This document shows positions 1 to 64,000 of a DNA stretch of 64,000 nt, one piece after another. A program made the translations under genes and the position numbers. Source of the stretch: a virus. The notes beneath the pieces were generated by a model. It did not search any database. It had not been told where the DNA came from and saw only the letters and a program-made list of their open reading frames with translations. The stretch spans positions 1 through 64,000 of IMG/VR virus record IMGVR_UViG_3300048919_000175; one strand, 5' to 3'. Numbering within the stretch: position 1 is the stretch's first letter; the number at the start of each line of letters is the position of its first letter.

Positions 1-1167
1 TTCGGCCCGCTGTTCCAGCCGTACGACTATAAGGCGTTGTACGGCGGTCGCGGCTCGGGCAAATCATACGCCATGGCGACTGCGCTTGCGGCAATGTCAA
101 GCAATCGCAGGCTCCGTATCGTATGCGGTCGTCAGTTTCAGAACTCGATCAGGGACAGCTCTAAGTCTACCATTGAAAATCGCATTACAGCCTTGGGGCT
201 CAACCGCGATTTCAATGTAACGCATAATGAGATCGTCCATCGTCGGAATGAAAGCCGTTTCACTTTCGTCGGTCTCGAGCGCAATAAGGACAGCCTTAAG
301 TCCCTCGACGATATCGATATATTCTGGATCGAAGAAGCGCGTAACGTTTCCAGCGACAGCTTGGAAATCCTCATTCCGACCATCCGTAAACCCGGCGCTG
401 AAATCTGGGCTTCATGGAACCCGGTGCTGGCGGATGATCCTATTGACGACCTATTCCGGGGCGCGCACCCTCCGAAGAATTCTTACATCAAGCGCGTCGG
501 CATACAGGACAATCCTTGGTTCTATCAAGGTCGTATGGCCGCTGATATGGAGCGCATGCGCCTTGCGAACTATCAGCGATACAAGCATATTTGGCTTGGG
601 GACTATGACGAGCTTGACGACAGCCGCGTGTTCACGAACTGGAAGGTCGGTCGCCTTCAGGTCACGGAAATGGATCGCCCTCGTTACGGGCTGGACTTCG
701 GTTTCTCCGGCGACCCTTCGGCGCTGATCAAAGTCTACGTCTTCGAAAAGACCAAGCAACTCTATATCGCAGAAGAGATGTACGGGAAATTCTCCCTTAC
801 CGATCTGCCTGAGATGATGGGCGTAGTGAATGGCTCGCGTCGCTTCAAAATTGTCGGTGACAGCTCGCGTCCGGAAGACATCCAATATCTGCGCACAAAG
901 GGATTTGACGTAGTTGCATCTAAAAAGGGAGCTGGTAGTGTAAAAACCGGCGTCACTTGGCTGCAAGGTTATGAAATTGTCATAGCTCCAGAATGCGTTA
1001 ATATGCAGAACGAGGCGCGGCTTTACAGCTGGCAGACTGATAAACAGACTAAGAAAGTTTTGCCCGTTCTTTGTGATAGTGATAACCATGGCTGGGACGC
1101 GGTCCGATATGCCACAGAAGATGTGCGTTCAAACATGAAGACGCAGATTAAGAGGTTCAAGTTCTGA
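1..1167 (+). CDS. terL: Terminase large subunit, PBSX/Terminase_3 type (5' end lies upstream of the window)
   Basis: Frame is open from base 1. Walker A YGGRGSGKS, Walker B-like WIEEA, nuclease motifs GLDFGF and DNHGWDAVRYA. Confidence 0.95.
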   Translation, partial: FGPLFQPYDYKALYGGRGSGKSYAMATALAAMSSNRRLRIVCGRQFQNSIRDSSKSTIENRITALGLNRDFNVTHNEIVHRRNESRFTFVGLERNKDSLKSLDDIDIFWIEEARNVSSDSLEILIPTIRKPGAEIWASWNPVLADDPIDDLFRGAHPPKNSYIKRVGIQDNPWFYQGRMAADMERMRLANYQRYKHIWLGDYDELDDSRVFTNWKVGRLQVTEMDRPRYGLDFGFSGDPSALIKVYVFEKTKQLYIAEEMYGKFSLTDLPEMMGVVNGSRRFKIVGDSSRPEDIQYLRTKGFDVVASKKGAGSVKTGVTWLQGYEIVIAPECVNMQNEARLYSWQTDKQTKKVLPVLCDSDNHGWDAVRYATEDVRSNMKTQIKRFKF

Positions 1168-2483
1168 TGGCCATACTCGATCTTTTTCGCGCCAAGGCCA
1201 GACCGGTCCGTGATCTCCTTTCCGACCCTTCGCGCTATGTGATCCGGCAGTTCGGCACCAGCGCTGCTCGGTCGGGCATTACGTACAAAGAAGTTGTTGA
1301 AGCTGAGCGAGCAATGCACCATCCGGTCATTCTGCGCTGTGTCAACAAAATTGGGCTGGCAGTTCAGGACACTCGCTGGTATTTTGCTCAGGACCCCGAA
1401 AGCAAGACCAAAGTTTCGGCGAAAGTGATCGAGCAAATCCAGGCCGTGCTGGACAGCCCGAACGAAAATATGACAGCTTCGCAGATGCGATACTGGATCG
1501 CCCTCAATAAGGCGCTGTATGGGCGCTACGCGGTCAAGGTAGGTGCCTCTGCGTTTGGAGGACCAAATGCGCTCTACCCCCTATCCCAGAAATGGTTCAA
1601 AACCGTCTCGGACAAGCGAGGAATTATCACCGGCTATACCTACGGGCCAAGTGGAGAAGAAAATCTACAAACGCGCCGTCAGGTCGACCCAAAATTTGAT
1701 GGAACTTTCACGAAAGCCTTCGGCTACGAATACATCACCCCAGACCAAGACGGAGTGATCAACGGCAAGGGCCTGAACATGAAGGGCAGCAATACGCCCC
1801 TCAATGCGATTGGTGGCCCAACCGAGATTATTCGTCTGTTGTTCCAGCGCGCGGTCGAGACTGCGAGCGGTCAGCCGAACATGAAGTTCATTATCTCCGG
1901 CGAGAAGACCCTGACTACGGATGAGCAGGACGCAATCGTTGATGAGATCGAGGATCGCAAGCCAGAGGCGGAAGAGGCGGGCAACATTTTGTTCCTTGCC
2001 AACACGTCGCTGAAAGTGGACACGCTAGATAATGGTCTTTCAGACATTCATTCCAAAATCCCGATGGACGACATGTCGCGCAACATCTATGCCAACTTCG
2101 GCATTCCGGTTGCGCTCGCAGGTATCGGCTCTTCCGACGCCGCCAAGTTCGCTGGCAACTACGAAAGCTCGCGCCGCTCGTTCTACGAGGACAATATTAT
2201 CCCAAACTACTTGGGGCCAATCGCAGAAGGACTTACGGAAGCTATCGGCGTGCCGGGCGGCAAAGTCTTCTTCGACTATGACAGCATCGCCGGTCTTGCA
2301 GACGCCCGCGCCAATAAGGCGAAGACGCTGCAAGGTGTGACTTTCCTTACGGACGCCGAGAAGCGGGTACTCTGCGGCTTCCCACCCGGACCTGAAAGGT
2401 ACGCAAATGAAAAACCCATTAATCCGCCAGAAGCGGGGACCGGCCAAGGCCAAAACGCTGGAACTCAATCTTCAGCAAGCTAG
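1167..2483 (+). CDS. Portal protein
   Basis: 438 aa directly after terL. HK97-like portal features (IYANFGIPVAL, FYEDNIIP, FLTDAEKR). Confidence 0.9.
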   Translation: MAILDLFRAKARPVRDLLSDPSRYVIRQFGTSAARSGITYKEVVEAERAMHHPVILRCVNKIGLAVQDTRWYFAQDPESKTKVSAKVIEQIQAVLDSPNENMTASQMRYWIALNKALYGRYAVKVGASAFGGPNALYPLSQKWFKTVSDKRGIITGYTYGPSGEENLQTRRQVDPKFDGTFTKAFGYEYITPDQDGVINGKGLNMKGSNTPLNAIGGPTEIIRLLFQRAVETASGQPNMKFIISGEKTLTTDEQDAIVDEIEDRKPEAEEAGNILFLANTSLKVDTLDNGLSDIHSKIPMDDMSRNIYANFGIPVALAGIGSSDAAKFAGNYESSRRSFYEDNIIPNYLGPIAEGLTEAIGVPGGKVFFDYDSIAGLADARANKAKTLQGVTFLTDAEKRVLCGFPPGPERYANEKPINPPEAGTGQGQNAGTQSSAS

Positions 2484-3270
2484 CCCGGAAGAATGGGAAG
2501 CCGTCAAGAAAGCTCTCGGCGACGAAATCCCGGAAGGCTATGTTGCAGGTTGGGCCTCGACGCCCTCCCTCGATAGCTACCGCGACGTAGTCGTCCCGGG
2601 AGCCTTTGACGCGTCGATTGCGACCAGAGGTCTCACTGGACCGAAAGGGATCAAGCTTCTCCTGAACCACGATTGGGCGCAAGTCGCTGGCGTGATCAAG
2701 GTTCTGGAGCAGCGCGGCAACAAGCTGTGGATCGAAGCGCAGTTGAACCTCAAGATCAGCTATGCCGCTGACATGTATGAAGCTATCAAGTCTACGGGCG
2801 GCATGAGCTTCTCCGTCGGCTTCTTCCTGCAGGAATACAACATTCGTAAAGATGCTAACGATCGTGATTACTTTGAACTTGTCAAGGGTGACCTGTTTGA
2901 GGTATCGATTGTTCCATTCCCGGCGAATTCCGATGCAATTATGGAATTCTACAAGTCGGCAGATATCGTGCTCGAAGCAATGGGCGTTCCGCTCCTTGAA
3001 GAAGAGGATAACATCTGCAGCACGCTTGCTGAGTTCGAGAAAATGCTGGTTTCGAACGGGATCGTCAAGTCGAGGAACGATGCGCGGCTGGTAACTCTGG
3101 AAGTTCAACAGCACGCACATCTCTTCATCAAGACAAAGGTCTCGGAACCAGAACCCGTGACCACCCCGAAGGAAGAGCAGGAGCCGGAAGCCTTGATGGC
3201 GGAAGAGACTGAAGCTTCTATCAAAAGTTCACTCGAGGGCCTTCGCAAGGCTTTCACACTCACCTTCTGA
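2407..3270 (+). CDS. Prohead maturation protease (HK97 family)
   Basis: Motifs GWAST..DSYRDVV.PGAF, LLNHD, SFSVGF, LFEVSIVPFPAN. Confidence 0.92.
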   Translation: MKNPLIRQKRGPAKAKTLELNLQQASPEEWEAVKKALGDEIPEGYVAGWASTPSLDSYRDVVVPGAFDASIATRGLTGPKGIKLLLNHDWAQVAGVIKVLEQRGNKLWIEAQLNLKISYAADMYEAIKSTGGMSFSVGFFLQEYNIRKDANDRDYFELVKGDLFEVSIVPFPANSDAIMEFYKSADIVLEAMGVPLLEEEDNICSTLAEFEKMLVSNGIVKSRNDARLVTLEVQQHAHLFIKTKVSEPEPVTTPKEEQEPEALMAEETEASIKSSLEGLRKAFTLTF

Positions 3271-3277
3271 GGATATC

Positions 3278-4660
3278 ATGAACACTCGTACCGCCGAAGA
3301 AATGAACTACGAAAAGCTGGAAGGCGAGCTCAAGTCCCTCAGCGCTGCCGCTGAGAAGATGACGAAGGCCGTCGAAGACCAGTACAAGCAGCTCCACACG
3401 CACTTCGACGGCGTCAAGACGGACAATGCCGAGCTGGCCAAGACGGTCGCTCAGCATACGACCGAATACGCCAAGATGACCGCCGAGCTCCAGGAAACCA
3501 AAGCTGCGATCGAAATGGTCAAGCGCCAGATCGAAGCGCCGATCTACCAGTCCGAAAAGGACCTCAGCGCGAACGACCGCGCCATGGCCGTCGAGCTGCA
3601 GAAGCGCGCCTTCATCAACAAGCATGGCACCGACGCCGAAGACAGCTTCCGGCCGGACATGGAAAACCTGATCAATCTTGCTGACTACCGCTCTGCGGCT
3701 CGCAAGATGGTTCAGCACGGCGGTCTGAAGAAGCCCGAAGAAATCAAGGGCCTGATGAGCGAATACGAGCGCAAGGCGTACGACGCCGCCAGCCTCGATA
3801 CCGCTTTCTTCTCACCTGAAATCCTCGGCCTGACCCTGGACTGCAACATCGAGTGCGCCAGCCTGCTCGACCTCTATGGTCAGGTTTCGGTCAGCCGCTC
3901 GAAGTTCATGTACATGCAGATCGTCGACTACGGCGAAATCGGCGAGTACGGCTGCGACGCGAACTGCGACGCTCCGCTCGGTCGTGACGGCAACATTCAG
4001 TTCCTGAACGGCAAGACCTACGACTGGCGCGGCATGTTCTGCTTCACCAAGAAGGTTCTCGACGAAGCCAACTTCGACTTCCTGACCTTCATGCTCCAGG
4101 CAGCGGCTCGCTCCTACCGGATCAACCGCAACCGCGCCACCATGGTCGGTGACGGCGACAACGAGCCGGAAGGCTGGCTGACCGCTGATTGCTTCACCAA
4201 GCTGACGCCCTCGATCGCCGGCAGGTTCAATCATCAGGATTGGCGTCGGTTCCTTTCGTCCGCGCCGATCGAATATGGCACGGTTCTTCCGGTCATGCAC
4301 CAGAACACCTTCGGCTATCTGGCTTCGGCCGTTGACGCCAATGGTCGCTTCATCTTCGGTGACGGCCTGATGAGCTACTCGCCGGAAAGCGCCGACGAAC
4401 GCATCCGCATCTCGAATTGCCTTCCCGACCCGACGGAAAACAATACGCGAGGCGATGCAGCCAATCCGTTCCTGCCGGGTGCATTCATTGCGGCGGCTGC
4501 GAATTGGGACACCGCCTACAAGATCGTCAACCGCAAGCCGCTGACGATGGAACAGTGGGTCGGCGGCTCGACCAAGTGGTGCGCCAAGTACCAGCTCGGA
4601 GCAGAAGACGGCGCGTTCGTCGGATGCTGCGCTGCTGGTCGCACCCTGTACGCCGCCTAA
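3278..4660 (+). CDS. Major capsid protein (HK97 fold, N-terminal coiled-coil delta domain), Cys-rich
   Basis: 460 aa after the protease, GDGDNEPEG motif, strong codon bias, followed by a terminator. Confidence 0.92.
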   Translation: MNTRTAEEMNYEKLEGELKSLSAAAEKMTKAVEDQYKQLHTHFDGVKTDNAELAKTVAQHTTEYAKMTAELQETKAAIEMVKRQIEAPIYQSEKDLSANDRAMAVELQKRAFINKHGTDAEDSFRPDMENLINLADYRSAARKMVQHGGLKKPEEIKGLMSEYERKAYDAASLDTAFFSPEILGLTLDCNIECASLLDLYGQVSVSRSKFMYMQIVDYGEIGEYGCDANCDAPLGRDGNIQFLNGKTYDWRGMFCFTKKVLDEANFDFLTFMLQAAARSYRINRNRATMVGDGDNEPEGWLTADCFTKLTPSIAGRFNHQDWRRFLSSAPIEYGTVLPVMHQNTFGYLASAVDANGRFIFGDGLMSYSPESADERIRISNCLPDPTENNTRGDAANPFLPGAFIAAAANWDTAYKIVNRKPLTMEQWVGGSTKWCAKYQLGAEDGAFVGCCAAGRTLYAA

Positions 4661-4663
4661 GCC

Positions 4664-4693
4664 GGGATCGGCCCTTCGGGGCCATCCTTTCGT
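4664..4693 (+). terminator. Rho-independent terminator after the capsid gene
   Basis: GGCCC-TTCG-GGGCC hairpin followed by CTTT. Confidence 0.6.
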
Positions 4694-4715
4694 TCTAGAT
4701 TGAGGAAAGAGAGAA

Positions 4716-5120
4716 ATGCTCAACAATCCCGGCATTCAGGCCAACGCAGCGATCGCTTGGAACGGCACCACGTCGTTCCCGCGCCGCATCCACAACTTCA
4801 TCGACTTCGGCTTCATCTTCGAAGTCACGCAGGCACTGACCGCTCCGGCAGTCTTTGCCATCCAGTTCCACGATGACGCCAACGGTGATCCGTGCGTCGC
4901 GGGCGCTGGCGTCGACGCCACCGAAAAGCCGACTTGCGATGCATCCATCGCAGACACCGATATCGCAACGATCACCCTGCCGATCGGCACTCAGCCGAAT
5001 TCCTTCTGCCCGGTTGCACCGGCTTGTAAGGAAGGTCGCTGGATTTCGCTGCGTCACATCTCGGGCGGGGCGAACGTGCGCGCCGTTGCCCTCATGACGG
5101 GACCGAAGCGCGTCTACTAA
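4716..5120 (+). CDS. Putative capsid decoration/minor head protein
   Basis: 134 aa, beta-rich, 4 Cys, immediately after the capsid gene, good RBS. Confidence 0.6.
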   Translation: MLNNPGIQANAAIAWNGTTSFPRRIHNFIDFGFIFEVTQALTAPAVFAIQFHDDANGDPCVAGAGVDATEKPTCDASIADTDIATITLPIGTQPNSFCPVAPACKEGRWISLRHISGGANVRAVALMTGPKRVY

Positions 5121-5542
5121 TGCGCGTCGATCTTGCTACGACAGGTAAGGTGCGGGCCGGTCATACGGTCCGCATTTCTCTTCGGCTCCGGAAAGGCATG
5201 GACTTGGGGCGAGTTACCGTTTGGGCACGCAGCGGTGATGACAAGTTCAGCCCTTACATAAACGAAGACTATATCGCGGCACAAGGTGATGATAAACCTA
5301 AACTCCTCTCCCCTGTGGCCTTCCGTCTTACTGAAAGACGTTCTCGCATATCCGTTGAGTTCGTCTCCGAAACCGACCAAGAATTCAAGCTCGTCCAAGA
5401 ATGCGACCGTTCAGATGAGCCAAGGGTCAGAGCAAGGATCAAAGGCTATGGAAAGACTGCAGAGACGCTCAGACGATATCGCGGAAACGCGCTCCGGTTT
5501 ATTCGCCGTTGCTTTCAAGCGCCACCTGTCGGAAACGTCTGA
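5120..5542 (+). CDS. Hypothetical protein in head module
   Basis: TAATG coupling to the previous gene. Confidence 0.55.
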   Translation: MRVDLATTGKVRAGHTVRISLRLRKGMDLGRVTVWARSGDDKFSPYINEDYIAAQGDDKPKLLSPVAFRLTERRSRISVEFVSETDQEFKLVQECDRSDEPRVRARIKGYGKTAETLRRYRGNALRFIRRCFQAPPVGNV

Positions 5543-6128
5543 CCTTTACAGCTTCTCATTCCATGTGAAGCCTGCCGAGCCGCCGATCACGATCCGCTGG
5601 CGCAAGGAAGATGGCATTGCGGTCATTGACCAGCACGTCGCCATCATCCTGCTCAATCGCGGATACGCGCGCAACATCACAGACGAAGAACTTCTTCGCT
5701 GGAACCACATGATCGACCAGCTCCACCCGGACGCGCTGAGCCCGGCACCGGTTAGCATACCGCCCGCACCGCAACCCGTGCCGGAGGTAGCGCAGGAAAA
5801 TGCGCAGGACGCCACGGAGCAGGCCAAGGAAGCGGTCCAGCAGGCGGCGGCACCCCAAGTAGCCAGCGGCACACAAAACGCGCCTACGGGCGGCTCTGAG
5901 GGCGAGGAAAAGCCCGAGGAAGAAAAGACACAGGAAGAGCAGGAAGCCACCGGCGACAATGATCATTCGCAGGAAGATGCTAGCTCCTCCGAAGGCACTT
6001 CCGAGGAGGAAAACTCCACGGAGGAAACCGACGGCGAGACCGGCGACGGCTCGTCTGAAGAAGAAACGGTCGACGAGGCGGACGAAAAGCCCGCCAAGAA
6101 GACCAGAGCGAAGAAAGGACTGCTCTAA
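5448..6128 (+). CDS. Hypothetical protein with long acidic disordered C-terminus (start uncertain)
   Basis: Open frame with E/D/S-rich tail ending in basic KKTRAKKGLL. Confidence 0.6.
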   Translation: MERLQRRSDDIAETRSGLFAVAFKRHLSETSDLYSFSFHVKPAEPPITIRWRKEDGIAVIDQHVAIILLNRGYARNITDEELLRWNHMIDQLHPDALSPAPVSIPPAPQPVPEVAQENAQDATEQAKEAVQQAAAPQVASGTQNAPTGGSEGEEKPEEEKTQEEQEATGDNDHSQEDASSSEGTSEEENSTEETDGETGDGSSEEETVDEADEKPAKKTRAKKGLL

Positions 6129-6268
6129 TGCCCGCACTCGGCCGCTGCAAGAGCGACTGCGATACCAGCGAAACTCTGGTCCTGGCTTCCATGCCGTGCT
6201 ATCAGTGCCCGGAGGTTCCTCCGGAAGAACCCGCTGTGGAAGAAGTCGTCGAAGACCCGGAAGCGTAA
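6128..6268 (+). CDS. 46-aa Cys-rich micro-protein, candidate capsid/neck linking protein (not in ORF track)
   Basis: TAATG overlap, AAGGA RBS. Translation: MPALGRCKSDCDTSETLVLASMPCYQCPEVPPEEPAVEEVVEDPEA. Confidence 0.65.
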   Translation: MPALGRCKSDCDTSETLVLASMPCYQCPEVPPEEPAVEEVVEDPEA

Positions 6269-6284
6269 TGCTCTCGAACAAACA

Positions 6285-6312
6285 GAGGCCGGATTAACCT
6301 CCGGCCTTTTCT
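6285..6312 (+). terminator. Rho-independent terminator
   Basis: AGGCCGGA/TCCGGCCT stem followed by TTT. Confidence 0.65.
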
Positions 6313-6331
6313 CTAATGCTTGGGGCCAACG

Positions 6332-7051
6332 ATGCTTTATTTCCATGCCGACCCGCGTGACGCATATCCCACCAATGGCGGGGATGTCTGCAATACGTGC
6401 TGCTGCCAGCCCGCATCGATCCGGCCCGGCGAGCGCAACAAGTTCGAGATAAACTATTCGGCATGGGCCTTCGGCCTTAATGCTCGCGGCCTGACGGACC
6501 GGACGGACTACGCGCTGGAAAAGCACGAGCAGTCTCCGGACACACGTCTGCCGGTCAATACCAATTACTATTTCAGCACGGCGTTCAATGTCGCGCTTAA
6601 TGGCTCCGTCGCAACCAATGCGTCTGATCCGCTGGAAGGCGATCTTACGTTCTCGATCGATCAGTTGAACGAACCCAAGTTCGGTGAAGTCGAAGTGAAT
6701 GCTGACGGCACCTTTCTCTACACGCCGACGCTCGGTTTCGCAGGCTATGACACGTTCTGGGTCAAGACCAGCAACGGAGCCAAGACCCGCGTCAATCAGG
6801 TCATTGTCGGCGTCAGTGCGAACGGCGCGGAAGACCCGCTGCCTGCCAAGCCATTCCAGAAAGAGCTGGCTATCGACATGAAGTCAGTGAACGTCAGTAA
6901 GGCCGACGACCTGAGCTTCACGCTGGTCGCCAGCCCCGGCGCAATCGTTGGGGACAAGTACCGCCTGACAATCAAGCAGCCCGCAACGGACTGCAACTGC
7001 AACGAATATATTCATATCTCCTGCTACGATATCACTATCGGGCAGTGCTAA
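6332..7051 (+). CDS. Collar/neck-sheath protein with Ig-like (Big/cadherin-like) domain
   Basis: CNTCCC N-terminus, PKFGEVEVNADGTFLYTP..GF.GYDTF Ig-like motif, DCNC. Position matches the Milano-type collar. Confidence 0.7.
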   Translation: MLYFHADPRDAYPTNGGDVCNTCCCQPASIRPGERNKFEINYSAWAFGLNARGLTDRTDYALEKHEQSPDTRLPVNTNYYFSTAFNVALNGSVATNASDPLEGDLTFSIDQLNEPKFGEVEVNADGTFLYTPTLGFAGYDTFWVKTSNGAKTRVNQVIVGVSANGAEDPLPAKPFQKELAIDMKSVNVSKADDLSFTLVASPGAIVGDKYRLTIKQPATDCNCNEYIHISCYDITIGQC

Positions 7052-7060
7052 GGAATACCG

Positions 7061-7717
7061 ATGATCGGCGGCTATATCGAGCGCCTGACGCGGACTGATT
7101 ATGAGGAGGAGAAAATCCTCCCCATAGACACGATCCGTGAGCATACCAAGACGGACGACACTCCGACGGTGACGGACGACCAGATCGTATTATATCGTGC
7201 TACCGCCTTTGAGCAGGCCGAGCTATACACTGGTCGCGTCATCACCGGCACGGCGCTTGTCGCGGAAGGCTTCAAAATTCCGGGAAGCGATCGCAATTTC
7301 CATGCGCGCTCGCACCGCATTCGGCTGTCTTATCTACCTGTTGACAATGTTGTCAATATTATGGAGACTGCCGGAAAGGTGCGCAAGCGTATTCCGCTCA
7401 AGCGCAACTCCCGCAAGGTTGACGTTCCGGCCGATGCGTGCAACATGAACTTTGCCAATTGCTGCGCTTGCGAAGGGCAGGGCTTCGAGTTTGATCTACG
7501 GACACAATATGTCACGGGATATCGAACGATAGAGGACATCCCTTCGACGCTGCTCTACGGCTGCTTGAAGTTCATCACTTGGGCCATTGCCAATCCCGGC
7601 GACGAGCTCTTGACCGTCCGCAACCGGCTCGGCACCACTGAGACCGGCCTCATCGGCACCAACAACGGAGCATGGGCGTCTGGCGCGATCGAAAGCTGGA
7701 TGACATATAAGGTCTGA
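7061..7717 (+). CDS. Head-tail connector (neck 1, gp6/gp15-like)
   Basis: IREHTK.D..DDQI..Y..TA..QAELYTGR pattern and gene position. Confidence 0.8.
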   Translation: MIGGYIERLTRTDYEEEKILPIDTIREHTKTDDTPTVTDDQIVLYRATAFEQAELYTGRVITGTALVAEGFKIPGSDRNFHARSHRIRLSYLPVDNVVNIMETAGKVRKRIPLKRNSRKVDVPADACNMNFANCCACEGQGFEFDLRTQYVTGYRTIEDIPSTLLYGCLKFITWAIANPGDELLTVRNRLGTTETGLIGTNNGAWASGAIESWMTYKV

Positions 7718-7718
7718 T

Positions 7719-8168
7719 ATGGGTCTAACAGTTGACACCCGCATCCTGAAGAAATTCAAGCACCGGCTCCATGTGTGCCGGAACGAGGATGTCGTTGTCA
7801 ATGGCCAACTGATCTTCCAGCGTCGTTCCCTATTCGAGGGATGGGCTATGATCGATCCGCGCAGGACCCAGACCTTTGGGGCTGACGGCCATTCCATCTA
7901 TGAAGAACGGGATCGTCGCACGCATTTCATTCGCATGCGGTATAATCCGGACGTCGAGTATTCCGTGGCTGCGTGGCTGTATGAAGCCCGCTTGAAGTCT
8001 CCGCCGCGCTGGTTCAAGATTTTGTTCTCGGGCGATGAGTACGAGACTTCCCAATACTGGAAATTTGAATGCCGTCTCATGGAGCGCGGCGATAATATCC
8101 TTGAACCAATAACCGCCGGAGAGACTGAGGGTCGCTTTCTCGGGGTCCCAGAAGGGATCGAGATTTGA
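7719..8168 (+). CDS. Head-tail adaptor/stopper (neck 2)
   Basis: Motifs HRL, WAMI, THFIRMRY and gene position. Confidence 0.75.
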   Translation: MGLTVDTRILKKFKHRLHVCRNEDVVVNGQLIFQRRSLFEGWAMIDPRRTQTFGADGHSIYEERDRRTHFIRMRYNPDVEYSVAAWLYEARLKSPPRWFKILFSGDEYETSQYWKFECRLMERGDNILEPITAGETEGRFLGVPEGIEI

Positions 8169-8569
8169 GGTTCGTGTTCACCCCTTGGCGAAATTTCATT
8201 GCGTTCCGGGACCGCCGGGTCACGACAAGTTTTCTACGCCTTGCTGCCAAGGACATGGAGAAGGAATACAAGAAACGTATTCTTTCTCCTCCCAAGACCG
8301 GCCGGATTTACCATCGCAAACATGGCAGACATCAAGCGTCGAGAGCAGGGGAATTTCCCGCCAACGAGACCGGAGCATTGGCTCGGTCTGTCAGATCTGA
8401 TAGCAATGCCACCAAAGCCTCGGTCGGCACGAATATGTTCTATTCCAAGTTCCTCCGCGAGGGCACTCGGAAGATGGCTCGTCGTCGCATGGCAGACGAT
8501 ATTTTGAAATTGGTCGCGCCGCGCACGCTGGCACGCCTCAAGGGATGGGTCTGCTGGAAATATGTCTGA
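8165..8569 (+). CDS. HK97 gp10-like tail completion protein
   Basis: HQAS.AGE.PA.ETGALARS and FLREGTRKMARR motifs. Confidence 0.75.
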   Translation: MRFVFTPWRNFIAFRDRRVTTSFLRLAAKDMEKEYKKRILSPPKTGRIYHRKHGRHQASRAGEFPANETGALARSVRSDSNATKASVGTNMFYSKFLREGTRKMARRRMADDILKLVAPRTLARLKGWVCWKYV

Positions 8570-9092
8570 AGTTAAAAGCAACTCCACTATCCTCGATCTT
8601 GCTGACAAGTTGCGCGACTTGCTCCCAGAATTCAAGCGACGCATCATCGCTGTTTCGGAAATGGAAGTCAATCGCTCCAATGTGCCTTCCTTCCCGATCG
8701 GTATGCTGGCCTTGCAGGACATTAATTACGTCCACTTCCGCGAGACCAACAAACCGACTGAAATTCAGGAAACGATCGTCGTCGAGTTCTGGTTCGCCAG
8801 CAACAAGATCACGCAAGGCGACAAGGAAAGTCCGTTCTGGTCTTACTACGACTACGACCCGTTGCAAGATCGTTTCGTAGATTTCATTCTTGACTACCGG
8901 AGCCCGCGCGGCTGGCCAGTCCAGCTCATGCGCATGGACCTGGAAAGCTCGGAAATTGCTACCATGCTGACGTTCGTGTTGCAGCATAGGTACGATCACT
9001 GTAAGGCTCCCCAAGAGCCGTTGATGATCTTGGGGAAGAAGAACGTGGGATTTAAGATGACAATCCCGACCAAGGTCTGCGACGATTGCTAA
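8562..9092 (+). CDS. Tail terminator protein
   Basis: 176 aa between neck and sheath genes, C-terminal CDDC. Confidence 0.6.
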   Translation: MSEVKSNSTILDLADKLRDLLPEFKRRIIAVSEMEVNRSNVPSFPIGMLALQDINYVHFRETNKPTEIQETIVVEFWFASNKITQGDKESPFWSYYDYDPLQDRFVDFILDYRSPRGWPVQLMRMDLESSEIATMLTFVLQHRYDHCKAPQEPLMILGKKNVGFKMTIPTKVCDDC

Positions 9093-9102
9093 GGAGGCAA
9101 CG

Positions 9103-9333
9103 ATGCCCGTGAAATATGTGTCAGTAAAAGCAGTTCCGGGCCGTCTGGCCTTTACAGCTCCGCGTGGCGGCGCTAGTATTCCGCATGACAGGTACGTAGA
9201 AGTCGAAGAGACGAAATACATTCGTCGCCTCATCGATTTCCACGGCGACATCGTGGAAGAACCGGCTGCGCCGACTTCCAAGCCCAAGCAGAAACCCGCA
9301 AAGCCCGATGAAGGCTCCAGCACGGTACTTTAA
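9103..9333 (+). CDS. Small pre-sheath protein (DUF2635-like)
   Basis: VKAVPGR...Y.RRL...GD pattern, typical of the gene before Mu-like sheaths. Confidence 0.6.
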   Translation: MPVKYVSVKAVPGRLAFTAPRGGASIPHDRYVEVEETKYIRRLIDFHGDIVEEPAAPTSKPKQKPAKPDEGSSTVL

Positions 9334-9345
9334 GAGGAACCACAA

Positions 9346-10863
9346 ATGGCTCAGGACATTCTTTCCAATGGCTTTGTCCGGCTCTGCATCGACCCGTCGC
9401 TGAACTTCTATGATGGCGCTTGCCGCGTACTCATCGTCGGTCAGGGCCTCGATACAGGCTCGAATGATTTCATTCCGGACAGCATTCAGCAGGTCAACAA
9501 CGAGCGCGATCTGGGCGACATGTTCGGTCGCGGCTCTGTGCTTTCTGAGGCGCTGCGCCGCGTACTATGCCAGTGCCCCAACAACGTTCAGCTGTTTGCC
9601 GTAGGTCTGGCAGACCCGTCCGGCGAGGACGACGTTGCGGCGGTCTACACTTCGACCATTACCGGCCCGGCAACCTCCGATGGTCGCTTCACGCTGTTCC
9701 TCGGCGAAGGCGACTACAATATCGATGTTTCGGTTAAGGCAGGCGACACCGCTGCCGCGATCGCAACGCGCGTTGCCGCCGCCGTCTCGCTCGACTTCCC
9801 CTACGTTGCAACAGCAGTCGGCGCTACTGTCGTCTGGACGGCTCGCAACGTTGGCGAAATCGGCAACTTCCTCAACCCGATCTACAATTGGTCGGGCCGT
9901 AGGAATTATGCGCCGGGCGGCGTCACCTTCACCACAGTCCGTACGACCGAAGGCGTCGGCGTGCCTGTCATGCCGAACCTCATCGATCTCGCTGGCGAAT
10001 GCTGCTATTCGTGCGTCGGCTATCTTGGCCCGGACACGGAAAATCAGGACATTCTGCAGGCGTATCTTGACGACGCTTGGGATTGCTCCAAGCCGCAGTG
10101 CTTCGGTCACGGCTACGTTTATAACGTCGGCACTTTGGGGCAGGTCCTCGCGACCGGCAACAATGCCGCCGTTCTCAGCCGACTGGCCTATGCGCTGAAC
10201 AGCTACGACCTCCCCTACCTGACGCTCGCAGCGTTCGTGGCGAAGTCGTGCTGCACCGCATGCAGCAATCCGGAGCTTTCGATCCAGGGTCCGGAAAACG
10301 GTCGCCTCGATTGCATTCGCATTCCGCAGTCGTGCACGTCGCCGTGGACTTTCGACGAACGCACGCAGCTTCAGGATGCTGGCTTCGTTACCTATGGTCC
10401 GTCCGGCTTCGGTACGGGCGCGATGACCAATCCGCAAATCTTCAACGACGTGACCAACTATCTCGTCGATGAGCTCGGCCGTCAGAACGTCACCTTCCGC
10501 GACGCATCCAGCCGCCGCCTCGCTGCCGCGACTGCTCTGTCCGTGGCTGAAAAGCTCAACACCTACAACGGTCTTGCCCTGTTCACCAAGAACACCAAGA
10601 TCAATCAGGGTGTCAAGGGCACCAACCCGCGCCTGATCCTCGCCGACCTTCGGGCGTGGGCGAAGGCAAATATCGGCATTCTGTTCTCTGAGTTCGAAAA
10701 TCTGGACCGTGATCTGACGGTCAAGACCGACTTCGAGGTCGCCGACCCCTGCCGTGGCAATCCCAATTGGCTTTGGGTCTTTCTTCAGTACATGCCTCCG
10801 AACCGCATTGGTCGTATCAACACCAATCTGGTCCCGAAGGTTCTGGACAACTGCAACCGGTAA
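9346..10863 (+). CDS. Contractile tail sheath protein (Mu gpL-like), Cys-rich
   Basis: 505 aa, VLIVGQ, FGRGSVL, TARNVGEIGN. Confidence 0.9.
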   Translation: MAQDILSNGFVRLCIDPSLNFYDGACRVLIVGQGLDTGSNDFIPDSIQQVNNERDLGDMFGRGSVLSEALRRVLCQCPNNVQLFAVGLADPSGEDDVAAVYTSTITGPATSDGRFTLFLGEGDYNIDVSVKAGDTAAAIATRVAAAVSLDFPYVATAVGATVVWTARNVGEIGNFLNPIYNWSGRRNYAPGGVTFTTVRTTEGVGVPVMPNLIDLAGECCYSCVGYLGPDTENQDILQAYLDDAWDCSKPQCFGHGYVYNVGTLGQVLATGNNAAVLSRLAYALNSYDLPYLTLAAFVAKSCCTACSNPELSIQGPENGRLDCIRIPQSCTSPWTFDERTQLQDAGFVTYGPSGFGTGAMTNPQIFNDVTNYLVDELGRQNVTFRDASSRRLAAATALSVAEKLNTYNGLALFTKNTKINQGVKGTNPRLILADLRAWAKANIGILFSEFENLDRDLTVKTDFEVADPCRGNPNWLWVFLQYMPPNRIGRINTNLVPKVLDNCNR

Positions 10864-10875
10864 AGGGGACCCGCC

Positions 10876-11283
10876 ATGTCTTGCGATAACATTATTGGCG
10901 TAAAGAACATCCTGATGACGTTCCGCGATTGCGATACGGACCAAGTCGTCGGCCCGTATTCGCATGAGCTCGCCAACGAAGACCTTCCGACCTGGAAGCT
11001 TTGCCCGTTCACGAACGAAGTGCTTTCGCACGGCTATGTTCGCCGCCAGACGGCCAATGCTACAGTTCAGATGAACGTAATCCGTGACCTGCGCGTTCCG
11101 CTCGCATGGTATCAGGGCTGCGCTCAGGTCGACATTCAGGTTGAATACCTGAACGGTCTGGTCTACACCGGCAACGGTGGCACCGCCACGGGCGACGATC
11201 AGTCCGACACGCATCAGGTCACGCTGAACCTCAGCTACCGCCTCCTCGACGAACTGCTCCCGGCCGAGCAGCTCGCCGCCTAA
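10876..11283 (+). CDS. Tail tube protein
   Basis: 135 aa directly after the sheath gene. Confidence 0.85.
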   Translation: MSCDNIIGVKNILMTFRDCDTDQVVGPYSHELANEDLPTWKLCPFTNEVLSHGYVRRQTANATVQMNVIRDLRVPLAWYQGCAQVDIQVEYLNGLVYTGNGGTATGDDQSDTHQVTLNLSYRLLDELLPAEQLAA

Positions 11284-11398
11284 GAGCTGGGAACCGGTCG
11301 TTCTCTGGCGGGGAGCGAAGCGGTTCTTCTCATGAGCGTGCAGTCCCGTGCCGAGACTGCACGCTCATTTGTCTACTCGGCACACAATCGGCACAGGA
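11284..11398 (+). promoter_or_regulatory. Structured intergenic RNA element (hairpin plus pseudoknot) at the tail-chaperone RBS
   Basis: Perfect 14-bp stem 11332-45/11355-68. Loop GTGCCGA is complementary to TCGGCAC at both 11377-83 and 11388-94. Confidence 0.6.
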
Positions 11399-11404
11399 AT
11401 TATC

Positions 11405-12031
11405 ATGGAAAAGATCAACATCGACCTCGTTCCAATCGTCATGGGCGGAAAGTCCATCAAGGAATTGCAGGTATCACCGCTCAACCTTGCTGGCTTCGTC
11501 GAAGTCGCCGACGCGACCAACGACCTTGGGGTCAAGGGAAATACCAAGTGGCAGGTTATGAACCGCCGCATGCGTATCAAGAAACAGGTCAAGGCCATTG
11601 CGGAAGATGGCTCGACGGTCGCATTTGACGACCTAGCCATCACGCAAATCCCGACCGCCTATGCTGTCAAGCTGACGAGCGCCCTCGCCGTCGGGCAGGG
11701 CGAGCAGGGCAAGATCATCAGCAATGGTGATGGCGTGACGTCCCCAATCCTCGTCGAGTTGGGAACACCGATCAAGTTCGTTCAGGGCGGCGCTGGCGAA
11801 GAAATCAAGGAGCTTGAGTTCCTTGCCTCCACCTTCGGCGATATCGAAGAAGTGCTGGCGGAAACGATCTCGCTTCAGCAGGCACTCGCTCTCATCAGGA
11901 CGGTCGCCAAGCCCGTCGGCACAAACCTTCAGGTGCTTCCTTCGTGGGCGGTCGAACAGATCACCATGGCTGATGGCATGCTGATAGTCGACAAGGTGCT
12001 GCCTCGTTTTTTAGGGGAGGAGGAAAAGTAG
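11405..12031 (+). CDS. Tail assembly chaperone (gpG-like)
   Basis: Lies between tube and tape measure, AGGA RBS, slippery site near its 3' end. Confidence 0.8.
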   Translation: MEKINIDLVPIVMGGKSIKELQVSPLNLAGFVEVADATNDLGVKGNTKWQVMNRRMRIKKQVKAIAEDGSTVAFDDLAITQIPTAYAVKLTSALAVGQGEQGKIISNGDGVTSPILVELGTPIKFVQGGAGEEIKELEFLASTFGDIEEVLAETISLQQALALIRTVAKPVGTNLQVLPSWAVEQITMADGMLIVDKVLPRFLGEEEK

Positions 12032-12189
12032 TCAAGGCCGTAGAGGAATATCGGTTCTATTCCTCTATAACTGACGACCTTTCCACCGTCACCATAAAGA
12101 AGCTGGCGCTGCGCTTACGACATTTTCACGAGATAAACGCTCGTGAGATTAAGTTCCGAGCAGCGCTGGTCGGCGCTAAGTTGAAGTGA
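12007..12189 (+). other. Programmed -1 frameshift site and gpGT-like extension
   Basis: In-frame T TTT TTA heptamer at 12007-13. The -1 frame stays open to TGA at 12187-89, just before the tape measure start. Confidence 0.75.
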
Positions 12190-12196
12190 GGCTTCC

Positions 12197-14677
12197 TTGG
12201 TCGATTACGTAGAAAAGGCGACACTGCAACTTGTTGACCAGACCTCTGGCAAAGTCAACAAGATCAATGCCGCATTGCGTAGTCTGCGCAAGGAAGCCAC
12301 TGCAACGCAGAAGGCGCTTGCCGGACTTGGCAAAGGCGCTAGCCCGGCAAACCTGAACAAGACGGCAGCGGCGCTCAACAACATCGCCAAAGCCTCGAAG
12401 AAAATCCCGAAGCGCATTACCACGAACATTGAAGTCAAGGGCGCGAAGTCCAGCGACATCAAGAAGATGGCTGATGCGCTCGGCCAGTTCAAGAAGGCCA
12501 ATAAGGGCCTGACCGGACTGCTCGGCAGTCAGGGCAAAACACCGAATTTCGCTGGGCTTGACACACTGGTCTCCAAGCTGGTGCGGGTTGCGCGTGCGGC
12601 CAATCTCGCACAGATGGCGCTCGCCAAGGTCAAGAATAATATTCCGACAAACGCTGGTCAGGGCGGCGGGCGTGGCGGCGGTAGGACCAGAAACCCCGGT
12701 CAGAGCCTTAATCCTCCGACGCCTCGCAATATTGGCCTCTCGATCCAGCCGCTGAAGTCGTTCTTGCGCTCGTGGCTCGTCGATATGGGCCACACGATCG
12801 TTAATTCGATCAAGCAGGGCTTCGCTGAAGGTATCAAGGGCTTCGACGTAGCCTCGAACAAATTCCAGCAGCAGCGGTTCACGCCTGAACAGCAAGCCGA
12901 ACTGGCTGCAAGGGCGCGCACAAATTCGCAGGCAAATCCACTGATCAGATATGATCAGCGTATGGACCTTTACGCCGAAGTTGCTTCCAACTTTAAAGAC
13001 CCTCTAGACGCAACGCGCCTTGATCCTAGTCTTGACCGCGCAGTCAAAGTTTCGGTTCAGCAAGGCCAGTCGGCAGCGGAAGCGATCACTGGCGTCGCCA
13101 CGTTCATTCGCGGCTTGGGTCAGGCTGGATATCTACAGGACAGCAAGGGGAACTTTGACCCCAACGTAATCAAGTACATTGACGCTTTCACTTCCGCAAA
13201 GGTGTCGGAAGGCGCACAGATCAATTTCAATGACGCCTTCCAGTTGCTCAAGAACTCCAAGACCTCCGGTCAGTCGTTGACGCCGGAAGGCTTCTTCATG
13301 CAGCTCCTTGCCGCTGCTGACGTCGGGGCCTCTACCCAAGGCGTTCAGCTCAATATGGCAACGAAGACCTTTGCCGGTGAGACCACCAAGAAGGCGATCC
13401 AGGCTCAGGAAGACGCCGGCCTGCGCGAGAAGGGGCGGCTAGTCAAGTCCGGCGCGGTCGGCAAGAAAACGACTTATAGCTATGAAGCGGGCGCGCTGAA
13501 GGACGAGGAACTCTTCCGAGAAAATCCTGCAGACTGGATCAGGAAATACATCCTCGGCAAGGGCGGCTTTCTTGACCAGAAAGGTGTTAACGGTTCTAAC
13601 GCTGCTGCTGTGATCTCGGCCCTCGATCCGCTTTCAGGCAACCGCAACTCCGATGACTTCCTTGCTAAGGCGGTCTTGCAGTTCCAGGAAGCGCTGATCA
13701 AGAATGAAAAGTATTTCCAAAATCCGATAACGGACAAGGAACTGAACAACATCGACCTCACGTCGTCTTGGGTGCAGCTCCAAGAGACGACTAACCAGTT
13801 GGTCGGCCTCTTTGGCCTCCTTGGGGACAAGCTCGAAGGTCTTTTTATTCCTGTAATCGACAAGATCGGTGCGGCAGCAGATTACCTTACGGGCATAATC
13901 GATGGTCGCTCCAAAGGGCAGATGCAGGACTACGCCCTCCTTGGTGCGGCCACGGCTGGCGCTGGCGTCGTTGGATATGGCGCGACCAAAGGTTTGCAAG
14001 CCCTTTGGGGCTTTGGCCTTCCCGCCGCCGCATCTTCTCTTCAGCTCGCAGCGACGATGTTGCAGGGAGCCGCAACGAAGCTTGGCTTTGGCAGTGCAGC
14101 CGGAACCGTGGCGGCTGGCGGCGGTGCAGCGGCGGCAGCGACGACGGCTGGTGGCGCGGCAGCGGTAGGCTGGAGTACAGTTCTTAGATATGCCGGTCTC
14201 GGCTTCTTGGCTTCGCAGACGCTCGGCCTTGGCAGCGTTAGGCACGACCCCGCCGTTGCCAAGATGTTTGAGGAACAGCAGAAATATTATCGGGAACAAA
14301 ATGCCGCGAAAGAAGCCAATAGGCGGGACCCCAATAGTCTGTCTGGAAGGATAGATGCGCAAATTGCCGATCAAGCGATGCGCGATCGCAAAGACGCAGA
14401 TCAGTCCGTAATAAACCTGCAATCCAGTTTTCAGGATGGTGCTACTCAGCTACAATCGGCATTTGAAACAGGCACCGGAACATTGGTCGGCGGCGCTGTT
14501 CAGTTCGGCTCAGAAGCTGGCGCTAGCATCCTCGGCGTGGCTTCTCAGTTTGGCTCGGCGGCAGGTGCAGCGATGCGCGCGGCCATCGGCCAACTTAACC
14601 TGAACGTGAACGGTCCAGCGGCAGCTCCGGCAGCGCCGAACACCGGGACTAACACGAACATTCAGAGTGGTGGCTAA
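12197..14677 (+). CDS. Tape measure protein
   Basis: 826 aa, Ala/Gly-rich and helical with hydrophobic segments, expected position. Confidence 0.88.
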   Translation: MVDYVEKATLQLVDQTSGKVNKINAALRSLRKEATATQKALAGLGKGASPANLNKTAAALNNIAKASKKIPKRITTNIEVKGAKSSDIKKMADALGQFKKANKGLTGLLGSQGKTPNFAGLDTLVSKLVRVARAANLAQMALAKVKNNIPTNAGQGGGRGGGRTRNPGQSLNPPTPRNIGLSIQPLKSFLRSWLVDMGHTIVNSIKQGFAEGIKGFDVASNKFQQQRFTPEQQAELAARARTNSQANPLIRYDQRMDLYAEVASNFKDPLDATRLDPSLDRAVKVSVQQGQSAAEAITGVATFIRGLGQAGYLQDSKGNFDPNVIKYIDAFTSAKVSEGAQINFNDAFQLLKNSKTSGQSLTPEGFFMQLLAAADVGASTQGVQLNMATKTFAGETTKKAIQAQEDAGLREKGRLVKSGAVGKKTTYSYEAGALKDEELFRENPADWIRKYILGKGGFLDQKGVNGSNAAAVISALDPLSGNRNSDDFLAKAVLQFQEALIKNEKYFQNPITDKELNNIDLTSSWVQLQETTNQLVGLFGLLGDKLEGLFIPVIDKIGAAADYLTGIIDGRSKGQMQDYALLGAATAGAGVVGYGATKGLQALWGFGLPAAASSLQLAATMLQGAATKLGFGSAAGTVAAGGGAAAAATTAGGAAAVGWSTVLRYAGLGFLASQTLGLGSVRHDPAVAKMFEEQQKYYREQNAAKEANRRDPNSLSGRIDAQIADQAMRDRKDADQSVINLQSSFQDGATQLQSAFETGTGTLVGGAVQFGSEAGASILGVASQFGSAAGAAMRAAIGQLNLNVNGPAAAPAAPNTGTNTNIQSGG

Positions 14678-15864
14678 TGGCCGAAGCCTGTTACAAAGAC
14701 CCTTATCTTCCGGCCAGCTATAAGGGCGTCCCGTTCGAAGCGCTGGAAGTCAATAGCCAGCACGGGCGGCGCGGCGCTGAGGGCGAGTTCCCGTTTGGCG
14801 AGGAGACTGCTTATGCTGATATGGGCAGATCAATACGTACTTATTCTATTAGCGGTCGTTTTGCTACTAACGATCATGTTCTCCGTGCGGCAGCTCTGAT
14901 CGCAGTTGTGGAGCTGCCCGGACCGGGTCCGCTTGTGCATCCTACGCGCGGCGTGATCATGGCGGCATGCAAGCAGCTCCGCGTGCGCGACAATCCCACC
15001 GAGGAGCAGGGCGTCACTTATTTCGACATGGACATGGTCGAGGCAAACGTCTGGCCTAACGGTTTGAGCCTAGTCGGCTTCGTCTTGGGGCTCGCACTCG
15101 CTCCGCTTATCGAGGGACTAAATGACAGTTTCGATGAACAGTATCATCCGGAAGAGGCTACGTTCTATGACCGTGGCGCTGTCCTTGGGACTGCATCAAC
15201 CTCCGTTAATTCGATTTACACCGGCTATGTCCAAGCCGCCAAGAACGAGAATAACATCAAGGTTTATCGGTCATTCGCGGCGTTCCAGACCCTTTCTTCT
15301 GATCCTGGACTACTCGCGAAACCGAACACAATGAAGCAAGCCATGTCTGACGGGATGGCACTCATTGACAAGTATGGTACGAGCGTTCAGAAGCAGCAGC
15401 TATTCCGGGAAATTATCAACCAGAATGGCGGCTCCATCTTGGTTGGACGTACCGGCAGAGCCTCCGTTAACGCAGTGCAGAGCTACACTCGCCTGCTTGC
15501 GGCTGGCTACATGGCCAAGGCATTCCTTGAAGTCACGCCAGCCGACATGAACGAAGCCTTCACGCAATATGATCGCGTCGTCGCCGTGTTTGAGGAAGAA
15601 CTGAAGATCATTAACGAGGCATGCGACAGCAAGTTGTATGTCCGCCTTTCCCGGTTCTTTGAGGACCTGAAAGGCAAGTTGCTAAATCGCGCCTACAACT
15701 CGCCGCCGCTGATCGCATTTCAGTTTGGCTCGGCAGTACCGTCAGTCGTCGCTGCGTACGAAATCTATACGGACGCCACACAGTTCCTCGATCTTGAGAA
15801 GAAGAACCCGTATGGCTTCCCGTGGATGATCGGACCAACCGTAATTGGAGCGCGACCGAATTGA
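14677..15864 (+). CDS. Mu-like DNA circularisation / tail-tube initiator protein
   Basis: ASYKGVPF, EFPF.E..Y.DMGR, GPLVHP motifs. Confidence 0.85.
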   Translation: MAEACYKDPYLPASYKGVPFEALEVNSQHGRRGAEGEFPFGEETAYADMGRSIRTYSISGRFATNDHVLRAAALIAVVELPGPGPLVHPTRGVIMAACKQLRVRDNPTEEQGVTYFDMDMVEANVWPNGLSLVGFVLGLALAPLIEGLNDSFDEQYHPEEATFYDRGAVLGTASTSVNSIYTGYVQAAKNENNIKVYRSFAAFQTLSSDPGLLAKPNTMKQAMSDGMALIDKYGTSVQKQQLFREIINQNGGSILVGRTGRASVNAVQSYTRLLAAGYMAKAFLEVTPADMNEAFTQYDRVVAVFEEELKIINEACDSKLYVRLSRFFEDLKGKLLNRAYNSPPLIAFQFGSAVPSVVAAYEIYTDATQFLDLEKKNPYGFPWMIGPTVIGARPN

Positions 15865-17096
15865 AGCCGGTAGTGATCTTAATTGACGGACAGGAGCTGA
15901 CCCAATACACGGGCATGAAATTGTCGCGCCAGAAGAAAGATCTCACCGGTTCTTTCAGCGCTGAAGTATTCTTCAACTACATGCCCTCCAAGCCGGTCCT
16001 CGTCAACGCGATGCGCAGCAAGCCAGTGACCGTCTATATCGGCGGGCAGCTCGCTTTCTTTGGGTCGATGGACCGCCGCAAAGGCAAAAGCGAGACCAAG
16101 GAAGACAGCCTAACAGAAGTCACCTCTTCGATAGAGCCGAATGCATATTCGGTATCGTTGAGCGCTCGCGGTCGGACCAAGGTCCTGATCGACAGTTCGC
16201 ATCAGCACAAAACCGGGACCATCCTTCAGCCTTCCACTCGGCAGGCAGTGGAGGCCCTCACCAAGGATTTCAAGGTCGAGCTGGACTGGCAGTCAGATGA
16301 CGTCAAGCTCGAACGAGTTTGCTTCAGAGATGGCTGCAATGTTCTATACGAGCTTCAACGCCTTGGCAACGAAAACGGTCACTACTTCTATGAAACGCGG
16401 GATGGCAAGCTCCGCTTTCAGGACGCCCCGGCCGAGTTCGGCGACGATCTTATTCTTGGCAAGAATGTTCTCTCGTTCTCAGCGGACCAGTCCGACGATC
16501 ACGACAAGTCGCGCATTGTGGTTAAAGGTCAGCGCACTAAGCGGACTGTTTGGGGCGAAGAAGCCGCGCTGAATGTCCTCAAGTCAGCCAAGAAAAATAA
16601 GGACGGCGACGATACTCCGTACATCGTCCAGCACTACGGAGACGCCACTCCGGAAGCGCTCGATCGTCGCGTACAGTTCGAGGCTGACAAGCGCAATGCG
16701 CAGTCGCTCCAGTGCACTGTCGAAGTGTTCCATGTCATGACGCCATCGGGCGATCCGTGGGATATCGGCAAGCTTCATTACGTTGAAATTCCGCCGGAAG
16801 GTATCTTCAATGTCCTGGAGTGCATCGCCCTGGACTATACCGTTGACGCCCAAGGCACACTGAAAACAACATTGACGCTAGCGCCGCCTCCGCAGAAGAA
16901 GGATGCAGCCCCGAGCGAGAAGGCTGGTATCGGGAAGCAACGGAAGGCCCAACTTGGGGTCAATTCTCCGGACATCTGGCAACCTTCTGATCTCGACTTC
17001 TCGCCTAGCTTCTCTGAAGCGCCCGTGGTACAACAGCCTGACTTCCTTGGTGGCATTCAGATTAACCAGCCGCCGCTCAAACTTCCATCAACCTAG
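15861..17096 (+). CDS. Baseplate hub protein (Mu gp44/gpP-like)
   Basis: Size, position and LILGKNVLS....IVVKGQ motif. Confidence 0.8.
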   Translation: MKPVVILIDGQELTQYTGMKLSRQKKDLTGSFSAEVFFNYMPSKPVLVNAMRSKPVTVYIGGQLAFFGSMDRRKGKSETKEDSLTEVTSSIEPNAYSVSLSARGRTKVLIDSSHQHKTGTILQPSTRQAVEALTKDFKVELDWQSDDVKLERVCFRDGCNVLYELQRLGNENGHYFYETRDGKLRFQDAPAEFGDDLILGKNVLSFSADQSDDHDKSRIVVKGQRTKRTVWGEEAALNVLKSAKKNKDGDDTPYIVQHYGDATPEALDRRVQFEADKRNAQSLQCTVEVFHVMTPSGDPWDIGKLHYVEIPPEGIFNVLECIALDYTVDAQGTLKTTLTLAPPPQKKDAAPSEKAGIGKQRKAQLGVNSPDIWQPSDLDFSPSFSEAPVVQQPDFLGGIQINQPPLKLPST

Positions 17097-17107
17097 AGGG
17101 AACCGCC

Positions 17108-17620
17108 ATGACCTCCTTTGAAAGTTTTCCTACCAGAAACCGCGACGCACAGGACGGCGTCGAACGCCACGTCTTCGGAGAGATATTTTTCGACAAAGAC
17201 AATGGCGCATACCTGACGGTGCGCGGCAACGGCACGGAAGACGAGGAAGTACCGGTAATTAATATCGGCATTGGTCAAGCGTTCAAGAAGAATACCAACA
17301 CCGAAGTTCTGCTATTTGCTTCTGGCTCGGATACGGGCCTTAAGTTCGGATTGATCACGATCCCAAGGAACAAACAGCGGCAGTGGAAGGAAGGAGCCAG
17401 CGGTGTCCAGAATGCTGAAGACCCGGAGAAAGCTCTTGAGTTCAACCAGAAACGCGCGTGGATTACCGATAATCTCGCAGTCCTTGCGGGCATGCTTGAA
17501 GTCAAGGACGGGGAAGTCTTCATCAGAGGAACCCTCAAGGCTCAGCAGGTCGAAGCCGGAAATTTCGTAGGGCCGATCCCCTCGGGGTCCATGTCCCCCA
17601 TACCGCCGTTCGAGGAATAA
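17108..17620 (+). CDS. Baseplate central spike (Mu gp45-like)
   Basis: 170 aa after the hub gene, beta-rich. Confidence 0.65.
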   Translation: MTSFESFPTRNRDAQDGVERHVFGEIFFDKDNGAYLTVRGNGTEDEEVPVINIGIGQAFKKNTNTEVLLFASGSDTGLKFGLITIPRNKQRQWKEGASGVQNAEDPEKALEFNQKRAWITDNLAVLAGMLEVKDGEVFIRGTLKAQQVEAGNFVGPIPSGSMSPIPPFEE

Positions 17621-17621
17621 T

Positions 17622-18161
17622 ATGGCCGAGTGCGTCATCCCAATCGAAGGCCGTCGCCGCATCTTCTGGACGACCCAGATCGATGCTTGCGGCGTCAAAC
17701 AAGAATGCCAGTCCGATTGCGGCTCCTCTGGCCTCAAGCTGCTATCCAAGCCGGGCGGTCGTACGTTCGCCAACAACAATTTCGTGACCGGCCTCGCACT
17801 GAATATCCTACTGACCAAAGGTCGCAAGGCAGACAGCTTTTGTGGCTTCCGTCCGGGTGCGCGCGGCGGGCATTGGGCCGACACTTTCCGGGACGACAAC
17901 CAGACCTCCGGCTCTGCCCTTTGGGATTTGCCGACGCAGTATTCCGTAGCCGAAAGCATCAAGCTTGTTAAGGCATTGATGCAATCTGCGCTGCAGAAAC
18001 TCGTGGTCTATGGCGTTGCTCTGAGTGTCGAAGTTACTGTAACATACGCTGGCGGCAACACCTTTAACGCTGTCGTTGACATTCAAGGTAGCGACGGAAA
18101 TAACTCGCGCGTCGGCATTACCGGCAGTCGCTTGGAAAATTCCTGGGTCTGGAGATCGTAA
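17622..18161 (+). CDS. Baseplate protein (Mu gp46-like)
   Basis: RGGHWAD...GSALW motif. Confidence 0.8.
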   Translation: MAECVIPIEGRRRIFWTTQIDACGVKQECQSDCGSSGLKLLSKPGGRTFANNNFVTGLALNILLTKGRKADSFCGFRPGARGGHWADTFRDDNQTSGSALWDLPTQYSVAESIKLVKALMQSALQKLVVYGVALSVEVTVTYAGGNTFNAVVDIQGSDGNNSRVGITGSRLENSWVWRS

Positions 18162-18164
18162 TAC

Positions 18165-19358
18165 ATGGCATGTTTGATCGAGCGGCCAGACCCGCGCACG
18201 CTGTTTGAGAGCCTCAAGACGATGTTCTCTACGAACGTGCTTGGCGGCGCGAACGTGATCCCTGAAAGCAACGAATGGTACGTCGTCTCGAACGACTATG
18301 CCACTGCCGAGCAGTTCTTTTCGATCGGCGAGCAGCAATGGAAAGAGCGCGATCCGCGCTACGCATGCTGCGACAATCTCATTGACATGGCGGCTATTGA
18401 CGGCGTCTACCCGCGCCCGGCCATGTTCGCAGAAGGTTATATCCAGATTACGGGTGCGCCGCTATCTTCTCTGGCCAGCTCCATCGAAGCTACCATCGGC
18501 GGCAACGCCTATATCTCAATCGGCTCAGTCCCTGCCTCGCTGGATACCAGCGGCAATGCTGTGCTGCGCATGCGCGCGCTAGAGCCGGGTCCAGACAGCA
18601 ACCTTAAGGCCGGAACGACAACTGGCACGCTCACCACGCAAATGACAGGCGTCAATAGCACGGTGACAGTGTACGGCGGTCAGTTTTGCGGCGGTGCAAT
18701 CGCGGAAGAATGCGAACCGTTCCGCATCCGCTATCTGGAACGTCTGCGCTACAAGCCAAAGAAAGACCTCGCTTGGGTCAAGGAAAAACTCCTGGAATGG
18801 CCATGCGTGACTTCCGTGTGCGAACGTGCCGGTTCGTGCTGCTATCCGGAAGATGTCAAGGATTGGGAAACCGGCATCGACTGCAACCGCCCGATCAGGC
18901 TCTACGCGATGTTCGACAGCACGTTCCCGTGCGGTGCGGCTCCGCAGAACATCATCGACGACATTGACGAATGGATGTTCGGACTTATCCAAGGTATCGG
19001 CCAAGGCGAAGCCCCAATTGGGGTCGTCGGCAAAATCTATTCGTTCAAGGGCGCTTATGTCAATATCAAACTAGACGGTCTGGTCTGCACGACCCCGGCC
19101 ATCGCGAATGAAATCAGGGAGCGCCTGACCGAATACGTCGCTCGGATTTGCCCGTCGCAGACCTTGCTCATGCAGGACCTGAAGGCCATTGTCGCGCAGC
19201 TGATGCTCGGCACTGGCAACTTCGAAGTCGTCATCGAGAAAGCTGATCCGAACTACGAACACATCATGATCAACTATTGCGGCGATGCGGAGCCGGATTG
19301 CGACTATCGCATCTGCCTGAATACGATCGAGTTCGTAAACCCTGAAGGCGGCGTATGA
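18165..19358 (+). CDS. Baseplate wedge protein J-like (Mu gp47)
   Basis: DRLIDMA-like region (DNLIDMA), RPA..AEG, GGA..E.CE.FR.RYL. Confidence 0.85.
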   Translation: MACLIERPDPRTLFESLKTMFSTNVLGGANVIPESNEWYVVSNDYATAEQFFSIGEQQWKERDPRYACCDNLIDMAAIDGVYPRPAMFAEGYIQITGAPLSSLASSIEATIGGNAYISIGSVPASLDTSGNAVLRMRALEPGPDSNLKAGTTTGTLTTQMTGVNSTVTVYGGQFCGGAIAEECEPFRIRYLERLRYKPKKDLAWVKEKLLEWPCVTSVCERAGSCCYPEDVKDWETGIDCNRPIRLYAMFDSTFPCGAAPQNIIDDIDEWMFGLIQGIGQGEAPIGVVGKIYSFKGAYVNIKLDGLVCTTPAIANEIRERLTEYVARICPSQTLLMQDLKAIVAQLMLGTGNFEVVIEKADPNYEHIMINYCGDAEPDCDYRICLNTIEFVNPEGGV

Positions 19359-20218
19359 GCTATATCTTCAAGAATGGTATCGATGGTGCAGTGCCGGTCG
19401 GGGAACTTCCCTCCGATGGCTGCTGCCCGCCCGATATCTGCTCTATCGACCCTGACGGGCTGAAATGCTCGATGGTCAGCTTGCTGCCTTCCGGCCCGCT
19501 ATGGGACGAGACCAAGCAGCTCGGCGTTCAGAATTGCGATACGTGCGAGCCGTGCGAAGAGCCGTTCATGGACGAGCAATGCGCCAGCCTCGTCTTGCAT
19601 GCGCACTACAAAGGCGCGCTCCTCTATTACTATATCATGGCTATCCTCTGGCCAGCCCTGCGCGAGGCTAATCCGGCCACCGCATGGTCGACAATGGACG
19701 AATGGCTCGATAGGCTCGGATGGGCTGATTGCTACAACACCTATTGCCGCGACCCAGACTTGGGGCCAATCACGCCTTACGAGATCGTCACGGAATGCTC
19801 GGACCATGAATATTGCCCGCCGGTATTCGGAGAGGAACTAACCCGCATTTACAAGCGCGGAGTTATCCTCGCCCTCTGGCGCATGCGCCATGGTTCTGTT
19901 GAAAATCTTGCAGCGATCAATTTCATCATCTCGTCGCTATACGCCGAAGTGGTCCCCCAAACCGATGCTTTCGGTAAGGTCTGCTTGATCCTTCGACCCA
20001 CTCAGGATTATGCTCCGGTCGTGTTGCCGACGCCTTGTCCTGAAACTGAAAGCACTATACTCCAAGCACAAAAGCAGGTTAAACTCTACCTGACACCCGG
20101 AAACGGATTGTGCATTGGTGGCCCCGACAGAGCCTATCCGCTCGTGCTGGCAGCGCATTGCATCGTCCGTTCGCTGCTACCGATTTGCTGCAATATTTGT
20201 CTGAAGAGACAGCCATAA
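19355..20218 (+). CDS. Baseplate wedge protein (Mu gp48-like), very Cys-rich
   Basis: LLPSGPLW and REANPATA..TMDEW motifs. Confidence 0.8.
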   Translation: MSYIFKNGIDGAVPVGELPSDGCCPPDICSIDPDGLKCSMVSLLPSGPLWDETKQLGVQNCDTCEPCEEPFMDEQCASLVLHAHYKGALLYYYIMAILWPALREANPATAWSTMDEWLDRLGWADCYNTYCRDPDLGPITPYEIVTECSDHEYCPPVFGEELTRIYKRGVILALWRMRHGSVENLAAINFIISSLYAEVVPQTDAFGKVCLILRPTQDYAPVVLPTPCPETESTILQAQKQVKLYLTPGNGLCIGGPDRAYPLVLAAHCIVRSLLPICCNICLKRQP

Positions 20219-20227
20219 GAGGACACC

Positions 20228-21076
20228 ATGGCGGGCATTTTCCCACAAGCTGGAACGCAGGCCGAAAACGCTCAGAACGCGCAGGTCGGCGTCAAGACGG
20301 TTGCGAATTGCGACCCGCTATTCTATCGCACCAATTGCGCGGTGCGGTTCGATCCGGTCTCCACGAACGCGCTCATTTCTGAAATCGCCAATGCGGTTAA
20401 CGCAGCGGACAAGGACTATGATTGCTCGCGCCTGGACAACCTCGCGCTTGCGATCAAGGAGCTGGCCAACCTTTGCCGACTGGCAGGGGTGCAGGCCGAC
20501 GCAGACGATCTGATCGCAGGTTGCTATGACGGCCAGCAGGGACTTGCATCCGTTCGCCAGCTCCTTAATTTGGCACCGGCAATCTTCGACGTAGGACCGA
20601 TTACCGCCAACGACTATATCGGCTTCCTCGATAGCGAGACCGGTATCGACAAGAAGATCACATATCAGAACCTGAAGAACACTCTGTTCGAAGGCGGCGG
20701 CGGTGCGCCCATCATCATTCCGAATGGTCCGATTGTCAGTGCATTCGGCACCGACAAAGACGGCAATTTCAGCATGGCCGGACAAAATGCTGGTGTCGTT
20801 TATTGGCATACCGGGACCGGCGCTGACGTGCGCATCGGCGCGATCACACTTGTCGCGCCTAACGGTTTCGGCGGTTTGCAGCCGACCACTTGGGGTCAAG
20901 CGCAAGGATCGGCAGTCTCTGGCGGCGACCTGACTGGTATTTTCTCCATGGTGAGAAAGAACGGGTCGTGGTACGTCGTGCAGAACGGCGTCGGCATGTT
21001 GTGCGGCGGCGACGCTCTTGACTATTCGTTCCACGGTAGCGGCACTCTGTCGATTATGGCCGGACTTATCCTTTAG
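20228..21076 (+). CDS. Short tail fibre / baseplate-attached protein
   Basis: N-terminus paralogous to the next gene (M.GIFP, NAL.SEI.N, DC..LDNL). Confidence 0.65.
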   Translation: MAGIFPQAGTQAENAQNAQVGVKTVANCDPLFYRTNCAVRFDPVSTNALISEIANAVNAADKDYDCSRLDNLALAIKELANLCRLAGVQADADDLIAGCYDGQQGLASVRQLLNLAPAIFDVGPITANDYIGFLDSETGIDKKITYQNLKNTLFEGGGGAPIIIPNGPIVSAFGTDKDGNFSMAGQNAGVVYWHTGTGADVRIGAITLVAPNGFGGLQPTTWGQAQGSAVSGGDLTGIFSMVRKNGSWYVVQNGVGMLCGGDALDYSFHGSGTLSIMAGLIL

Positions 21077-21084
21077 GAGCTGAC

Positions 21085-23238
21085 ATGCCGGGAATTTTTC
21101 CTGATCCGTCCAAAGGCGGACTTATCGTCCGCAACCCGACAACCGGCCTGCCTATCGCACAGCCGAACGTATTCAACGCCGCCGTGCCACCGCTACCGTT
21201 CGGTCTCACGTGCGACCTCACTGCTATGCCGGAGGACTGCAATGTTCGTCCGTCCAATTCGCAGATCAATGCAATTGTCTCCGAAATCATCAATTTCTTC
21301 GTCGGCCTTTCGCCCGGTCGCGAATGGGATTGCACCGCACTCGATAACCTTCAGCTAGCCCTTGGGGACTTTGTCGCAAATCTTGCAGGCAGCGGGGAAG
21401 GATCGCTCGTTTGCTCCTCGGCCGTCGGCGATGGCTCTGAGGGCGGCGCGGCACTGCTTTACTGCGATGGCGCTATCGTCAAGAAGCTGCTGATCACGGG
21501 GGAAGGTTCGCTCAAGGAATTGGTCAGTGCGCAATTGTGCAGTGCTGAGGAACAAGCTCCGAACACCAATGACGACTATATGTTGTTCTGCCGGAACGGC
21601 GTCGTCAACAAGACTTCGGCCGTAACGTTCCAATGGTTCACAGGCGAATGGGTGCAGGGGCGCTCGTACACGACAAACCATATGGTGCGCAAGAACGGCA
21701 GGCTGTATTCGCCGAATGCTGCCATTCCGCCGAACACTCCTTTTGTGATCGGTACGTCCCTCGCGACGTGGTACGAAGTCAGCCCGAGCGGCGCTTCCCT
21801 GCCTTACGATCCGGCCAACGCTTACTCTGTTGATACGATCGTCAGCAAGGATGGAAAGTTCTATGCCGCCAACGATGATATTCCGGCCAATACGCCTTTC
21901 GTCGTCGGTACTACCGGCGCGACGTGGCGGGAAGTCAAGCTTAACGAGGCATTCATTAACGATTGGAACGCGTCGCTCTACTATGGCAAAAACTCCGTCG
22001 TCGTAAAGGATGGCGTTATCTGGCGTGCCAATCAGCCCACCGCGCCCGGCACATGGTCGGCTGCGCAGTGGGACCAGATCGGCGGCGAGCGCAACATCTA
22101 CCGTGGCCCATGGGCCATCGGCAATCCATACAATATCTTCGATCTCGTGCGGCGCAACAATCGCCTGTACGAAGCCAATGCGGCCATTCCGGCAAACACG
22201 CCATTTGTGATCGGCCAGACCGGTGCAACATGGCGTGAGGTTTCCCCGTCGATCGGTACTGAGTACGACAATGACAGCACGTATGTATCTGGCAATATTG
22301 TCAGCTATAATGGCCAGTTCTTCGTGGCCAACGGAGCCATTCCGGTCAACACTCCGCCAACGGGCAGCGGTCTCGGCCTTACGGGCGCGACATGGCGTCC
22401 ATTCAGCGTTTCGCAACTGATCCTCAAGCAGTACGTCGATACCGACGCGTATCTCGGTAACGAGCTGTTTGAATATCATACAGAAATTCCAGGACAGCGC
22501 GCCCTGTTCCGGACCGTTGCGGCAGGCAAGCAGCCTTCCATCTTCGGTTATCAATATGCAGACGTCATCGGCGAACGCAACAAGTTCCGCGACGACTGGT
22601 CTGTAGACGGCAACTACAAATCAGGCGACGTGGTCTTTGCGCCACCCGCCGCGAGCTTGTTCGCCTTTGCCTTGGTGCGCGCGAACTCCGACATGCCACC
22701 CGGCACTTCGTTTGTGATCGGCACGGGCGCGCTGCAATGGACGATCATCAATAGCTCCGACCTCTCGTCGCTGCTTTACGATCAGGCCAAAGCCTATGCT
22801 GCCGGTCAGCTGGTCATCACCCCTTGGGGCATCTTCCGCGCCAACAATGACATTCCCTCTGGTACTTCCTTCCACGAGGCCAATATCGGCGGCGTAACAT
22901 GGAAGTCGATGAACAAGCGACGCCCCACGCTGGCGATCGCCGACGCTTCGTCATTTGCGGTTGGGGATCACCTCGATCGGCACTTGGCATTCACCGCCGC
23001 AGGTGCTAAGACCTATACCATTAATGATCTCAATTTCCAGGATGGCGATATGCTCACGGGCTACTCCATCAATGGACAGCTGACTTTCGCATTCGGAAAT
23101 GGCAACGTCATGCACTCACCGGAGACATTTTCGCTGCGCAACGTAGACTACGCAACTTTCGTCATTCACTGCATCGGTCCCGGTGCAATCGGCAGCCCCA
23201 AGGAATTCGTCCTTTCGGGGGACCTTCTCGCAATCTGA
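21085..23238 (+). CDS. Tail fibre / receptor-binding protein with 8 CBM5/12-like repeats
   Basis: Repeats of W/Y...Y....V...G..Y.AN..IP..TPF..G..GATW. Confidence 0.75.
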   Translation: MPGIFPDPSKGGLIVRNPTTGLPIAQPNVFNAAVPPLPFGLTCDLTAMPEDCNVRPSNSQINAIVSEIINFFVGLSPGREWDCTALDNLQLALGDFVANLAGSGEGSLVCSSAVGDGSEGGAALLYCDGAIVKKLLITGEGSLKELVSAQLCSAEEQAPNTNDDYMLFCRNGVVNKTSAVTFQWFTGEWVQGRSYTTNHMVRKNGRLYSPNAAIPPNTPFVIGTSLATWYEVSPSGASLPYDPANAYSVDTIVSKDGKFYAANDDIPANTPFVVGTTGATWREVKLNEAFINDWNASLYYGKNSVVVKDGVIWRANQPTAPGTWSAAQWDQIGGERNIYRGPWAIGNPYNIFDLVRRNNRLYEANAAIPANTPFVIGQTGATWREVSPSIGTEYDNDSTYVSGNIVSYNGQFFVANGAIPVNTPPTGSGLGLTGATWRPFSVSQLILKQYVDTDAYLGNELFEYHTEIPGQRALFRTVAAGKQPSIFGYQYADVIGERNKFRDDWSVDGNYKSGDVVFAPPAASLFAFALVRANSDMPPGTSFVIGTGALQWTIINSSDLSSLLYDQAKAYAAGQLVITPWGIFRANNDIPSGTSFHEANIGGVTWKSMNKRRPTLAIADASSFAVGDHLDRHLAFTAAGAKTYTINDLNFQDGDMLTGYSINGQLTFAFGNGNVMHSPETFSLRNVDYATFVIHCIGPGAIGSPKEFVLSGDLLAI

Positions 23239-23245
23239 GGTTACT

Positions 23246-24355
23246 ATGTCTCTTTCGGCACAAGAGCAGCTTCTCGTCGGTAAGTATGCATCGCAGCGTG
23301 GAGTATCCCTCAACGCCTGCCTTGCATTCATGAAGGTCGAGACCGGCATGCAGACTGGCACCATTATCAATGGTGTCTTGAAAGCAATCATCCGTTGGGA
23401 AGGCCATTATTTCGATCGGCTTATCCCTCCTGCCCTGCAAGCGAAAGCCCGTGCGCTCAAGCTGGCCAGCCCCAAGGTTGGCGGCATTGCTAACCCGGCT
23501 TCACAAGTGGCACGATACCTGATCCTAGACGAGGGCAAGAAGCTCGACGTCACTGCCGCCATTAGCTCCTGCTCGTGGGGCGTTGGTCAAGTCATGGGCG
23601 CGCACTGGAAGAAGCTCGGCTTCCCTTCCGCCGAAGAATTTGAACGCACGGCTCAGTCTGGCTTTAGCGGGCAGCTTGCCATCATGTTCGCGTTCATGGA
23701 CGTGAGCGGCGTGATCCAGCATCTGCGCCGCCTTGATTGGTCGGCCGTTGCGCGCATCTGGAACGGTGCAGCCTACGCCAAGAACAAATACGACGTAAAG
23801 ATGAAGGAAGCCTATGAAGCGCTGGAAGGTGCCAAGGCTCCGGCTCCGGCGTCGGCTGGCATGATCCGCGTCGGCTCCAAGGGCGCAAAGGTCCGCGAGC
23901 TACAGGGCTTGCTGGTCCGCGCTGGCTATGCGGTCACGGTGGATGGCGACTACGGCGGCTCTACAGAGCGCGCAGTGCGTTCGTTCCAAGCAAGAAATCA
24001 CCTCGACGTTGACGGCGTTGCCGGGCCGCAAACCATGCAACTCCTCGCGACGTTCAAGTCTGCACCAGAGGAGAAAGTCGGTCAGCTCAAGCCGCTCGAC
24101 ACTCCGGAAGTCAAGCAGGGTCTGTTCTCCGCTATCGGCGCGGCAGGCGGCACGGGCGCGGTCAAGTCGACCATCGACCAAGCCAAGGATCAGCTCACGC
24201 CATATGTCGGCAATGCCTTTGTCGACAATATCATGACGTACCTGACCGTTGCTGGTGTCGTCGTGCTTATGGGCGGTCTGGCCTATGCCGGTTACGGTCT
24301 CTGGAAAAAGCGGCACTCCTCGTTGGGGATCGAAGACAAGGTTGCAATGGCATGA
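23246..24355 (+). CDS. Endolysin: N-acetylmuramidase (DUF3380-like) plus peptidoglycan-binding domain plus C-terminal TM segment
   Basis: VETG, SCSWGVGQVMG, DW..VAR.WNG, VDGDYG..T..AV..FQ....L.VDG.AGP.T, hydrophobic C-terminus. Confidence 0.9.
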   Translation: MSLSAQEQLLVGKYASQRGVSLNACLAFMKVETGMQTGTIINGVLKAIIRWEGHYFDRLIPPALQAKARALKLASPKVGGIANPASQVARYLILDEGKKLDVTAAISSCSWGVGQVMGAHWKKLGFPSAEEFERTAQSGFSGQLAIMFAFMDVSGVIQHLRRLDWSAVARIWNGAAYAKNKYDVKMKEAYEALEGAKAPAPASAGMIRVGSKGAKVRELQGLLVRAGYAVTVDGDYGGSTERAVRSFQARNHLDVDGVAGPQTMQLLATFKSAPEEKVGQLKPLDTPEVKQGLFSAIGAAGGTGAVKSTIDQAKDQLTPYVGNAFVDNIMTYLTVAGVVVLMGGLAYAGYGLWKKRHSSLGIEDKVAMA

Positions 24356-24600
24356 CCATTTCCAGCTACATAAAGATCGGCCTTGGTTTGTTCGCGTTGC
24401 TCATCATGGCTTACGTCATCCACAACGTATTCAACTACGGGCGCGACACAGCCCTTGAAGGTGTGAGGAAGAACAATGAACGTCTCGGCACGGAGGCTGA
24501 CAAGGCTGCTCTCGATTACGACGACTGCATGCGTGCTAACCGCATGTGGGACTGGCGGAACAATCGATGTGGCGGCAATGCGCCGAACGGTGGGAACTGA
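24352..24600 (+). CDS. i-spanin (Rz-like)
   Basis: N-terminal TM helix, follows the endolysin. Confidence 0.7.
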   Translation: MTISSYIKIGLGLFALLIMAYVIHNVFNYGRDTALEGVRKNNERLGTEADKAALDYDDCMRANRMWDWRNNRCGGNAPNGGN

Positions 24601-24742
24601 CCTGATTGGGGTCAAGGGAGCTACCGTTGAAGATCAAAATAACATTAACAGAACTGTGGTCCGCCTTGGTGCAGCAAAGATATATACCGCTGGAGAGCTC
24701 GCTGCCCATGGCGAGCGCCTTGCTGCCCGGCAGGCAAAATAA
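24476..24742 (+). CDS. o-spanin lipoprotein (Rz1-like)
   Basis: Overlaps the i-spanin in another frame, lipobox LTAC. Confidence 0.75.
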   Translation: MNVSARRLTRLLSITTTACVLTACGTGGTIDVAAMRRTVGTDLIGVKGATVEDQNNINRTVVRLGAAKIYTAGELAAHGERLAARQAK

Positions 24743-24773
24743 AGAGGCCCTAGAATTAAAATCTAGGGCCTCT
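24743..24773. terminator. Bidirectional terminator between convergent late and replication units
   Basis: AGAGGCCCTAGA/TCTAGGGCCTCT perfect inverted repeat. Confidence 0.75.
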
Positions 24774-24818
24774 GGAAGCGTTTCTAGCCATGGCGGCTAG
24801 GGTAGTAGCCTAGCGGCC

Positions 24819-25211
24819 TTACTGCTTGCCCTTGGCCAACTGTGCGCCGTGCGCATGGGCCAAGCCCTGGAGCGCCAGAACGGTCGAATGGTGCTGCAAC
24901 TGGCCGAGCTCGGTCATGTGGTGATAGAGGTCGGCATAAGCCTGCTCGATCTCGCGAGAAATCTTCTGCACGAGAGCCTGCTTGTCCTTGATGGCTGCGT
25001 CGATCTGCACCTTCTCGTTCATGGTATTCTCCATGGTTTTCATGGAAATGTCTGCCGGGGTCACAGGGACCTTCGTCATTACCGGCTGCGTGACCGGGCG
25101 TTGCGATGGCGGAATGGTGTTCGCCTTCGCTTCACGCGCATCAGCCGCAGCCAATACTTCGCGAATACCGCCGTCCAATGTTTCGCCGACCTTCTCTGGA
25201 ATTGCATTCAT
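24819..25211 (-). CDS. Hypothetical coiled-coil protein
   Basis: AGGAG RBS, helical sequence. Confidence 0.65.
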   Translation of the reverse strand: MNAIPEKVGETLDGGIREVLAAADAREAKANTIPPSQRPVTQPVMTKVPVTPADISMKTMENTMNEKVQIDAAIKDKQALVQKISREIEQAYADLYHHMTELGQLQHHSTVLALQGLAHAHGAQLAKGKQ

Positions 25212-25240
25212 GTTACGCTCCTGTTTGATTTTCGTTATAG

Positions 25241-25405
25241 TTACGCTGCGACCTTTTCACGCTTTACTGTCACAACGATGATCTGCTGGCCCGCAAACAT
25301 CTTGCGGACCTCATTTGCAGCAGATTGGGGATCGGAAGCGAGGACCGATCTATAGTCGATCACGCCGCTTGCGCGATGTTCGAATTTTACTTTGAATTTG
25401 ACCAC
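25241..25405 (-). CDS. 54-aa hypothetical protein (not in ORF track)
   Basis: GTG start abuts the upstream stop. MVKFKVKFEHRASG...KREKVAA fills the gap. Confidence 0.5.
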   Translation of the reverse strand: MVKFKVKFEHRASGVIDYRSVLASDPQSAANEVRKMFAGQQIIVVTVKREKVAA

Positions 25406-25714
25406 TTATGCTGGCTCCCTCGCCCACGACCCAACGAGCTTGGCATAGTCCCCGCGAATTGTAAAGGCCAGTTTATTACCCCTTCCAATCATATGGTTAC
25501 TAGAGAGGGTTAACTGCACATATGTCATTTTACGCTCAAGGTCACGCAGGCATGCGCCCACGCCCGAACGGAAGTTGATCAACGTGTCGTCGGGGTCGAG
25601 CTCGGCTTTCACCAGCTCGCAAATCTCGTCCAGCTCGATCACGGTTTTGCCCTGTTTCTGCAGGGACGCGATCGCTTCCAGGATTACCATTTGCTTATTA
25701 GAAAATCGTAGCAT
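25406..25714 (-). CDS. Putative winged-helix DNA-binding protein
   Basis: FSNKQMVILEAI...ELDEICE pattern, overlaps the helicase stop. Confidence 0.5.
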   Translation of the reverse strand: MLRFSNKQMVILEAIASLQKQGKTVIELDEICELVKAELDPDDTLINFRSGVGACLRDLERKMTYVQLTLSSNHMIGRGNKLAFTIRGDYAKLVGSWAREPA

Positions 25715-27464
25715 TGCCTGCCTCGTGTAGCATCTTGCGAATATCATCAAGCACCAAGGTTGAGAACTCTTTCTTCTGGCGCAAGTTAGCCAGAATACCA
25801 GTATCAACGGTGCGGCTTGCGATTAGATCGAGGAAGTGGCAGGCCTCCTTCGTCCCAATGCGGTGAATGCGGTCCTCACTCTGCCAGCGGTGCACGGCAT
25901 TGAAGGAGTTAGAGTAATAGATTGCATGGGTGCAAAGCCCCTGCAGATTAAGTCCAGTCCCACCAGCGGCAGGGTTGGAAATTAGAATATCCTTACCTGA
26001 GTTAGCGTCGAGGAACAAGCGTTTATTAATCGCACGCTGGTCGTCGGGCGTAGGGCCAATGTAGTCGACGGCCCGCGCACCGAACTTGCGCATGAGGACA
26101 TTTGCGTCGTGCTGGAACCGGCACCAGATGATCTTCTTGCGCTCGAAGCCGATCAGCTCGTCCAGTTCCTCCACGAGCTCAAGCCTTGGGTTCTTCGTAA
26201 ACTCGTGCGTCGTGCCATCGTCCAGCTTCATGAAGCCACACGTAATCTGCTGGAGGCGCAGGATCATGGTAGCGGCATGCTCGACCGAAATCACGCGTTC
26301 GTTCAGCACGGTGTACTGTTCGCCAGTAACTTCGCTCGTGACAATTTCTTCCGCTTGATCAAGCCGATAGAGGAAATCCTCCTTAAGCTTTTCATAAGCA
26401 TCCCGCTGCTCGTTGGTCAGCTTGAACGCCTTGCGCTCATAGACCTTCTCCGGTAGGTCAAGCTCATCCTTGGTGGCACGGAAAGTCACCTTGTCAATGC
26501 GCTGGTAGAACTTTTCCAAGTTCTTATGGCCCATGACCTTCTTGCCTTCGAAGCCGCCCATGCGGCAGTAATCCTTGCGGAACGAAGACTTGTACTCTTC
26601 CCCAATTATGTCGGCATCAAGGAAGAAGAACTGACCCCAAACGTCCTCCAAGTTCTTGGTGATTGGGGTCCCGCTCAGGATCGATCGGTAAGCAATGAAC
26701 GGCTTCAGCTTGAGCAATGTCTGGGCGCGATTGGTCTCTGGGTCCTTGGCCTCTTGGCTCTCGTCAACAACGCCATAGACCCGGCCCTGGAATGCCCGCA
26801 GGAACTTGACGAAGGCGGCATAGCCTTTCTTATTCCAGATGGCATCCATGTTAATCGAAAATACGATAAGCTTATCCTTAACGCGGGTGAGCCGGTCGAT
26901 TGCTTCCAGCTCACGTTTGGTATTGCCGCCTTCCCACGCGAGCCCTACGTAAGGGATCGAGGAATGGATATGTTCGACGATCTGCTCATCGACCCACTGC
27001 TCATGGACGCCCTTCTTGGTGATTACAAACAGCACGTCAATTTCGTACTTGCACCAAAGGTAGACGGCCTTGTCGATCGTGACCTTAGTCTTGCCGGTGC
27101 CGGTCTCCATAAACAGGGCGGAGCATTCCAAGTCCTTGGTCATTGCAAACGCGCGGTCCTGATGATTGTAACCGGGCATGGCGGTCTGGAACGGCGGGCG
27201 TTCCTTACGATCAATCATCAAGAAATCGTTGTTGAGGTTTAGCACGCGGCTCTTCTGGCGCTCGTCCTCGAACTCGCATTCTTCAAAAATCTCCAGCCAA
27301 TTTTCGATATTTCGCTGGCTCGTCTCAAACCAATAAGTTTTGCCGTCCTTCAGGAACTTTTTGCGCCCTGAAACCTTTAGCAGAAAACGGGTCAGCCGTG
27401 TGCCGTAAACCTCACCCTTATCGATGGTGACGCGGCATCCTTCGTTCGTTGCTGTAAGCTTCAT
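25698..27464 (-). CDS. SNF2-family helicase
   Basis: METGTGKT, VDESQ, LSGTP, GGTGLNL, QSEDRIHRIG. Confidence 0.93.
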   Translation of the reverse strand: MKLTATNEGCRVTIDKGEVYGTRLTRFLLKVSGRKKFLKDGKTYWFETSQRNIENWLEIFEECEFEDERQKSRVLNLNNDFLMIDRKERPPFQTAMPGYNHQDRAFAMTKDLECSALFMETGTGKTKVTIDKAVYLWCKYEIDVLFVITKKGVHEQWVDEQIVEHIHSSIPYVGLAWEGGNTKRELEAIDRLTRVKDKLIVFSINMDAIWNKKGYAAFVKFLRAFQGRVYGVVDESQEAKDPETNRAQTLLKLKPFIAYRSILSGTPITKNLEDVWGQFFFLDADIIGEEYKSSFRKDYCRMGGFEGKKVMGHKNLEKFYQRIDKVTFRATKDELDLPEKVYERKAFKLTNEQRDAYEKLKEDFLYRLDQAEEIVTSEVTGEQYTVLNERVISVEHAATMILRLQQITCGFMKLDDGTTHEFTKNPRLELVEELDELIGFERKKIIWCRFQHDANVLMRKFGARAVDYIGPTPDDQRAINKRLFLDANSGKDILISNPAAGGTGLNLQGLCTHAIYYSNSFNAVHRWQSEDRIHRIGTKEACHFLDLIASRTVDTGILANLRQKKEFSTLVLDDIRKMLHEAGNATIF

Positions 27465-27472
27465 GTGATTTC

Positions 27473-29689
27473 CTACATTACGCCACTGACCTGCATGCCT
27501 GCTAGGTCAGCTGGAAACTTGATATTGTCGCGGATCAGGTCGGTAATCATACGGTCGTTCTGCTCCGGCTCGTCGAACAAGGCTTTGTATTCCTCGTACA
27601 ACGCCGGGCTGACCAGAACGTATTGCAGATTACCAGCAATGCGGATGCGTTTGATATGGGCGAACATGCCCTCGTTGATCATTGCTTTGCGCAGGTCATG
27701 TGCCGTGCTAAAGGACTTCCCCTTAGCCTCGCGCATGGCCCATAGCTCCAGCTCTCGCGTCGTAATGCAGACCTTCATGCCTTCAAAGATAATACGCTCG
27801 GCCAGCTCGGCGGCGCGCACTTCTTCTGGCGTGCGGCTGGCAGCGATCATCTCTTTCTTCTTCTTGGTCATTGGGGCCGGTTCGCCCTTAGACACGTATT
27901 CGCCGTAGTGCTGCGCCCAATTGAGGATGATCCCCAAGCCGCCAGCATCAATCCAGCTGTTGAAGTCCTTGAACTTCTTGGCGGGCCATGCTACCTCTGT
28001 GCATTCGGGGCACAGCCAACGGCGGTCGGTGTCTTCTATCTTCATCGCCTTGACCGAGTTGGAGCAGCAGCAATAGTGCGACCAATTCTCGATCTTGTAG
28101 CGGCGCTGGTTCTTCTCGTTGACCATGATATCTTCGTCAGTGATATAGGTCTTGAGTTTGTTGTAGGCTTTCCACGAATGGCCAGAGTAGATTTCCGAAA
28201 CGACTACCAGTCGCTTGTTGGCCATCCATGAATTGAACTGGCTTTCAACAATGTCTGTTTCCGTGGGGAAGCCGACGTTGTTCATGCCGACTAGCGGTGC
28301 AAGGATGCGGTTGGTCAGCGTTGACTTACCGACGCCCTGCCGCTCGGAGACCAGCAACAGTCCGTACATCATACGGATTTCCGGCTTTGCAATCAGGGTT
28401 GCGCACCAACGCAGCACATCGTCGAGCTCTTCCGGGTTCACGAACAGATAGCGCATGAACTCAAGGAATGGCGTTGGGTCACCGGCAATCGGCCGAATTT
28501 GCGGCGGCACGTACATGTTAATCGCCGATGTGCTGTCGTCCGTTACCTTGCGCCCTTGCACGTCAGGCCGGTAGGTCAGGCGGCTCAAGCGACCGGAATA
28601 CTTCTTCAGGATCAGCTTGCAGGTGTCGGAGGTATTGGAGAAACTGGACAACACGCTGTTGATGATTTTGTCGGACCCTTGAATATGCGGGCGTTCCAGA
28701 TTGACGAACATGTCGGCATTGTCGACGTAGAACCATTCGTCGGTAACGTGAGGGCGAAGAATAACAATGGGCTTCCCCTTGGGCTGCTTGACTTCGTCGG
28801 TCATCCACGTTGCAGGATGGATGCAGCTTTCGAACGCAGGCCCGACGTAAATCTGCTTACCTTCAATGGCGCTGAACATCTTCTTCGGGAACGGGTCGGC
28901 AAGGTCGAACGCCGCTGGCCATTCGTCCGTGAACTGCAGATGAAAAGTCTGCATGCGCAACATCTGCGAGATTGGGGCCACGGCCTCGCGACCGGGCTTG
29001 TCGTTGTCCGAAACAATGTAGGCACGCCGCATGCCCATTTCGTTCAGTACATTCCAGTTTGTACGGCGCGGCACGAATGCGCCACCGGCCCAACCTACAT
29101 GCGCCCCGGCCCGTAGCTCCTCCAACCATGGATGGGAACCATTTGCCTCGATTAAGCGTTGTACTGCACGCGCAGCTTTAGCCCCTTCATGAATGAAGAC
29201 TGTCGTGTGCGCCCCAATCTTGTCCAGACCGTACAGCGGCAGGCCGAACGGCGGCTCAGCGCGTCGCCATTTATTGTCTGACCAGAACGTATAAGGAACG
29301 TAACGCTTTTCAGCCTCGTCGGTCTTCGGGTCCAGACGCAGTTGGAGCATCGCAATGTTGCCCCATTGGTCTTTGAACTCGAACACGCTATCAGCGTCAG
29401 CCTCTTCCAGCTCCTTCGGCAGGTTGGTCGGGCGTGCTGGCTTGACATACTCTGGAAACTGGCCCACGGGCCATGTCGCCATAATGTCTTGCTTTTCCTG
29501 ATCGGTCGGCTCGTAGCCTTCGGTCGCTTTGGGCTCCCCGGTCTCCGGGTCAAACTCGATGCGGGCCTTATCGATGTTATAAGCGCCGCGCTTTTCCTGG
29601 ACTACTGCAGAATAAAGTCCTCGTGTTTCAGCTTTAAATCGCCGAAGGTAGCGGGCTACATCCGGGATTTCATAAAGATCTGAGATCAT
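27473..29689 (-). CDS. Primase-helicase (TOPRIM plus SF3/DUF5906-like P-loop)
   Basis: IHEGAKAA, DND.PG, QGVGKST, FNSW, DRRW. Confidence 0.88.
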   Translation of the reverse strand: MISDLYEIPDVARYLRRFKAETRGLYSAVVQEKRGAYNIDKARIEFDPETGEPKATEGYEPTDQEKQDIMATWPVGQFPEYVKPARPTNLPKELEEADADSVFEFKDQWGNIAMLQLRLDPKTDEAEKRYVPYTFWSDNKWRRAEPPFGLPLYGLDKIGAHTTVFIHEGAKAARAVQRLIEANGSHPWLEELRAGAHVGWAGGAFVPRRTNWNVLNEMGMRRAYIVSDNDKPGREAVAPISQMLRMQTFHLQFTDEWPAAFDLADPFPKKMFSAIEGKQIYVGPAFESCIHPATWMTDEVKQPKGKPIVILRPHVTDEWFYVDNADMFVNLERPHIQGSDKIINSVLSSFSNTSDTCKLILKKYSGRLSRLTYRPDVQGRKVTDDSTSAINMYVPPQIRPIAGDPTPFLEFMRYLFVNPEELDDVLRWCATLIAKPEIRMMYGLLLVSERQGVGKSTLTNRILAPLVGMNNVGFPTETDIVESQFNSWMANKRLVVVSEIYSGHSWKAYNKLKTYITDEDIMVNEKNQRRYKIENWSHYCCCSNSVKAMKIEDTDRRWLCPECTEVAWPAKKFKDFNSWIDAGGLGIILNWAQHYGEYVSKGEPAPMTKKKKEMIAASRTPEEVRAAELAERIIFEGMKVCITTRELELWAMREAKGKSFSTAHDLRKAMINEGMFAHIKRIRIAGNLQYVLVSPALYEEYKALFDEPEQNDRMITDLIRDNIKFPADLAGMQVSGVM

Positions 29690-29892
29690 TCTCTGTTACC
29701 GCCCAATAGTAATTCAATATTCTTGGAAGCTTCTTTAAGCTCCCGCTGCCACTTCATTAGTTGATCCCGGCTCACCGGTCGTTTCACTTCCAGCGCTAGC
29801 GAGGTTTGCCCGGCTATAGCTCCCGTAACTGTTAGGATTTCCTCCAGTATTGGCCCGGCTCGCGTTGGCTTCTGCACTTGCTTGATCCTCAT
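29686..29892 (-). CDS. Small hypothetical protein overlapping the polymerase 3' end
   Basis: Stop overlaps the primase start (ATGA). Amphipathic helix. Confidence 0.45.
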   Translation of the reverse strand: MRIKQVQKPTRAGPILEEILTVTGAIAGQTSLALEVKRPVSRDQLMKWQRELKEASKNIELLLGGNRE

Positions 29893-32731
29893 GTTTCGGG
29901 TCGATATCCCCAATGTATCGAACCAGCTTAATGTTGATCATTCTAAAATCGCGCGGTACTGTTCCCTTGATGGCGTATAGGGCCTTCAGCGGTCGACCAC
30001 GGTTGATGATCGGCTTAGCGATCGTCTCGTAGTCGAACCGGTTGACTTTGGCATATACGTTATCGCTGTCGTCGGCCAGATGTAAGCCGAGCGAAAGGTG
30101 CGGGCCGGAATACTTGTAGCCGCGCTTCATCACGTTGATGTCTTCGTTCTCATCTTTGGGGTTGATCTTCGCCATGACGACGAATACAAGGACATCATAC
30201 TCTTCTCCTGTAACCTGTACGTCGATGAGGCGCGTGGGCGGAGTGTTTATGTTCCGCTCGCGAGGGTCGGGCATGACCCTCCGGAAGGCGTCTGCAATCG
30301 GAGACAGGCTATCAATTTTTGTTGTCGGATTAGCAAGTAGCTTAGCCGCACGGCTGCTCAAAGGCAAGCCCATTGCGCGTGCGGTCATGATCTCCTGAAC
30401 AATTTTTGGACCAATTCCCTTAACGTTTTGAACGGGTCCTACCAGTAACCGCTCACCATCGATGGTCGCCACGCGCCACTTGTCCGTTGAGTGCTCAGGG
30501 TGGACGGAAATATAGCGGACGCCTTCGTCCAACATTTCACGGAGCGTCGCAAGCTGGCTCTCGACTTTGTCTTTATGCGTAAGCGTAGCAGCCGCGAATT
30601 CAAGAGGGTAGTGAGCCTTGAGGTACGCGCACTGATACGAGATAATTCCATAAGCGACCGCGTGGGATTTATTGAAGCACCAAGCGCCGAAGGCACAGAG
30701 ACTATCCCAAACTGTAAAGGCAACCGCTTCCGGTACGCCCTTTTTCTTACACTCAGCTTTGAAAGGATCGCCAAATCTGTCAAAGTATTCTCGGCCCAAG
30801 CTTTTCGACATGGCCTTGCGCAGATTAGATGTATCCTCCCAAGAAAGGCCACCGACCTCGCGAACAATAGACATGATCTGTTCTTGATAAACAACGACCC
30901 CAAAGGTATCAAGGAGGTAGGGCTCGAAAATCTCGTGCGGGATATCGACTGCCTCCTTTTGGTTCTTTCGCTTGATCCAGTGCGCGGTCGATCCGGATGA
31001 AAGCGGTCCCGGACGCGCGAGCGCGGTGAGACTAACAATGTCGTCAAGGCAGGTGATATTGATTTCCTTGGCCACACGTTGCAGTGCTTGCCCTTCAAAT
31101 TGGAATATGCCCGAATACTTTCTGTCATTGAGAACCTCAAAAGCTTCGGGGTCGTCCAGAGGGATCGTGTCAAGCCATGTATGCGGCTTGTCGATCATTG
31201 CCAAACAATCCTCGAAAATGGAAAGCTGCGTCAGACCGAGCGCGTCGATCTTGAGCAGGTTAAGGTCTTCAGCATCCTTCTTGTTACAGTAGGTGCCGCC
31301 CGTCATGCTATCGACCGCCACGTACTCCTTGATTGGGAGCTCGGTGACGATGACCCCTGCCGCGTGCTGCGACTTGTTGGCCGGGTGGCCTTCCATCCGG
31401 GTTGCAATGTGCATTTCCGGATAGTCCAGCAACAGCCGTTGCCCGGCAGGGGTCAGCTTGAACGTGTCTTCGATGGCGCGCAATGCTCGCGCGTCACCAG
31501 AGGAAGTTTCAATCATACTTTCCAGAACTGGCGTGGTCTTCCATCCCGGAATATTGAGCGAGGCGGCAGCTTCCTTAATAACCGACTTCGGCTTGTACAG
31601 CGAAACCGTGCCAAGGCGAGCGGTACGTTCCTTGCCATAGAGCTGCTCCATATGGGTGAATACCATATGGCGCTTCTGATCCGAGAAGTCGATGTCGATA
31701 TCCGGCAGGTCGAGGCGGTTGATATCGATAAAGCGTTCGAACAGGAGGTTGTATGGTATGGGATCGACCATCGTGATCCCCAAAAGGTAGCATACCAGAC
31801 TGCCCGACGACGAGCCTCGTCCAGGACCGACCATCATATGTTGCTTGGACCATTGGATCATTTCAGAAACGATATAGAAGTAGTCGCCGAAACCCTTCTC
31901 TTCGATCAGGGTAAGCTCACGGTCAAGGCGCGCGCTATAAATCGGGTCCGTGAGGTTGCACCCAAGGCGAAGGGCACCTTCCTCACAAAGTTCTCGGAGA
32001 GACTTCTCTTTGTGTGGTGAGAGCAGTGTGCCGGTCGGGAGATCAGCTGTGCAGCCTTGGACGACCTTGGCGACGTTAGCCCATGCGCCAGCAATGTCCG
32101 CTTCCGTAGCCTCAGATTTTGCAATGGCCATGCGCCATTGATCTGGGTCAAGAATAAACTGCGCATAGCTCTGCGTTGACTTATTGCGGCCCATAATAGT
32201 TTCGTATAGAAACCGGTCGCCGTCATTGGTGTAGCGGTTTTCGCTGCTGGCAATAAACTGAAAGCCGCGCTCCTTGGCCGCACGGAAATACCCAGGATAG
32301 ACGGCTGGCGAGAGCGCAACAAAGACGTGTTCTGCCGGAGCGAGATGTTCGAAGTTAGCACGATGTCCGGCGATAACATATACGCCCTCAGCATTGGCGA
32401 CTTGTTCGTAGGTAAGCAGTGGCGTATAACGAAATTGATTTGTTGCAAGTTCAATGAGGTCGTGGATTGCCGAGACCTTTTCCCGCGCATAGAACGTAAA
32501 TTCGCAAGTTGCGGGGCGCTTATCGTGGATGCCTGTGGTGACATTGATCGTCACTCCATAGATAGGCTTCAACTCCTTCTTCTTGGCCAGCTTGCGCCAC
32601 TGGACGAAGCCAAAGGTTGAGCAAAAGTCTGAGATAGGGGCGGCAGGATAGCCGCACGCCACTAGGCGGTCCATCACTTCTTCAATGTGGCCGACGGAGT
32701 GGTTGTACGAATATCCGGTCATTACCTTCAT
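29735..32731 (-). CDS. dnaE: Family C DNA polymerase (DnaE / Pol III alpha-like)
   Basis: GPGRGSS, LLFERF, PDIDIDF, HAAG, KIDALGL, FNKSHA. Confidence 0.95.
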   Translation of the reverse strand: MKVMTGYSYNHSVGHIEEVMDRLVACGYPAAPISDFCSTFGFVQWRKLAKKKELKPIYGVTINVTTGIHDKRPATCEFTFYAREKVSAIHDLIELATNQFRYTPLLTYEQVANAEGVYVIAGHRANFEHLAPAEHVFVALSPAVYPGYFRAAKERGFQFIASSENRYTNDGDRFLYETIMGRNKSTQSYAQFILDPDQWRMAIAKSEATEADIAGAWANVAKVVQGCTADLPTGTLLSPHKEKSLRELCEEGALRLGCNLTDPIYSARLDRELTLIEEKGFGDYFYIVSEMIQWSKQHMMVGPGRGSSSGSLVCYLLGITMVDPIPYNLLFERFIDINRLDLPDIDIDFSDQKRHMVFTHMEQLYGKERTARLGTVSLYKPKSVIKEAAASLNIPGWKTTPVLESMIETSSGDARALRAIEDTFKLTPAGQRLLLDYPEMHIATRMEGHPANKSQHAAGVIVTELPIKEYVAVDSMTGGTYCNKKDAEDLNLLKIDALGLTQLSIFEDCLAMIDKPHTWLDTIPLDDPEAFEVLNDRKYSGIFQFEGQALQRVAKEINITCLDDIVSLTALARPGPLSSGSTAHWIKRKNQKEAVDIPHEIFEPYLLDTFGVVVYQEQIMSIVREVGGLSWEDTSNLRKAMSKSLGREYFDRFGDPFKAECKKKGVPEAVAFTVWDSLCAFGAWCFNKSHAVAYGIISYQCAYLKAHYPLEFAAATLTHKDKVESQLATLREMLDEGVRYISVHPEHSTDKWRVATIDGERLLVGPVQNVKGIGPKIVQEIMTARAMGLPLSSRAAKLLANPTTKIDSLSPIADAFRRVMPDPRERNINTPPTRLIDVQVTGEEYDVLVFVVMAKINPKDENEDINVMKRGYKYSGPHLSLGLHLADDSDNVYAKVNRFDYETIAKPIINRGRPLKALYAIKGTVPRDFRMINIKLVRYIGDIDPKHEDQASAEANASRANTGGNPNSYGSYSRANLASAGSETTGEPGSTNEVAAGA

Positions 32732-33141
32732 GCTGCTAGCTCCGCTCTGCTGTTCATTATCTCGATTGATTTCTTGAGCGCGTCCATGTAATAGTCCTGC
32801 AGATGTAGCGGGACGTTTTCATATAGCGCATGGACCATGGCCCATTTGCCACGGAGCCGGTCGATGGTGTCTTCGTTCAGCGGAATATAACTGATGTTGA
32901 AGCCAAGGCCCTGCTTGGTGCCGTTGTTCCCTAAACTGACCTGCGCCAGATGCGCAGAGAACAAAGCCGGGTAGCCTAGTGCCTGCATGGCGTGGCCAGC
33001 GCGGCTCACCATTTCACGAAGATGCTCACTGTCGACGATGAAGATATGCTCCTTGGGGCCACCGGCCTCGAACGCCTTGATGCATTCGTTTATCTTGAGC
33101 ATATGCTGGTTGGGTCCGCGCTTCCTGCTGGAGTTGATCAT
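32728..33141 (-). CDS. Hypothetical protein
   Basis: Translationally coupled on both sides. Confidence 0.6.
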   Translation of the reverse strand: MINSSRKRGPNQHMLKINECIKAFEAGGPKEHIFIVDSEHLREMVSRAGHAMQALGYPALFSAHLAQVSLGNNGTKQGLGFNISYIPLNEDTIDRLRGKWAMVHALYENVPLHLQDYYMDALKKSIEIMNSRAELAA

Positions 33142-33689
33142 AGTATTCCCCTGTTGATTAGCTCTATATAGCATTTGGCGAGAGCTCGTGTGTCTGGCTC
33201 CGCTCTGTGATGGTCGGCAAAGTCAAAGCCGAACAACTCTGTGTGCAATGCCCCAAGGTTTAGTCGGTATCCCTTGAGCCATTCGGTCCCTTCAATGGTG
33301 CAGATTACCTCCGGCCATTCAATGGTCTGGTCGACGCGACGCATGTCGAAGTTGGTCATGTCCACGTCGTAGCCCGCATTGTGCGCCACGACGCGATCAT
33401 GCGCCTCAATTGTCTCTTTGACTTTAGGAGCGAAGTGCCGGAACTCCGGCACGTTCTTGAGCAGGTCTGGCGTAATGCCAGTGATGCGGGTCGTCTCTGC
33501 CGTAATGGCGAATGGCGGTCGGCAGAGAAAGCTCAGCGTCGGGGCTGTCTCAAGGTAGCCCGGCTCATTCATCAGGTCATGGTCAACCGTGATCCCAAAG
33601 AATTCAATGATGTAGGGTTGGTCCTTGAGCGGACGACCAATGTTCTCGATGAGATTGGTCGTTTCCGTATCCCATACGAATGATTTCAT
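33138..33689 (-). CDS. DEDDh 3'-5' exonuclease (DnaQ/epsilon-like)
   Basis: WDTETT, AHNAGYD, HRAEPD. Confidence 0.9.
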   Translation of the reverse strand: MKSFVWDTETTNLIENIGRPLKDQPYIIEFFGITVDHDLMNEPGYLETAPTLSFLCRPPFAITAETTRITGITPDLLKNVPEFRHFAPKVKETIEAHDRVVAHNAGYDVDMTNFDMRRVDQTIEWPEVICTIEGTEWLKGYRLNLGALHTELFGFDFADHHRAEPDTRALAKCYIELINRGIL

Positions 33690-34192
33690 TACAGCACCGT
33701 CGGCGGTACGACCTTGCCTTCGGGCGCTTCCGGCAACAACTCGGGCGGCGGCGGAGGCTCTTCTGCGGTCAGCGCCAGCTCACTATCGTCAAAGACTAAC
33801 GGCTTGCCCGGCACGATCGGATTTACCGGGAACGTGTAGGTGCTGGCCTCAGGTTCCTTGGGGAACATGTCTGCCGTAGCTTCGTCCAAGGCTGCACGCT
33901 CTTCGCTGTCCAGTTCCTGGAGCATCTGCGTGTACACGGTCATATCGTCGAGGCTGTCCGGATGCCCGCCCTTTGCGAAATTCTCGCAATAGCGCGTCAG
34001 CTTGGCGACCACTTGGGTCAGGATGCCGAACCGATTATGGTCGGCACGGTCTTGCAGTTCGACGCCAGCCGGAAACAGGGCGTTCATGACTTCACCATGG
34101 CGCTTGTAATTGTCGCCATAGAGCTTGTTGCGTTCTTCATAGATACCGGCTGCATCGCGCAGGGCTTGCGGTACTGATTTAATCTCGGTCAT
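33689..34192 (-). CDS. DUF6378-like all-alpha protein, nucleotide-metabolism associated
   Basis: A....ER...YG, K..R, H.DS..D...Y pattern. Confidence 0.6.
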   Translation of the reverse strand: MTEIKSVPQALRDAAGIYEERNKLYGDNYKRHGEVMNALFPAGVELQDRADHNRFGILTQVVAKLTRYCENFAKGGHPDSLDDMTVYTQMLQELDSEERAALDEATADMFPKEPEASTYTFPVNPIVPGKPLVFDDSELALTAEEPPPPPELLPEAPEGKVVPPTVL

Positions 34193-34632
34193 CCCAGAAC
34201 TCCATTGCGGACCTGCCAGCATTCAACGCCAGCGTTGCGATAAGCCTCGACCACATCGTCCTTGTGGTCAAGTGCGAGGTAGTGACCGTCGCCATAATTG
34301 CGACGTATCTCTTCAAGATACTGCATCTTCAGTATCGGCTCCTTCGTCTTGGGGATATCGTACTTGTCACGATACATCACCCAATCTGGGTAAATCCCAT
34401 ACTTGCCGAGCCAAGCATTCGTCTGGAATTCCCACTGCTGGTAGCGCACAGTTACGATGACGAAGCGATATTCTTCGTGCATCAATAGCCGGACTGCCGA
34501 AACCGTATTCTGGAACGGGAGGTCGTCTACACACGCGGCCTCGTATTCGTCCCAAAGCCCGGCCTTGAACAAATGCTGGCGGTGGGAATTGTCCGCCAGC
34601 ACGCCTTCGAGACTTGCGATGACTACCAACAT
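34189..34632 (-). CDS. HAD-fold PNKP-phosphatase-like protein with degenerate motif I
   Basis: ASLEGVLAD.SHR replaces FDxDG. Also T..WL, K, and LDHK..VVE.YR..G. Confidence 0.7.
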   Translation of the reverse strand: MLVVIASLEGVLADNSHRQHLFKAGLWDEYEAACVDDLPFQNTVSAVRLLMHEEYRFVIVTVRYQQWEFQTNAWLGKYGIYPDWVMYRDKYDIPKTKEPILKMQYLEEIRRNYGDGHYLALDHKDDVVEAYRNAGVECWQVRNGVLG

Positions 34633-35192
34633 TATTCGGTAGCCTCAGCTTTGGCGCTCACACCGATAATATAACGCAGCCAAGCGGCCCATCCTAGAAC
34701 ACTGACGCTAGGGTCCCGCTGCGCTGCACGGAAAGCATCCATGCATTTCGAAAATCCGAACTGCATATCGGCAATTGTCTGGAAGTGCATATCGGTCGCT
34801 TCCGACAACATGACGTTCGAGCCATGACCAAAGCCGCTGAACGTAATGATAGGGCCGGTCCAGTCGTCATGGTCCTCGCGAGCGCGGCGCTGGTGAACCA
34901 TGAAGCCAAGCTCGAATGCCGTGCCAGTGTCGCGGTCATCGATGCAAGCGATGATCCCGAAGCTTTCTTCCATAGCGTCGACGTTGCGGGTGTAAATCTC
35001 GCTGGTATGGCGAGCGCGCATCTCGGGAGCCATGTCGACAAGCACAGGGCTCAGGTCGCGCGGGTCGCACACGGCAAACCCGCTCGTTTCCAGAAAGCTC
35101 TTGGCGGTGTCCATAGTGCGCTTTTGCTGGTCGTTGAAGAACGGACCGGCGAGGTAGAAATCGTACTTGTAACCTTCGCAGATGAGGGCCAT
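34632..35192 (-). CDS. Nucleoside 2-deoxyribosyltransferase / nucleotide N-glycosidase family protein
   Basis: YLAGPFF, DTGTAFELG, NVML. Confidence 0.88.
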   Translation of the reverse strand: MALICEGYKYDFYLAGPFFNDQQKRTMDTAKSFLETSGFAVCDPRDLSPVLVDMAPEMRARHTSEIYTRNVDAMEESFGIIACIDDRDTGTAFELGFMVHQRRAREDHDDWTGPIITFSGFGHGSNVMLSEATDMHFQTIADMQFGFSKCMDAFRAAQRDPSVSVLGWAAWLRYIIGVSAKAEATE

Positions 35193-35194
35193 GA

Positions 35195-36322
35195 TTATGC
35201 TCCTTGGTCCGGGGTGTATTGCAGATAAGCCTGTTGCCAGAAATGATTGGTGATCGGCCTGTGCTGCATATACCTGAGGATTTCAACGCGCTGCTCGGCC
35301 GATGGCTCAATGCCCTCTTGGCTGAGCCAGATCGGGCACGGCGGAGCCGGGTCCTTGCCTTCCTGACGCAACATGTTGTCGCGCCCTACCGGGCAGCTGA
35401 TGCAGGTGTCGCACGGTAGCGGCACGCCGACCTGTTCGTATTCCGTTTCGAACAGGGTGTTCAGCCGCTGGATGATCGGCGACCAGAGGTCCTCCTGCGC
35501 GATCCAGCAATTGCGCTTGCGCACCATGCTGAACGCAACCTCGCGGGTCATCATGAGTTGCATGTCGACCAAGGAGTTGATTGGCTTGCACATGTCATAA
35601 TAGTTGAGATAGCGGTGTAGCGTGTCGAACATCAGCACCGGCCGATGGCGCGTGACCTGCGCTCGCAACGCAATCGGAACTTGGGGCACGTCAACGATTA
35701 CGAAATGGCCTGAGAAGCCTCCGTTGCTCGCGTGCGTGTATTTCGGCAGGAGTTCCATTGCGCCGTAGTGATCAATCTTCAGCTTGCCGTATGGCGTATA
35801 ATCGATCGCTCGTTTCAACTCCCGGCTCATTTCCCAGAACGGGCTGCTCTCCAGCTGTGACATGCTCGACGCCAGACGATCCAATGCGGCACAGAACCGC
35901 ATCAGGGTCCTTGCCGACAACTTGATCGTGAAGCCGGTAATGTAGCAGAGCGGCAAAAGCAGTCGGAAATGATCCTGCAATCCAGATAACCGGGCCTCCA
36001 GCATCTGCGCATGGGCCTTGATCACAAGTTGTTCGTCCTGCCAGAGCGGGTGCACCGGCCAATCGTTCAGGTTGTCCACCCGACTTGTCCTCGCCCATGC
36101 CACATGGTCCCTGATCGTGAAAAACATTTCCCGAATGATGATCGGGCAGCGGATTTCGAGAATGAAATCCTCGAGCTCGTTGACTGGCACATCGACCTTC
36201 AGCACGTCCATCAGGTCAATAATGTCTTCGTTGGGGCGCGAGTGGCCCCAAGCTTTCGCCGTAATGACGCCATCCGGTGACCGAATGACCTTCACACTGA
36301 TTGGTTCTCCGTAAACTGCCAT
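35195..36322 (-). CDS. Divergent tandem ThyX-like flavoprotein with C-terminal Cys cluster
   Basis: ThyX-like segments TSR, FRLLLP...T......RTLMRF, QVTRHR, RNCWIAQ, plus CDTCISCP...CP. Confidence 0.6.
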   Translation of the reverse strand: MAVYGEPISVKVIRSPDGVITAKAWGHSRPNEDIIDLMDVLKVDVPVNELEDFILEIRCPIIIREMFFTIRDHVAWARTSRVDNLNDWPVHPLWQDEQLVIKAHAQMLEARLSGLQDHFRLLLPLCYITGFTIKLSARTLMRFCAALDRLASSMSQLESSPFWEMSRELKRAIDYTPYGKLKIDHYGAMELLPKYTHASNGGFSGHFVIVDVPQVPIALRAQVTRHRPVLMFDTLHRYLNYYDMCKPINSLVDMQLMMTREVAFSMVRKRNCWIAQEDLWSPIIQRLNTLFETEYEQVGVPLPCDTCISCPVGRDNMLRQEGKDPAPPCPIWLSQEGIEPSAEQRVEILRYMQHRPITNHFWQQAYLQYTPDQGA

Positions 36323-36327
36323 TGTTC

Positions 36328-36975
36328 TTATAGTCCCCTGAAAAATGCGCCGAATGTAATATCGCCGCGCCGGGACTGGAGCAGGATATCATGCAGCTCT
36401 GTGACGACCGGATGCAGACAAGTTCCCTTGAGTGCCCAATCGAGTTTGGTTATTTCGCCCATGATCTCTTCAGAGACGCGGATGAAAGACTTGTTGCCGT
36501 ACATAGCAACCTCGGTCATCGTTTTGTAGACAACCGCCGCCATGTCTGCCACCTTTAGGATGAGACCCTCAAGGCTATCGTCCTTGGCATTCTCCCAGTC
36601 ATACATGATGCTGATGTCTAGGAGTTCTTCGATTTTGCTGATGGCGAGCCGGCCATAGGCGTCAATGCCTTCCTTGACTTCCGGGCTGCAATACTTGGTC
36701 TTGCGAGAAACATCGCCCGTGATCGTTTCCTCAAGGTCATGCAACGTGGCGCGGATGATCAGCCTGCCGACGTCGATCCCAACGCCCTGCTCCAGCAACC
36801 GGGCCGAGATGATCAGGCAAAACAGCGCGGAGAAGCCAATATGCTCCAACACGCTTTCTTCCTTGACCATGAAGTCGCGGGAGTAGCGCCGCACATTGCT
36901 GAGCTGCGCTATAATCTCCAACGTGTTTTGGACCGCCCTGTCGGGCAGCTTGTGCCGTTCGAGGATGTTCTGCAT
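36328..36975 (-). CDS. HD-domain 5'-deoxynucleotidase (YfbR-like)
   Basis: RRY, ESVLEH, LHDLEE..TGD, KVAD. Confidence 0.9.
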   Translation of the reverse strand: MQNILERHKLPDRAVQNTLEIIAQLSNVRRYSRDFMVKEESVLEHIGFSALFCLIISARLLEQGVGIDVGRLIIRATLHDLEETITGDVSRKTKYCSPEVKEGIDAYGRLAISKIEELLDISIMYDWENAKDDSLEGLILKVADMAAVVYKTMTEVAMYGNKSFIRVSEEIMGEITKLDWALKGTCLHPVVTELHDILLQSRRGDITFGAFFRGL

Positions 36976-37661
36976 TATAGGTCCTCGATCTTGACGGCTT
37001 TCAGCTTCTTGCCATCTTCCCCAAAGAATTCGAACTTGGCAATGTCGCCGGTAGCGAGGCCAAGCTTGGCGAAGTCGGTCTCCTTGCCCTTCTTCAGGCG
37101 CTCGCGGCCAAAGGCTTGCAAGGACTGCGCATGCACGGTCTCCTTGAGAATAGGCTCAAGGTCCTCCGGCTCATAGGTGCCGCCAGCGGCTTCTACGTCG
37201 GCTCGCATTTCCTTCTGGATTTGCTTGATGGTATCGACCATGACGCCCATGACCGCCTGCGCGACGTTATGCATGGTCTTGGGGAAGTCGCACTCGACCG
37301 TGGCCTTGATCAGGTTGCCGCCGTCGATTTCCTGCAGGTACTGGATTGCCTGCTCTTTGTCAAATTCGTCCTTCGGCAATGAGCCGGAGACGTACTGATC
37401 GAGCTTAACCTTGATGCGACCATCAACGGTTTCGTATTTGCCGGTCTCGGAAGCCTTCATGATTTCCGGGAGTTCGTACTGCTTGATCCGATTAAAGCGG
37501 CCGATGCGAACCTTGAGCAGCTCGACCACTTCTCGAATTTCTTCCTGCAAGCCGCCAGCCTCTTTGACCAGCTCCTTGAGACGATCGAGCTTGTCGGAGG
37601 AGGCTTTTGCGGCCTCCTCCTGCTCGACCTTGGCAGCAATTGCTTCCATAAGGTCTGACAT
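36975..37661 (-). CDS. Conserved phage replication-module protein
   Basis: LPEIM, LIK, VHAQSL.AF.RE pattern, adjacent to the SSB gene. Confidence 0.65.
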   Translation of the reverse strand: MSDLMEAIAAKVEQEEAAKASSDKLDRLKELVKEAGGLQEEIREVVELLKVRIGRFNRIKQYELPEIMKASETGKYETVDGRIKVKLDQYVSGSLPKDEFDKEQAIQYLQEIDGGNLIKATVECDFPKTMHNVAQAVMGVMVDTIKQIQKEMRADVEAAGGTYEPEDLEPILKETVHAQSLQAFGRERLKKGKETDFAKLGLATGDIAKFEFFGEDGKKLKAVKIEDL

Positions 37662-37666
37662 GGTCG

Positions 37667-38500
37667 TTACATCTCCTGTCCGGTGTCGGCTTCGCCGCGT
37701 TTGGAACGACCGCCGCCACCGGTCTGCTCTTCTTCGAGCGTGGAAGTATCGACCTTGGCCTTGCCCTGCTCGACCAGCTCGCGGAGCGACATGGCCTTTT
37801 CGAACAGCCGTTTGGCTGCTGCCGGGTTCTTTTCCTCATATTCGGGAATAGAGAGGCCGCGTTCGATGGTCCAGCCGATCCAGTTGCCCTTGGCATTGCT
37901 TTCCGGGACCGAGCCGAGTTTATAGGCACGATACCAAAGCGGAGCCTGGAAGAACGAGCCGTCCGGACGCGCGATTTCCTCGGAGGTCGCGAGGGTCAGC
38001 ATGTGCTTGCCCTTCTTGATCTGCGTGGAGGCGAACGAAATGAACGTCGGGCGCAACTGCGCTTCGAGGTTCAGGCCGATGAACTGCTTCGTTTCCACGA
38101 TGTAGTTCCCGTTCGGCAGGGCGTCACGACCAGTGGCGTCTTGCTCGGTCTGCTCCATAATGTCATCGGTTTCGAAGACGTTCTGGAGACCCTTGCCGCT
38201 GTCACGCGGTGCCCATTCCAGCCACAAGTTCTGAAAGAACACGGGCAGGAAGCGGATGCCTTCCTTGAAAACTTCGCCAACGCCGGTATCGAAAATCTGG
38301 CCGGGGCGAAAAGCCTCGTTGAATTTCGCATGGCCCATTGTGCATTGGGGCGAGTTAGACTGAAGGATCGTAAGGCGCGGGATAAGGAGGTCGGAACTCT
38401 TGACATCCTCAAGACCTGTCTTCCCTGTGTCGAACATAGACGCAGAGAACATCGTCGAAGGAACCTGAGGCTCCTCAGTTTTTGCTACAGCTTTTGACAT
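37667..38500 (-). CDS. Putative single-stranded DNA-binding protein
   Basis: DLLIPRL.ILQ..SPQ N-terminus, acidic flexible tail, first gene of the replication operon. Confidence 0.65.
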   Translation of the reverse strand: MSKAVAKTEEPQVPSTMFSASMFDTGKTGLEDVKSSDLLIPRLTILQSNSPQCTMGHAKFNEAFRPGQIFDTGVGEVFKEGIRFLPVFFQNLWLEWAPRDSGKGLQNVFETDDIMEQTEQDATGRDALPNGNYIVETKQFIGLNLEAQLRPTFISFASTQIKKGKHMLTLATSEEIARPDGSFFQAPLWYRAYKLGSVPESNAKGNWIGWTIERGLSIPEYEEKNPAAAKRLFEKAMSLRELVEQGKAKVDTSTLEEEQTGGGGRSKRGEADTGQEM

Positions 38501-38645
38501 TGTTTACCTGTTGTGAGAGCGCTTGAGAACGGCCTTTCCGTTCACATTTTGGCTCATTTACCATGTTTACCGTAACGGGCACGCGGCGCAACTTTAAAAA
38601 GTTTTATTTTTTTAAGACATTGTTTTTGTTAGGAAATTTTGTGTA

Positions 38646-38664
38646 TAAACTACCTTGCATTTTA
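38646..38664. promoter_or_regulatory. Palindromic operator, copy 1 (divergent promoter region)
   Basis: TAAACTAC-CTT-GCATTTTA. Confidence 0.55.
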
Positions 38665-38708
38665 TTTTGCCACATGCCACTTTAAGCCACGGCAAGGGAG
38701 TTAATTGC

Positions 38709-39008
38709 ATGGCGGCGGTCACTAACAAACTAAAGTTGCAGCTATTTGAGCGGACCTACAGACAGGTCTGGGAAAACATACTAGAGACGCATCCGCAATA
38801 CGAGCTTAATCAACGAGCAGCTCTGGACGAGGGTCTCATTCGTCGGTTTATGGCGCATATCGAGTTATACGGCGTCCGGGAAATCCCGACAGACCAACAA
38901 GGCTTCGCGCGGCTCACGTACATATTCATGGCGGCTGTGCTTGATATCCCCAACACGACCTTCGGTTGGGACAATTGGTTCAAAGGGAAAACGGGCACAC
39001 TGCTATGA
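38709..39008 (+). CDS. Hypothetical protein
   Basis: GGGAG RBS, first gene of the rightward unit. Confidence 0.65.
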   Translation: MAAVTNKLKLQLFERTYRQVWENILETHPQYELNQRAALDEGLIRRFMAHIELYGVREIPTDQQGFARLTYIFMAAVLDIPNTTFGWDNWFKGKTGTLL

Positions 39009-39283
39009 GCATAGAGTTCATTACGCCAGACGGCGAGCGCATATACGAAATACTGAAGGAGAAGGGGCACTCGCCCGCGCTGACGGACGAATATGAAAAT
39101 GAAGACGGCTCCTTGACCTTTGACATGTTCTACCTATCTGTAGACTTGCATAACGGGCCGGGTTGCTCCGTATGTCACTTCTCTTTCTGTCATCATTGCT
39201 GGAGCGGCAACGCCGACGACATTCCAGAGTGCGACAGCCCCATTATTTGCGTGGAGGTAACTCGTGCTATTAGCTCTTCTTGA
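39005..39283 (+). CDS. Hypothetical protein with Cys/His cluster
   Basis: ATGA coupling, C..C...C..C pattern. Confidence 0.6.
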   Translation: MSIEFITPDGERIYEILKEKGHSPALTDEYENEDGSLTFDMFYLSVDLHNGPGCSVCHFSFCHHCWSGNADDIPECDSPIICVEVTRAISSS

Positions 39284-39400
39284 ATTCTTCTTCCAGGACA
39301 TTCCCCACTGGCTAGGCGGCTTGATCTACATATGGTCATTCGCGCTTTGCTTCGGCATGGCGTTAGGGCTCATTGCTGAGATATTCACGAGGAAGAAGTA

Positions 39401-40168
39401 ATGGGCGATATTGTTTACACGGCACTGCACAAGCTAGATTGGTCCAAGGTGCCTGCCAAGACTAAAGACCTTTATCTGAACAGAGCCGCCAAGTATTTCG
39501 TTGATGACGATGTGGTGCAAGTCATCACTCGTGGCGATGCATGGAAGTCCATCAAGGCTCTGGTCGACGCCAATCTGCTCAAGCTGCCGTTCAATCCGCT
39601 TATGATTGAATACAGTGCCACCGGCAAGTTCCGCTGGTTCATCGTCCTTGAAGACCTCGGTGACGAGTTCCGGGCGCAAGCAATCTTCCGTCACATGGAA
39701 ACGGACGTGACCTATTACAGCTCGCGCGACGTGCGCGTTACGCTGACCAATACTCAATTTCAGTGCGACGGCGTGCGCACTGACCAAGACGCCAATGCGA
39801 TTGTCTGTGCCATTTGCATGGCACTGTTGTTCTTGAACACCAAGGGGATCGAGAAGCAGGTGCGTCAGCATGACGGCCTGAACAAGGCACGCGCCAAGAG
39901 GGGCAAGCCGACCGTTCAGCCTTATACGACAATTCGCATTGGCACCGTTTACGACCGCGACGGCAAGGGGACCAAGATAGCGGAAGGGACCGGGCGCACT
40001 ATGCCTGTTCATCTGCGCTCCGCGTATACTCGCGCTCAGCACTTCGGCCCCAACAATTCCGAAGTTAAGCAGGTCTACATTGAAGCCTGCATCGTTAACT
40101 ACCGGCCGGAAAGCGGGGCTGACATGCCATCGCTCGTCGCCAAGGTAGCACGCAAGGTGAAGATGTGA
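39401..40168 (+). CDS. Conserved hypothetical phage protein
   Basis: 255 aa, LNKAR.KRGK and PVHLR...R.Q..G motifs. Confidence 0.7.
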   Translation: MGDIVYTALHKLDWSKVPAKTKDLYLNRAAKYFVDDDVVQVITRGDAWKSIKALVDANLLKLPFNPLMIEYSATGKFRWFIVLEDLGDEFRAQAIFRHMETDVTYYSSRDVRVTLTNTQFQCDGVRTDQDANAIVCAICMALLFLNTKGIEKQVRQHDGLNKARAKRGKPTVQPYTTIRIGTVYDRDGKGTKIAEGTGRTMPVHLRSAYTRAQHFGPNNSEVKQVYIEACIVNYRPESGADMPSLVAKVARKVKM

Positions 40169-41082
40169 ACTGGTTTAAAAGACTATTCGGGTTTGGTGTA
40201 CCTGACGTACCGACAAAATTCTGGCATGCGCCGGAAAACTACCGCTTGCCCGATCATTCCACCAAGGAGCATCCATGGTGCTTTCCGCCCGGCAGGCCGT
40301 ATCAGGTGTACGATGGTCCGCATGGCGGCGTCAAGGGCAAGATGCAAGTGTGGACTTCCGAGCGGGAGCTGCCGGGCTATGATCTTATTGAAGACCATTA
40401 TTCAGATCGTCTGTATCATGTGTGGAGAGGGGAATGATCTACGACTACATCGAGCGAGCCTACGGCAAAAGGTTCTGGTCAGGGCAGCGCGTCAAATTCG
40501 AAGAGGCTCGCGATAAGCGCGACACCCTATCTCGTGAAGGCACGGTCAAGGACCCGGACCCGAGCTACGGGCTGCACTACGTCATGGTTCAATTCGACGG
40601 CGAGAAGTGGCCGTTGCCCTGCCATCCGGGATCACTAGTATGAGCGACAACTTTCTGATCAATGACCAAGAGCGGGTCAACAATATCTGCAGGATCGGCC
40701 AGCGTGAGAAATGCTGCCGCTACCTTGGGGCTGGCGCACAAGGCTTCGAGTGCTTCAAGCATCAGCCTGACCTGAAGCGGCAAGTTGATTGGCGCGCGGC
40801 CCACGGCACAATGACCGCCAGAGCTGACAACTGCGAAGGCGTGGTATGAACGAGTTCCGCACTGAGCAAGTAAAGCGTATCATGCGGCAATTCAGCAAGG
40901 ATACATTCACAACGGAGCTGCGCCCGAACATGGCGCGCTACACAACGGACGACATAAACTTTGCTGAGCGTGCTGGCTATATCCAGCGGCACCCCGGCAT
41001 TCTTGGGTCACGCTGTTCATACTACCGGACTGCCAAGGGCGAGGCATTCTGGAAAGAAATGCGCCCAGATCAAGGAGAATGA
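40165..41082 (+). other. Four coupled small hypothetical ORFs (40165-40437, 40434-40643, 40640-40849, 40846-41082)
   Basis: Chain of 4-nt start/stop overlaps. Confidence 0.6.
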
Positions 41083-41083
41083 A

Positions 41084-41722
41084 ATGGATTACAATATAGA
41101 GATCGACAAGTTCGCCGCCGCCATGAAGGAAGCCATGTACGAGGCCGACCAGAACGGCAAGTACGGTTGGGACGATCAGGAAGAGTTTCCGACTTCAATG
41201 GCAACGCAGAGCTTCCTGCGCAACATCACCAAGGGCCGTCCGGTCGACGCCGCCAACTACCTGATGATGATCCATGCGCGCGGGCACGATCTGCAGGTTC
41301 ACGTCGACGAGCAGGATACGGTCATGGCCCGTGGCCTCGCCATGCTGACCAAGTATTGCCATGAAGCCAGCTACAACGCGGGCTGGTGGCATGTCCGCCT
41401 GCCGGATGGCTCACAGGTAGACATGAAGAACTCTCCTGACCATCCGTTCTACCCGTACTTCATCGCTACCAAGATGATGCTCGGCGTCTCGGAAACTGCC
41501 GAAGGCATGGAAGGGTTCCGCAAGAGCTTGGCTGACGACAAGCTGCCGCAATTCACCATGGAGGAATGCGAGGCGGCGGATGAACTTATCCGTCTGTTTG
41601 ACCGTTGCGGCGCTCGCGGCTACCGGATCATCGAGGCGTTCTTCGCCAAGACCTCGTTCAACACCGTGCGACCGGACCACAAGCCGGAAGCGCGGCAAGG
41701 CGTCGGCGGAAAGAAGTTCTGA
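41084..41722 (+). CDS. MazG-like NTP pyrophosphohydrolase with an extra N-terminal all-alpha domain
   Basis: SE..E..E..RK, E.E.AD..IR..D and K..FN..R motifs. N-domain carries GKYGW and KG.PVD.ANY.MM. Confidence 0.8.
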   Translation: MDYNIEIDKFAAAMKEAMYEADQNGKYGWDDQEEFPTSMATQSFLRNITKGRPVDAANYLMMIHARGHDLQVHVDEQDTVMARGLAMLTKYCHEASYNAGWWHVRLPDGSQVDMKNSPDHPFYPYFIATKMMLGVSETAEGMEGFRKSLADDKLPQFTMEECEAADELIRLFDRCGARGYRIIEAFFAKTSFNTVRPDHKPEARQGVGGKKF

Positions 41723-42147
41723 TGGACATTACCTTCCCGACGCAAGACGAGGAGGAAGGGTTCCATGCAGAGCTCACCTACCATCGCGACAACATCATTA
41801 TCCTACGCAACAAGGCGTTGATGCAGAACAACTTTGAATGGGCTGTCGCGCTCAGTCATACGATAGCGTTCCTGAGCGGCATGCAGAGGGCTCCGACCGA
41901 GCTGCCGCCGGACGACCCCAATTATAGCCCGTTCTCAATGGATGCGAACCATGACGGAGTTATTTCTGCCCTGCTTGGGGTCCGCACGGCGATCATCAAT
42001 GCCCCAAAGGATATTTTGACGGATACGTTCTGGATGCCAGAGATGCCCGAGGAATATGCCATGAAGGGCGCAACTGTGGTCGATTACATCGATCATTATT
42101 TGCCGGAGAGCCTACGCCGGGCCGCTGAGGAAGCGCAGGAGACCTAG
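41722..42147 (+). CDS. Hypothetical protein
   Basis: TGATG coupling. Confidence 0.6.
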   Translation: MDITFPTQDEEEGFHAELTYHRDNIIILRNKALMQNNFEWAVALSHTIAFLSGMQRAPTELPPDDPNYSPFSMDANHDGVISALLGVRTAIINAPKDILTDTFWMPEMPEEYAMKGATVVDYIDHYLPESLRRAAEEAQET

Positions 42148-42166
42148 TAAAAGACCTTGCATTTTA
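42148..42166. promoter_or_regulatory. Palindromic operator, copy 2
   Basis: TAAAAGAC-CTT-GCATTTTA. Confidence 0.55.
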
Positions 42167-42208
42167 CTGCAAGAAATGCCATTGTGAAGCCGGTAAAAGG
42201 AAGGCAAT

Positions 42209-42517
42209 ATGGACACGAAAGCAAACGCTTATGCAGTTTTGGAACTGTGCCAGAATGATCCAAACTACAGCAATATGTCGCTGGACACGGACATTTCCCG
42301 GCACATCCGGAACCACATGGGCATTGTTGATTGGCCTACTTGGCGACCGCTCTACGAGCATATCGGCTTCACAGATGAGCAGGGCCGCGAGCTGTGGTAT
42401 CTGCTAGACGATGAGGAGCTTTCCAAGGAGAACGCGCTGTTCCAGTTCGAACGAATGATCGAACAGCAGCACGGTACTCTTGAAGGCATGTTCCCTGTTG
42501 CAAGGAGACTTCTGTGA
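42209..42517 (+). CDS. Hypothetical protein
   Basis: AAGGAAGG RBS. Confidence 0.6.
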   Translation: MDTKANAYAVLELCQNDPNYSNMSLDTDISRHIRNHMGIVDWPTWRPLYEHIGFTDEQGRELWYLLDDEELSKENALFQFERMIEQQHGTLEGMFPVARRLL

Positions 42518-42843
42518 GCAAGGGTGGCGTTAAGCCGATCTATAAAAAGCCCTTTGATAGGCAGACTATTACCCGCGTACTGACTTGTCGGAACAAGGGA
42601 ATGCAGCCCAAGGAGATCGCATACGAGCTTAACCTAAAGCAGCATGCGGTCTATCAAATCTTGAAGGACGCGGGCCGACCGGCCTCTGGCCGTGGTGCCA
42701 AGCTGGTTGACCGTATCAACGCAAGGCTCGACGCCGATTGCGCAGAGCGCGTTCGCCAGTATTGCGCGCGCGAGAACAAATCAATAACCGTGGCTCTGAA
42801 CGATTTCATCAGAGCTGCCCCCAAAGAGGTCATGCGAGCATGA
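42514..42843 (+). CDS. DNA-binding regulator: HTH plus ribbon-helix-helix-like domain
   Basis: GMQPKEIAYELNL...AVYQIL, then INARLD...RVRQYC..ENKSIT..LND.I. Confidence 0.7.
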   Translation: MSKGGVKPIYKKPFDRQTITRVLTCRNKGMQPKEIAYELNLKQHAVYQILKDAGRPASGRGAKLVDRINARLDADCAERVRQYCARENKSITVALNDFIRAAPKEVMRA

Positions 42844-42991
42844 TGATCGCTATCTTCAACAACTTGCCCGAGATGCTCCTTGGGATTGTCTATACCTACA
42901 CGGTCTTCCGTGTGGGCCGCTGGTCAGCAAATCGCTGGCCTTCTAAGAAAACCGTAGCTTGACCGGTTAAGTCAAGGAATTCAACAGGAGA

Positions 42992-43471
42992 ATGAATATG
43001 TTTGGTTTTGGTAAGAAGAAATCGATCCTTGGCGCGGCTGCATCGGCTGCCTTCAAGGAAATGAATGCCGGTCAGCAGGAGAACCTTGACTTCCTGGAAG
43101 CCGCTGCTTCTGGCACGGCACTGGTCGCTACGGTCGACGGCAATGCTGACAGCGCCGAGCGCAACAAGGCGATCTCGGTGATCACCAAGAACAAGATACT
43201 CGGCCCGATCTTCAGCCAGCAGCAGGTCGAGGGCATGGTCAATGCCTACATCGACAAGGCTTCCGACAGCGCCGGTAAGAACGAACTGGTCAACGAGCTC
43301 AAGGACCTGAAGAACCACGAGAAGGGCGGCGAGTACGCCAAGCAGGTCTATCTGATGGCGAAGGACGTTGCCAATGCCGACGGCGGTATCGGCGACCGTG
43401 AGCAGAAGGCGCTGGACATCCTCGCCGGTATCCTCGGCGTCAATCCGCAGGACTTCGCGTTCGACTTCTGA
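42992..43471 (+). CDS. terB: TerB-family protein
   Basis: FLEA......LVA.VDG....ER and VA.ADG.I...E...L..LA..LG. Confidence 0.85.
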   Translation: MNMFGFGKKKSILGAAASAAFKEMNAGQQENLDFLEAAASGTALVATVDGNADSAERNKAISVITKNKILGPIFSQQQVEGMVNAYIDKASDSAGKNELVNELKDLKNHEKGGEYAKQVYLMAKDVANADGGIGDREQKALDILAGILGVNPQDFAFDF

Positions 43472-43525
43472 TCCGCAACACTAACTGACCTTGGGGCGCA
43501 ATCCCCAAGGTCTAGGGAGAACAGC

Positions 43526-43795
43526 ATGCCACCTGAAGACATCGTGGAACGTCCGGTCAAGTCGCTGAACGAAATCAATACAGCCTGCACGGCAGCGGTC
43601 GACAAGACCGTCGAAACCGCAAAGGCTGGTATGATCCAGTTCGTTACGGACGTCAAGGAAATTTGCCTTGATCTGGAACGCCTGCCAGAGGCCGAAAAGA
43701 AGGCTGGTTGGGCAATCTTGACCATGGCTTTCGCTCGCTTCAGTCGGGAGCAGGACGAACTTAACAAGATCGCCGAAGCCGAGTTCAACAAATGA
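43526..43795 (+). CDS. Hypothetical protein
   Basis: GGGAG RBS. Confidence 0.6.
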   Translation: MPPEDIVERPVKSLNEINTACTAAVDKTVETAKAGMIQFVTDVKEICLDLERLPEAEKKAGWAILTMAFARFSREQDELNKIAEAEFNK

Positions 43796-43971
43796 TGAAG
43801 AAACGAGCGGAATATTGGTGCACGCTTTGCGGCATGACATTCCGCTCGTACGGAGCAGAGGCGCGGCATCGGCACAACGCGCCTCTGCTCTGCAAGACAA
43901 ATAAGAAAAAGCTGCCGAAGGAGAATAAAGATGGCAACGTGCATAAAGACCGGGGCTCAGATTTATCTTAG
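43792..43971 (+). CDS. 59-aa zinc-finger-like micro-protein (not in ORF track)
   Basis: ATGA coupling, YWCTLCGMTFRSYGAEARHRH...C. Confidence 0.5.
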   Translation: MMKKRAEYWCTLCGMTFRSYGAEARHRHNAPLLCKTNKKKLPKENKDGNVHKDRGSDLS

Positions 43972-44233
43972 CCAGTATGGAGCATATGTCTATGGCGATC
44001 TTCATCAAGTTTCCGAGGACGTATTCGTCATGCGCACCAGCGGGCCACGACGGTTCGAGCCGTTCAACGGCAGTAATATTGTCCATGGGCTCGTCGCCGA
44101 TATCTACGAGTGGTGGGAAGAAAGCGCTTACCCTGCCACCTATGGCACGCTCATTATCACGCAGATGCAATACCTTGGCTACGAAGGCGTTGAGCTTGTT
44201 CCGGCCAAACCCCATTCTCCAAGTCCAGCATGA
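43931..44233 (+). CDS. Hypothetical protein
   Basis: AAGGAG RBS. Confidence 0.6.
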   Translation: MATCIKTGAQIYLSQYGAYVYGDLHQVSEDVFVMRTSGPRRFEPFNGSNIVHGLVADIYEWWEESAYPATYGTLIITQMQYLGYEGVELVPAKPHSPSPA

Positions 44234-44474
44234 GCGCGCCCGTAGGCAGCGCCAGCCCGGCGCGGTAGTGTATTGCTCAACCGGAGTAATAGTAGAATGC
44301 CATCCTGGAGCCAGTCATTCCGAATTTGGCGACGACGCAACTATTCTGAGGTCGGTTGCCTCACTGTCTTTGCTTGGATTTTCGTAATATTCTTTGTCGT
44401 CATGGTCGGTGCTTGCGTTTTCGATCCCTACCGCAAGCCAGATATCACACATGTAGGGAAACACGAGGAATGAA

Positions 44475-44771
44475 ATGGGCTTCTTTCAGCAGGTTGAGGG
44501 CGTGGCGTGCGTTTTATCACAGAACGGCGGCTTCACACAAAACGATATCTACAAGCGGGACGGATATCTTTACGCTAAGTCTGGCAATGTCTTTATTCGT
44601 CTGAACCGCGACGGCTCAACGACCAAGCCAAAGGTCCGCCTGGACCATATGACTTTTGACGATGAGCTTTACAGTGACGCCATGGGCCGATTGTGCACGG
44701 CAGAAGTCAAGACAGCCAAGCCGCTCGATCACAAAGTGGCCAATCAGCTGTTGCTTGGGGTCGATGCATGA
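44475..44771 (+). CDS. Hypothetical protein
   Basis: GAGG RBS, coupled to the next gene. Confidence 0.65.
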   Translation: MGFFQQVEGVACVLSQNGGFTQNDIYKRDGYLYAKSGNVFIRLNRDGSTTKPKVRLDHMTFDDELYSDAMGRLCTAEVKTAKPLDHKVANQLLLGVDA

Positions 44772-45565
44772 AAGAGACCGGTTACGTCAACGTCAGGGAG
44801 ATGTTCCGGCAAGCAGACGAAATTGACCTTTACGAAGGCAGGCTCGCTTATTCCAGATACCGGGAGATGATGGCCCGGTTCGCCGCCGAATACAGCCACG
44901 ACATTAGGGAAGTGACCGCCGCCTTTGTGGCGCTGTCGCCTAACAATGATTACCTTGGCAATCTGCGCTCGCTGAAGACCTTGCTGGAAGCTGACCGGCA
45001 GGGCATACCAGTTGAGCATGCTTCTGTGTCGACCTATATTGCATGTCGGACCAGAGCCTGGAAATATCTGCAGAAGGCTGACGATTTTCTGCTCACGGCC
45101 CGTGGCCCCAAGACGCGCGCCTTCTATCATAATATTCTGTGGCCGAACAATCCGGATTACGTCACCATTGACGGCCACATGGTTGCCATCTTCATGAATA
45201 ATGAGGGCACCATGAAAGAAAACATCATCAAGAATGAGACGATGTACAACCGTGTCGCAGCCGCCGTAAAGCGTTGCGCCCGTATCAATTCTATGCTGCC
45301 GAACCAGATGCAGGCGACCTTGTGGTACACCCGCAAGCGACTTCTGCGCGTGAAGTTCGAGGCACAGTTCCAGTTGTTCGGCGACCCAACCGATCGTTGG
45401 GGTGCGTCCATGGACATTAATGAAATTAAGCCTTACGAATTCAAGGCCAAGAAAAAGAGCGAGGTCGCACTCGCCAAAGAAAGAATAGATCAAGAACAGG
45501 AGAAAATGCATGAGCTACGGCAGCAAAGAGGAGAGGCTGAATGGCATCGCGAAAGCGCTCTATGA
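44768..45565 (+). CDS. Phage DNA-glycosylase-like protein (DUF7178-like)
   Basis: ALSPNN...N, GPKT.AFY.NI, VTIDGH, QMQA.LW. Confidence 0.6.
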   Translation: MKETGYVNVREMFRQADEIDLYEGRLAYSRYREMMARFAAEYSHDIREVTAAFVALSPNNDYLGNLRSLKTLLEADRQGIPVEHASVSTYIACRTRAWKYLQKADDFLLTARGPKTRAFYHNILWPNNPDYVTIDGHMVAIFMNNEGTMKENIIKNETMYNRVAAAVKRCARINSMLPNQMQATLWYTRKRLLRVKFEAQFQLFGDPTDRWGASMDINEIKPYEFKAKKKSEVALAKERIDQEQEKMHELRQQRGEAEWHRESAL

Positions 45566-46723
45566 GTACCGGCCGATCATCGAGCAGGAAATCGATACGC
45601 TGGATGGATCGCCGAAAGGTCCAGCCGTCACAATTTCTTGGGAGGAAGTCACGAGTGACTATCCTGCCACGTACGAAGCCATTATCGAAATGGCAACAGT
45701 CGCAGCCAAGTATCTCGATAATGGAGGAAGCCTTCCGCATAACGCCTATACCGGAATTGGTAGCGAGAATATTAAGCAGGGCAGCAAAGTCATCAAGTAC
45801 GAGCTCGGCGCGTACACGGGCAAAGTCGACGAGCTCTACGAAGTCGACGGCAAAACCCTCGCGTCGATCGTCTGGGACGAAGGCTGCGTCACGGACGACA
45901 TCGAAGTAACCGATCTCGTTCTTGCGGAGGAGGGCTGACATGGCGCTGCTAGCATATATTGAAATAGACTACTACACTGCACAGCGCCACAAAATCGCAG
46001 CTATGGACCGGGAGACCTATGAGCGAGTGCGCCAAGACATTCCTGCGCTGAACCTTTCAGAATGGCAGGAAGGCAAGAACGAAGCGCCTACGTGGTATGG
46101 CATCGGCAGCAACGCCATGATTGATCTTGAGACCGACGGCAAGGTTATTGCCGAGTTAGGGATTGACTTCAAGGTCAAGCGTTTCAAGGGCGCTTATTTC
46201 GCCGGTCAGCCGGTCGGCAGATATCAAACCGAGATCAAGGGCAGCGCTGAGATGAACGTCGGCACGCTCATTCAAGTGTCAATCCCAGATCTTGCGTTGC
46301 TACATATCACCGAGGTCAAGGTCCTGGAAGATTGCTGCACGGACAGTCTGAACGACGAGCTGGAGGCTGGCTGGCGGATCATCGCAGTTTGCCCGCCGAA
46401 CTCGCAACGTCGGCCGGATTACGTGTTGGGGCGGCGCACGTGATCTATGAATGTTTCTTGGTCGCTGCCGCAATCTCGATCCTTGTGGGACTTGCCTGAT
46501 GGATATCGAAGACCTCAAGACGGAGAATATCCGTTTACGAAAAGCTCTCACCTTGGCCGAGCTGAGCAACGGCGGGTTGCTGGCCAAGGTGCGGGCGCTG
46601 GAGCATCGCTCCAAGAGGCGCATGAAGACGATAAACGATCTTAAGCGCAAATATCAACAGGCCAAGAAAGATTTGCTCTTGGTCAAAGCATTATGGGACG
46701 GCGGAAGTCATGAACAGAAATAG
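45510..46723 (+). other. Three hypothetical ORFs (45510-45938, 45940-46443, 46451-46723)
   Basis: Contiguous ORFs with RBSs. Confidence 0.6.
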
Positions 46724-47348
46724 ACCTACGATCTACATCGCCAGCAAGGCGCACCACGGGGCGAAGTGGAAGGAGCTGATCGATCATTGGGAGCGCTCCG
46801 AACACGAGTATAAGCCGCAGTTCATCATGACGTGGATACACGAAAGCGAGCCCGGCGAAACGTCAGACTGGACAAGGCTCTGGTCCGGTTGCATCTATGA
46901 AGCCGGTGCAGCCGATTACTTCATCGCCTACTTCGAGGAAGGCGAAACTCACTCTGGTCTGTTCGTCGAGCTCGGCGCAGCGCTGGCCGAAGGCAGACAG
47001 GTCTACGCCGTCAATATGCCGAACTACAAGATCGGCAAATACGCCATGATCAATCACGTCCAGGACATGGGCCAAGCCGTCGGCGCAATCCTCGGGGATT
47101 GGCGCACTCGCATAATGACCGCAGACCCTGTCACGCGGTTCAGTCTTACGGTGTCGATCCCCAACGAGGAGTTGCCGCCCGTGCCGATCTGCCAGAAGCT
47201 GATCAACTTTGCGGAACGCTCCCTGCGCGCTGAGCTGATCGCAACGGCGCTGAAGTATAAGCTGGAAGCCGTGACCCAAGTCCAGACGCAGCTCGGCAAT
47301 GAATACGCGACCATTCAGGCTAACCTGAGCGCCGCTGCCGAAACCTGA
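46710..47348 (+). CDS. Second NDT-like (nucleoside deoxyribosyltransferase fold) protein
   Basis: IYIASK, E...AD, G..VELGAAL..G..V. Confidence 0.7.
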   Translation: MNRNRPTIYIASKAHHGAKWKELIDHWERSEHEYKPQFIMTWIHESEPGETSDWTRLWSGCIYEAGAADYFIAYFEEGETHSGLFVELGAALAEGRQVYAVNMPNYKIGKYAMINHVQDMGQAVGAILGDWRTRIMTADPVTRFSLTVSIPNEELPPVPICQKLINFAERSLRAELIATALKYKLEAVTQVQTQLGNEYATIQANLSAAAET

Positions 47349-47363
47349 ATTTCTGCAAAATAA

Positions 47364-47419
47364 AATGGCCGGTCCGATTTTGTCGATAGACAATGGCCGG
47401 TCTGATTTTGCCGATAGAC
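47364..47419 (+). repeat. 28-bp tandem direct repeat, 2 copies
   Basis: AATGGCCGGTCYGATTTTGYCGATAGAC twice, 2 differences. Confidence 0.85.
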
Positions 47420-47709
47420 GAATTAGTAACGCAAGAAAGGCAGGTGATTAATTTTGGTGACACGGTCATATGCTACTCCCATATGACCAAGATGTTCAAG
47501 CCGCTTTGCTAGGCCCGTCGATCTGCGTTGCAACGCCCTTGGTCTCGTTCCTTGGGTAACGTCCGGTCGGCGGGCTTTATCGTTTAACGCCTTATATCTA
47601 CCCAGCGCTTTTGGACAACGCGCGCGACCAGCCCCAGCCCCTGCCGCCCGCCGAGTGCCCGCGCCGCAGCCGCGCCCTCGCGCCACGCGCGCTCGCGAGG
47701 GGCAGAACC

Positions 47710-47860
47710 GCTAAAGTTTTATTAAACATTTATGCACATTTTAATCAATTTTTAATAAAGTTTAACGAAAAATTAAAACAAATTATCATCAAATTTTAAT
47801 TAAATGCCGGATAAATTTTAGATTGATTTTATTAAAAGTTTCATAAAACTGTAATCATCG
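47710..47860. other. Very AT-rich tract, candidate origin/unwinding element
   Basis: Almost pure A/T next to a GC-rich block. Contains TTAA-N7-TTAA at 47741-55 and 47762-76. Confidence 0.4.
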
Positions 47861-48080
47861 CTCTCACGTATATATAGAGTGTAGCGCCGACCGGCTGCCT
47901 TAAGGGCAATAGCCCAAACGGGCTAGGAGGAAAGTTATTTGCTAATGAAAACAATGGCTTAGAGATTTTATTGCGAAAGGCTGCATTTTTCGTTTGCATT
48001 GTCTCGAGGAACGTTTATAAGAGAATTCATCGGCGGCAACCAAGCACGCCGCTTAGTTCAACCCAACTGGAGTAATCGGC

Positions 48081-48992
48081 ATGACCAACACTGAAACCGC
48101 TGCAAACAACGAAGCCAACACCGACGTCGCCAAGACGGAAGTTGTTCCGGCATACTACATGACGTTCGACGGCAAGGAGCTGCGTGCTACCCTCGACCGT
48201 GCTTCGTTCGACGAAAAGTTCCCGGGCGTCGAGCCCATTACGACCCTTCAGGGTATCATCGACAGCGACGCCATTCCGCTCGCCGCCATCGTTGCATCCT
48301 ACAACAAGATTTCGGCCAAGAAGACCAGCGGCTTCAAGGACCGCAAGCTCGGCGCAACGGCGCTGGATGGCGTCCTCCGCGAAGCCGCAAAGCAGATGGC
48401 CAATGCACCGAAGGAAGCTTCGGAAAAGGAAAAGCTGGCCAGCGCCCTCAAGCCGAAGAAGGCTGCCAAGGAAAAGTCCGGCGGCACCAAGTCCGGCGAA
48501 GGTCGCTCGTCCCCGCTCTCCGGCAAGTTCTGGGCGCGGTCCGGCAACGCAATCAAGGGTCGCCGTCTCGACGGCTCTGGCGTCGGTATCAAGGCGTTGC
48601 AGTACATCATCGCAAACCCCGGTTGCTCGACCGAGGACTACATTGCCAACTCCGGCGGCGGTCGCTTCGTTGACCTCCAGTACGATCTGGAATACAGCAA
48701 CATCGTATTCCTGACCGGTGCTACCCCGGAAGAGCGTGCCGCCGAAATCGCCAAGCTCGACGAGGCCCGCGTCGGTGCCGAAGCCAAGGCTCAGGCCGAC
48801 AAGGAAGCCAAGGAAAAGGAAGCCGCCGACAAGAAGGCCAAGGCCGAAGCCGACAAGAAGGCCAAGGCCGAAGCCAAGCAGAAGGAGCTCGCCGACAAGA
48901 AGGCTGCTGCCGACAAGGCCAAGGCCGACGAAAAGGCTGCTGCCGAAGCCAAGACCAAGGCCGAAGCGGAAGCCAAGACCGAAACCAAGTAA
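48081..48992 (+). CDS. Highly expressed protein with Lys/Ala/Glu-rich repeat tail
   Basis: Own promoter (TTGCAT-16-TATAAG), GGAG RBS, ADKKAKAE repeats, terminator. Confidence 0.8.
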   Translation: MTNTETAANNEANTDVAKTEVVPAYYMTFDGKELRATLDRASFDEKFPGVEPITTLQGIIDSDAIPLAAIVASYNKISAKKTSGFKDRKLGATALDGVLREAAKQMANAPKEASEKEKLASALKPKKAAKEKSGGTKSGEGRSSPLSGKFWARSGNAIKGRRLDGSGVGIKALQYIIANPGCSTEDYIANSGGGRFVDLQYDLEYSNIVFLTGATPEERAAEIAKLDEARVGAEAKAQADKEAKEKEAADKKAKAEADKKAKAEAKQKELADKKAAADKAKADEKAAAEAKTKAEAEAKTETK

Positions 48993-49008
48993 TTTCCAGC
49001 TTGCAGGA

Positions 49009-49036
49009 AGGCCCGGTTAACAGCCGGGCTTTTCTT
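49009..49036 (+). terminator. Rho-independent terminator
   Basis: GCCCGG/CCGGGC stem followed by TTTT. Confidence 0.75.
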
Positions 49037-49042
49037 GGCTTG

Positions 49043-49061
49043 TAAAATACCTTGTATTTTA
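49043..49061. promoter_or_regulatory. Palindromic operator, copy 3 (perfect)
   Basis: TAAAATAC-CTT-GTATTTTA. Confidence 0.65.
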
Positions 49062-49092
49062 GTAGGCTGGCGGCAGTCCATAGGAGAGAAAC

Positions 49093-49314
49093 TTGGAAAA
49101 CGAAAAATCGTATAAGATGCTCGGCGTATGCCAAGAGCTCAGCCCTACCGGCGCGGCGCAAGCCGGGTTCGCGCGGATGTACAACGCATTGCGGGCTGAC
49201 GGAATTTCAGAGGACGAGGTAATTAACCAGCTGATTTGTGCGCTGGCAGACGGAAGACTTTACGGCAATTGGCCGGGTGCAGCACAACCGGCCACGGGCA
49301 GCAGCAACAACTAG
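49093..49314 (+). CDS. Hypothetical protein
   Basis: AGGAG RBS with TTG start. Confidence 0.55.
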   Translation: MENEKSYKMLGVCQELSPTGAAQAGFARMYNALRADGISEDEVINQLICALADGRLYGNWPGAAQPATGSSNN

Positions 49315-49447
49315 CCCGACGAGCCGTCCCCGCCCTAGAGACCGCCGTGGAGTGGCTTTAGGGCGGCTGGCTAGGGCAATATACCGGCCAGCCCTTGCCG
49401 CACGCCAGAGGGCAGCTCCGTGGCTTTCTGCACTGCATATGGAATTG

Positions 49448-49519
49448 TTAACTTGTCATTAACCATTCTGCATTTAGTTCCAGAAAGTGGCTTGCATTAT
49501 TGGACCGAACCATTATGTT
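49448..49519 (+). promoter_or_regulatory. CtrA box plus sigma70-like promoter
   Basis: TTAA-CTTGTCA-TTAAC, then TTGCAT-16-TATGTT. Confidence 0.7.
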
Positions 49520-49568
49520 GCTCTCATCGGCAACGGAACTGAGACGGTTCCAAAAAGGAGTAATGAAA

Positions 49569-50543
49569 ATGACAGCAGCAGTTGAAAGCATGGCATACGT
49601 TGGTGCGACCCCGTGGCACGGTCTCGGCGCAAAGCTGGAAGGCATTGTCGGCGTTGACGAAATGACGAAGGCCGCTGGCCTCGACTGGCAGGTTTCGCAG
49701 CATCCAATGTTCTGCCAGATCGGCGACGAGCAGGTTGCGATCCCCAACAAGGTTGCGGTAACACGCGACACCGACAAGAAAATTCTCTCGGTCTCTTCCG
49801 ACGCATGGAAGCCGCTGCAGAACCGCGACCTGATGGAGTTCTTCCGCGAATATGTGGATGCAGGCGCGGCAACGCTGGAAACGGCTGGCTCGCTCCGCGA
49901 CGGGAAGATCATTTGGGGTCTGGCCAACATCAACAAGGGCTTTACCCTGAAAGGCCGCGACAAGGTTGACGGCTATATCCTGCTCAGCAACAGCCACGAG
50001 CCGGGCTCTTCCATCCGCGTCATGACCACGATGGTCCGCGTGGTTTGCCAGAACACGCTGAGCCTTGCTCATAGCCGTGGCAAGGACGAATATCGCCAGT
50101 CGCACGTCAAGGACTTTGACGTAAGCGCCGCAAAGCAGACGATCGAGCTGGCCCGCGAAGCCGTGGACCTGCACAAGGAAGAGGCCATTGCGCTTTCCAA
50201 GCTGGAGCTCAGCGCCTTCGACGCCATGAAGGTACTTGCCAAGCACTTCCAGCCGGAAATGGCCGAGGACGATCTGGACGTGAAACTGCTGATGCAGGTT
50301 CCGGCCGCACAAAGCCCGGTCCTTTCGGACGTGCTGTACTCGGTTGTCTCAGCGCCCGGCGCACTGCCTGAAAGCGCTTGGGGCTTGCTGAACGGCGTGA
50401 CCCACTACTTCGACCACGTTGCCGGTCGTTCGCCGACGCAGCGCCTGATTAATGGCACGTTTGGCAAGAACTCGCAGGTCAAGTTGGACGTGCGCAAGGA
50501 CCTGCTGGAAATGGCAAACTACGACATGGCCCGCGCCGCATGA
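49569..50543 (+). CDS. DUF932-family protein
   Basis: MAYVG.TPWHGLG, LQN, ETAGSL..G, NSH, RVVCQNT, AWGL.N.VT...DH. Confidence 0.88.
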   Translation: MTAAVESMAYVGATPWHGLGAKLEGIVGVDEMTKAAGLDWQVSQHPMFCQIGDEQVAIPNKVAVTRDTDKKILSVSSDAWKPLQNRDLMEFFREYVDAGAATLETAGSLRDGKIIWGLANINKGFTLKGRDKVDGYILLSNSHEPGSSIRVMTTMVRVVCQNTLSLAHSRGKDEYRQSHVKDFDVSAAKQTIELAREAVDLHKEEAIALSKLELSAFDAMKVLAKHFQPEMAEDDLDVKLLMQVPAAQSPVLSDVLYSVVSAPGALPESAWGLLNGVTHYFDHVAGRSPTQRLINGTFGKNSQVKLDVRKDLLEMANYDMARAA

Positions 50544-52612
50544 GCAAGGGTAGATCACATAATCGCAACTCGCGCCGTCTAGCTTTGCTGGCGGCGCGTG
50601 AGGCGTTTTGGAAGCGGGAAGCCGGATACTATCCGCCGGGCAGCACGGGCAAGCCGCCCGTATGGACCCGACTATGGCTCCAGCGGCGCGGCTACCGGCC
50701 ATTGCCGAAGGGCTTCAGATTGCCCAAGAATGGCTCCAGAATGCGTTTCGTGGGCGCTGGCTACCATCCTAGCTTTCCAGCGCTGGAGCCGCCAGAGCAG
50801 CCCGTGAGCCGCCTGCATAGATCGGGCGCTAAACCGCCAGTGATCAAATTCATCGAGGCCCCAATCGACGACCATGTCCTTTGGGTCCGCGAAAAGAAAA
50901 TCGAAGAAATATCAAAGTATTTCTTGGTGCCAGACCATTTACTAGGGAAGTGATATGCTGACGCATTTGCGAATTATATTTCCGATCGAGGCCGATATCC
51001 CCAATCTGTTGCGGTTGGACCGAGACCCCAACTGGCCAATACTTGCGAAAGTCTGGCATAAGTGCCTCCATTGGAATGAAGACGGTGTGCCTAACTACTT
51101 GCCAGACATGGACATCCATGTAGGCGTGGAGCGCAAGCCGGAGACGAGTTTCTTCGGCAAGCTGGAAGTGCCGCCCGCGCAAGGCTTGATCCGTGGCGAA
51201 TATGTGCGGTTTGAGCGTTCGGTCAACGGAACGGCTTGGGGCTGGCTGACCTTTGCGCCGCGCTACGACATGCAAGAAGGCCCGGAGATATGGGCTGGAG
51301 ACTGGCACCAAACGTTGCACGGGGAAGAGCCGGGCAGTGCGCTATTCTGCTATAAACTGGAAATTAACCTTGAGAGCGAATAGCCCTTGCGCACGCTGAT
51401 AGGTCCATTAAAAGGATTATCAGTCAACAAGGAGAACGCAAATGACTGCAGAATTTCTCAAGCGCAAGGCGATGGCCACCATTGCGCTCATGCATCCGGA
51501 AAGCTTCCGCCCTGAACAGGTGGAGCAGGCGGCTTCGTGGGTTCTGGATAACGTGGCCACAAACGAAGACCTGCCGTTGCGCGATGCGGCGGCACGGTTC
51601 TTCGACGACAACGTGGAGCGATTATATGCGTAAGATGGCATGCTTTACGGTCCAGCTGGAGAACGGGCGCACATGGCGCTCCTGCCTCTATGCCGTCGAC
51701 CAAGCTGAGCGGGTGGCGCGACTGTTGCGCCACCTTGCGCCCGGCGCGATCATACAGTACGCGACGGAGGAATTCAACATTTTCAACACGGCTGGCGGGG
51801 TCATTGACGACTTTGGCCGCTGGCGCATGGAGGACGGAAATGCTCAGGGTCCATTGGGTCAAGACTGACGCAGAGGCTAGGGTTTGGGCGCGCGAAAATG
51901 CCGGGCAGTTCATGTCGGCGTTGCGTCACCCCTTGGACAACCACGAGGTTATCCGTGGCATGAAAACCGGACGGTTTACCGCCGTTGCGGTATGCATGAA
52001 CATGGCGACCGGCTGGCGCATTGAGCCGAACGAAGCGGAAGTCACCTTTGCGGACGACTTCCCGGACGATGGCCCATGGCGCATTCAGGCGGCGGCGCGT
52101 GTACAGGTTCCAGTGCAGGGCGTCAGGCTTAACAAGGAGCTGATCCCAAGGCAGGTGGAGGCCCCCGACGATGGAGGCGAATAGGTGCAAACTTTGCAAC
52201 CGCATCTTGGCTACAGAAGAAAGCGCAGGTCTTGCGCGGGACTGTGGCGGCGATTGTTGGGGTTGCATCGGCGAAATTGAGGCAGATATGGGCTATGCCC
52301 CGAGCGTGGCCAAGTACAATCTTGAAGTTGAGCAGGGCTTGCGCCATGGCCCGAAGAAAGGTGTATATGATGGCGGGGAGTAGATGCATATACTTGAACG
52401 TGCCGCCCGACGCCGACGGGGTCAAGCGTGTGCGTTCCAATTGGGCTTACAGGTGCGAATTCCCCGTTCCTGAATACCCATTGCCGGTAAGCGTTACGCG
52501 ATACTACGATTTCAAGTGGCCTCCTATCAAGTCCCAAGTGATAGCGCCCGAGTGCCAGAAATGCCCGTGCTTCACTGCGAAGGCGGAACCCGTCGGGGAT
52601 TGGTTGCTGTGA
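50540..52612 (+). other. Cluster of small early hypothetical ORFs (e.g. 50540-50953, 50955-51383, 51442-51633, 51840-52184, 52171-52383)
   Basis: Coupled ORFs with RBSs, no recognisable domains. Confidence 0.55.
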
Positions 52613-52703
52613 AGCATTAACCATAACCCGAATAGGCTATTGCGCTTCGAAATGGATCGTGTACTGTGAACGCATAAATAAACAAGCGTTCAGGAGAACG
52701 AAC

Positions 52704-53396
52704 ATGAGCAAGGTGAATGTTGAGAAGTTGAAGCGGAAGATCGCTGCCCTCCTTGCGAAGGCGGGCGGCACTGACAATCAGATTGAAGCGGAAGCATTTG
52801 CTGCCAAGGCGCAAGCATTGCTGACCGAGCATCAGCTGGAAATTGGCGACGTGGTCAAGACCGACCCGATCGAGCGGACCGTGATCTTTGTTGGCCCCAA
52901 AACCAAGAAGGACTGGCACGGCCTGCTGCCGAACGCGATCGCCAAATATTACGGCTGCAAGTGCGTTGCGTTCCACGAGCAGGGCATTATTGCTTACACG
53001 GCGGTAGGCCGCGAGAGCGGTCGCGTCATGGCGGCGGAAATGTTCCCGTTCCTGCTGGAGCAGGTACGCCTGAAAGCGCTGGAATACCAGAAAGTTACGC
53101 TGTTCAGCCGCAAGCGTTGCATGAACGACATTGTGCATGCTTTCGTGTTGCGCCTTCAGACCCTGATCAAGGCTCAGGAGACCACGGCGGCGGCAACTGG
53201 CGGGCATAGCCGGGCGCTTGTGCTGGTAGACGAGGCCGAAGCGTGGATGAAGGAACACATTAACGACCTGACGCCCGGCAAACGGACCACGTTGCAAGTC
53301 AACGGGCTTTCGGAAAAGCTGGCGGGCGAAATTTCGCTGGCAGGCCAGATTACCGACGGCGACGACGGCAAGCCGCTGGCCTTGGAACACCATTAA
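52704..53396 (+). CDS. DUF2786-domain protein
   Basis: KIAALLAKA......EAEAFAAKAQALL..H motif. Confidence 0.8.
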   Translation: MSKVNVEKLKRKIAALLAKAGGTDNQIEAEAFAAKAQALLTEHQLEIGDVVKTDPIERTVIFVGPKTKKDWHGLLPNAIAKYYGCKCVAFHEQGIIAYTAVGRESGRVMAAEMFPFLLEQVRLKALEYQKVTLFSRKRCMNDIVHAFVLRLQTLIKAQETTAAATGGHSRALVLVDEAEAWMKEHINDLTPGKRTTLQVNGLSEKLAGEISLAGQITDGDDGKPLALEHH

Positions 53397-53549
53397 CAGA
53401 ATAGGGCAGGTATTCAACTCTCCTGCCCTAACTGCCTTGGGGACTTAGCCCTGACCCCGCAAACCGACCCAAGGCATGGCTTCCGCCCGTGGATGTAACA
53501 AATCATCCTTCCACGGGCGGAAGAGCCGTTTTGCAACCGTGGAGCGAAA

Positions 53550-54203
53550 ATGAGCGATATTGATAAAATTAAGCGCGTGCTAATGGAGCAGCACGGCGCG
53601 GACCAATTCAACAGCTTCGAGTTTGTCGGCGGACCGGGCAATACGCTGGTCAAGTTCGACACCTTGGGCGATTGCTGCATTGCGCTGGTCGACCCCGCTT
53701 GCCGCGTGATTTGGGCGCACTCGCTGGCCTGCCGATATGAGGGAGCCGCCGCGCCGAAAAAGTACATGCATGAGCTGTTCGAGGAAGAAGAGCAACGCAT
53801 GGTTGATGCAGCCCGCGTGCGCCCGGTAACGCTTGGCGAAGTGAAATTCCATCTTGGCTTGCCGCCGAGCAGTAACCCGACGCTTATGGCAGCAGTACAG
53901 AAAGCCACAGAGCAGCCCGTGGAAGCGCTTGCACCTAGCTTGGCTAGTGAGGTACTGGCAGAGGCCTTGGACGCGCTGGACGGCTACAGAAAAGGCGAGC
54001 AGGAGGGGTTCATTACCCCTGAGGCCATGCGGTTGCTGACCGACTGCCACGGCTACGATTTCAAGCTGAACGTGCGCGGTGACGAGGCCCTGTTCTGGCG
54101 CGGCGGCGAGTATATCTGCAAGCTGCCGTATGTCAAAGGTTGCGGGTTTGAAATATCCGTTGCTTCCGAGTTCCTCGACGGAGAGCGCATTGTCGTACAA
54201 TAG
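53550..54203 (+). CDS. Hypothetical protein
   Basis: GGAG RBS, 217 aa. Confidence 0.65.
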   Translation: MSDIDKIKRVLMEQHGADQFNSFEFVGGPGNTLVKFDTLGDCCIALVDPACRVIWAHSLACRYEGAAAPKKYMHELFEEEEQRMVDAARVRPVTLGEVKFHLGLPPSSNPTLMAAVQKATEQPVEALAPSLASEVLAEALDALDGYRKGEQEGFITPEAMRLLTDCHGYDFKLNVRGDEALFWRGGEYICKLPYVKGCGFEISVASEFLDGERIVVQ

Positions 54204-54549
54204 GCGCACTGTACTTGAAAACAACTTGCTGCGCCGCCTTGATAAACTTAAGGCGGCAAAGCTGTTCTTGGACCATTGCTATATCCTCCGACGGCAGGGC
54301 AAGCCGCAACGCATTGTTGAGGCCAAGAACGATATTCTATTCTGGAAGCGGCAGGCGGACAACGCCGCACGCGATTTGCTGAGGGACATCGATAGTGACC
54401 AAAAATCTGCAGGTTCTCGTTAACCGTAATCGCACCGAGCTGAATTTACTGATTGCCCGGCGCGAGGAAATGGATAGGCTGATCCGCGAAAAGGTGGAAC
54501 ACTTGAACCGGCTCAAGGCCCTTGGCTACGAGCGCGGCGAGGAGGCAGT

Positions 54550-56280
54550 ATGACGCTTGCACAATTTCTCAATGCCGAAGCTACCCCGGCGAACATTGCC
54601 GCCATTCTGGCCACGGCTGAGCGCGAAATGGACGTGCTGTACGCGAATGGCGGTCACGTGCTGGATGCAAACCATGTGCCGATTTTCGATCGATCCGACG
54701 TAGAGCTGAGTTGCAGCTACGGCGGCGGCACAACCGTCATGGTTGAATACGGCAGGCGCAAGGCCCGTCGCCGGAGACCATACCGGATTTATTGGGTGGC
54801 TGATGAAGGCCGATGGCACATGGCCAGCGACAACGGCGACCCCGTTGTTATCGCTTACAATCTCTGGTCACTCGTTGACATGGCCCATGGGCACCCACGG
54901 TTTACGGATTAATCAGCCATGATCGAAACAATATTCTGCATTGCATTCTTCTACTGGTTCATCGCTGGCACGTTAACCGGCAGTACCGACCCGCGCGTGC
55001 AAGTGCGCGAGACGATAGAGTGGCTGATGAAGGACCCGAGAGGTAAAGATTAACCATGCCGGGAAAACCGCCAAGAGAAGGCTTGCCAGACACTGGATTT
55101 TCTGGGATACCGGGATGGCTAAGGATTTTCATTTTCGTTGCGGTCTGTGCCACGGGCGGCATAGGCGGCGCGATGATAGCCGGAAAGGTGATACCGACGA
55201 TGAAACCAATTTTGCTGGCATTCGTGCTGCTGCACAACACGCCGACCGGGCAGGACGAGGTCATGCGCCTTGTGGTCCCGGAAGAGCAGTGCTTGCGCAT
55301 GGAAAAGCAAGTATGGGCCATTGATTGGCCCGTGGTAGCCTATCCCCAAGGGATGCAAGCTTTGGGCGAAGATGGCAAGCCGGAAGAGATACCGGTAACG
55401 GATGCGGCGTGCTTGCCCTTGGGGCAGGGACATATCACGAAAGGACCAGTGCAGTGACGATTTTCCAGATGGACGACGGCTGGACCGACCACAGTTCGGA
55501 AGGCCCGTGCCTTGAGAATTACCAGAAGGCCGGTTACACGGTCTTCAAGGGCATTGGCGACAAGGAGACGCGGATTATCACCCCAAAGGAGCGCGAATTT
55601 GCGCGGTGCGGCAGTACGGAAGTCGCGCGGGCCATCGTGGACAGTCTGGTAATTGTGGACGAGCTGGCAAAGACCAAGGGCAAGCCGAAAGTAAGGTTCA
55701 CTGTCGTCAAACAAAGGCAATGGAACCCGCGCGTGTTGCGGCATGACGTTGTAGACAATCAACTGCAGATGGAGGTCTTTCACTGGTATGGTGAGACCGG
55801 CAAAGCCAAGTGCGAGGCAGTCGCCGCCGCGCTAAACGCCTTGGGGCATGAAAGGGATTAGCTATGAAAACCGAATACCATGTTCTTGGGTGGCTAACCA
55901 TTAGGCAGTTCGCAGACGCCATTCGCGGGCTCGGCGATGGCTGGCGGCTCATTGCCCAAGGCAAGACGCCCGGCTCTTCCGGCGATGAGCATTTCGACTG
56001 GCTGCTATGCCGCGAGGAGCCAGAGCCGGTTGAGGCCATTGTCTACGAAATGCGTTTGGAGAACGTGTTCATGCACCATCACGAAAAGGTGGAGCAGCTC
56101 GCGGCGGATGGCTGGCATGTGGTTAGCTCATTGTCCGTTGTAGACAGCGGCAGTCCGCGCCACAACGTCCTGATGCAGCGCCGCAAACCGCCCGGTTGCG
56201 ACCACGACTGGGAAGACGGATTTAGCATGAATGGGCCGACACGGACGTGCCGCAAGTGTGGCAAGTGGGAGAGAGATTGA
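54550..56280 (+). other. Cluster of small hypothetical ORFs (54550-54912, 55200-55457, 55454-55861, 55864-56280)
   Basis: Coupled ORFs ending at a terminator. Confidence 0.55.
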
Positions 56281-56286
56281 CACAGA

Positions 56287-56321
56287 AAAGCCCGGCTCGC
56301 TAGGGATCGAGCCGGGCTTTC
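56287..56321. terminator. Terminator hairpin
   Basis: AAAGCCCGGCTCG/CGAGCCGGGCTTT. Confidence 0.75.
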
Positions 56322-57459
56322 AGCCTATTGGGAGGAGGCCAGTCGCCGTGGAGCGCAAGTGGACCATAGCACGGCCAGCGCGCCGCGCAACAGGATTTGT
56401 TAACCATATTGGTGACTTGCCCTTGCAACCGGGCAGGTAATCAGTATTGTTGATTTCAGTCAACAAGGAGAACGTTATGTCGTACCTAATCAAGCGCCAA
56501 CAGGCCCTTGCCGCAATCCTCAAGGCCCTTGGCCCGCATGCCGAAAATGTTGCTATTGGCATTTCTGTCAATGGCGTTAATGGCGTGGTCCGCAATATGG
56601 GCAAAACCGACTTGCAGGCAATTGCAAACCTTTCTGGCATGCCAGCGCACGTTTACCCCGCCTTGGGGCTTATCGAGTGGCAGGTGGACCCCTAATGGCA
56701 GTCCGCAAAGGCGACCACGTTTACGTGATGGACAAGGGCGCTCGCTATTATGTGACGCGCCAAGGCCGCGTGCACCTGCCGCGCTGCTATACGGATGTCA
56801 CGGCAAAGCTTACCGAACGGGAACGGTTGCGCATACGCTACCGAGCGATGAAGAAGTGGAGCAAAGCATGAACAGTCTGGCATTACTGAACAAGGCCCGG
56901 CAGTTGCGCCGGGCGACCGTTGTCGCGTTTGATTGCGACGGATGCATGGCCCATGACCACAAGCTGAAATGGATTGGCCATGTGGTCAGCGTCGGTCCGG
57001 GACTGGAAGGCGTACATGTGCGCGTCATCAAGGAGCCTGCACGCGGGCCGATGGACGCCCGGGACACCGACCTTGGGACAAAGCGGTTGGCAGTTGAGGA
57101 CACTTCCCTGCAATGGGTCGCGCCCGGCCTTTTCTTCTGGTATAGGTGACCGATGCGCAAATTCTTCGTGCGGCTGCTGGTAGCGGCTAACGTTTTCTCT
57201 GCAGCCGTGGCGGCGCTGCTTATAGCGCTGACGTACCTGCCATGAGTGGGCGTAAGTGGCGTTTGCGCAGTTCTCAGCGCTACCAAACATGGACCGGCTC
57301 GTGGGTCGTGACCGCCTACCATACCGGCGCGGTCGTGTTCCCTTGGGCGCTGGAGCTCAGCTGGAAGAACGAGAAGATTACCGGCTTCCGCACGCTTAAG
57401 GCTGCTCAGACCGAAGGCGCACGGCTGCTGGAAGAAAAGGAATGGGAAGGCGCTGGTCG

Positions 57460-57491
57460 TTAACCGCTTGTTAACAGATTGGCGCTATGGT
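57460..57491 (+). promoter_or_regulatory. CtrA box at the -35 position, class II-like promoter
   Basis: TTAA-CCGCTTG-TTAAC, with TATGGT 11 nt after the second TTAA. Confidence 0.65.
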
Positions 57492-57835
57492 GCGCTCAGT
57501 CAACAAGGAGCAACGCACATGGAAACGGTTATCGTAGTTTACACGGTCGTGGTCGCGCTGGTAGTCGGCGGCGGCATGTGGTTCACGCGCGGGATGAAGC
57601 TGTGAAGCTGGAAGATGTTAAGGACATAGACCTGCTACGGGCAGGGCTGGTTTCTATTGACGAGCTTGAGCATGATGGCGCGGTAATCGCTGCCTTCGAA
57701 TGCGGCTTGATCGCGCCCGTACACGATTGGTCCAAAACCCTTGGGGACTTGGCCGACGAGCCGCCTTACCAGTTCTGCAGGGATTGCGGGACCGTGCGTC
57801 GCAGCCCATGGCCGATGGACCCCAACCAACGGAAA

Positions 57836-57897
57836 TTAAGCGGTCGTTAACCATACGCCGACAAGCCGGTTGCGCCTGTCGTGGAAATCAGTAGAGT
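57836..57897 (+). promoter_or_regulatory. CtrA box plus promoter
   Basis: TTAA-GCGGTCG-TTAAC, then TTGCGC-16-TAGAGT. Confidence 0.7.
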
Positions 57898-58129
57898 GAT
57901 CTCAGGTTAAACGGAGAACACGGCAATGAAGACTTACACCCTTGAAATTTCCTACCTGAACGGCGACATGGCCCGCAGCAGCCAGACCTGCAAGTACCTT
58001 GGCGTGCTGATAAACAACGCCGAGCGCAAGGTTGCGGAAGTTATGCAGTCTAACAGCAAAGCAGCGTTGAAGCGCGAGGCCGCGACCTTTGGCGATTTCG
58101 ACCTGCTGGACAAGGCTTGACGCCGACTA

Positions 58130-58202
58130 TTAACCGGTCGTTAACCATAGCCGAACAGGCCCCAAGTTTGGGGCTTGCATGGCGCGTGGAAATCAGTAGA
58201 GT
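58130..58202 (+). promoter_or_regulatory. CtrA box plus promoter
   Basis: TTAA-CCGGTCG-TTAAC, then TTGCAT-16-TAGAGT. Confidence 0.7.
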
Positions 58203-58808
58203 GAAGTCACCAACAAGGAGTGACGCACATGACCAAGTTTATCGTAGTTCTCATGTTCAAGAACGCCAAGCGCCCGGCTTACGATGCGGGCGTCTATCCG
58301 GCCGTGCACGCCAAGAAGTACGCCGACCGCTACGACAGCCGCGAGGCCGCTGAGCGCGTTGCCAACCGGTGGGAGCGCTCGTGGTTGCAGCCGCGCACGA
58401 CGATTGAAGAGGTAGCCGAGTAATGGAAAAGGTTGTTGCCGCATTTGCCGCCAATCCGGCGCTTGAGACCGCCCTGAGAGTGCACGCGCACTTGGCAAAG
58501 CACCCTATGGCCGAATGCATGGCCACGGACGCTCAGCGGGCTTTGATTTACCGTGCGCGGCTGATCGCCGCTGGCCGAGACCCCAAGGAGGTTATGTAAA
58601 TGTTTAATTTTCGTAGCGCCAAGCATGGCGGCATCTGGTTCCTCTCGTTCGGACGCCTGAATATCTCGTTCAGCGTGACCAGCCGCGCCACCTATGAGCG
58701 CCGCCAAGCCGAGCAGCTGGAGGCCCGCATCGCGGCAATCATGGCGGCTGATCTGGCCGAGGCCCGACGCGTGGACCTGTTTGCGGCCGAGCTGCTGAAA
58801 GCCTGCCG

Positions 58809-58881
58809 TTAACTCGCCGTTAACTATAAGTGGATAAGCGGGTCTGGGAGGGGTTTACCTTCCCGGAGAAATCAGTATTGT
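58809..58881 (+). promoter_or_regulatory. CtrA box plus promoter
   Basis: TTAA-CTCGCCG-TTAAC, then TTTACC-16-TATTGT. Confidence 0.7.
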
Positions 58882-59158
58882 GATCTCCATGAGCAACGGC
58901 GCTGAGGCGCAAACCTGATGGAGATTAAAATGGCTGCTGCAAACTTCAACCGCGAATTCACGATCGAAGCCCCGAAGACCTATGCCACCAAGGAAAACAG
59001 CCAGAAGGCAGTTGCGAAGAAGCAGATGGAAGGCTACCGCCATTTCCATATGCAGAACGCTGAGGGCCGCTGGTTCCCGGTCTTCGTTGGCATGGAAGCG
59101 ATGCAGAACGGTATTCACTTTCACTTCAACGTTGTGGCCTGAGGCCAAGGCGGAAAGT

Positions 59159-59183
59159 GCCTCCCTGCTGACGCAGGGAGGGC
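59159..59183. terminator. Hairpin between convergent genes
   Basis: CCTCCCTGC/GCAGGGAGG. Confidence 0.55.
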
Positions 59184-59203
59184 CGCTGAGGGCGCTGACG
59201 CGC

Positions 59204-59713
59204 CTAGAGAATAGAGCGGGCTTGCTTGGCTTGCAGCGCCACGACCTGATCATGGGTCATGGTAATGCGGCGCTGCGTGACCGTAAGCTTGCCTTCCGCG
59301 TCGTACGTCTCGTCCTCTTTGATGCGGTAGTAACCGCCATTACCGTCCTGATAAATGAAGCTCTCGCGCTCCTGCTTGAGCTGCGCTTGCCGTTCGGTAT
59401 TCTTGCGATTGAAATGTTCCCGCCGCGCTTGGTCAACTGAGCGCAGACCGGCCTTCCAGCCGCCGTATCCGCGCGCCGTGTAGTCTGCATCCACCATGCG
59501 GAAGTCAACCCGTATGGCCTCAAGGAAGGCCTCTACCTTGGCCTTGTCGGCGTTATGGTGGCGTGCCAGTAGCAGGAAATTCTTTTCCATTAGATCGATC
59601 AGGGCGGTCGTTGCTGCCTTGGTGCGGTCGTATTGTGCTTGGATTTGTCCCATAAGCTCATCTGCCTCATGCGGCGGGTTCTGCCTATACGGGTGATATG
59701 TTGTATTAACCAT
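59204..59713 (-). CDS. Hypothetical protein
   Basis: AGGAG RBS, coupled to the upstream ORF. Confidence 0.65.
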   Translation of the reverse strand: MVNTTYHPYRQNPPHEADELMGQIQAQYDRTKAATTALIDLMEKNFLLLARHHNADKAKVEAFLEAIRVDFRMVDADYTARGYGGWKAGLRSVDQARREHFNRKNTERQAQLKQERESFIYQDGNGGYYRIKEDETYDAEGKLTVTQRRITMTHDQVVALQAKQARSIL

Positions 59714-60009
59714 TACTTTCTCCTGTTACGTTCTCGTAGTTCTTGGTAGTAAGCATATCGCCCGGTCTGGTCGCGCTTGGGCTTTGGCGTGCCCTTAATG
59801 CGCTTGTTGACCATGCTTACGGTATCCGCAACGCTATCACGAATTTCCACGTTCCACTTGCGCATCTGCTGGTAGCGCGGCCATACGTCGTCAGGCGCGC
59901 CGGTCACGGCTAGAAGGGCATGCCGGGCTGTTGCCGTCCGCCATGACTGGAGGGCATCCAGCACGTCTTGGTAGGCGTTTTCCATGGCATCAAAATCGTC
60001 TTGGCTCAC
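59713..60009 (-). CDS. Hypothetical protein
   Basis: GGAG RBS with GTG start. Confidence 0.6.
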   Translation of the reverse strand: MSQDDFDAMENAYQDVLDALQSWRTATARHALLAVTGAPDDVWPRYQQMRKWNVEIRDSVADTVSMVNKRIKGTPKPKRDQTGRYAYYQELRERNRRK

Positions 60010-60909
60010 TGATTATCTCCCATGGCCCGTGGGCCTTTTGGTATGGTTTTGTGGCGAGTTCACATTGGACAGCTTGTATTTTGTGAGGCCGCTGGCAAAT
60101 TATTACAATATTAATAACCTAGTAGCAAGGCGGAAGACCATGGGCTAGTTGTAAGTCATTGCATTGATAATGGGCAAAGGTTGGGTTTGTAAGGAAAGTA
60201 AACCAAGGTGCATGGATGGCTGTTTTGCGACCTTGGCCCATTGGCCCCAACAAAAACAAGGAGTTGCGGAGCGAAATGTAGATCACAAAGCATTACCGTT
60301 TATATACTTGCTTTGTTATGAGGCTGTAAAATTTTTTTAGCCATTAGGAATTAATTATTATAAAAAGTAGTAGTTAAAATAGTAGTATAGGACAAACCAA
60401 GGTCGTGAGCGGTAATGGTTTGTACTTGCCGCACGCCCGGCATTTCCGAATTCTACTGTCGCGGCTGGCCAATATACGATTTTCCAGACCCGCTTAGAGA
60501 ACTGCCTGTTTTGGGAATTTGGTTTAACCTTTCGTCGCTGAGGCCGGTAGGCTGGCCAATACTTGGGCGGCACCCGCACCTCTCCCTCTCATTCTCGGCA
60601 TTTAGACGACCGTCCTTTTGTACATACTGACTAAAACATGTACTTAGTACACTTTTGCCCTGCACCATGGGCCTAGCGCCCTGCACCTTGCCAGCCTAGA
60701 CATGCGCACACTGCCACAGAGACAGTCAAGGAGCGCAATGGGCCATGGCCCTAGTACCATGCACCCGCCAGCGTGCTAACGCGCTGTACGGCCTGCTCCG
60801 TGGCAAACAAACATTCAAGGAACGCTATGTAGTTCCATAATGCATGTTATGCAACAACAGCAAAAGCTAATATAACCCCTGCCGCTGGCCCTCGGCACCC
60901 TAGACATGC

Positions 60910-60925
60910 TTAACAGATCGTTAAC
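60910..60925. promoter_or_regulatory. CtrA box
   Basis: TTAA-CAGATCG-TTAAC. Confidence 0.6.
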
Positions 60926-61119
60926 GCATACAATTTAATTAAAATGCCACCAAATCGATCTACTCCTAGCGACGATCTAGTGCCCCGCTGCGTCGCGTCT
61001 CCGTGTCTTTTAAATTCCACCAGAATTCTTTTCAACGAAAGGTTGTACGTTTTAAAACCATGCCGGTTGGGAATTGGCCATGGACGATTTGCAGAAAACA
61101 GTTTTCCAATTTCCATGGT

Positions 61120-61157
61120 AAAAACACCTTGTATTTTAGCCAGTCCTCCCTTATACC
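61120..61157 (+). promoter_or_regulatory. Operator copy 4 overlapping the promoter of the Y RNA transcript
   Basis: AAAAACAC-CTT-GTATTTTA, with TTGTAT-17-TATACC. Confidence 0.55.
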
Positions 61158-61269
61158 TACCCCATGCGCCATGGGCGATCGGAGAAGGCACCGGGCCGAC
61201 AGCCCGTGCGATGGTATCCTTTCGTTTGTCAAACTTGGCGCTAACTCGATGGCCCGCCGAATAAAGCGA

Positions 61270-61392
61270 TAGCCATCACATGACGAAGTGCGATATGCGA
61301 AGGTCGGCGGTTCGAGCCCGCCCATGCCCGGAAGGCCGTGTAATCTCAGCTGGTAGAGGGTCACATACCGCACGTGCCGTCTGCAGCGGCTA
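61270..61392 (+). ncRNA. yrlA: YrlA-like bacterial Y RNA (circularly permuted tRNA mimic)
   Basis: GACGAAG matches GNCGAAN(0-1)G. T arm GGCGG-TTCGAGC-CCGCC precedes a GGAA-capped acceptor stem and D arm TCTC-AGCTGGTA-GAGG. 5' and 3' ends pair. Confidence 0.8.
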
Positions 61393-61399
61393 GTCTCTC

Positions 61400-61432
61400 A
61401 AGGCCCATGGCAACCGGAGCCATGGGCCTTTT
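61400..61432 (+). terminator. Rho-independent terminator after the Y RNA
   Basis: AAGGCCCATGGC/GCCATGGGCCTT followed by TT. Confidence 0.8.
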
Positions 61433-61460
61433 GCATTTACAGAACGATCAGGAGCAAACA

Positions 61461-61847
61461 ATGAGCGATAACTACCAAGCAATCTACGACGCAGTGCGAT
61501 CGAGGTTCAGCAATGTCGACGCCAACCAGATCATTCGCGAGCATGTCTCCATGCTGACCAACTCTGCCGGTCATGCCCTCGACATGGCCCGAGCCAATTT
61601 CGATAGCATGCTAGGGGAGCATCAGCGCCCTTCTGTGCTTTATCGGCCAACGCTGACGCAAGACGGCGATCACTGGCTCGCGATCTATGGTGATTTGCAA
61701 TCCGGCGTCGTTGGGGCCGGTCGCACTCCCGCTCAAGCCATGCAGGCGTTCGATCAAGCTTGGCACAAGCCCGCCGTGGCACCACCCAAGCTAAAGCCGA
61801 ACAACTGGCGCGCTCCGCCTCCGCCGAAAGAAAGTTTCATACCATGA
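61461..61847 (+). CDS. Hypothetical protein with HicB-like C-terminal motif
   Basis: AGGAG RBS, DG..W.A.Y.DL..G....G.TP..A...F. Confidence 0.7.
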   Translation: MSDNYQAIYDAVRSRFSNVDANQIIREHVSMLTNSAGHALDMARANFDSMLGEHQRPSVLYRPTLTQDGDHWLAIYGDLQSGVVGAGRTPAQAMQAFDQAWHKPAVAPPKLKPNNWRAPPPPKESFIP

Positions 61848-62465
61848 ACATGGACTATAACACACTAGGCGAGCTCGGCGCGGCAGGCTTCATGATTGGA
61901 GTGTTCCTGTTGTTCCTCCTATTCGCAATTTTCAAGTACGGACCTTAATTATGCCGATGAACGAAGACGAGCTTTACACTCTACTGGAAAAGTACATCCG
62001 CTGGGTCTATCTCTGCGAAGGCACAACATTCATCCACGACCACGGCTCAGAAGAATACTTCTCCAAGGAAGAGCTTGAACAGCTACTTCATTTCTACAAG
62101 AAGCTCAGGGAAGAGTAGCATGGACGCATTTACGATCATAACGCTTATAATCGGCTTGCTCTTGGACTGCATCATCATTGCCGCCTATTTAAAGTCGAAG
62201 CTGTGAAGGACATCCAATGCCCCACTTCACATTCTGGATTATCTTTCTGCCGATGCTGGCGTTTTGGCTCGGGTGTCTCAAGGCCCGTCGCTCAAGTCGT
62301 CGGAGTGAGGATTGCGAGGACTAAGTCATGACACCGCTTAACCCCTGCCAGTTTCGTGAGGTTAAAGCTTGTCAAATAGCTGCGTGGCAGGTAGCATTCT
62401 GAGGCACACTGAAATGTTATCCCCTTCCTCCCGGAAGTTTGCATATTCATTGTTCTCCTGAATTA

Positions 62466-62500
62466 GCCCGCTGTCGTACCCCGGCAGCGGGTCTTTTATT
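62466..62500 (+). terminator. Rho-independent terminator upstream of the large RNA
   Basis: GCCCGCTGTCG/CGGCAGCGGGT stem followed by CTTTTATT. Confidence 0.75.
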
Positions 62501-62506
62501 TTCCAC

Positions 62507-62535
62507 TTGCCTTTGGTAAAATACCTTGTAGTTTA
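62507..62535 (+). promoter_or_regulatory. Promoter plus operator copy 5 for the large structured RNA
   Basis: TTGCCT-16-TAGTTT overlapped by TAAAATAC-CTT-GTAGTTTA. Confidence 0.6.
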
Positions 62536-62542
62536 GGTTCCA

Positions 62543-63074
62543 CTCGCTGCACTGCCTTTGGGGTTCACGGATCCCTCAGTCTTGCAGCCGCGCAGGTGGT
62601 GCAGCGAGCCAGTCGGCAGGGCTGGGAAGTTCAGGCGTGACCCGCGCCTCAGTTTAAAACCGCAAGGTCTGAAAGATGTTGACATCAGGGTGGAGATTTA
62701 CGAGGGCCTTCGGGCCGCTGTGACATGGTCTTACGGCTTGAGCCATGTCCGGGAAAAGAGCGAGCCGTCCCGCGACCGTGACTATCGGTGTTAGGAAGCG
62801 GGTTAGTTTCAGAGATGCGACGTAGGGCTACCAAACCATACCGAGCATAGTAGCAGGTCCGGTTCATTTTACAGGATGGACCGGACCTGTTCGTTTCAGC
62901 GGCGGATTTCCACTCTCCGCCGCGTGGTTGGTATGGCCTCGTCAGCTGGACCAACTGCCCCACCCTCCGTGCCGCATGGAGGGAAGTCGCCGTCCGGGCT
63001 ACCGCCTTTGTCCGGGAAAGAAGGTTGGGTCCGATCCTCGTCGGGCGAGAGCGCTGAGCGACCAGCACCCAACC
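62543..63074 (+). ncRNA. Unclassified large structured ncRNA candidate (~530 nt)
   Basis: More than 15 helices, including nested long-range pairings, UUCG and GCAA tetraloops. Own promoter, no credible CDS. Confidence 0.65.
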
Positions 63075-63088
63075 GCGCTCCACTATTG

Positions 63089-63544
63089 ATGAGGGACAAT
63101 GTGTCTGAGAATAATCTATGGCTTGAGCCGCAAATCACAACAGAACCAATCGAGGGAGCTGATAGATTTATCACATCCCGCCCGCCTGCAGTAGATGATT
63201 TGGTCTATCAGGCGTATACTAGAGGATACGCCAAGCAGGGTCTTCAGGACGCCATGCTTGAATATCAAGTGTGTGGCCCGAGCTATTGGTTCGATGAAGC
63301 CACGTCGCTTAATGCGTGGACCGAGGAATACATCACGGCCCGGCGCGTAGAAGATTTCCGCAAGCAGTATATGCAGGAATGGCCGGACGATCGCCCATGG
63401 CGCGAGGCCGAACGCGAATTCACGCGCATGATCGAGGGCGGCTACACGCGGACCCAAATCCGCAAGATTTTCCTGAATTACTATCCAACAATGACCAACG
63501 TCGATGTCAATCGGATGCTGGCCAAATACGAGGAGGCCAAGTGA
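63089..63544 (+). CDS. Hypothetical protein (start 63089 or 63101)
   Basis: Protein-like sequence begins only after the structured RNA, GAGGG RBS. Confidence 0.6.
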   Translation: MRDNVSENNLWLEPQITTEPIEGADRFITSRPPAVDDLVYQAYTRGYAKQGLQDAMLEYQVCGPSYWFDEATSLNAWTEEYITARRVEDFRKQYMQEWPDDRPWREAEREFTRMIEGGYTRTQIRKIFLNYYPTMTNVDVNRMLAKYEEAK

Positions 63545-63662
63545 TCAGGTACGTTATCAACAAGCGCGTTGGCGGCGGGATCATCATTCGCTGGACCCCG
63601 GCCACGTTCGGCGGCTGGCATAGCCGGTTCTGGCTGATCAACAGCCTAGAGGAATGGAGCGC

Positions 63663-63998
63663 ATGAGCTACGAGCTTGTCAACGAAAACGAGCGCGACCC
63701 CAACAAGGTCTCTGCAAAGGGGACTTTTCTGCTCTATTCTTCGTTAGAACGCGACTTTGGGGCCAATATCGACCTCGCGCCAGACCTTGCGCCGGATGTC
63801 TTTGGGCTCGGCGAGGCTACCCATTTCGACAGTGCCAAGGACCCCGGCTATGTCTGGGTCTGGTTTTCAAATGGCAACATGTTGCGGGTCCCGATCGACA
63901 TGTTCAAGGATTTGCGCTTCAAACTCGACGAAAACATGCGCGATGGCGACCAATATGTCTTTCAATCGCGCGGGTTCACCAAAGGGATGCTCAAATGA
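63663..63998 (+). CDS. Hypothetical protein
   Basis: GGAG RBS, ATGA coupling. Confidence 0.6.
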   Translation: MSYELVNENERDPNKVSAKGTFLLYSSLERDFGANIDLAPDLAPDVFGLGEATHFDSAKDPGYVWVWFSNGNMLRVPIDMFKDLRFKLDENMRDGDQYVFQSRGFTKGMLK

Positions 63999-64000
63999 AG

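Follow-up and report, generated by a model that had tools for sequence, protein, structure and literature searches.

Three adjacent genes of an uncultured phage of about 76 kb encode an HD-domain phosphohydrolase, a ThyX-like protein and a protein of the nucleoside 2-deoxyribosyltransferase family (NDT). From sequence comparison and analogy with cultured phages whose thymidine is hypermodified we propose, with moderate confidence, that this trio is a self-contained cassette making a non-thymine, 5-substituted dUMP. An earlier note on this DNA, made from the sequence alone, had proposed either an unusual route to dTMP or a pathway for a modified pyrimidine; the comparative evidence favours the second option, short of proving it.

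Organization of the locus

The window analysed here is a stretch of 64,000 nucleotides (IMG/VR record IMGVR_UViG_3300048919_000175, positions 1 to 64,000), and the phage genome is complete (75,899 bp, terminal repeats, CheckV 100%). ORFs, junctions and Pfam matches bear out the description of five coupled genes, all on the minus strand: HD (36328-36975), ThyX-like (35195-36322), NDT (34632-35192), HAD-like (34189-34632) and DUF6378-like (33689-34222), followed in this order by the exonuclease and DnaE. The five ORFs overlap by 1-34 nt or are separated by gaps of 2-5 nt and are translationally coupled; inside the block, promoter and terminator signals do not rise above chance. The SSB gene that had been placed upstream was not recovered: the neighbours encode DUF proteins similar to Pam3 gp33 and gp34, and no SSB signature was found in them.

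The ThyX-like protein

The ThyX-like protein (375 aa) matches Pfam Thy1 weakly (1.2e-4, 22.4 bits, under the cut-off of 24.8), and the doubt raised earlier, that its fold might not be ThyX, was dispelled by predicted structures and Foldseek. Domain 1 (residues 1-189, 35756..36322, minus strand) is a complete ThyX fold, modelled by AF2 with a pLDDT of 93, that aligns over about 175 residues with the M. tuberculosis and T. maritima ThyX and with PolB (VIA Z 12-13.3). Domain 2 (residues about 190-300, 35423..35755, minus strand) is a reduced second ThyX fold. When the C-terminal half (residues 186-375) was folded by itself (pLDDT 87) and searched without bias against 48,161 chains, ThyX or PolB took the first five places (Z 5.4-6.8, against 4.7 for the best unrelated chain), and Foldseek retrieved ThyX with a probability of 1.0 (E about 2e-3). 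The model and the sequence together thus indicate a ThyX fold present twice in one chain, with the ThyX signature divided between the halves.

Residue motifs and HMM alignment agree with the earlier description of this split. The first half carries T79-S80-R81 and R120-LLL-P124...T129, the second Q222-VT-R225-H226-R227 and R270..A275-Q276, and neither holds a complete RHR-x7-S-x-R signature. According to the HMM, D117, R120 and R138 of domain 1 correspond to T. maritima E144, R147 and R165, and Q222 and R225-H226-R227 of domain 2 to Q75 and R78-H79-R80; an ungapped alignment of the sequence motifs matches R71, T79 and R81 of domain 1 with R80, S88 and R90, and in this domain Ser88 is replaced by Thr and Tyr91 by Val. 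We propose that the protein is a fused pseudo-dimer, in which two degenerate folds would divide the residues that the ThyX homotetramer takes from different subunits: domain 1 would contribute the equivalents of R80, S88 (as Thr), R90, E144 (as Asp), R147 and R165, and domain 2 those of Q75 and R78-H79-R80. The fold is common to canonical ThyX (PF02511; T. maritima TM0449, M. tuberculosis Rv2754c) and to the UMP/dUMP methylase PolB, from which the phage protein differs in joining two unequal folds and a 75-residue tail in one chain; in contrast to canonical ThyX, its gene is also obligately linked to NDT and HD genes.

The partial loss of the canonical motif in both halves, and the location of the gene within the replication module, might suggest a relic, i.e. 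a degenerate duplicated ThyX serving the replisome as a non-catalytic or regulatory subunit that binds nucleotides or acts as a scaffold. We find this hard to credit, because relatives down to about 25% identity, cultured phages included, share without exception about 20 polar residues at positions of the ThyX active site, the family comprises about 195 clusters (E<=1e-30) whose length is conserved, and the two enzymes to which the gene is strictly linked have intact catalytic residues. Most of the residues conserved throughout the family lie in domain 1. The family is virus-only: the single match in 185,579 species genomes is located on a 76-kb phage-like contig. The single-domain Thy1 proteins of sister phages also lack His79 and Tyr91, so that departure from the T. 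maritima motif alone is not diagnostic.

The C-terminal helical tail (residues 301-375, 35198..35422, minus strand) had no structural match in the same search of 48,161 chains with the C-terminal half. It contains the cysteine motif pointed out before (C304-xx-C307-xx-C310-P...C329-P), but the cluster had been drawn incorrectly: C307 is not conserved, and the set invariant across 40 relatives consists of C304, C310 and C329 together with C272, which comes from domain 2. phiXF1 and Carin-5 retain the cluster and YerA41, SP-15 and Vibrio 1.031.O have lost it, which by sequence places it outside the universal core of the family; since C307 varies and YerA41 and SP-15 do without the cluster, its role is probably structural.

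The partner enzymes

The HD protein (215 aa) is a putative YfbR-like 5'-deoxynucleotidase (Pfam PF12917, 1.6e-19, 70.7 bits, cut-off 25.9). Its family profile finds E. coli YfbR at 1.3e-18, OxsA at 3.6e-9 and DatZ at just 1.9e-4, and H45, H79-D80 and D144 are invariant. The NDT protein (186 aa) matches PF05014 (2.7e-14, 53.7 bits, cut-off 28.8) and conserves Y13, D88, E94 and N126. A MilB-like identity, as first suggested for it, was rejected, the profile favouring a true NDT (6evs, 2.6e-23) over DNPH1 (0.02) and CMP N-glycosidase (0.17). Used as a query, the NDT of the window finds matches in only 5 of 50,697 phage records, four of which have a ThyX-like gene.

Three genes form the unit

A gene-neighbourhood survey, of the kind the earlier note had called for, found NDT in all 79 ThyX-like viral loci and HD in 74 of them; wherever present the trio genes are contiguous, while their order permutes. 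Sequence comparison thus delimits a functional unit of three genes (HD, ThyX-like and NDT) rather than the five first envisaged. The HAD-like, DUF6378-like and exonuclease genes are instead part of the DnaE module, because they also accompany DnaE in relatives devoid of the trio: the HAD-like family occurs in most of these and the DUF6378-like family is seen in them too, the latter being missing from five cultured ThyX-like phages.

The HAD-like protein (147 aa) is a degenerate HAD/PNKP-phosphatase-like protein (PF25109, HAD_PNKP, 4.3e-11) whose motif I reads S-L-E-G-V in place of the D-x-D-G-T of its relatives, and it lacks the nucleophile Asp. The DUF6378-like protein (177 aa) has itself no Pfam match, 11 of 18 relatives weakly matching PF19905 (DUF6378); it has no sequence match in the PDB and its closest Atlas clusters are virus-only, and nothing in the Pfam, PDB or Atlas searches supports its former designation as an all-alpha pyrophosphatase. 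The exonuclease (33138..33689, minus strand) is of the DnaQ/RNase T 3'-5' type (PF00929, 8.5e-20; PHROG 192, 'DNA polymerase exonuclease subunit'). The DnaE-type DNA polymerase III alpha subunit (998 aa, 29735..32731, minus strand) is matched in tblastn by annotated phage Pol III alpha genes with about 35% identity across 94% of the protein.

The trio replaces ordinary ThyX

We compared the corresponding slot in 42 loci selected by DnaE and having a sufficiently long flank. A single-domain Thy1 (Pfam 1e-30 to 3e-42) occupies it in 33 and the trio in six, both together in none and neither in three; conversely, single-domain Thy1 is found in none of the 79 trio loci. The trio therefore replaces ordinary ThyX. 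In a sister-phage slot, Nmad5 and carbamoyltransferase genes lie beside a Thy1.

This exclusion is equally predicted by functional equivalence, i.e. plain dTMP synthesis, and counts as a point against our reading. The tandem protein would then catalyse flavin-dependent thymidylate synthesis as a fused pseudo-dimer having half the number of active sites, and HD and NDT would be salvage enzymes shifting pools to dTTP in a phage whose G+C is lower than that of its host. In accordance with this alternative, five complete genomes of the clade have no other thymidylate-synthase-like gene, the protein still has the Arg residues for nucleotide binding and one RHR triad, and downstream tailoring enzymes were not found in the genome: a scan of about 50 ORFs revealed no enzyme of dUMP supply, no nucleotide kinase or glycosyltransferase, no ThyA and no gene of the 5-HMUDK or aGPT-Pplase type. 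We nevertheless regard ordinary supply as rather unlikely. In fact, a single gene is enough in the 33 sister phages, whereas here three are inherited all-or-none; the protein falls under the Thy1 threshold with an incomplete signature in both halves; and among cultured carriers the gene would be redundant in SP-15 and Carin-5, which also have an ordinary ThyX and a ThyA, respectively, while YerA41, with the ThyX-like gene alone, has DNA in which thymidine is mostly hypermodified (PMC13697223).

Homologues in hypermodified phages

The homologue in YerA41 is gp081 (QSM00782.1; 31% identity across 87%, HMM 4e-85) and that in SP-15 is gp130 (BFVD TM 0.72); others are Carin-5 gp049, phiXF1 gp88, Vibrio 1.031.O gp026 and a protein of Listeria LIS04. 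Those of the YerA41, SP-15 and Carin-5 type are homologous over their full length and share the tandem architecture; domain 2 carries RHR here and in YerA41, and RQH in SP-15 and Carin-5. NDT-family and YfbR-like HD genes occur, as here, in all five cultured carriers examined, where the three genes are often scattered, whereas here they are contiguous and coupled. Mass spectrometry has demonstrated that a 5-(hydroxypentyl)uracil-type base replaces thymine in YerA41, SP-15 and Carin-5, SP-15 retaining some thymine (PMC13697223, PMC12686479, PMC5977210). The cultured carriers are myoviruses of 113-222 kb with many sugar-tailoring genes, absent from this 76-kb DnaE phage, and their polymerases belong to family A, which removes the specific link to DnaE drawn in the earlier note.

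A further alternative, which is a sub-case of our explanation set apart by its chemistry, is that the ThyX-like enzyme is a dUMP hydroxymethylase: it would transfer the folate methylene and release 5-hydroxymethyl-dUMP, 5-hmdU replacing T, and HD and NDT would merely purge dTMP and thymidine. This activity was proposed by Kropinski et al. for SP-15 gp130 (PMC5977210), and the exocyclic methylene of the ThyX mechanism could be hydrated (PMC8989533). Tailoring genes would be unnecessary, compatible with the small genome, and the Nmad5 and carbamoyltransferase genes of the sister slot suggest 5-hmU-type chemistry at the locus. We consider it doubtful: the characterised dUMP hydroxymethylases are all ThyA-type (PMC8989533), the linkers of SP-15, YerA41 and Carin-5 are five-carbon chains built at the nucleotide level (titles of Walker and Mandel 1978, in the references of PMC5977210), and the presence of NDT in every locus and cultured carrier is left unexplained.

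Comparison with other pathways

DnaE-type polymerases are encoded by several phages with 5-hmdU pathways. These pathways (M6, ViI, PaMx11, SP10, PhiW-14; Lee et al. 2018 and 2022) follow the logic proposed here, in which an enzyme of a thymidylate synthase family substitutes dUMP at C5 with a group other than methyl ahead of replication; they use a ThyA-type hydroxymethylase, followed by 5-HMUDK and aGPT-Pplase on replicated DNA (PMC8989533), whereas no ThyA is present here. The Z-genome cluster of phage S-2L-type viruses (PurZ, DatZ, MazZ) is, like the trio, a compact polymerase-adjacent cassette combining a nucleotide-biosynthesis paralogue with phosphohydrolases that could remove a canonical nucleotide, but it concerns another base (A to Z) and other enzyme families, the HD protein here being far nearer YfbR than DatZ.

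A putative cassette for a modified pyrimidine

In the cassette that we propose, the ThyX-like protein would bind dUMP and flavin and form a C-C bond at uracil C5, with a donor or an outcome different from reductive methylation. The YfbR-like HD enzyme would convert dNMPs to deoxynucleosides, and NDT would cleave or exchange their glycosidic bond, either purging thymidine or supplying a deoxyribose-derived donor. The triphosphate would be made by host kinases and incorporated by DnaE. Besides the slot exclusion, the outcome of the genome scan and the motif departures of the sister phages' Thy1, two observations speak against this scheme: DnaE-clade phages assemble readily from ordinary metagenomes and therefore have no sequencing block of the YerA41 type, and the HD family is found too in phages without ThyX-like and NDT genes.

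What is new here is that, in DnaE-clade relatives, the trio takes the slot of the ordinary single-domain ThyX, where it would give the replisome a 5-substituted deoxyuridine nucleotide in place of, or besides, dTMP.

Organization of the replication block

The window covers the first 64,000 bases of the genome of an uncultured IMG/VR phage. This 75,899-bp genome carries direct terminal repeats and reaches a CheckV completeness of 100%; its structural genes are plus-strand, and replication functions occupy a minus-strand block running from about 38,500 to 24,800. The five genes singled out in the earlier note lie inside this block, with exactly the boundaries that had been claimed. Read in the direction of transcription, they encode a YfbR-like HD 5'-deoxynucleotidase (36328-36975; Pfam, PHROGs), a 375-aa ThyX-like protein (35195-36322; a sub-threshold Pfam Thy1 match), a nucleoside 2-deoxyribosyltransferase, NDT (34632-35192; Pfam, PHROGs), a PNKP-type HAD domain (34189-34632; Pfam) and a protein with no Pfam match of its own, whose relatives weakly match DUF6378 (33689-34222), all on the minus strand. 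Consecutive genes overlap by 1-34 nt or are separated by 2-5 nt, and between them no promoter-like or terminator-like signals were found above chance. Downstream follow a DnaQ-type exonuclease (33138-33689) and a 998-aa DnaE (29735-32731), both on the same strand. The SSB gene that had been placed upstream of the five genes was not recovered: no SSB signature was found in the two upstream genes, which encode a Pam3 gp33-like and a gp34-like DUF protein.

A megablast search with the 8.8-kb block gave no match in 50,697 phage records, and DnaE is at most 37% identical to the proteins of the phage collection, in which cultured phages close to this DnaE clade are thus not represented. The ThyA family (PF00303) provides the dUMP hydroxymethylase of the 5-hmdU hypermodification pathway, whose further enzymes are 5-HMUDK and aGPT-Pplase. 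Neither the complete genome studied here nor any of four related genomes has a PF00303 match, the control genomes being positive.

Elsewhere in the genome, the early-gene arm encodes, on the plus strand, a protein with a TerB domain (42992-43471) and one of the DUF932 type (49500-50543). Among the structural genes beyond the window, a 958-aa WD40/beta-propeller protein (genome 70308-73184; L085:6308-9184 in the extracted locus) lies beside a BNR-repeat protein (L085:9191-10171); the two may be tail or receptor-binding proteins.

A three-gene cassette in the place of ordinary ThyX

Scanning IMG/VR with a profile of the ThyX-like family returned 79 loci. NDT is present in every one of them. The HD gene accompanies it in 74, and the loci without it are mostly truncated contigs. 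The three genes always form an uninterrupted row, in one of the orders HD-T-N, T-N-HD or T-HD-N, where T is the ThyX-like gene and N is NDT. Moreover, profiles detect both the NDT and the HD families in the cultured phages YerA41, SP-15, phiXF1, Carin-5 and Vibrio 1.031.O, and also in LIS04.

The association was also examined in reverse: a DnaE profile was built from these loci and the best 80 DnaE relatives were fetched. The count covers those 42 loci in which 4 kb or more of sequence is available on the upstream side of the gene for the DUF6378-like protein or the exonuclease. A single-domain Thy1, with a whole-model Pfam match of 1e-30 to 3e-42, lies 1-3 kb upstream in 33 of these 42 loci; the trio is found in six, neither in three, and the two together in none. 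Conversely, the single-domain type occurs in none of the 79 trio loci. The trio is therefore a cassette that is present whole or not at all and that takes the slot of an ordinary ThyX. It follows that the cassette serves the thymidine position, but replacement alone does not tell whether its product is dTMP or something else.

The five genes had been described as one unit, of which only the part formed by the HD, ThyX-like and NDT genes holds. The genes for the HAD-like protein, the DUF6378-like protein and the exonuclease are part of the DnaE module instead, because they are kept in relatives that lack the trio, and the DUF6378-like family is absent from the cultured phages with a ThyX-like gene. 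The HAD-like protein still matches its domain (HAD_PNKP, PF25109: 43.6 bits against a cut-off of 27.6), but its motif I (D-x-D-x-T) is degenerate. More distant relatives have D-[LI]-D-G-T and the closest ones D-L-E-G, whereas here the motif reads S7-L-E9-G-V, so that Ser and Glu replace both aspartates and the nucleophile is gone, in a gene that is nevertheless conserved and coupled. Judging from this sequence change, the protein may be inactive or changed in function. Both the persistence of the DnaE-module genes without the trio and the loss of the nucleophile argue for a functional unit of three genes, not five. As for the DUF6378-like protein, it has no match to PF19905 at E<=0.1; 11 of 18 relatives match weakly (best 4e-4), and in one look-alike cluster of the Atlas 10% of the members have PF19905.

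In some sister phages other genes lie beside Thy1, namely a carbamoyltransferase, a protein with Nmad5, a 'nucleotide modification associated' domain, or a Pyr_excise-type DNA glycosylase (sister loci L105:7435-9162, L101:5946-6653 and L144:7704-8240). The position beside DnaE has the look of a hot spot for thymidine-related cassettes of various kinds.

The NDT and HD enzymes

NDT matches PF05014 with 53.7 bits against a cut-off of 28.8, and its conserved Y13, D88, E94 and N126, found in the motifs YLAGPFF, DTGTxxExG and NxM, align with those of solved NDTs. By analogy with the L. leichmannii enzyme, we take them to be the catalytic Glu and its Tyr, Asp and Asn partners. A MilB-like character, which had been proposed for this protein, is not borne out: its profile matches NDT 6evs at 2.6e-23, against 0.17 for CMP N-glycosidase (4jen) and 0.02 for DNPH1. 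The HD protein (PF12917: 70.7 bits, cut-off 25.9) has a metal-binding motif, H45, H79-D80 and D144, that is invariant in 19 relatives; the closest PDB match of its profile is E. coli YfbR (1.3e-18), with DatZ distant at 1.9e-4.

The distribution of NDT is narrow: tblastn with the protein found only five phage records, four of which have the ThyX-like gene. The HD family is somewhat wider, being present also in RHph_TM30 and in the Maribacter phages, both without ThyX-like and NDT genes. The YerA41 NDT is annotated as a mannosyltransferase. In the Thornevirus phages SP-15 (gp127, L002:6046-6996) and LIS04 (114551-115495) NDT is a tandem of two NDT domains, and it adjoins the tandem ThyX-like gene. 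A second, very distant NDT-fold-like gene lies at 46710-47348 on the plus strand; its 212-aa product matches PF05014 below threshold (1.6e-4) and the trio NDT with an hhalign E of 0.023, keeps a VELG motif, and has a copy at 38% identity in a related genome (locus L003).

Fold of the ThyX-like protein

A single-sequence PDB search with the 375-aa protein gave no match, and the PDB match to ThyX came with the family profile. The Pfam Thy1 model (PF02511) stays below its gathering threshold (22.4 bits, cut-off 24.8) and covers residues 102-145 only; it matches 31 of 40 relatives at E<=0.01, the best at 1.5e-10. Structure prediction settles the fold that had been postulated. Forty of the 47 homologues found were aligned to build an AlphaFold2 model with a mean pLDDT of 93, which Foldseek matches with probability 1.0 to T. 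maritima FDTS (ThyX) and to PolB, a UMP/dUMP methylase. With VIA-align, ThyX structures give Z scores of 12-13.3 over about 175 residues, all within residues 1-189 of the model.

The remainder, residues 186-375, was folded separately (pLDDT 87) and searched against 48,161 representative chains independently of Foldseek. ThyX or PolB chains take all of the first five places (Z 5.4-6.8 over 99-109 aligned residues) and the next is an unrelated one at Z 4.7, a result with which Foldseek is concordant. The modelled architecture is that of a complete ThyX fold followed by a reduced second ThyX fold (about residues 190-300) and a helical tail of about 75 residues, for which no structural match was found. 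Since hhalign detects no signal between domains 1 and 2, the tandem duplication is supported not by sequence similarity within the protein but by structure and by the HMM match, a weak one, to the RHR region. The active sites of ThyX are assembled from several subunits of a homotetramer, and for this reason a fused pseudo-dimer with mutually complementing halves is the natural structural reading of the model.

A search for Rosetta-stone fusions gave two long proteins of the family: one is a fusion with a DUF559 endonuclease, and the other has an unassigned N-terminus, which is not the HD protein. In YerA41 a DUF559 endonuclease gene (YerA41_080, L001:7223-7987) lies directly upstream of the ThyX-like gene, and in one metagenomic gene call (P0136) such an endonuclease is apparently fused to the ThyX-like protein. 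These cases hint at an association with homing endonucleases.

Conserved residues of the ThyX-like protein

The split signature described in the earlier note is confirmed by profile alignment: neither domain has a complete RHR-x7-S-x-R, and its residues are shared out between the halves. The corresponding region reads T-I-R71-x7-T79-S-R81 in domain 1 and R225-H-R227-x7-L235-H-R237 in domain 2, where positions 235 and 237 are not conserved. Aligned with the solved T. maritima ThyX, the family profile pairs D117, R120 and R138 of domain 1 with E144, R147 and R165, and Q222 and R225-H226-R227 of the second half with Q75 and R78-H79-R80. When the motif is aligned without gaps, R71, T79 and R81 fall on R80, S88 and R90; hhalign against the sister-phage Thy1 introduces a seven-residue gap and gives R78 for R80, R81 again pairing with R90. 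The core shared with the cultured-phage proteins comprises W25, S28, R29, D44, R64, R71, W76, A77, T/S79, R81, Q116, D117, R/K120, T129, R138, R225, R270, W280, D315 and R319.

The Ser88/Tyr91 pair, reported to be critical in ThyX (PMC11940539), is missing in domain 1, which has T79 and V82 instead. The value of this loss as a sign of new chemistry is weakened by the sister-phage single-domain Thy1, which also lack Tyr91: their motif is RTR-x7-S-x-R-V, with Val or Thr at that position.

The C-terminal cysteines, for which Zn or Fe-S binding had been suggested, are conserved in part. C272, C304, C310 and C329 are invariant in 40 relatives, but C307, the middle one of the CxxCxxC, is not conserved. 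The four are kept in phiXF1 and Carin-5; in YerA41 they are replaced by G, L, Y and D, and in Vibrio 1.031.O they are replaced too, while SP-15 has Q, H and S at the first three positions and keeps the last Cys. A catalytic Fe-S site was considered as a family-wide feature and rejected on these replacements. On this conservation pattern the cluster is not part of the common catalytic core of the family, and in this subclade it may form a structural metal site.

Cultured relatives and distribution

With tblastn, the ThyX-like protein finds only nine of 50,697 phage records: YerA41 and GN1 (Yersinia), Xanthomonas phiXF1, Cobetia Carin-5, three Vibrio phages and SP-15 (two records). YerA41 gp081 is 31% identical over 87% of the protein (1e-40), and the family HMM matches phiXF1 at 6e-102, YerA41 at 4e-85, Carin-5 at 3e-38 and SP-15 at 3e-32. 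The BFVD model of SP-15 gp130 superposes on our protein with a full-length TM of 0.72, the tandem architecture being common to both. Among 1.84 billion cluster representatives, 598 match the family at E<=1e-3, and 195 do so at E<=1e-30. When 185,579 prokaryotic species were scanned, each through one genome, a single locus came up, on CAZCMS010000002.1, a contig of 76,146 bp binned as a Candidatus Saccharibacteria MAG. Its ThyX-like protein is 62% identical to ours, and the contig is probably the genome of a closely related phage that was binned wrongly.

In the literature we found no biochemical characterization of this family. SP-15 gp130, then without homologues, was guessed to be a hydroxymethyluridylate synthase (Kropinski et al., PMC5977210), and YerA41 gp081 is listed as the 'thymidylate synthase' of that phage in the Carin-5 paper (PMC12686479). 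In the virions of SP-15, YerA41 and Carin-5, the three measured by mass spectrometry, thymidine is replaced by uracil bearing a hydroxypentyl-type linker, phosphate and sugars, a base of the 5-(hydroxypentyl)uracil type (PMC5977210, PMC13697223, PMC12686479). SP-15 has an ordinary ThyX (gp9) besides the ThyX-like gene and keeps part of its thymine; Carin-5 has ThyA (7e-70) in addition to it; YerA41, whose DNA is mostly modified, has the ThyX-like gene only. This gene content fits two different products. The linker of SP-15 and Carin-5 differs by 16 Da from that of YerA41; a short-chain dehydrogenase was tested as the cause, but YerA41 has three such genes, so that their presence does not discriminate.

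The product of the cassette

We lean towards a 5-substituted dUMP other than thymidylate as the product of the cassette. A different product is favoured because three co-inherited genes replace one gene of the sister phages, because cultured phages have the ThyX-like gene together with conventional thymidylate synthases, because YerA41, with its hypermodified thymidine, has no other candidate, and because the NDT link is strict. The alternative, that the cassette plainly supplies dTMP, seems unlikely to us. Three observations speak against a non-thymine product: among about 50 ORFs scanned in the genome there are no genes for dUMP supply, kinases or glycosyl transfer; these phages assemble normally from metagenomes; and the motif evidence is weak, because the sister Thy1 genes also depart from the T. 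maritima motif.

For a substituted dUMP, we consider two structures about equally probable, each a long shot taken singly: 5-hydroxymethyl-dUMP, or a dUMP whose pentyl chain derives from deoxyribose. According to the latter proposal, which we put forward as speculation, NDT and the ThyX-like enzyme would jointly build a five-carbon side chain of the 5-(4',5'-dihydroxypentyl)uracil type. This base was discovered in SP-15 in 1972. The HD enzyme would provide deoxynucleosides, from which NDT would free or activate 2-deoxyribose; the ThyX-like flavoenzyme would then reductively join C1 of the sugar to C5 of dUMP, the sugar replacing the folate methylene, to give a 5-(polyhydroxypentyl)-dUMP. The proposal draws on the strict NDT link, the five-carbon linkers of the cultured phages and the titles of two papers on the biosynthesis of the base by Walker and Mandel in 1978, which report that ribose label enters the side chain and that synthesis takes place on the triphosphate (cited in PMC5977210).

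Implications

In SP-15, YerA41 and Carin-5 the candidate genes for making the pentyl-linked hypermodification are scattered among hundreds of others, in genomes of 113-222 kb. Here the same three enzyme families are encoded side by side, by coupled genes, in a genome of 76 kb without other nucleotide-tailoring genes, and the clean exchange of this cassette with ordinary ThyX in sister phages offers a natural contrast on the same backbone. The trio is thus a minimal three-gene set for expression and assay, and it can serve as a marker when modified DNA is to be predicted from viromes; its ThyX-like family, about 195 clusters at 50% identity at E<=1e-30, is found in viruses only. If the product is not dTMP, the ThyX fold would perform a new reaction, and widespread environmental phages with this type of DnaE would have non-canonical DNA while being treated as ordinary by metagenomics. 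If the chain does come from deoxyribose, the base would be present bare, without glycosylation, in this small phage and in its hundreds of uncultured relatives, and ThyX chemistry would be widened from one-carbon transfer to sugar-aldehyde alkylation.

Follow-up and report, generated by a model that had tools for sequence, protein, structure and literature searches.

A divergent YrlA-type RNA is conserved in a complete phage genome without a recognizable Ro60 gene

Why would a phage carry a Y-RNA-type gene and no gene for the protein that such RNAs accompany? Bacterial Y RNAs have so far been found, and indeed defined, by their position beside Ro60, and the original survey was limited to genomes already having a TROVE gene (PMC4201824). 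A Y-RNA-type gene in a phage that lacks Ro60 raises two questions: is the RNA used in trans on a host Ro60, and can it function without Ro60, for example on PNPase? A sequence-only reading had described such an orphan RNA in the window, the 64,000-nt stretch of phage DNA analyzed here. The window is the first part of a complete genome of 75,899 bp with 127-bp direct terminal repeats, which belongs to a myovirus-type tailed phage encoding a terminase, portal, HK97-type capsid, tail sheath, DnaE-type polymerase, primase and helicase. For comparison, a sister phage is represented by a near-complete contig of 76,146 bp (L128 / L223, CAZCMS010000002.1), the capsid of which is 94% identical.

Direct reading and folding of the sequence gave the following elements of the RNA.

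61279-61383, plus strand: YrlA-type RNA core of about 105 nt, read directly from the sequence.
61279-61285, plus strand: 5' strand of the basal helix P1 (CA, a bulged U, then GACG), which pairs with 61378-61383.
61282-61288, plus strand: GACGAAG handle, matching GNCGAAN0-1G and identical in the sister phage.
61288-61300, plus strand: 5' strand of the long stem that replaces the anticodon arm; it pairs with 61361-61373.
61301-61305, plus strand: variable loop AGGTC, invariant in the sister phage.
61306-61322, plus strand: T arm GGCGG / TTCGAGC / CCGCC, invariant in the sister phage.
61323-61340, plus strand: closed acceptor-like hairpin CATGCCC-GGAA-GGCCGTG, with 7 stem positions and a GGAA loop.
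61341-61360, plus strand: connector TAA (U8-A9-like), D arm and G26, invariant in the sister phage.
61344-61359, plus strand: D arm TCTC / AGCTGGTA / GAGG, read directly.
61361-61383, plus strand: 3' strands of the long stem (61361-61373) and of P1 (61378-61383), from direct reading and folding.

The permuted arms, handle, long stem, variable loop, closed acceptor and D arm that the sequence-only reading had described were all recovered in the same places and in the same order. Some details changed. The acceptor stem is present but contains a C.C mismatch at 61327/61336 that had been overlooked, and the hairpin has no free CCA end. The helix given as GAC/GTC proved to be GACG/CGTC, lengthened across the bulged T61281 by the pairs C61279-G61383 and A61280-T61382. 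At the junction of P1 and P2 sits the handle, whose sequence occurs only this once on the plus strand within 500 nt. The long stem is paired at 11 of its 13 positions, the mismatches being A.C at 61293/61368 and C.A at 61298/61363, and is parted from P1 on the 3' side by the internal-loop residues GTGC (61374-61377). An outermost helix of TAGCC (61270-61274) with GGCTA (61388-61392) had also been proposed; this pairing can form but is not conserved, as TAGCC lies in a 33-nt block (61247-61279) that is absent from the sister phage.

The nucleotides that make tertiary contacts in tRNA are complete: U8, A9, A14, G15:C48, G18 and G19, T54-psi55-C56, and A58. C61305, as position 48, is the Levitt-pair partner of G61349 (position 15), and G61360 occupies the place of nucleotide 26. 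The triples U12-A23-A9 and C13-G22-G46 are also accommodated. The proposed fold, at -33.1 kcal/mol, lies within 0.3 kcal/mol of the MFE structure (-33.4 kcal/mol), which retains P1, the T arm and most of the long stem. The 136-nt stretch was no more stable than its shuffles (z = 0.66). A lack of excess stability over shuffles is usual for tRNA-like RNAs, and this value was not counted against the proposed structure.

The family assignment was analyzed with Rfam covariance models. Of 4227 families, YrlA (RF02553) was the sole one with E<=1 in the region 59.9-63.3 kb. Its model aligned over the full length (model positions 1-114) at 23.9 bits, with E = 0.012 in a search of 701 nt with all families and E = 3.2e-4 when the whole phage genome was searched with YrlA alone. 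The match to the YrlA model, a search that the sequence-only reading had proposed as a check, was thus full length and without a competing family, but fell below the Rfam gathering threshold of 69 bits. This cutoff is too strict to exclude membership, since YrlAs outside the seed taxa that do adjoin Ro60, from Alphaproteobacteria, a cyanobacterial plasmid and phages, reach just 31-48 bits on RF02553. The Rfam tRNA model gave no match in 59.9-63.3 kb at E<=1, and the 17 nt preceding the variable loop form no anticodon arm. The YrlA model also gives sub-threshold matches in control bacterial genomes, most likely caused by tandem tRNA genes, a source of false positives flagged by the authors of the model (PMC4201824). 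Tandem tRNA genes cannot explain the match here, because ARAGORN detected zero tRNA genes in the whole phage genome, and an artefact of this kind was excluded.

The comparison with known YrlAs revealed a shared design and divergent details. Both have a permuted succession of variable region, T arm, closed acceptor-like hairpin and D arm; both contain the full set of tRNA tertiary-contact nucleotides, with the Levitt pair G15:C48 among them; and in both GNCGAAN0-1G, which has been proposed as the Ro60/Rsr contact (PMC4201824), lies on the 5' strand of the terminal stem. Furthermore, about 35 reference RNAs, folded from their 5' and 3' parts, showed the same plan of P1, internal loop and P2 as the phage RNA. 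In contrast to YrlAs, the phage RNA has no conserved YUAY/GUUAUC element at the start of the variable region; it has AUAU at 61293-61296, which is lost in the sister phage. Its D stem is UCUC/GAGG and starts with a U.G pair, whereas GCUC/GAGC was found in 20 of 20 reference RNAs. The near-invariant D and T stem sequences that mark YrlAs are replaced, the T stem being GGCGG/CCGCC, and the connector is UAA, with an extra A between positions 8 and 9, instead of UA. The 13-position stem is continuous to the junction, unlike in YrlAs, which have an internal loop beside the tRNA-like domain; in this respect the phage stem resembles the anticodon stem of a real tRNA, which also runs unbroken into the junction. 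Finally, the CG of the CGAA motif is paired in the phage RNA but lies in the internal loop in typical YrlAs. The earlier identification as a YrlA was therefore upheld by the architecture and by the GNCGAAN0-1G motif, but not by the score, by the D stem and YUAY element, or by adjacency to rsr.

Conservation between the two phages is concentrated on the RNA. The core (61280-61392) is identical to the sister phage at 107 of 113 positions, and the spacer together with the terminator at 42 of 44 (95%), compared with 69% identity over 61101-61246 and 50% in the stretch past the terminator (Fisher p ~1e-7 for core versus flank). The tRNA-like head is the most conserved portion (58/60 positions). The T arm, variable loop, D arm and handle are unchanged, as is P1 except for its outer pair, where C-G became U.G with pairing retained. 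The acceptor hairpin of the sister phage, altered by a 1-nt deletion and a C>T change, has lost the C.C mismatch and forms 6 unbroken base pairs capped by a 5-nt loop. The long stem there has gained one pair (C.A became C-G) and lost two. With two orthologues at hand, covariation support for this stem is almost nil. Recombination mosaicism is an alternative source of the 95% identity island.

Outside this pair, no YrlA match was detected in the capsid relatives G001, G002, 7-7-1, OLIVR4, Milano and Yong-L2-223, and the 59-64 kb region is not conserved in G001 and G002, both complete IMG/VR genomes. Pattern scans for close relatives of the RNA recovered only the sister contig among the species genomes, none in IMG/VR and none among 89 metagenome hits.

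The transcription unit around the RNA was analyzed in the same manner.

61120-61138, no strand assigned: 19-bp palindrome, present 5 times in the window; this copy also occurs in the sister phage.
61163-61278, plus strand: variable 5' leader with small hairpins; 61163-61246 is 72% identical to the sister phage.
61400-61436, plus strand: strong intrinsic terminator with a 12-bp G+C-rich stem, a 7-nt loop and a T-rich tail.

A promoter-like element, TTGTAT (61129-61134)-N17-TATACC (61152-61157), overlaps the palindrome. Its hexamers have the same spacing in the sister phage, where TATACC is replaced by TATATA. A consensus sigma-70 scan made no call at 61129-61157, and no clear promoter was found immediately before the RNA core. 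Judged from its sequence, the element at 61120-61157 is a likely control or start region for the transcript of the RNA. The five copies of the palindrome, at 38646, 42148, 49043, 61120 and 62517 (consensus TAAAAtACCTTGtATTTTA), are all intergenic.

Farther upstream, the block 60905-61100 (on to 61162) is 90% identical to the sister phage, with substitutions that show no third-position bias; a TTAA-N7-TTAA box is located at 60910. The block probably has a regulatory role without coding for protein, or else specifies another RNA ahead of the Y-RNA-like gene. The open reading frame 60944-61264 was considered as a protein partner and rejected: its amino acid identity to the sister phage (65%) is below the nucleotide identity, its substitutions are not biased to third codon positions, it has no Shine-Dalgarno sequence, and its frame continues into the RNA in the sister phage. 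Altogether, the 1.2 kb upstream of the RNA behaves as non-coding.

The sequence-only reading had seen no TROVE protein in the 64 kb, and its description of the RNA as an orphan was borne out in the complete genome, beyond the window included. Neither Pfam TROVE nor Pfam vWA_Ro60 had a match in the 75.9 kb. A custom Ro60 profile, built from 41 phage and metagenome proteins and run with filters off and E up to 10, detected no TROVE fragment (best E 0.55). Accordingly, the phage RNA, unlike YrlAs, has no rsr within 4 kb or anywhere in the genome. A Pfam and PHROGs survey of about 100 ORFs found no DUF7873, HEPN, RtcB/RtcA, PNPase, RNA ligase or CCA-adding enzyme, and no conserved protein gene adjoins the RNA. 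The sole RNA-repair-like match in that survey is a 177-aa protein encoded at 33689-34222 on the minus strand, which matches a polynucleotide kinase phosphatase domain (Pfam HAD_PNKP, 4e-11) and the PHROG "polynucleotide kinase/phosphorylase". Its gene belongs to an operon for nucleotide metabolism; neither a kinase nor a ligase was seen as its partner.

Among other phage records with a permuted tRNA-like RNA, 9 of 13 have TROVE and a tenth has a divergent Ro60-like ORF; most metagenome examples also adjoin a TROVE ORF. Association with Ro60 is the rule for such RNAs, and the phage locus is an exception. In the literature searched, phage Y RNAs were described only together with a phage Ro60, and no description of an orphan was found; the paired cases are those of mycobacteriophages, phiLo, a Listeria phage candidate and jumbo phages. 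We conclude that the RNA is a real, selectively kept, divergent YrlA-type molecule and an orphan in its phage. It may be a descendant of a YrlA or may have been re-derived from a tRNA, and we prefer neither origin.

The tenth record mentioned above, L045 (IMG/VR record G008, 171,661 bp, complete), carries at 1-1284 a YrlA-like RNA beside an ORF that is cut at the start of the locus and of which 381 aa are seen. Pfam TROVE misses this ORF and Pfam vWA_Ro60 matches it weakly, whereas the custom Ro60 profile recognizes it with E 3e-80. With standard annotation, this example of a divergent phage Ro60 would go unrecorded. Both the Rfam YrlA threshold and Pfam TROVE used alone overlook real members, and surveys for orphans therefore need more sensitive models.

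Since the phage is without Ro60, the only protein partner known for such RNAs, the RNA probably works through host proteins. The capsid is 50-57% identical to those of the Agrobacterium phages 7-7-1, Milano and OLIVR4 and of two Synechococcus PCC 7002 phages. TTAA-N7-TTAA boxes, which resemble the CtrA motif, are enriched in the window (8 observed versus 0.35 expected, between 47741 and 60924). The two closest IMG/VR relatives, G001 and G002, have 13 and 4 copies of this CtrA-box-like sequence, while the Agrobacterium phages 7-7-1 and Milano and Synechococcus phage Yong-L2-223 have only 0-1. This enrichment points to an alphaproteobacterial host, and the host is probably of this class. Searches aimed at the host yielded no plasmid match to the phage and no prophage relative. 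The sister contig is filed in a genome bin of Candidatus Saccharibacteria, which is probably a binning artefact and not a host assignment; no TROVE/Ro60 was found in that bin.

TROVE was present in 28 of 400 genomes of one alphaproteobacterial order, that of Methylorubrum (~7%), and in 7 of 400 other alphaproteobacterial genomes sampled (~2%). Because TROVE is this rare in Alphaproteobacteria, a host Rsr is a priori unlikely, unless the RNA was captured from an Rsr-carrying host. TROVE also occurs on plasmids of Rhizobium leguminosarum, Bosea and Picosynechococcus PCC 7002. On plasmid pAQ7 of Picosynechococcus sp. PCC 7002 (L307, 3120-3450), several tandem Y-RNA/tRNA-like units lie upstream of the TROVE gene. 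PCC 7002 is the host of the two named phages with the capsids closest to that of the present phage.

The best explanation of the whole, which we favor tentatively and with a confidence slightly short of even, is that an RNA of YrlA design uses host Rsr and/or PNPase in trans. Transcription would run rightward, probably from the palindrome and promoter-like element at about 61120-61157, to give a transcript of about 270 nt, which may be trimmed to the core of about 105 nt. In the infected cell the head would fold into a tRNA-like L shape, which would shield the RNA and serve as a surface for docking. The handle would recruit host Rsr where the host has one, and/or the RNA would bind host PNPase directly. 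In this way the phage could reprogram or titrate the structured-RNA decay and quality control of the host, and would be spared the cost of a Ro60 gene. The sequence-only reading had proposed titration of host Rsr, PNPase or RtcB, or a decoy function, and either may apply. As YUAY and the GCUC/GAGC D stem are missing, Rsr-associated factors may recognize the RNA differently.

A comparison is offered by Thermus phage phiLo, whose Yrl1 and Yrl2 are likewise Y-RNA-like RNAs encoded by a phage and carry a CGAA motif within a stem-bulge-stem (PMC12135203). Binding of the phiLo RNAs to host PNPase does not require Ro60, and PNPase is attenuated by the ternary complex (PMC12135203). In contrast to the present phage, which has the RNA alone, phiLo has its own Ro60 beside its RNAs, and the term "tRNA-like" is absent from the phiLo paper (PMC12135203).

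It is also conceivable, although unlikely, that this is a Y RNA that needs no Ro60 at all, phage and host both lacking Rsr, and that it acts on a universal host factor. The target would then most plausibly be PNPase, reached through the tRNA-like head, or another tRNA-binding enzyme, with the purpose of weakening RNA decay in the host, or its RNA-based defense, during infection. If true, YrlA-type RNAs would be stand-alone viral effectors and not accessories of Ro60.

A further, distinctly unlikely explanation is a Ro60-independent tRNA mimic, in which the head would be a decoy or sponge for host tRNA-binding factors and the stem a scaffold. Suggested targets are tRNA-directed defense nucleases, modification enzymes, RNase P and the CCA-adding enzyme, and YrlAs are indeed known substrates of TruB, DusA, RNase P and the CCA-adding enzyme (PMC4201824). 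With its 5-nt variable loop, one residue at position 26 and a directly stacked stem in the manner of an anticodon stem, the head is nearer to a real class I tRNA than are typical YrlAs; it is the part best conserved in the sister phage, and the phage has no tRNAs of its own. However, an RNA without an anticodon loop cannot be a substrate of anticodon nucleases, and the closed acceptor end blocks recognition that depends on aminoacylation. Moreover, the GACGAAG handle and P1 are conserved too, and neither would be needed in a mere scaffold.

The RNA could alternatively be a functionless remnant of an rsr-yrlA cassette, its protein gene deleted and the RNA not yet decayed. This we regard as improbable. 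Most phage YrlA-like RNAs do adjoin Ro60, distant relatives without the RNA suggest a recent and dispensable acquisition, and two pairs of the long stem are broken in the sister phage. A decaying remnant is nevertheless hard to reconcile with a 95% identity island of RNA and terminator between flanks of 69% and 50%, with the hairpin-preserving changes in the acceptor stem, or with a genome in which no TROVE fragment was detected anywhere, even with filters off and E up to 10.

Improbable to at least the same degree is a particle formed with an unrecognized phage protein unrelated to Ro60. Many ORFs belong to no family, such as the 559-aa ORF at 66205-67884, and any of them might encode such a partner. 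Against this, no ORF surveyed showed DUF7873, HEPN or another RNA-binding family, and the vicinity of the RNA offers no conserved protein gene: the upstream 1.2 kb looks non-coding, the 128-aa gene downstream is absent from the sister phage, and the next ORF that is shared with it encodes a small hydrophobic protein.

Least of all do we expect a cis-acting 3' module without a role in trans, whose fold stabilizes or processes the 3' end of a transcript starting at about 60.9-61.16 kb: the 90% conserved, apparently non-coding block 60905-61100, the lack of a clear promoter directly before the core and the nuclease-protective tRNA module discussed for YrlAs (PMC4201824) speak for it, but conservation is lowest in the leader that joins that block to the core (65-72%, plus the 33-nt indel), and a simple stabilizer would not need a Ro60-type handle.

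The locus provides a compact test system for use of the RNA on host Rsr or PNPase, comprising one RNA gene, two natural alleles and related phages without the RNA.

Two features downstream of the RNA were also observed. A predicted hairpin of ~76 nt (window positions 62194-62280) has a second motif of the GNCGAAG type, GUCGAAG, at its base. The hairpin overlaps small ORFs and could be a YrlB-like handle or a chance occurrence. The 128-aa gene (61461-61847) lies directly past the terminator, and its only homologues, with about 50% identity, are on two IMG/VR contigs. In a synteny search for orthologues, no YrlA-type RNA was found near these homologues. One of the two contigs, L121 (a provirus), also has an RT-15 RNA and a Proteo-phage-1 RNA.

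Follow-up and report, generated by a model that had tools for sequence, protein, structure and literature searches.

A strand-specifically folded, non-coding stretch at the head of a phage transcription unit and its possible role as a structured 5' leader

Introduction

What does a phage genome keep in half a kilobase that carries no evident gene and is dense in potential hairpins? The question is raised by positions 62543-63074 of the stretch of DNA analysed here (the window), which covers positions 1 to 64,000 of a 75,899-bp IMG/VR record. An earlier note, made from the letters alone, had seen in this stretch an unannotated structured RNA of ~530 nt with its own promoter, comparable in scale to the ROOL, GOLLD and OLE RNAs and perhaps new. 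Here, we examine the coding status, boundaries, predicted fold and relatives of the stretch, and weigh the readings that these allow. All coordinates refer to the window unless the whole record (G000) is named.

Results

The phage and its genome

The record carries the gene set of a contractile-tailed phage, including portal, major head, sheath, DnaE-type polymerase, primase and helicase. The tape-measure and "tail fibre" genes show 27-33% identity to Agrobacterium phages 7-7-1, Milano and OLIVR4 and to Rhizobium phages, and the polymerase shows at most 36% identity to those of cultured phages. Judged by these distant identities, the phage is an isolated lineage, and its host is probably a member of the Hyphomicrobiales. 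The 127-bp terminal repeat of the record sits within coding sequence and is therefore an assembly overlap. ARAGORN called no tRNA and no tmRNA in the whole 64-kb window.

Two other features of the genome deserve mention. The late region encodes a 958-aa protein with WD40 / beta-propeller repeats (G000 70308-73184; L021 7309-10185). Between 60010 and 61120 lies more than 1 kb without a convincing gene, a possible origin or divergent control region with a very AT-rich block at about 60290-60400.

The stretch is non-coding

In a codon-usage log-odds scan trained on twelve long genes of the phage, every frame is non-positive from ~62330 to 63090, as compared with values of +0.1 to +0.3 in the flanking genes. 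The stretch holds six ORFs of 50-132 aa, none of which matches PHROG or Pfam, and for the longest of them (132 aa, - strand) a search of 5.8 billion proteins gave neither a relative nor a called self-copy. The stretch is non-coding, which agrees with its earlier description as ORF-poor.

Its composition also sets it apart. The GC content is 60.7%; coding DNA has 55.8%, and the remaining long gaps have 38-60%. Non-coding DNA of phages is seldom richer in GC than the genes, and the excess is in keeping with selection for stable helices. In most 80-nt windows the RNA has more G than C, and it is rich in G+U. No tandem or significant direct repeats and no iterons beyond chance were found in 62300-63150, and the hallmark of Type III toxin-antitoxin RNAs, tandem repeats upstream of a toxin gene, is absent from the same interval.

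A terminator, a promoter and a shared palindromic box precede the stretch

Both upstream signals described in the earlier note were recovered. The terminator scan called a strong intrinsic terminator of the upstream unit at 62466-62500 (+), with a stem of 11 bp (8 of them G-C) at 62466-62492 followed by the T tract CTTTTATTTT. The promoter motif TTGCCT-16-TAGTTT was found directly after it, at 62507-62534; the whole element spans 62506-62534 (+), with the -35 region CTTGCC/TTGCCT at 62506-62512 and the -10 hexamer TAGTTT, which is weak, at 62529-62534.

A 19-bp palindromic box, TAAAATAC-CTT-GTAgTTTA, overlaps this -10 region at 62517-62535 and is shared with the promoters at 49043 and 61120. 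The palindrome, TAAAATAC-CTT-GTATTTTA, thus lies at the -10 of three + strand promoters (49043-49061, 61120-61138 and 62517-62535); it is perfect at 49043, has two changes at 61120, and recurs in weaker form at 38647 and 42149. At 49043, a ribosome-binding site and gene start follow ~20 nt further on, which fits a transcription start ~7 nt after the hexamer, and this geometry is the best available support for a predicted start near 62542 in front of the stretch. A single regulator, encoded by phage or host, probably uses the box as its operator. Such a putative shared operator would place a protein gene (at 49043), a YrlA-like RNA (headed by the copy at 61120) and the large leader under common control. 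Scanning IMG/VR with the promoter box returned low-GC chance matches only.

Other RNA-like units in the neighbourhood

Two smaller units lie upstream of the stretch. Within the unit 61120-61440, positions 61280-61386 resemble a YrlA-like tRNA mimic of permuted layout, its T arm preceding its D arm; the match scores 23.9 bits as compared with a gathering score of 69, stands behind the shared promoter box, and is followed by a terminator at 61400-61430. Control genomes also match below the YrlA cut-off, so the Rfam score alone is weak. A Pfam scan of the ten ORFs downstream of the RNA stretch contained no Ro60/Rsr gene. The second unit, at 62369-62500, has a promoter-like TTGTCA-17-TAGCAT and ~95 nt without an ORF, holding CCCCUUCCUCCC, and ends in the strong terminator at 62466-62500 described above (unit 62404-62500). 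From its sequence it is a candidate CU-rich small RNA with an anti-Shine-Dalgarno-like motif.

The stretch runs into the gene at 63101

At its other end, the stretch leads into a linker with a Shine-Dalgarno sequence (63078-63096, +; GAGGGA at 63091-63096), and only 17 nt separate the last stem of the RNA from this Shine-Dalgarno. The terminator scan called no + strand terminator between 62543 and the gene at 63101, and ARAGORN found no tRNA-like processing signal that would mark an RNA 3' end. A discrete RNA gene is therefore not supported at the 3' side, where no terminator is called and the last stem lies close to the next gene's translation signal. Linker positions 63078-63091 can pair with 62683-62695 inside the stretch (13 bp, probability 0.57).

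The first gene of the unit, at 63101-63544 (+), encodes a protein of 147 aa from a GTG start (or ATG 63089). Both the coding potential and the only relative of this protein support a start at GTG 63101 or ATG 63089. That relative, P0002, is 62% identical, is encoded on a 14.6-kb Logan contig and starts at the equivalent MSE. The untranslated stretch therefore measures ~560 nt. Neither the protein alone nor its alignment found a match in IMG/VR, JGI metagenomes, GTDB contigs, INPHARED or 401 Hyphomicrobiales genomes. Its AlphaFold model has a pLDDT of 47.6 and is unusable, and the ESM Atlas gave no match.

Five small genes from 63101 onwards are followed on the + strand by the small-terminase gene at 64995, 1.9 kb downstream of the stretch, and by packaging and structural genes. 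At 64938-64966 there is a further promoter-like site, TTGCCT-17-TATAGT, so that the leader may serve the five small genes only. The 217-aa protein encoded after the small terminase resembles an HU-like DNA-binding domain at 21.3 bits, below the Pfam cut-off of 22.4.

Folding is strand-specific and mainly local

The + strand of the stretch folds with a minimum free energy (MFE) of -241.6 kcal/mol (z -4.40), and none of 100 dinucleotide shuffles was as good; the - strand reaches -207.1 kcal/mol (z -1.38), 34.5 kcal/mol worse. The stretch has a strand-specific excess of stability, and the comparison with shuffles that had been proposed as a check of the structured RNA came out in its favour. With the pair span restricted to 60 nt, the z-score is -4.87 on the + strand vs -2.39 on the - strand. 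Since the signal is kept under this limit, it comes mainly from local hairpins. The + strand MFE structure contains 26 G-U pairs and no A-C mismatches.

How unusual this is depends on the genomic background. When MFE was regressed on GC over 378 windows of the genome, the stretch lay ~2.5 SD below expectation, and three coding loci showed a GC-corrected excess equal to or beyond it: 58801-59333 (+), 11201-12533 (-) and G000 72801-74133 (+). Coding DNA of this phage can thus match the candidate RNA in how "structured" it is. Over 108 window-strands of the genome, the local-fold z-score has a mean of -1.22 (SD 1.42), with its minimum of -4.70 in the window on the stretch and values below -4.0 in four further window-strands. 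By thermodynamics alone, the stretch is the most structured place in the genome, yet it is no outlier of another order. A second structured non-coding RNA was considered at 72.8-74.7 kb and dropped because the region is coding.

Strong predicted hairpins flank a weak quarter

The predicted fold is uneven along its length. It begins at about +1 with a 5'-terminal stem-loop (62543-62608, +; z -4.4 vs -2.0 on the - strand) made of a basal stem and an irregular upper stem. The basal stem, 62543-57/62594-608, comprises 15 bp including 2 G-U pairs and has a pair probability of 0.99, in line with the 5' stem that had been proposed. The following segment, 62609-62748 (+), is weakly determined; it holds small hairpins at 62633-49, in the GGCC-UUCG-GGCC region and at 62723-48, and these 140 nt, one quarter of the length, are not better than shuffles (z -1.4).

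The central domain, 62749-63015 (+), has z -4.8 as compared with -3.0 on the - strand. It is closed by a long-range stem, 62749-62783/62985-63015, with pair probabilities of 0.75-0.99 in the MFE model. Inside this stem lie three hairpins, of 18 bp (62852-62891), 8 bp (62899-62923) and 9 bp (62963-62983). The first two jointly give z -7.5 on the + strand vs -5.6 on the - strand, and the third gives -4.0 vs -1.5. By eye, 62975-63005 had some likeness to the P4 region of RNase P; this candidate was dropped because no RNase P covariance model matched. The fold ends in a four-way junction at 63023-63074 (+), with an 8-bp closing stem and three small hairpins. ARAGORN makes no tRNA call here, and the junction is not strand-specific (z -2.7 on the + strand and -3.1 on the - strand).

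The helix strands quoted in the earlier note are all present, at the positions given or within 2 nt of them. Its picture of one architecture that pairs almost end to end was not confirmed. The MFE structure has other long-range pairs. The closing stem it had drawn, 62610-25/62942-57, has 4 mismatches in 16, and its long-range stems, though possible, cost 10.5 kcal/mol over the MFE when enforced together.

Searches for known families and homologs

No Rfam 15 family reached its gathering score anywhere in the window. At E<=1, the YrlA-like match was the only one in 60000-64000, and at E<=10 the interval 62500-63110 gave just two noise matches of 10-12 bits. This agrees with the earlier note, which recognised no named family in the RNA. 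One large multi-domain fold comparable to ROOL, GOLLD or OLE is not supported.

Sequence searches with the DNA of the RNA gave the same picture. Blastn found no homolog among 50,697 phage records (INPHARED) or among the plasmids of PLSDB, and nhmmer and blastn found none in the IMG/VR relatives L003-L005 and their whole records. The intergenic gap of phage 7-7-1 holds no homolog of the RNA. Among 401 Rhizobiaceae genomes no homolog was found either, the nine short matches being chance ones inside unrelated coding DNA. The downstream 167-aa and 559-aa proteins matched nothing in IMG/VR, the tail sheath used as a synteny query led to one 6.7-kb fragment only, and the upstream 128-aa protein led to two unrelated phages, both lacking the RNA. 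By sequence, the stretch is a single orphan among the collections searched. Within the phage genome, it has no complementarity to possible antisense targets beyond chance.

One of the records reached via the 128-aa protein, the unrelated provirus L003, carries an RT-15 RNA (162.7 bits) and a Proteo-phage-1 RNA (56.1 bits), at 7792-7981 and 1793-1872.

We also compared the phage with the boxA elements of rrn leaders. Across 63 Hyphomicrobiales loci, these follow TG[TC]TCTTTGA[CAT]AA in Mesorhizobium, Brucella, Hoeflea and others; in Rhizobium and Ensifer of the Rhizobiaceae they follow TGTT[AT]TTTGACAATTGAA, a T or A taking the place of the CTC core. Neither the Hyphomicrobiales nor the Rhizobiaceae type occurs on the + strand of the phage.

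Discussion

A structured 5' leader as the preferred reading

Because no terminator separates this hairpin-dense RNA from the gene at 63101, the stretch is best read as a structured 5' leader of the downstream transcription unit, with cleavage to a stable RNA as a possible further step. We hold this reading tentatively, short of even confidence, and it is the transcription start, the leader function and any processing that we infer. The promoter at 62506-62534 would be of the host sigma-70 type, with the palindromic box over its -10 probably serving to control it. Transcription from it would yield ~560 nt of untranslated, G+C-rich, hairpin-dense RNA and continue into the 63101 gene and four more small genes, towards the small terminase.

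Several benefits of such a leader can be envisaged. The stem-loop at the first transcribed bases could shield the 5' end from 5'-end-dependent decay, and the dense hairpins, together with the excess of G over C, could deny Rho a loading site on a long untranslated RNA. The pairing of 63078-63091 back to 62683-62695 could tune translation of the first gene, and cleavage between the last stem and the Shine-Dalgarno could also release a stable RNA of ~530 nt. At ~560 nt, however, the leader is long for a stabilising one in a compact phage genome, and a length of this order would also suit an RNA that acts in its own right.

Alternative readings

The stretch might instead be a non-functional spacer, that is, a decayed gene or acquired DNA whose hairpins come from G+C-rich composition and chance and which is passively transcribed as a leader; we consider this rather unlikely. 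Its status as an orphan in every collection searched would be expected of such DNA, but neither the coding scan nor the family and homolog searches turned up any trace of a protein remnant. Coding windows (58801+, 11201-12533- and 72801-74133+) match its GC-corrected energy excess; against this, the stretch heads the genome-wide list of local folds. Similarly, the z-score of -1.4 in 62609-62748 and the 3' junction that is not strand-specific suit a spacer, yet over the whole stretch z is -4.4 to -4.9, 0 of 100 shuffles are as good, and the - strand is near background. A GC content above the coding level, opposite to the other gaps of the phage, and the precise fit of the stretch between a terminator and promoter on one side and a gene start on the other also speak for more than a spacer.

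An unlikely reading is that a free-standing, trans-acting structured RNA of ~530 nt is cut from the primary transcript and forms part of a three-RNA phage island. It might serve as a scaffold, titrate a host factor or defence system as a decoy or sponge, or build an RNA-only assembly. Against this stand the absence of a terminator or recognisable processing signal that would set its 3' end, a long-range architecture that folding does not determine, the quarter of the length that folds no better than random, and the want of homologs in the searched collections and of complementarity to other phage transcripts beyond chance. On the other side stand its size and GC enrichment, its numerous hairpins of high stability (a UUCG tetraloop stem among them), the strand-specific z-scores, and the two RNA-like units within 1.3 kb upstream (the YrlA-like 61280-61386, which shares the promoter box, and 62404-62500). 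Such an RNA matches nothing in Rfam and would therefore be new if real. The boldest form of this idea, in which an ornate ~530-nt RNA of a new class is cut from the transcript and acts with the YrlA-like RNA and the CU-rich small RNA candidate as a co-regulated island, so that a rhizobial myophage could interfere with the RNA metabolism or defence of its host, is decidedly improbable.

We give very little credence to a processive-antitermination leader, whether of the rRNA/boxA or lambdoid nut kind or of the lambda PR'-6S-tR' kind with an internal attenuator. The stretch does head a long + strand unit that runs into packaging and structural genes, and a 14-bp hairpin (62854-62889) followed by UUCGUUUCA looks by eye like a weak terminator-like site; the terminator scan, however, calls nothing on the + strand inside the leader, and the lack of a boxA of the Hyphomicrobiales or Rhizobiaceae type on that strand sets it apart from the boxA-led kind. 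A DNA-level element (replication origin, packaging site or cluster of protein-binding palindromes) is highly unlikely as well: several helices are near-perfect inverted repeats in the DNA and the small-terminase gene lies 1.9 kb downstream, but the 26 G-U pairs without A-C mismatches in the + strand MFE structure and the 34.5 kcal/mol disadvantage of the - strand point to RNA, iterons and direct repeats beyond chance are missing, and the AT-rich, repeat-bearing region expected of an origin sits elsewhere, at 60250-60400.

Comparison with known systems

We regard the stretch as a well-delimited, testable candidate and not as an established new RNA class. Provided that its fold is real and conserved, a Y-RNA-like mimic alongside it under the same putative operator would make the locus a useful entry to RNA-based manipulation of the host by phages in alphaproteobacteria.

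In size, the stretch falls near ROOL, GOLLD and OLE, a class of ~500-800 nt whose function is unknown and of which ROOL and GOLLD are phage-associated (Rfam; cryo-EM PMC12286853). It differs from all three in having no covariance-model match at E<=10 and no family of homologs. ROOL and GOLLD, moreover, often adjoin tRNA genes in phages and prophages, and no tRNA occurs in this 64-kb window. With the boxA-led leaders of rRNA operons, the stretch shares a position at the head of an operon and several hundred nucleotides of folded, untranslated RNA; the difference is that it has no boxA.

The structured 5' leader that we prefer can also be set beside the lambda PR'-6S and HK022 put leaders. These are shorter (65-200 nt vs ~560 nt here) and have no sequence or Rfam relation to the stretch, in which no internal terminator is called. 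Like them, it lies directly behind its promoter, is untranslated and rich in stem-loops, and runs into its own operon. Should its fold prove real and conserved, the phage would add to a recurring pattern in which compact phage genomes spend half a kilobase on a heavily folded, untranslated RNA at the head of an operon.
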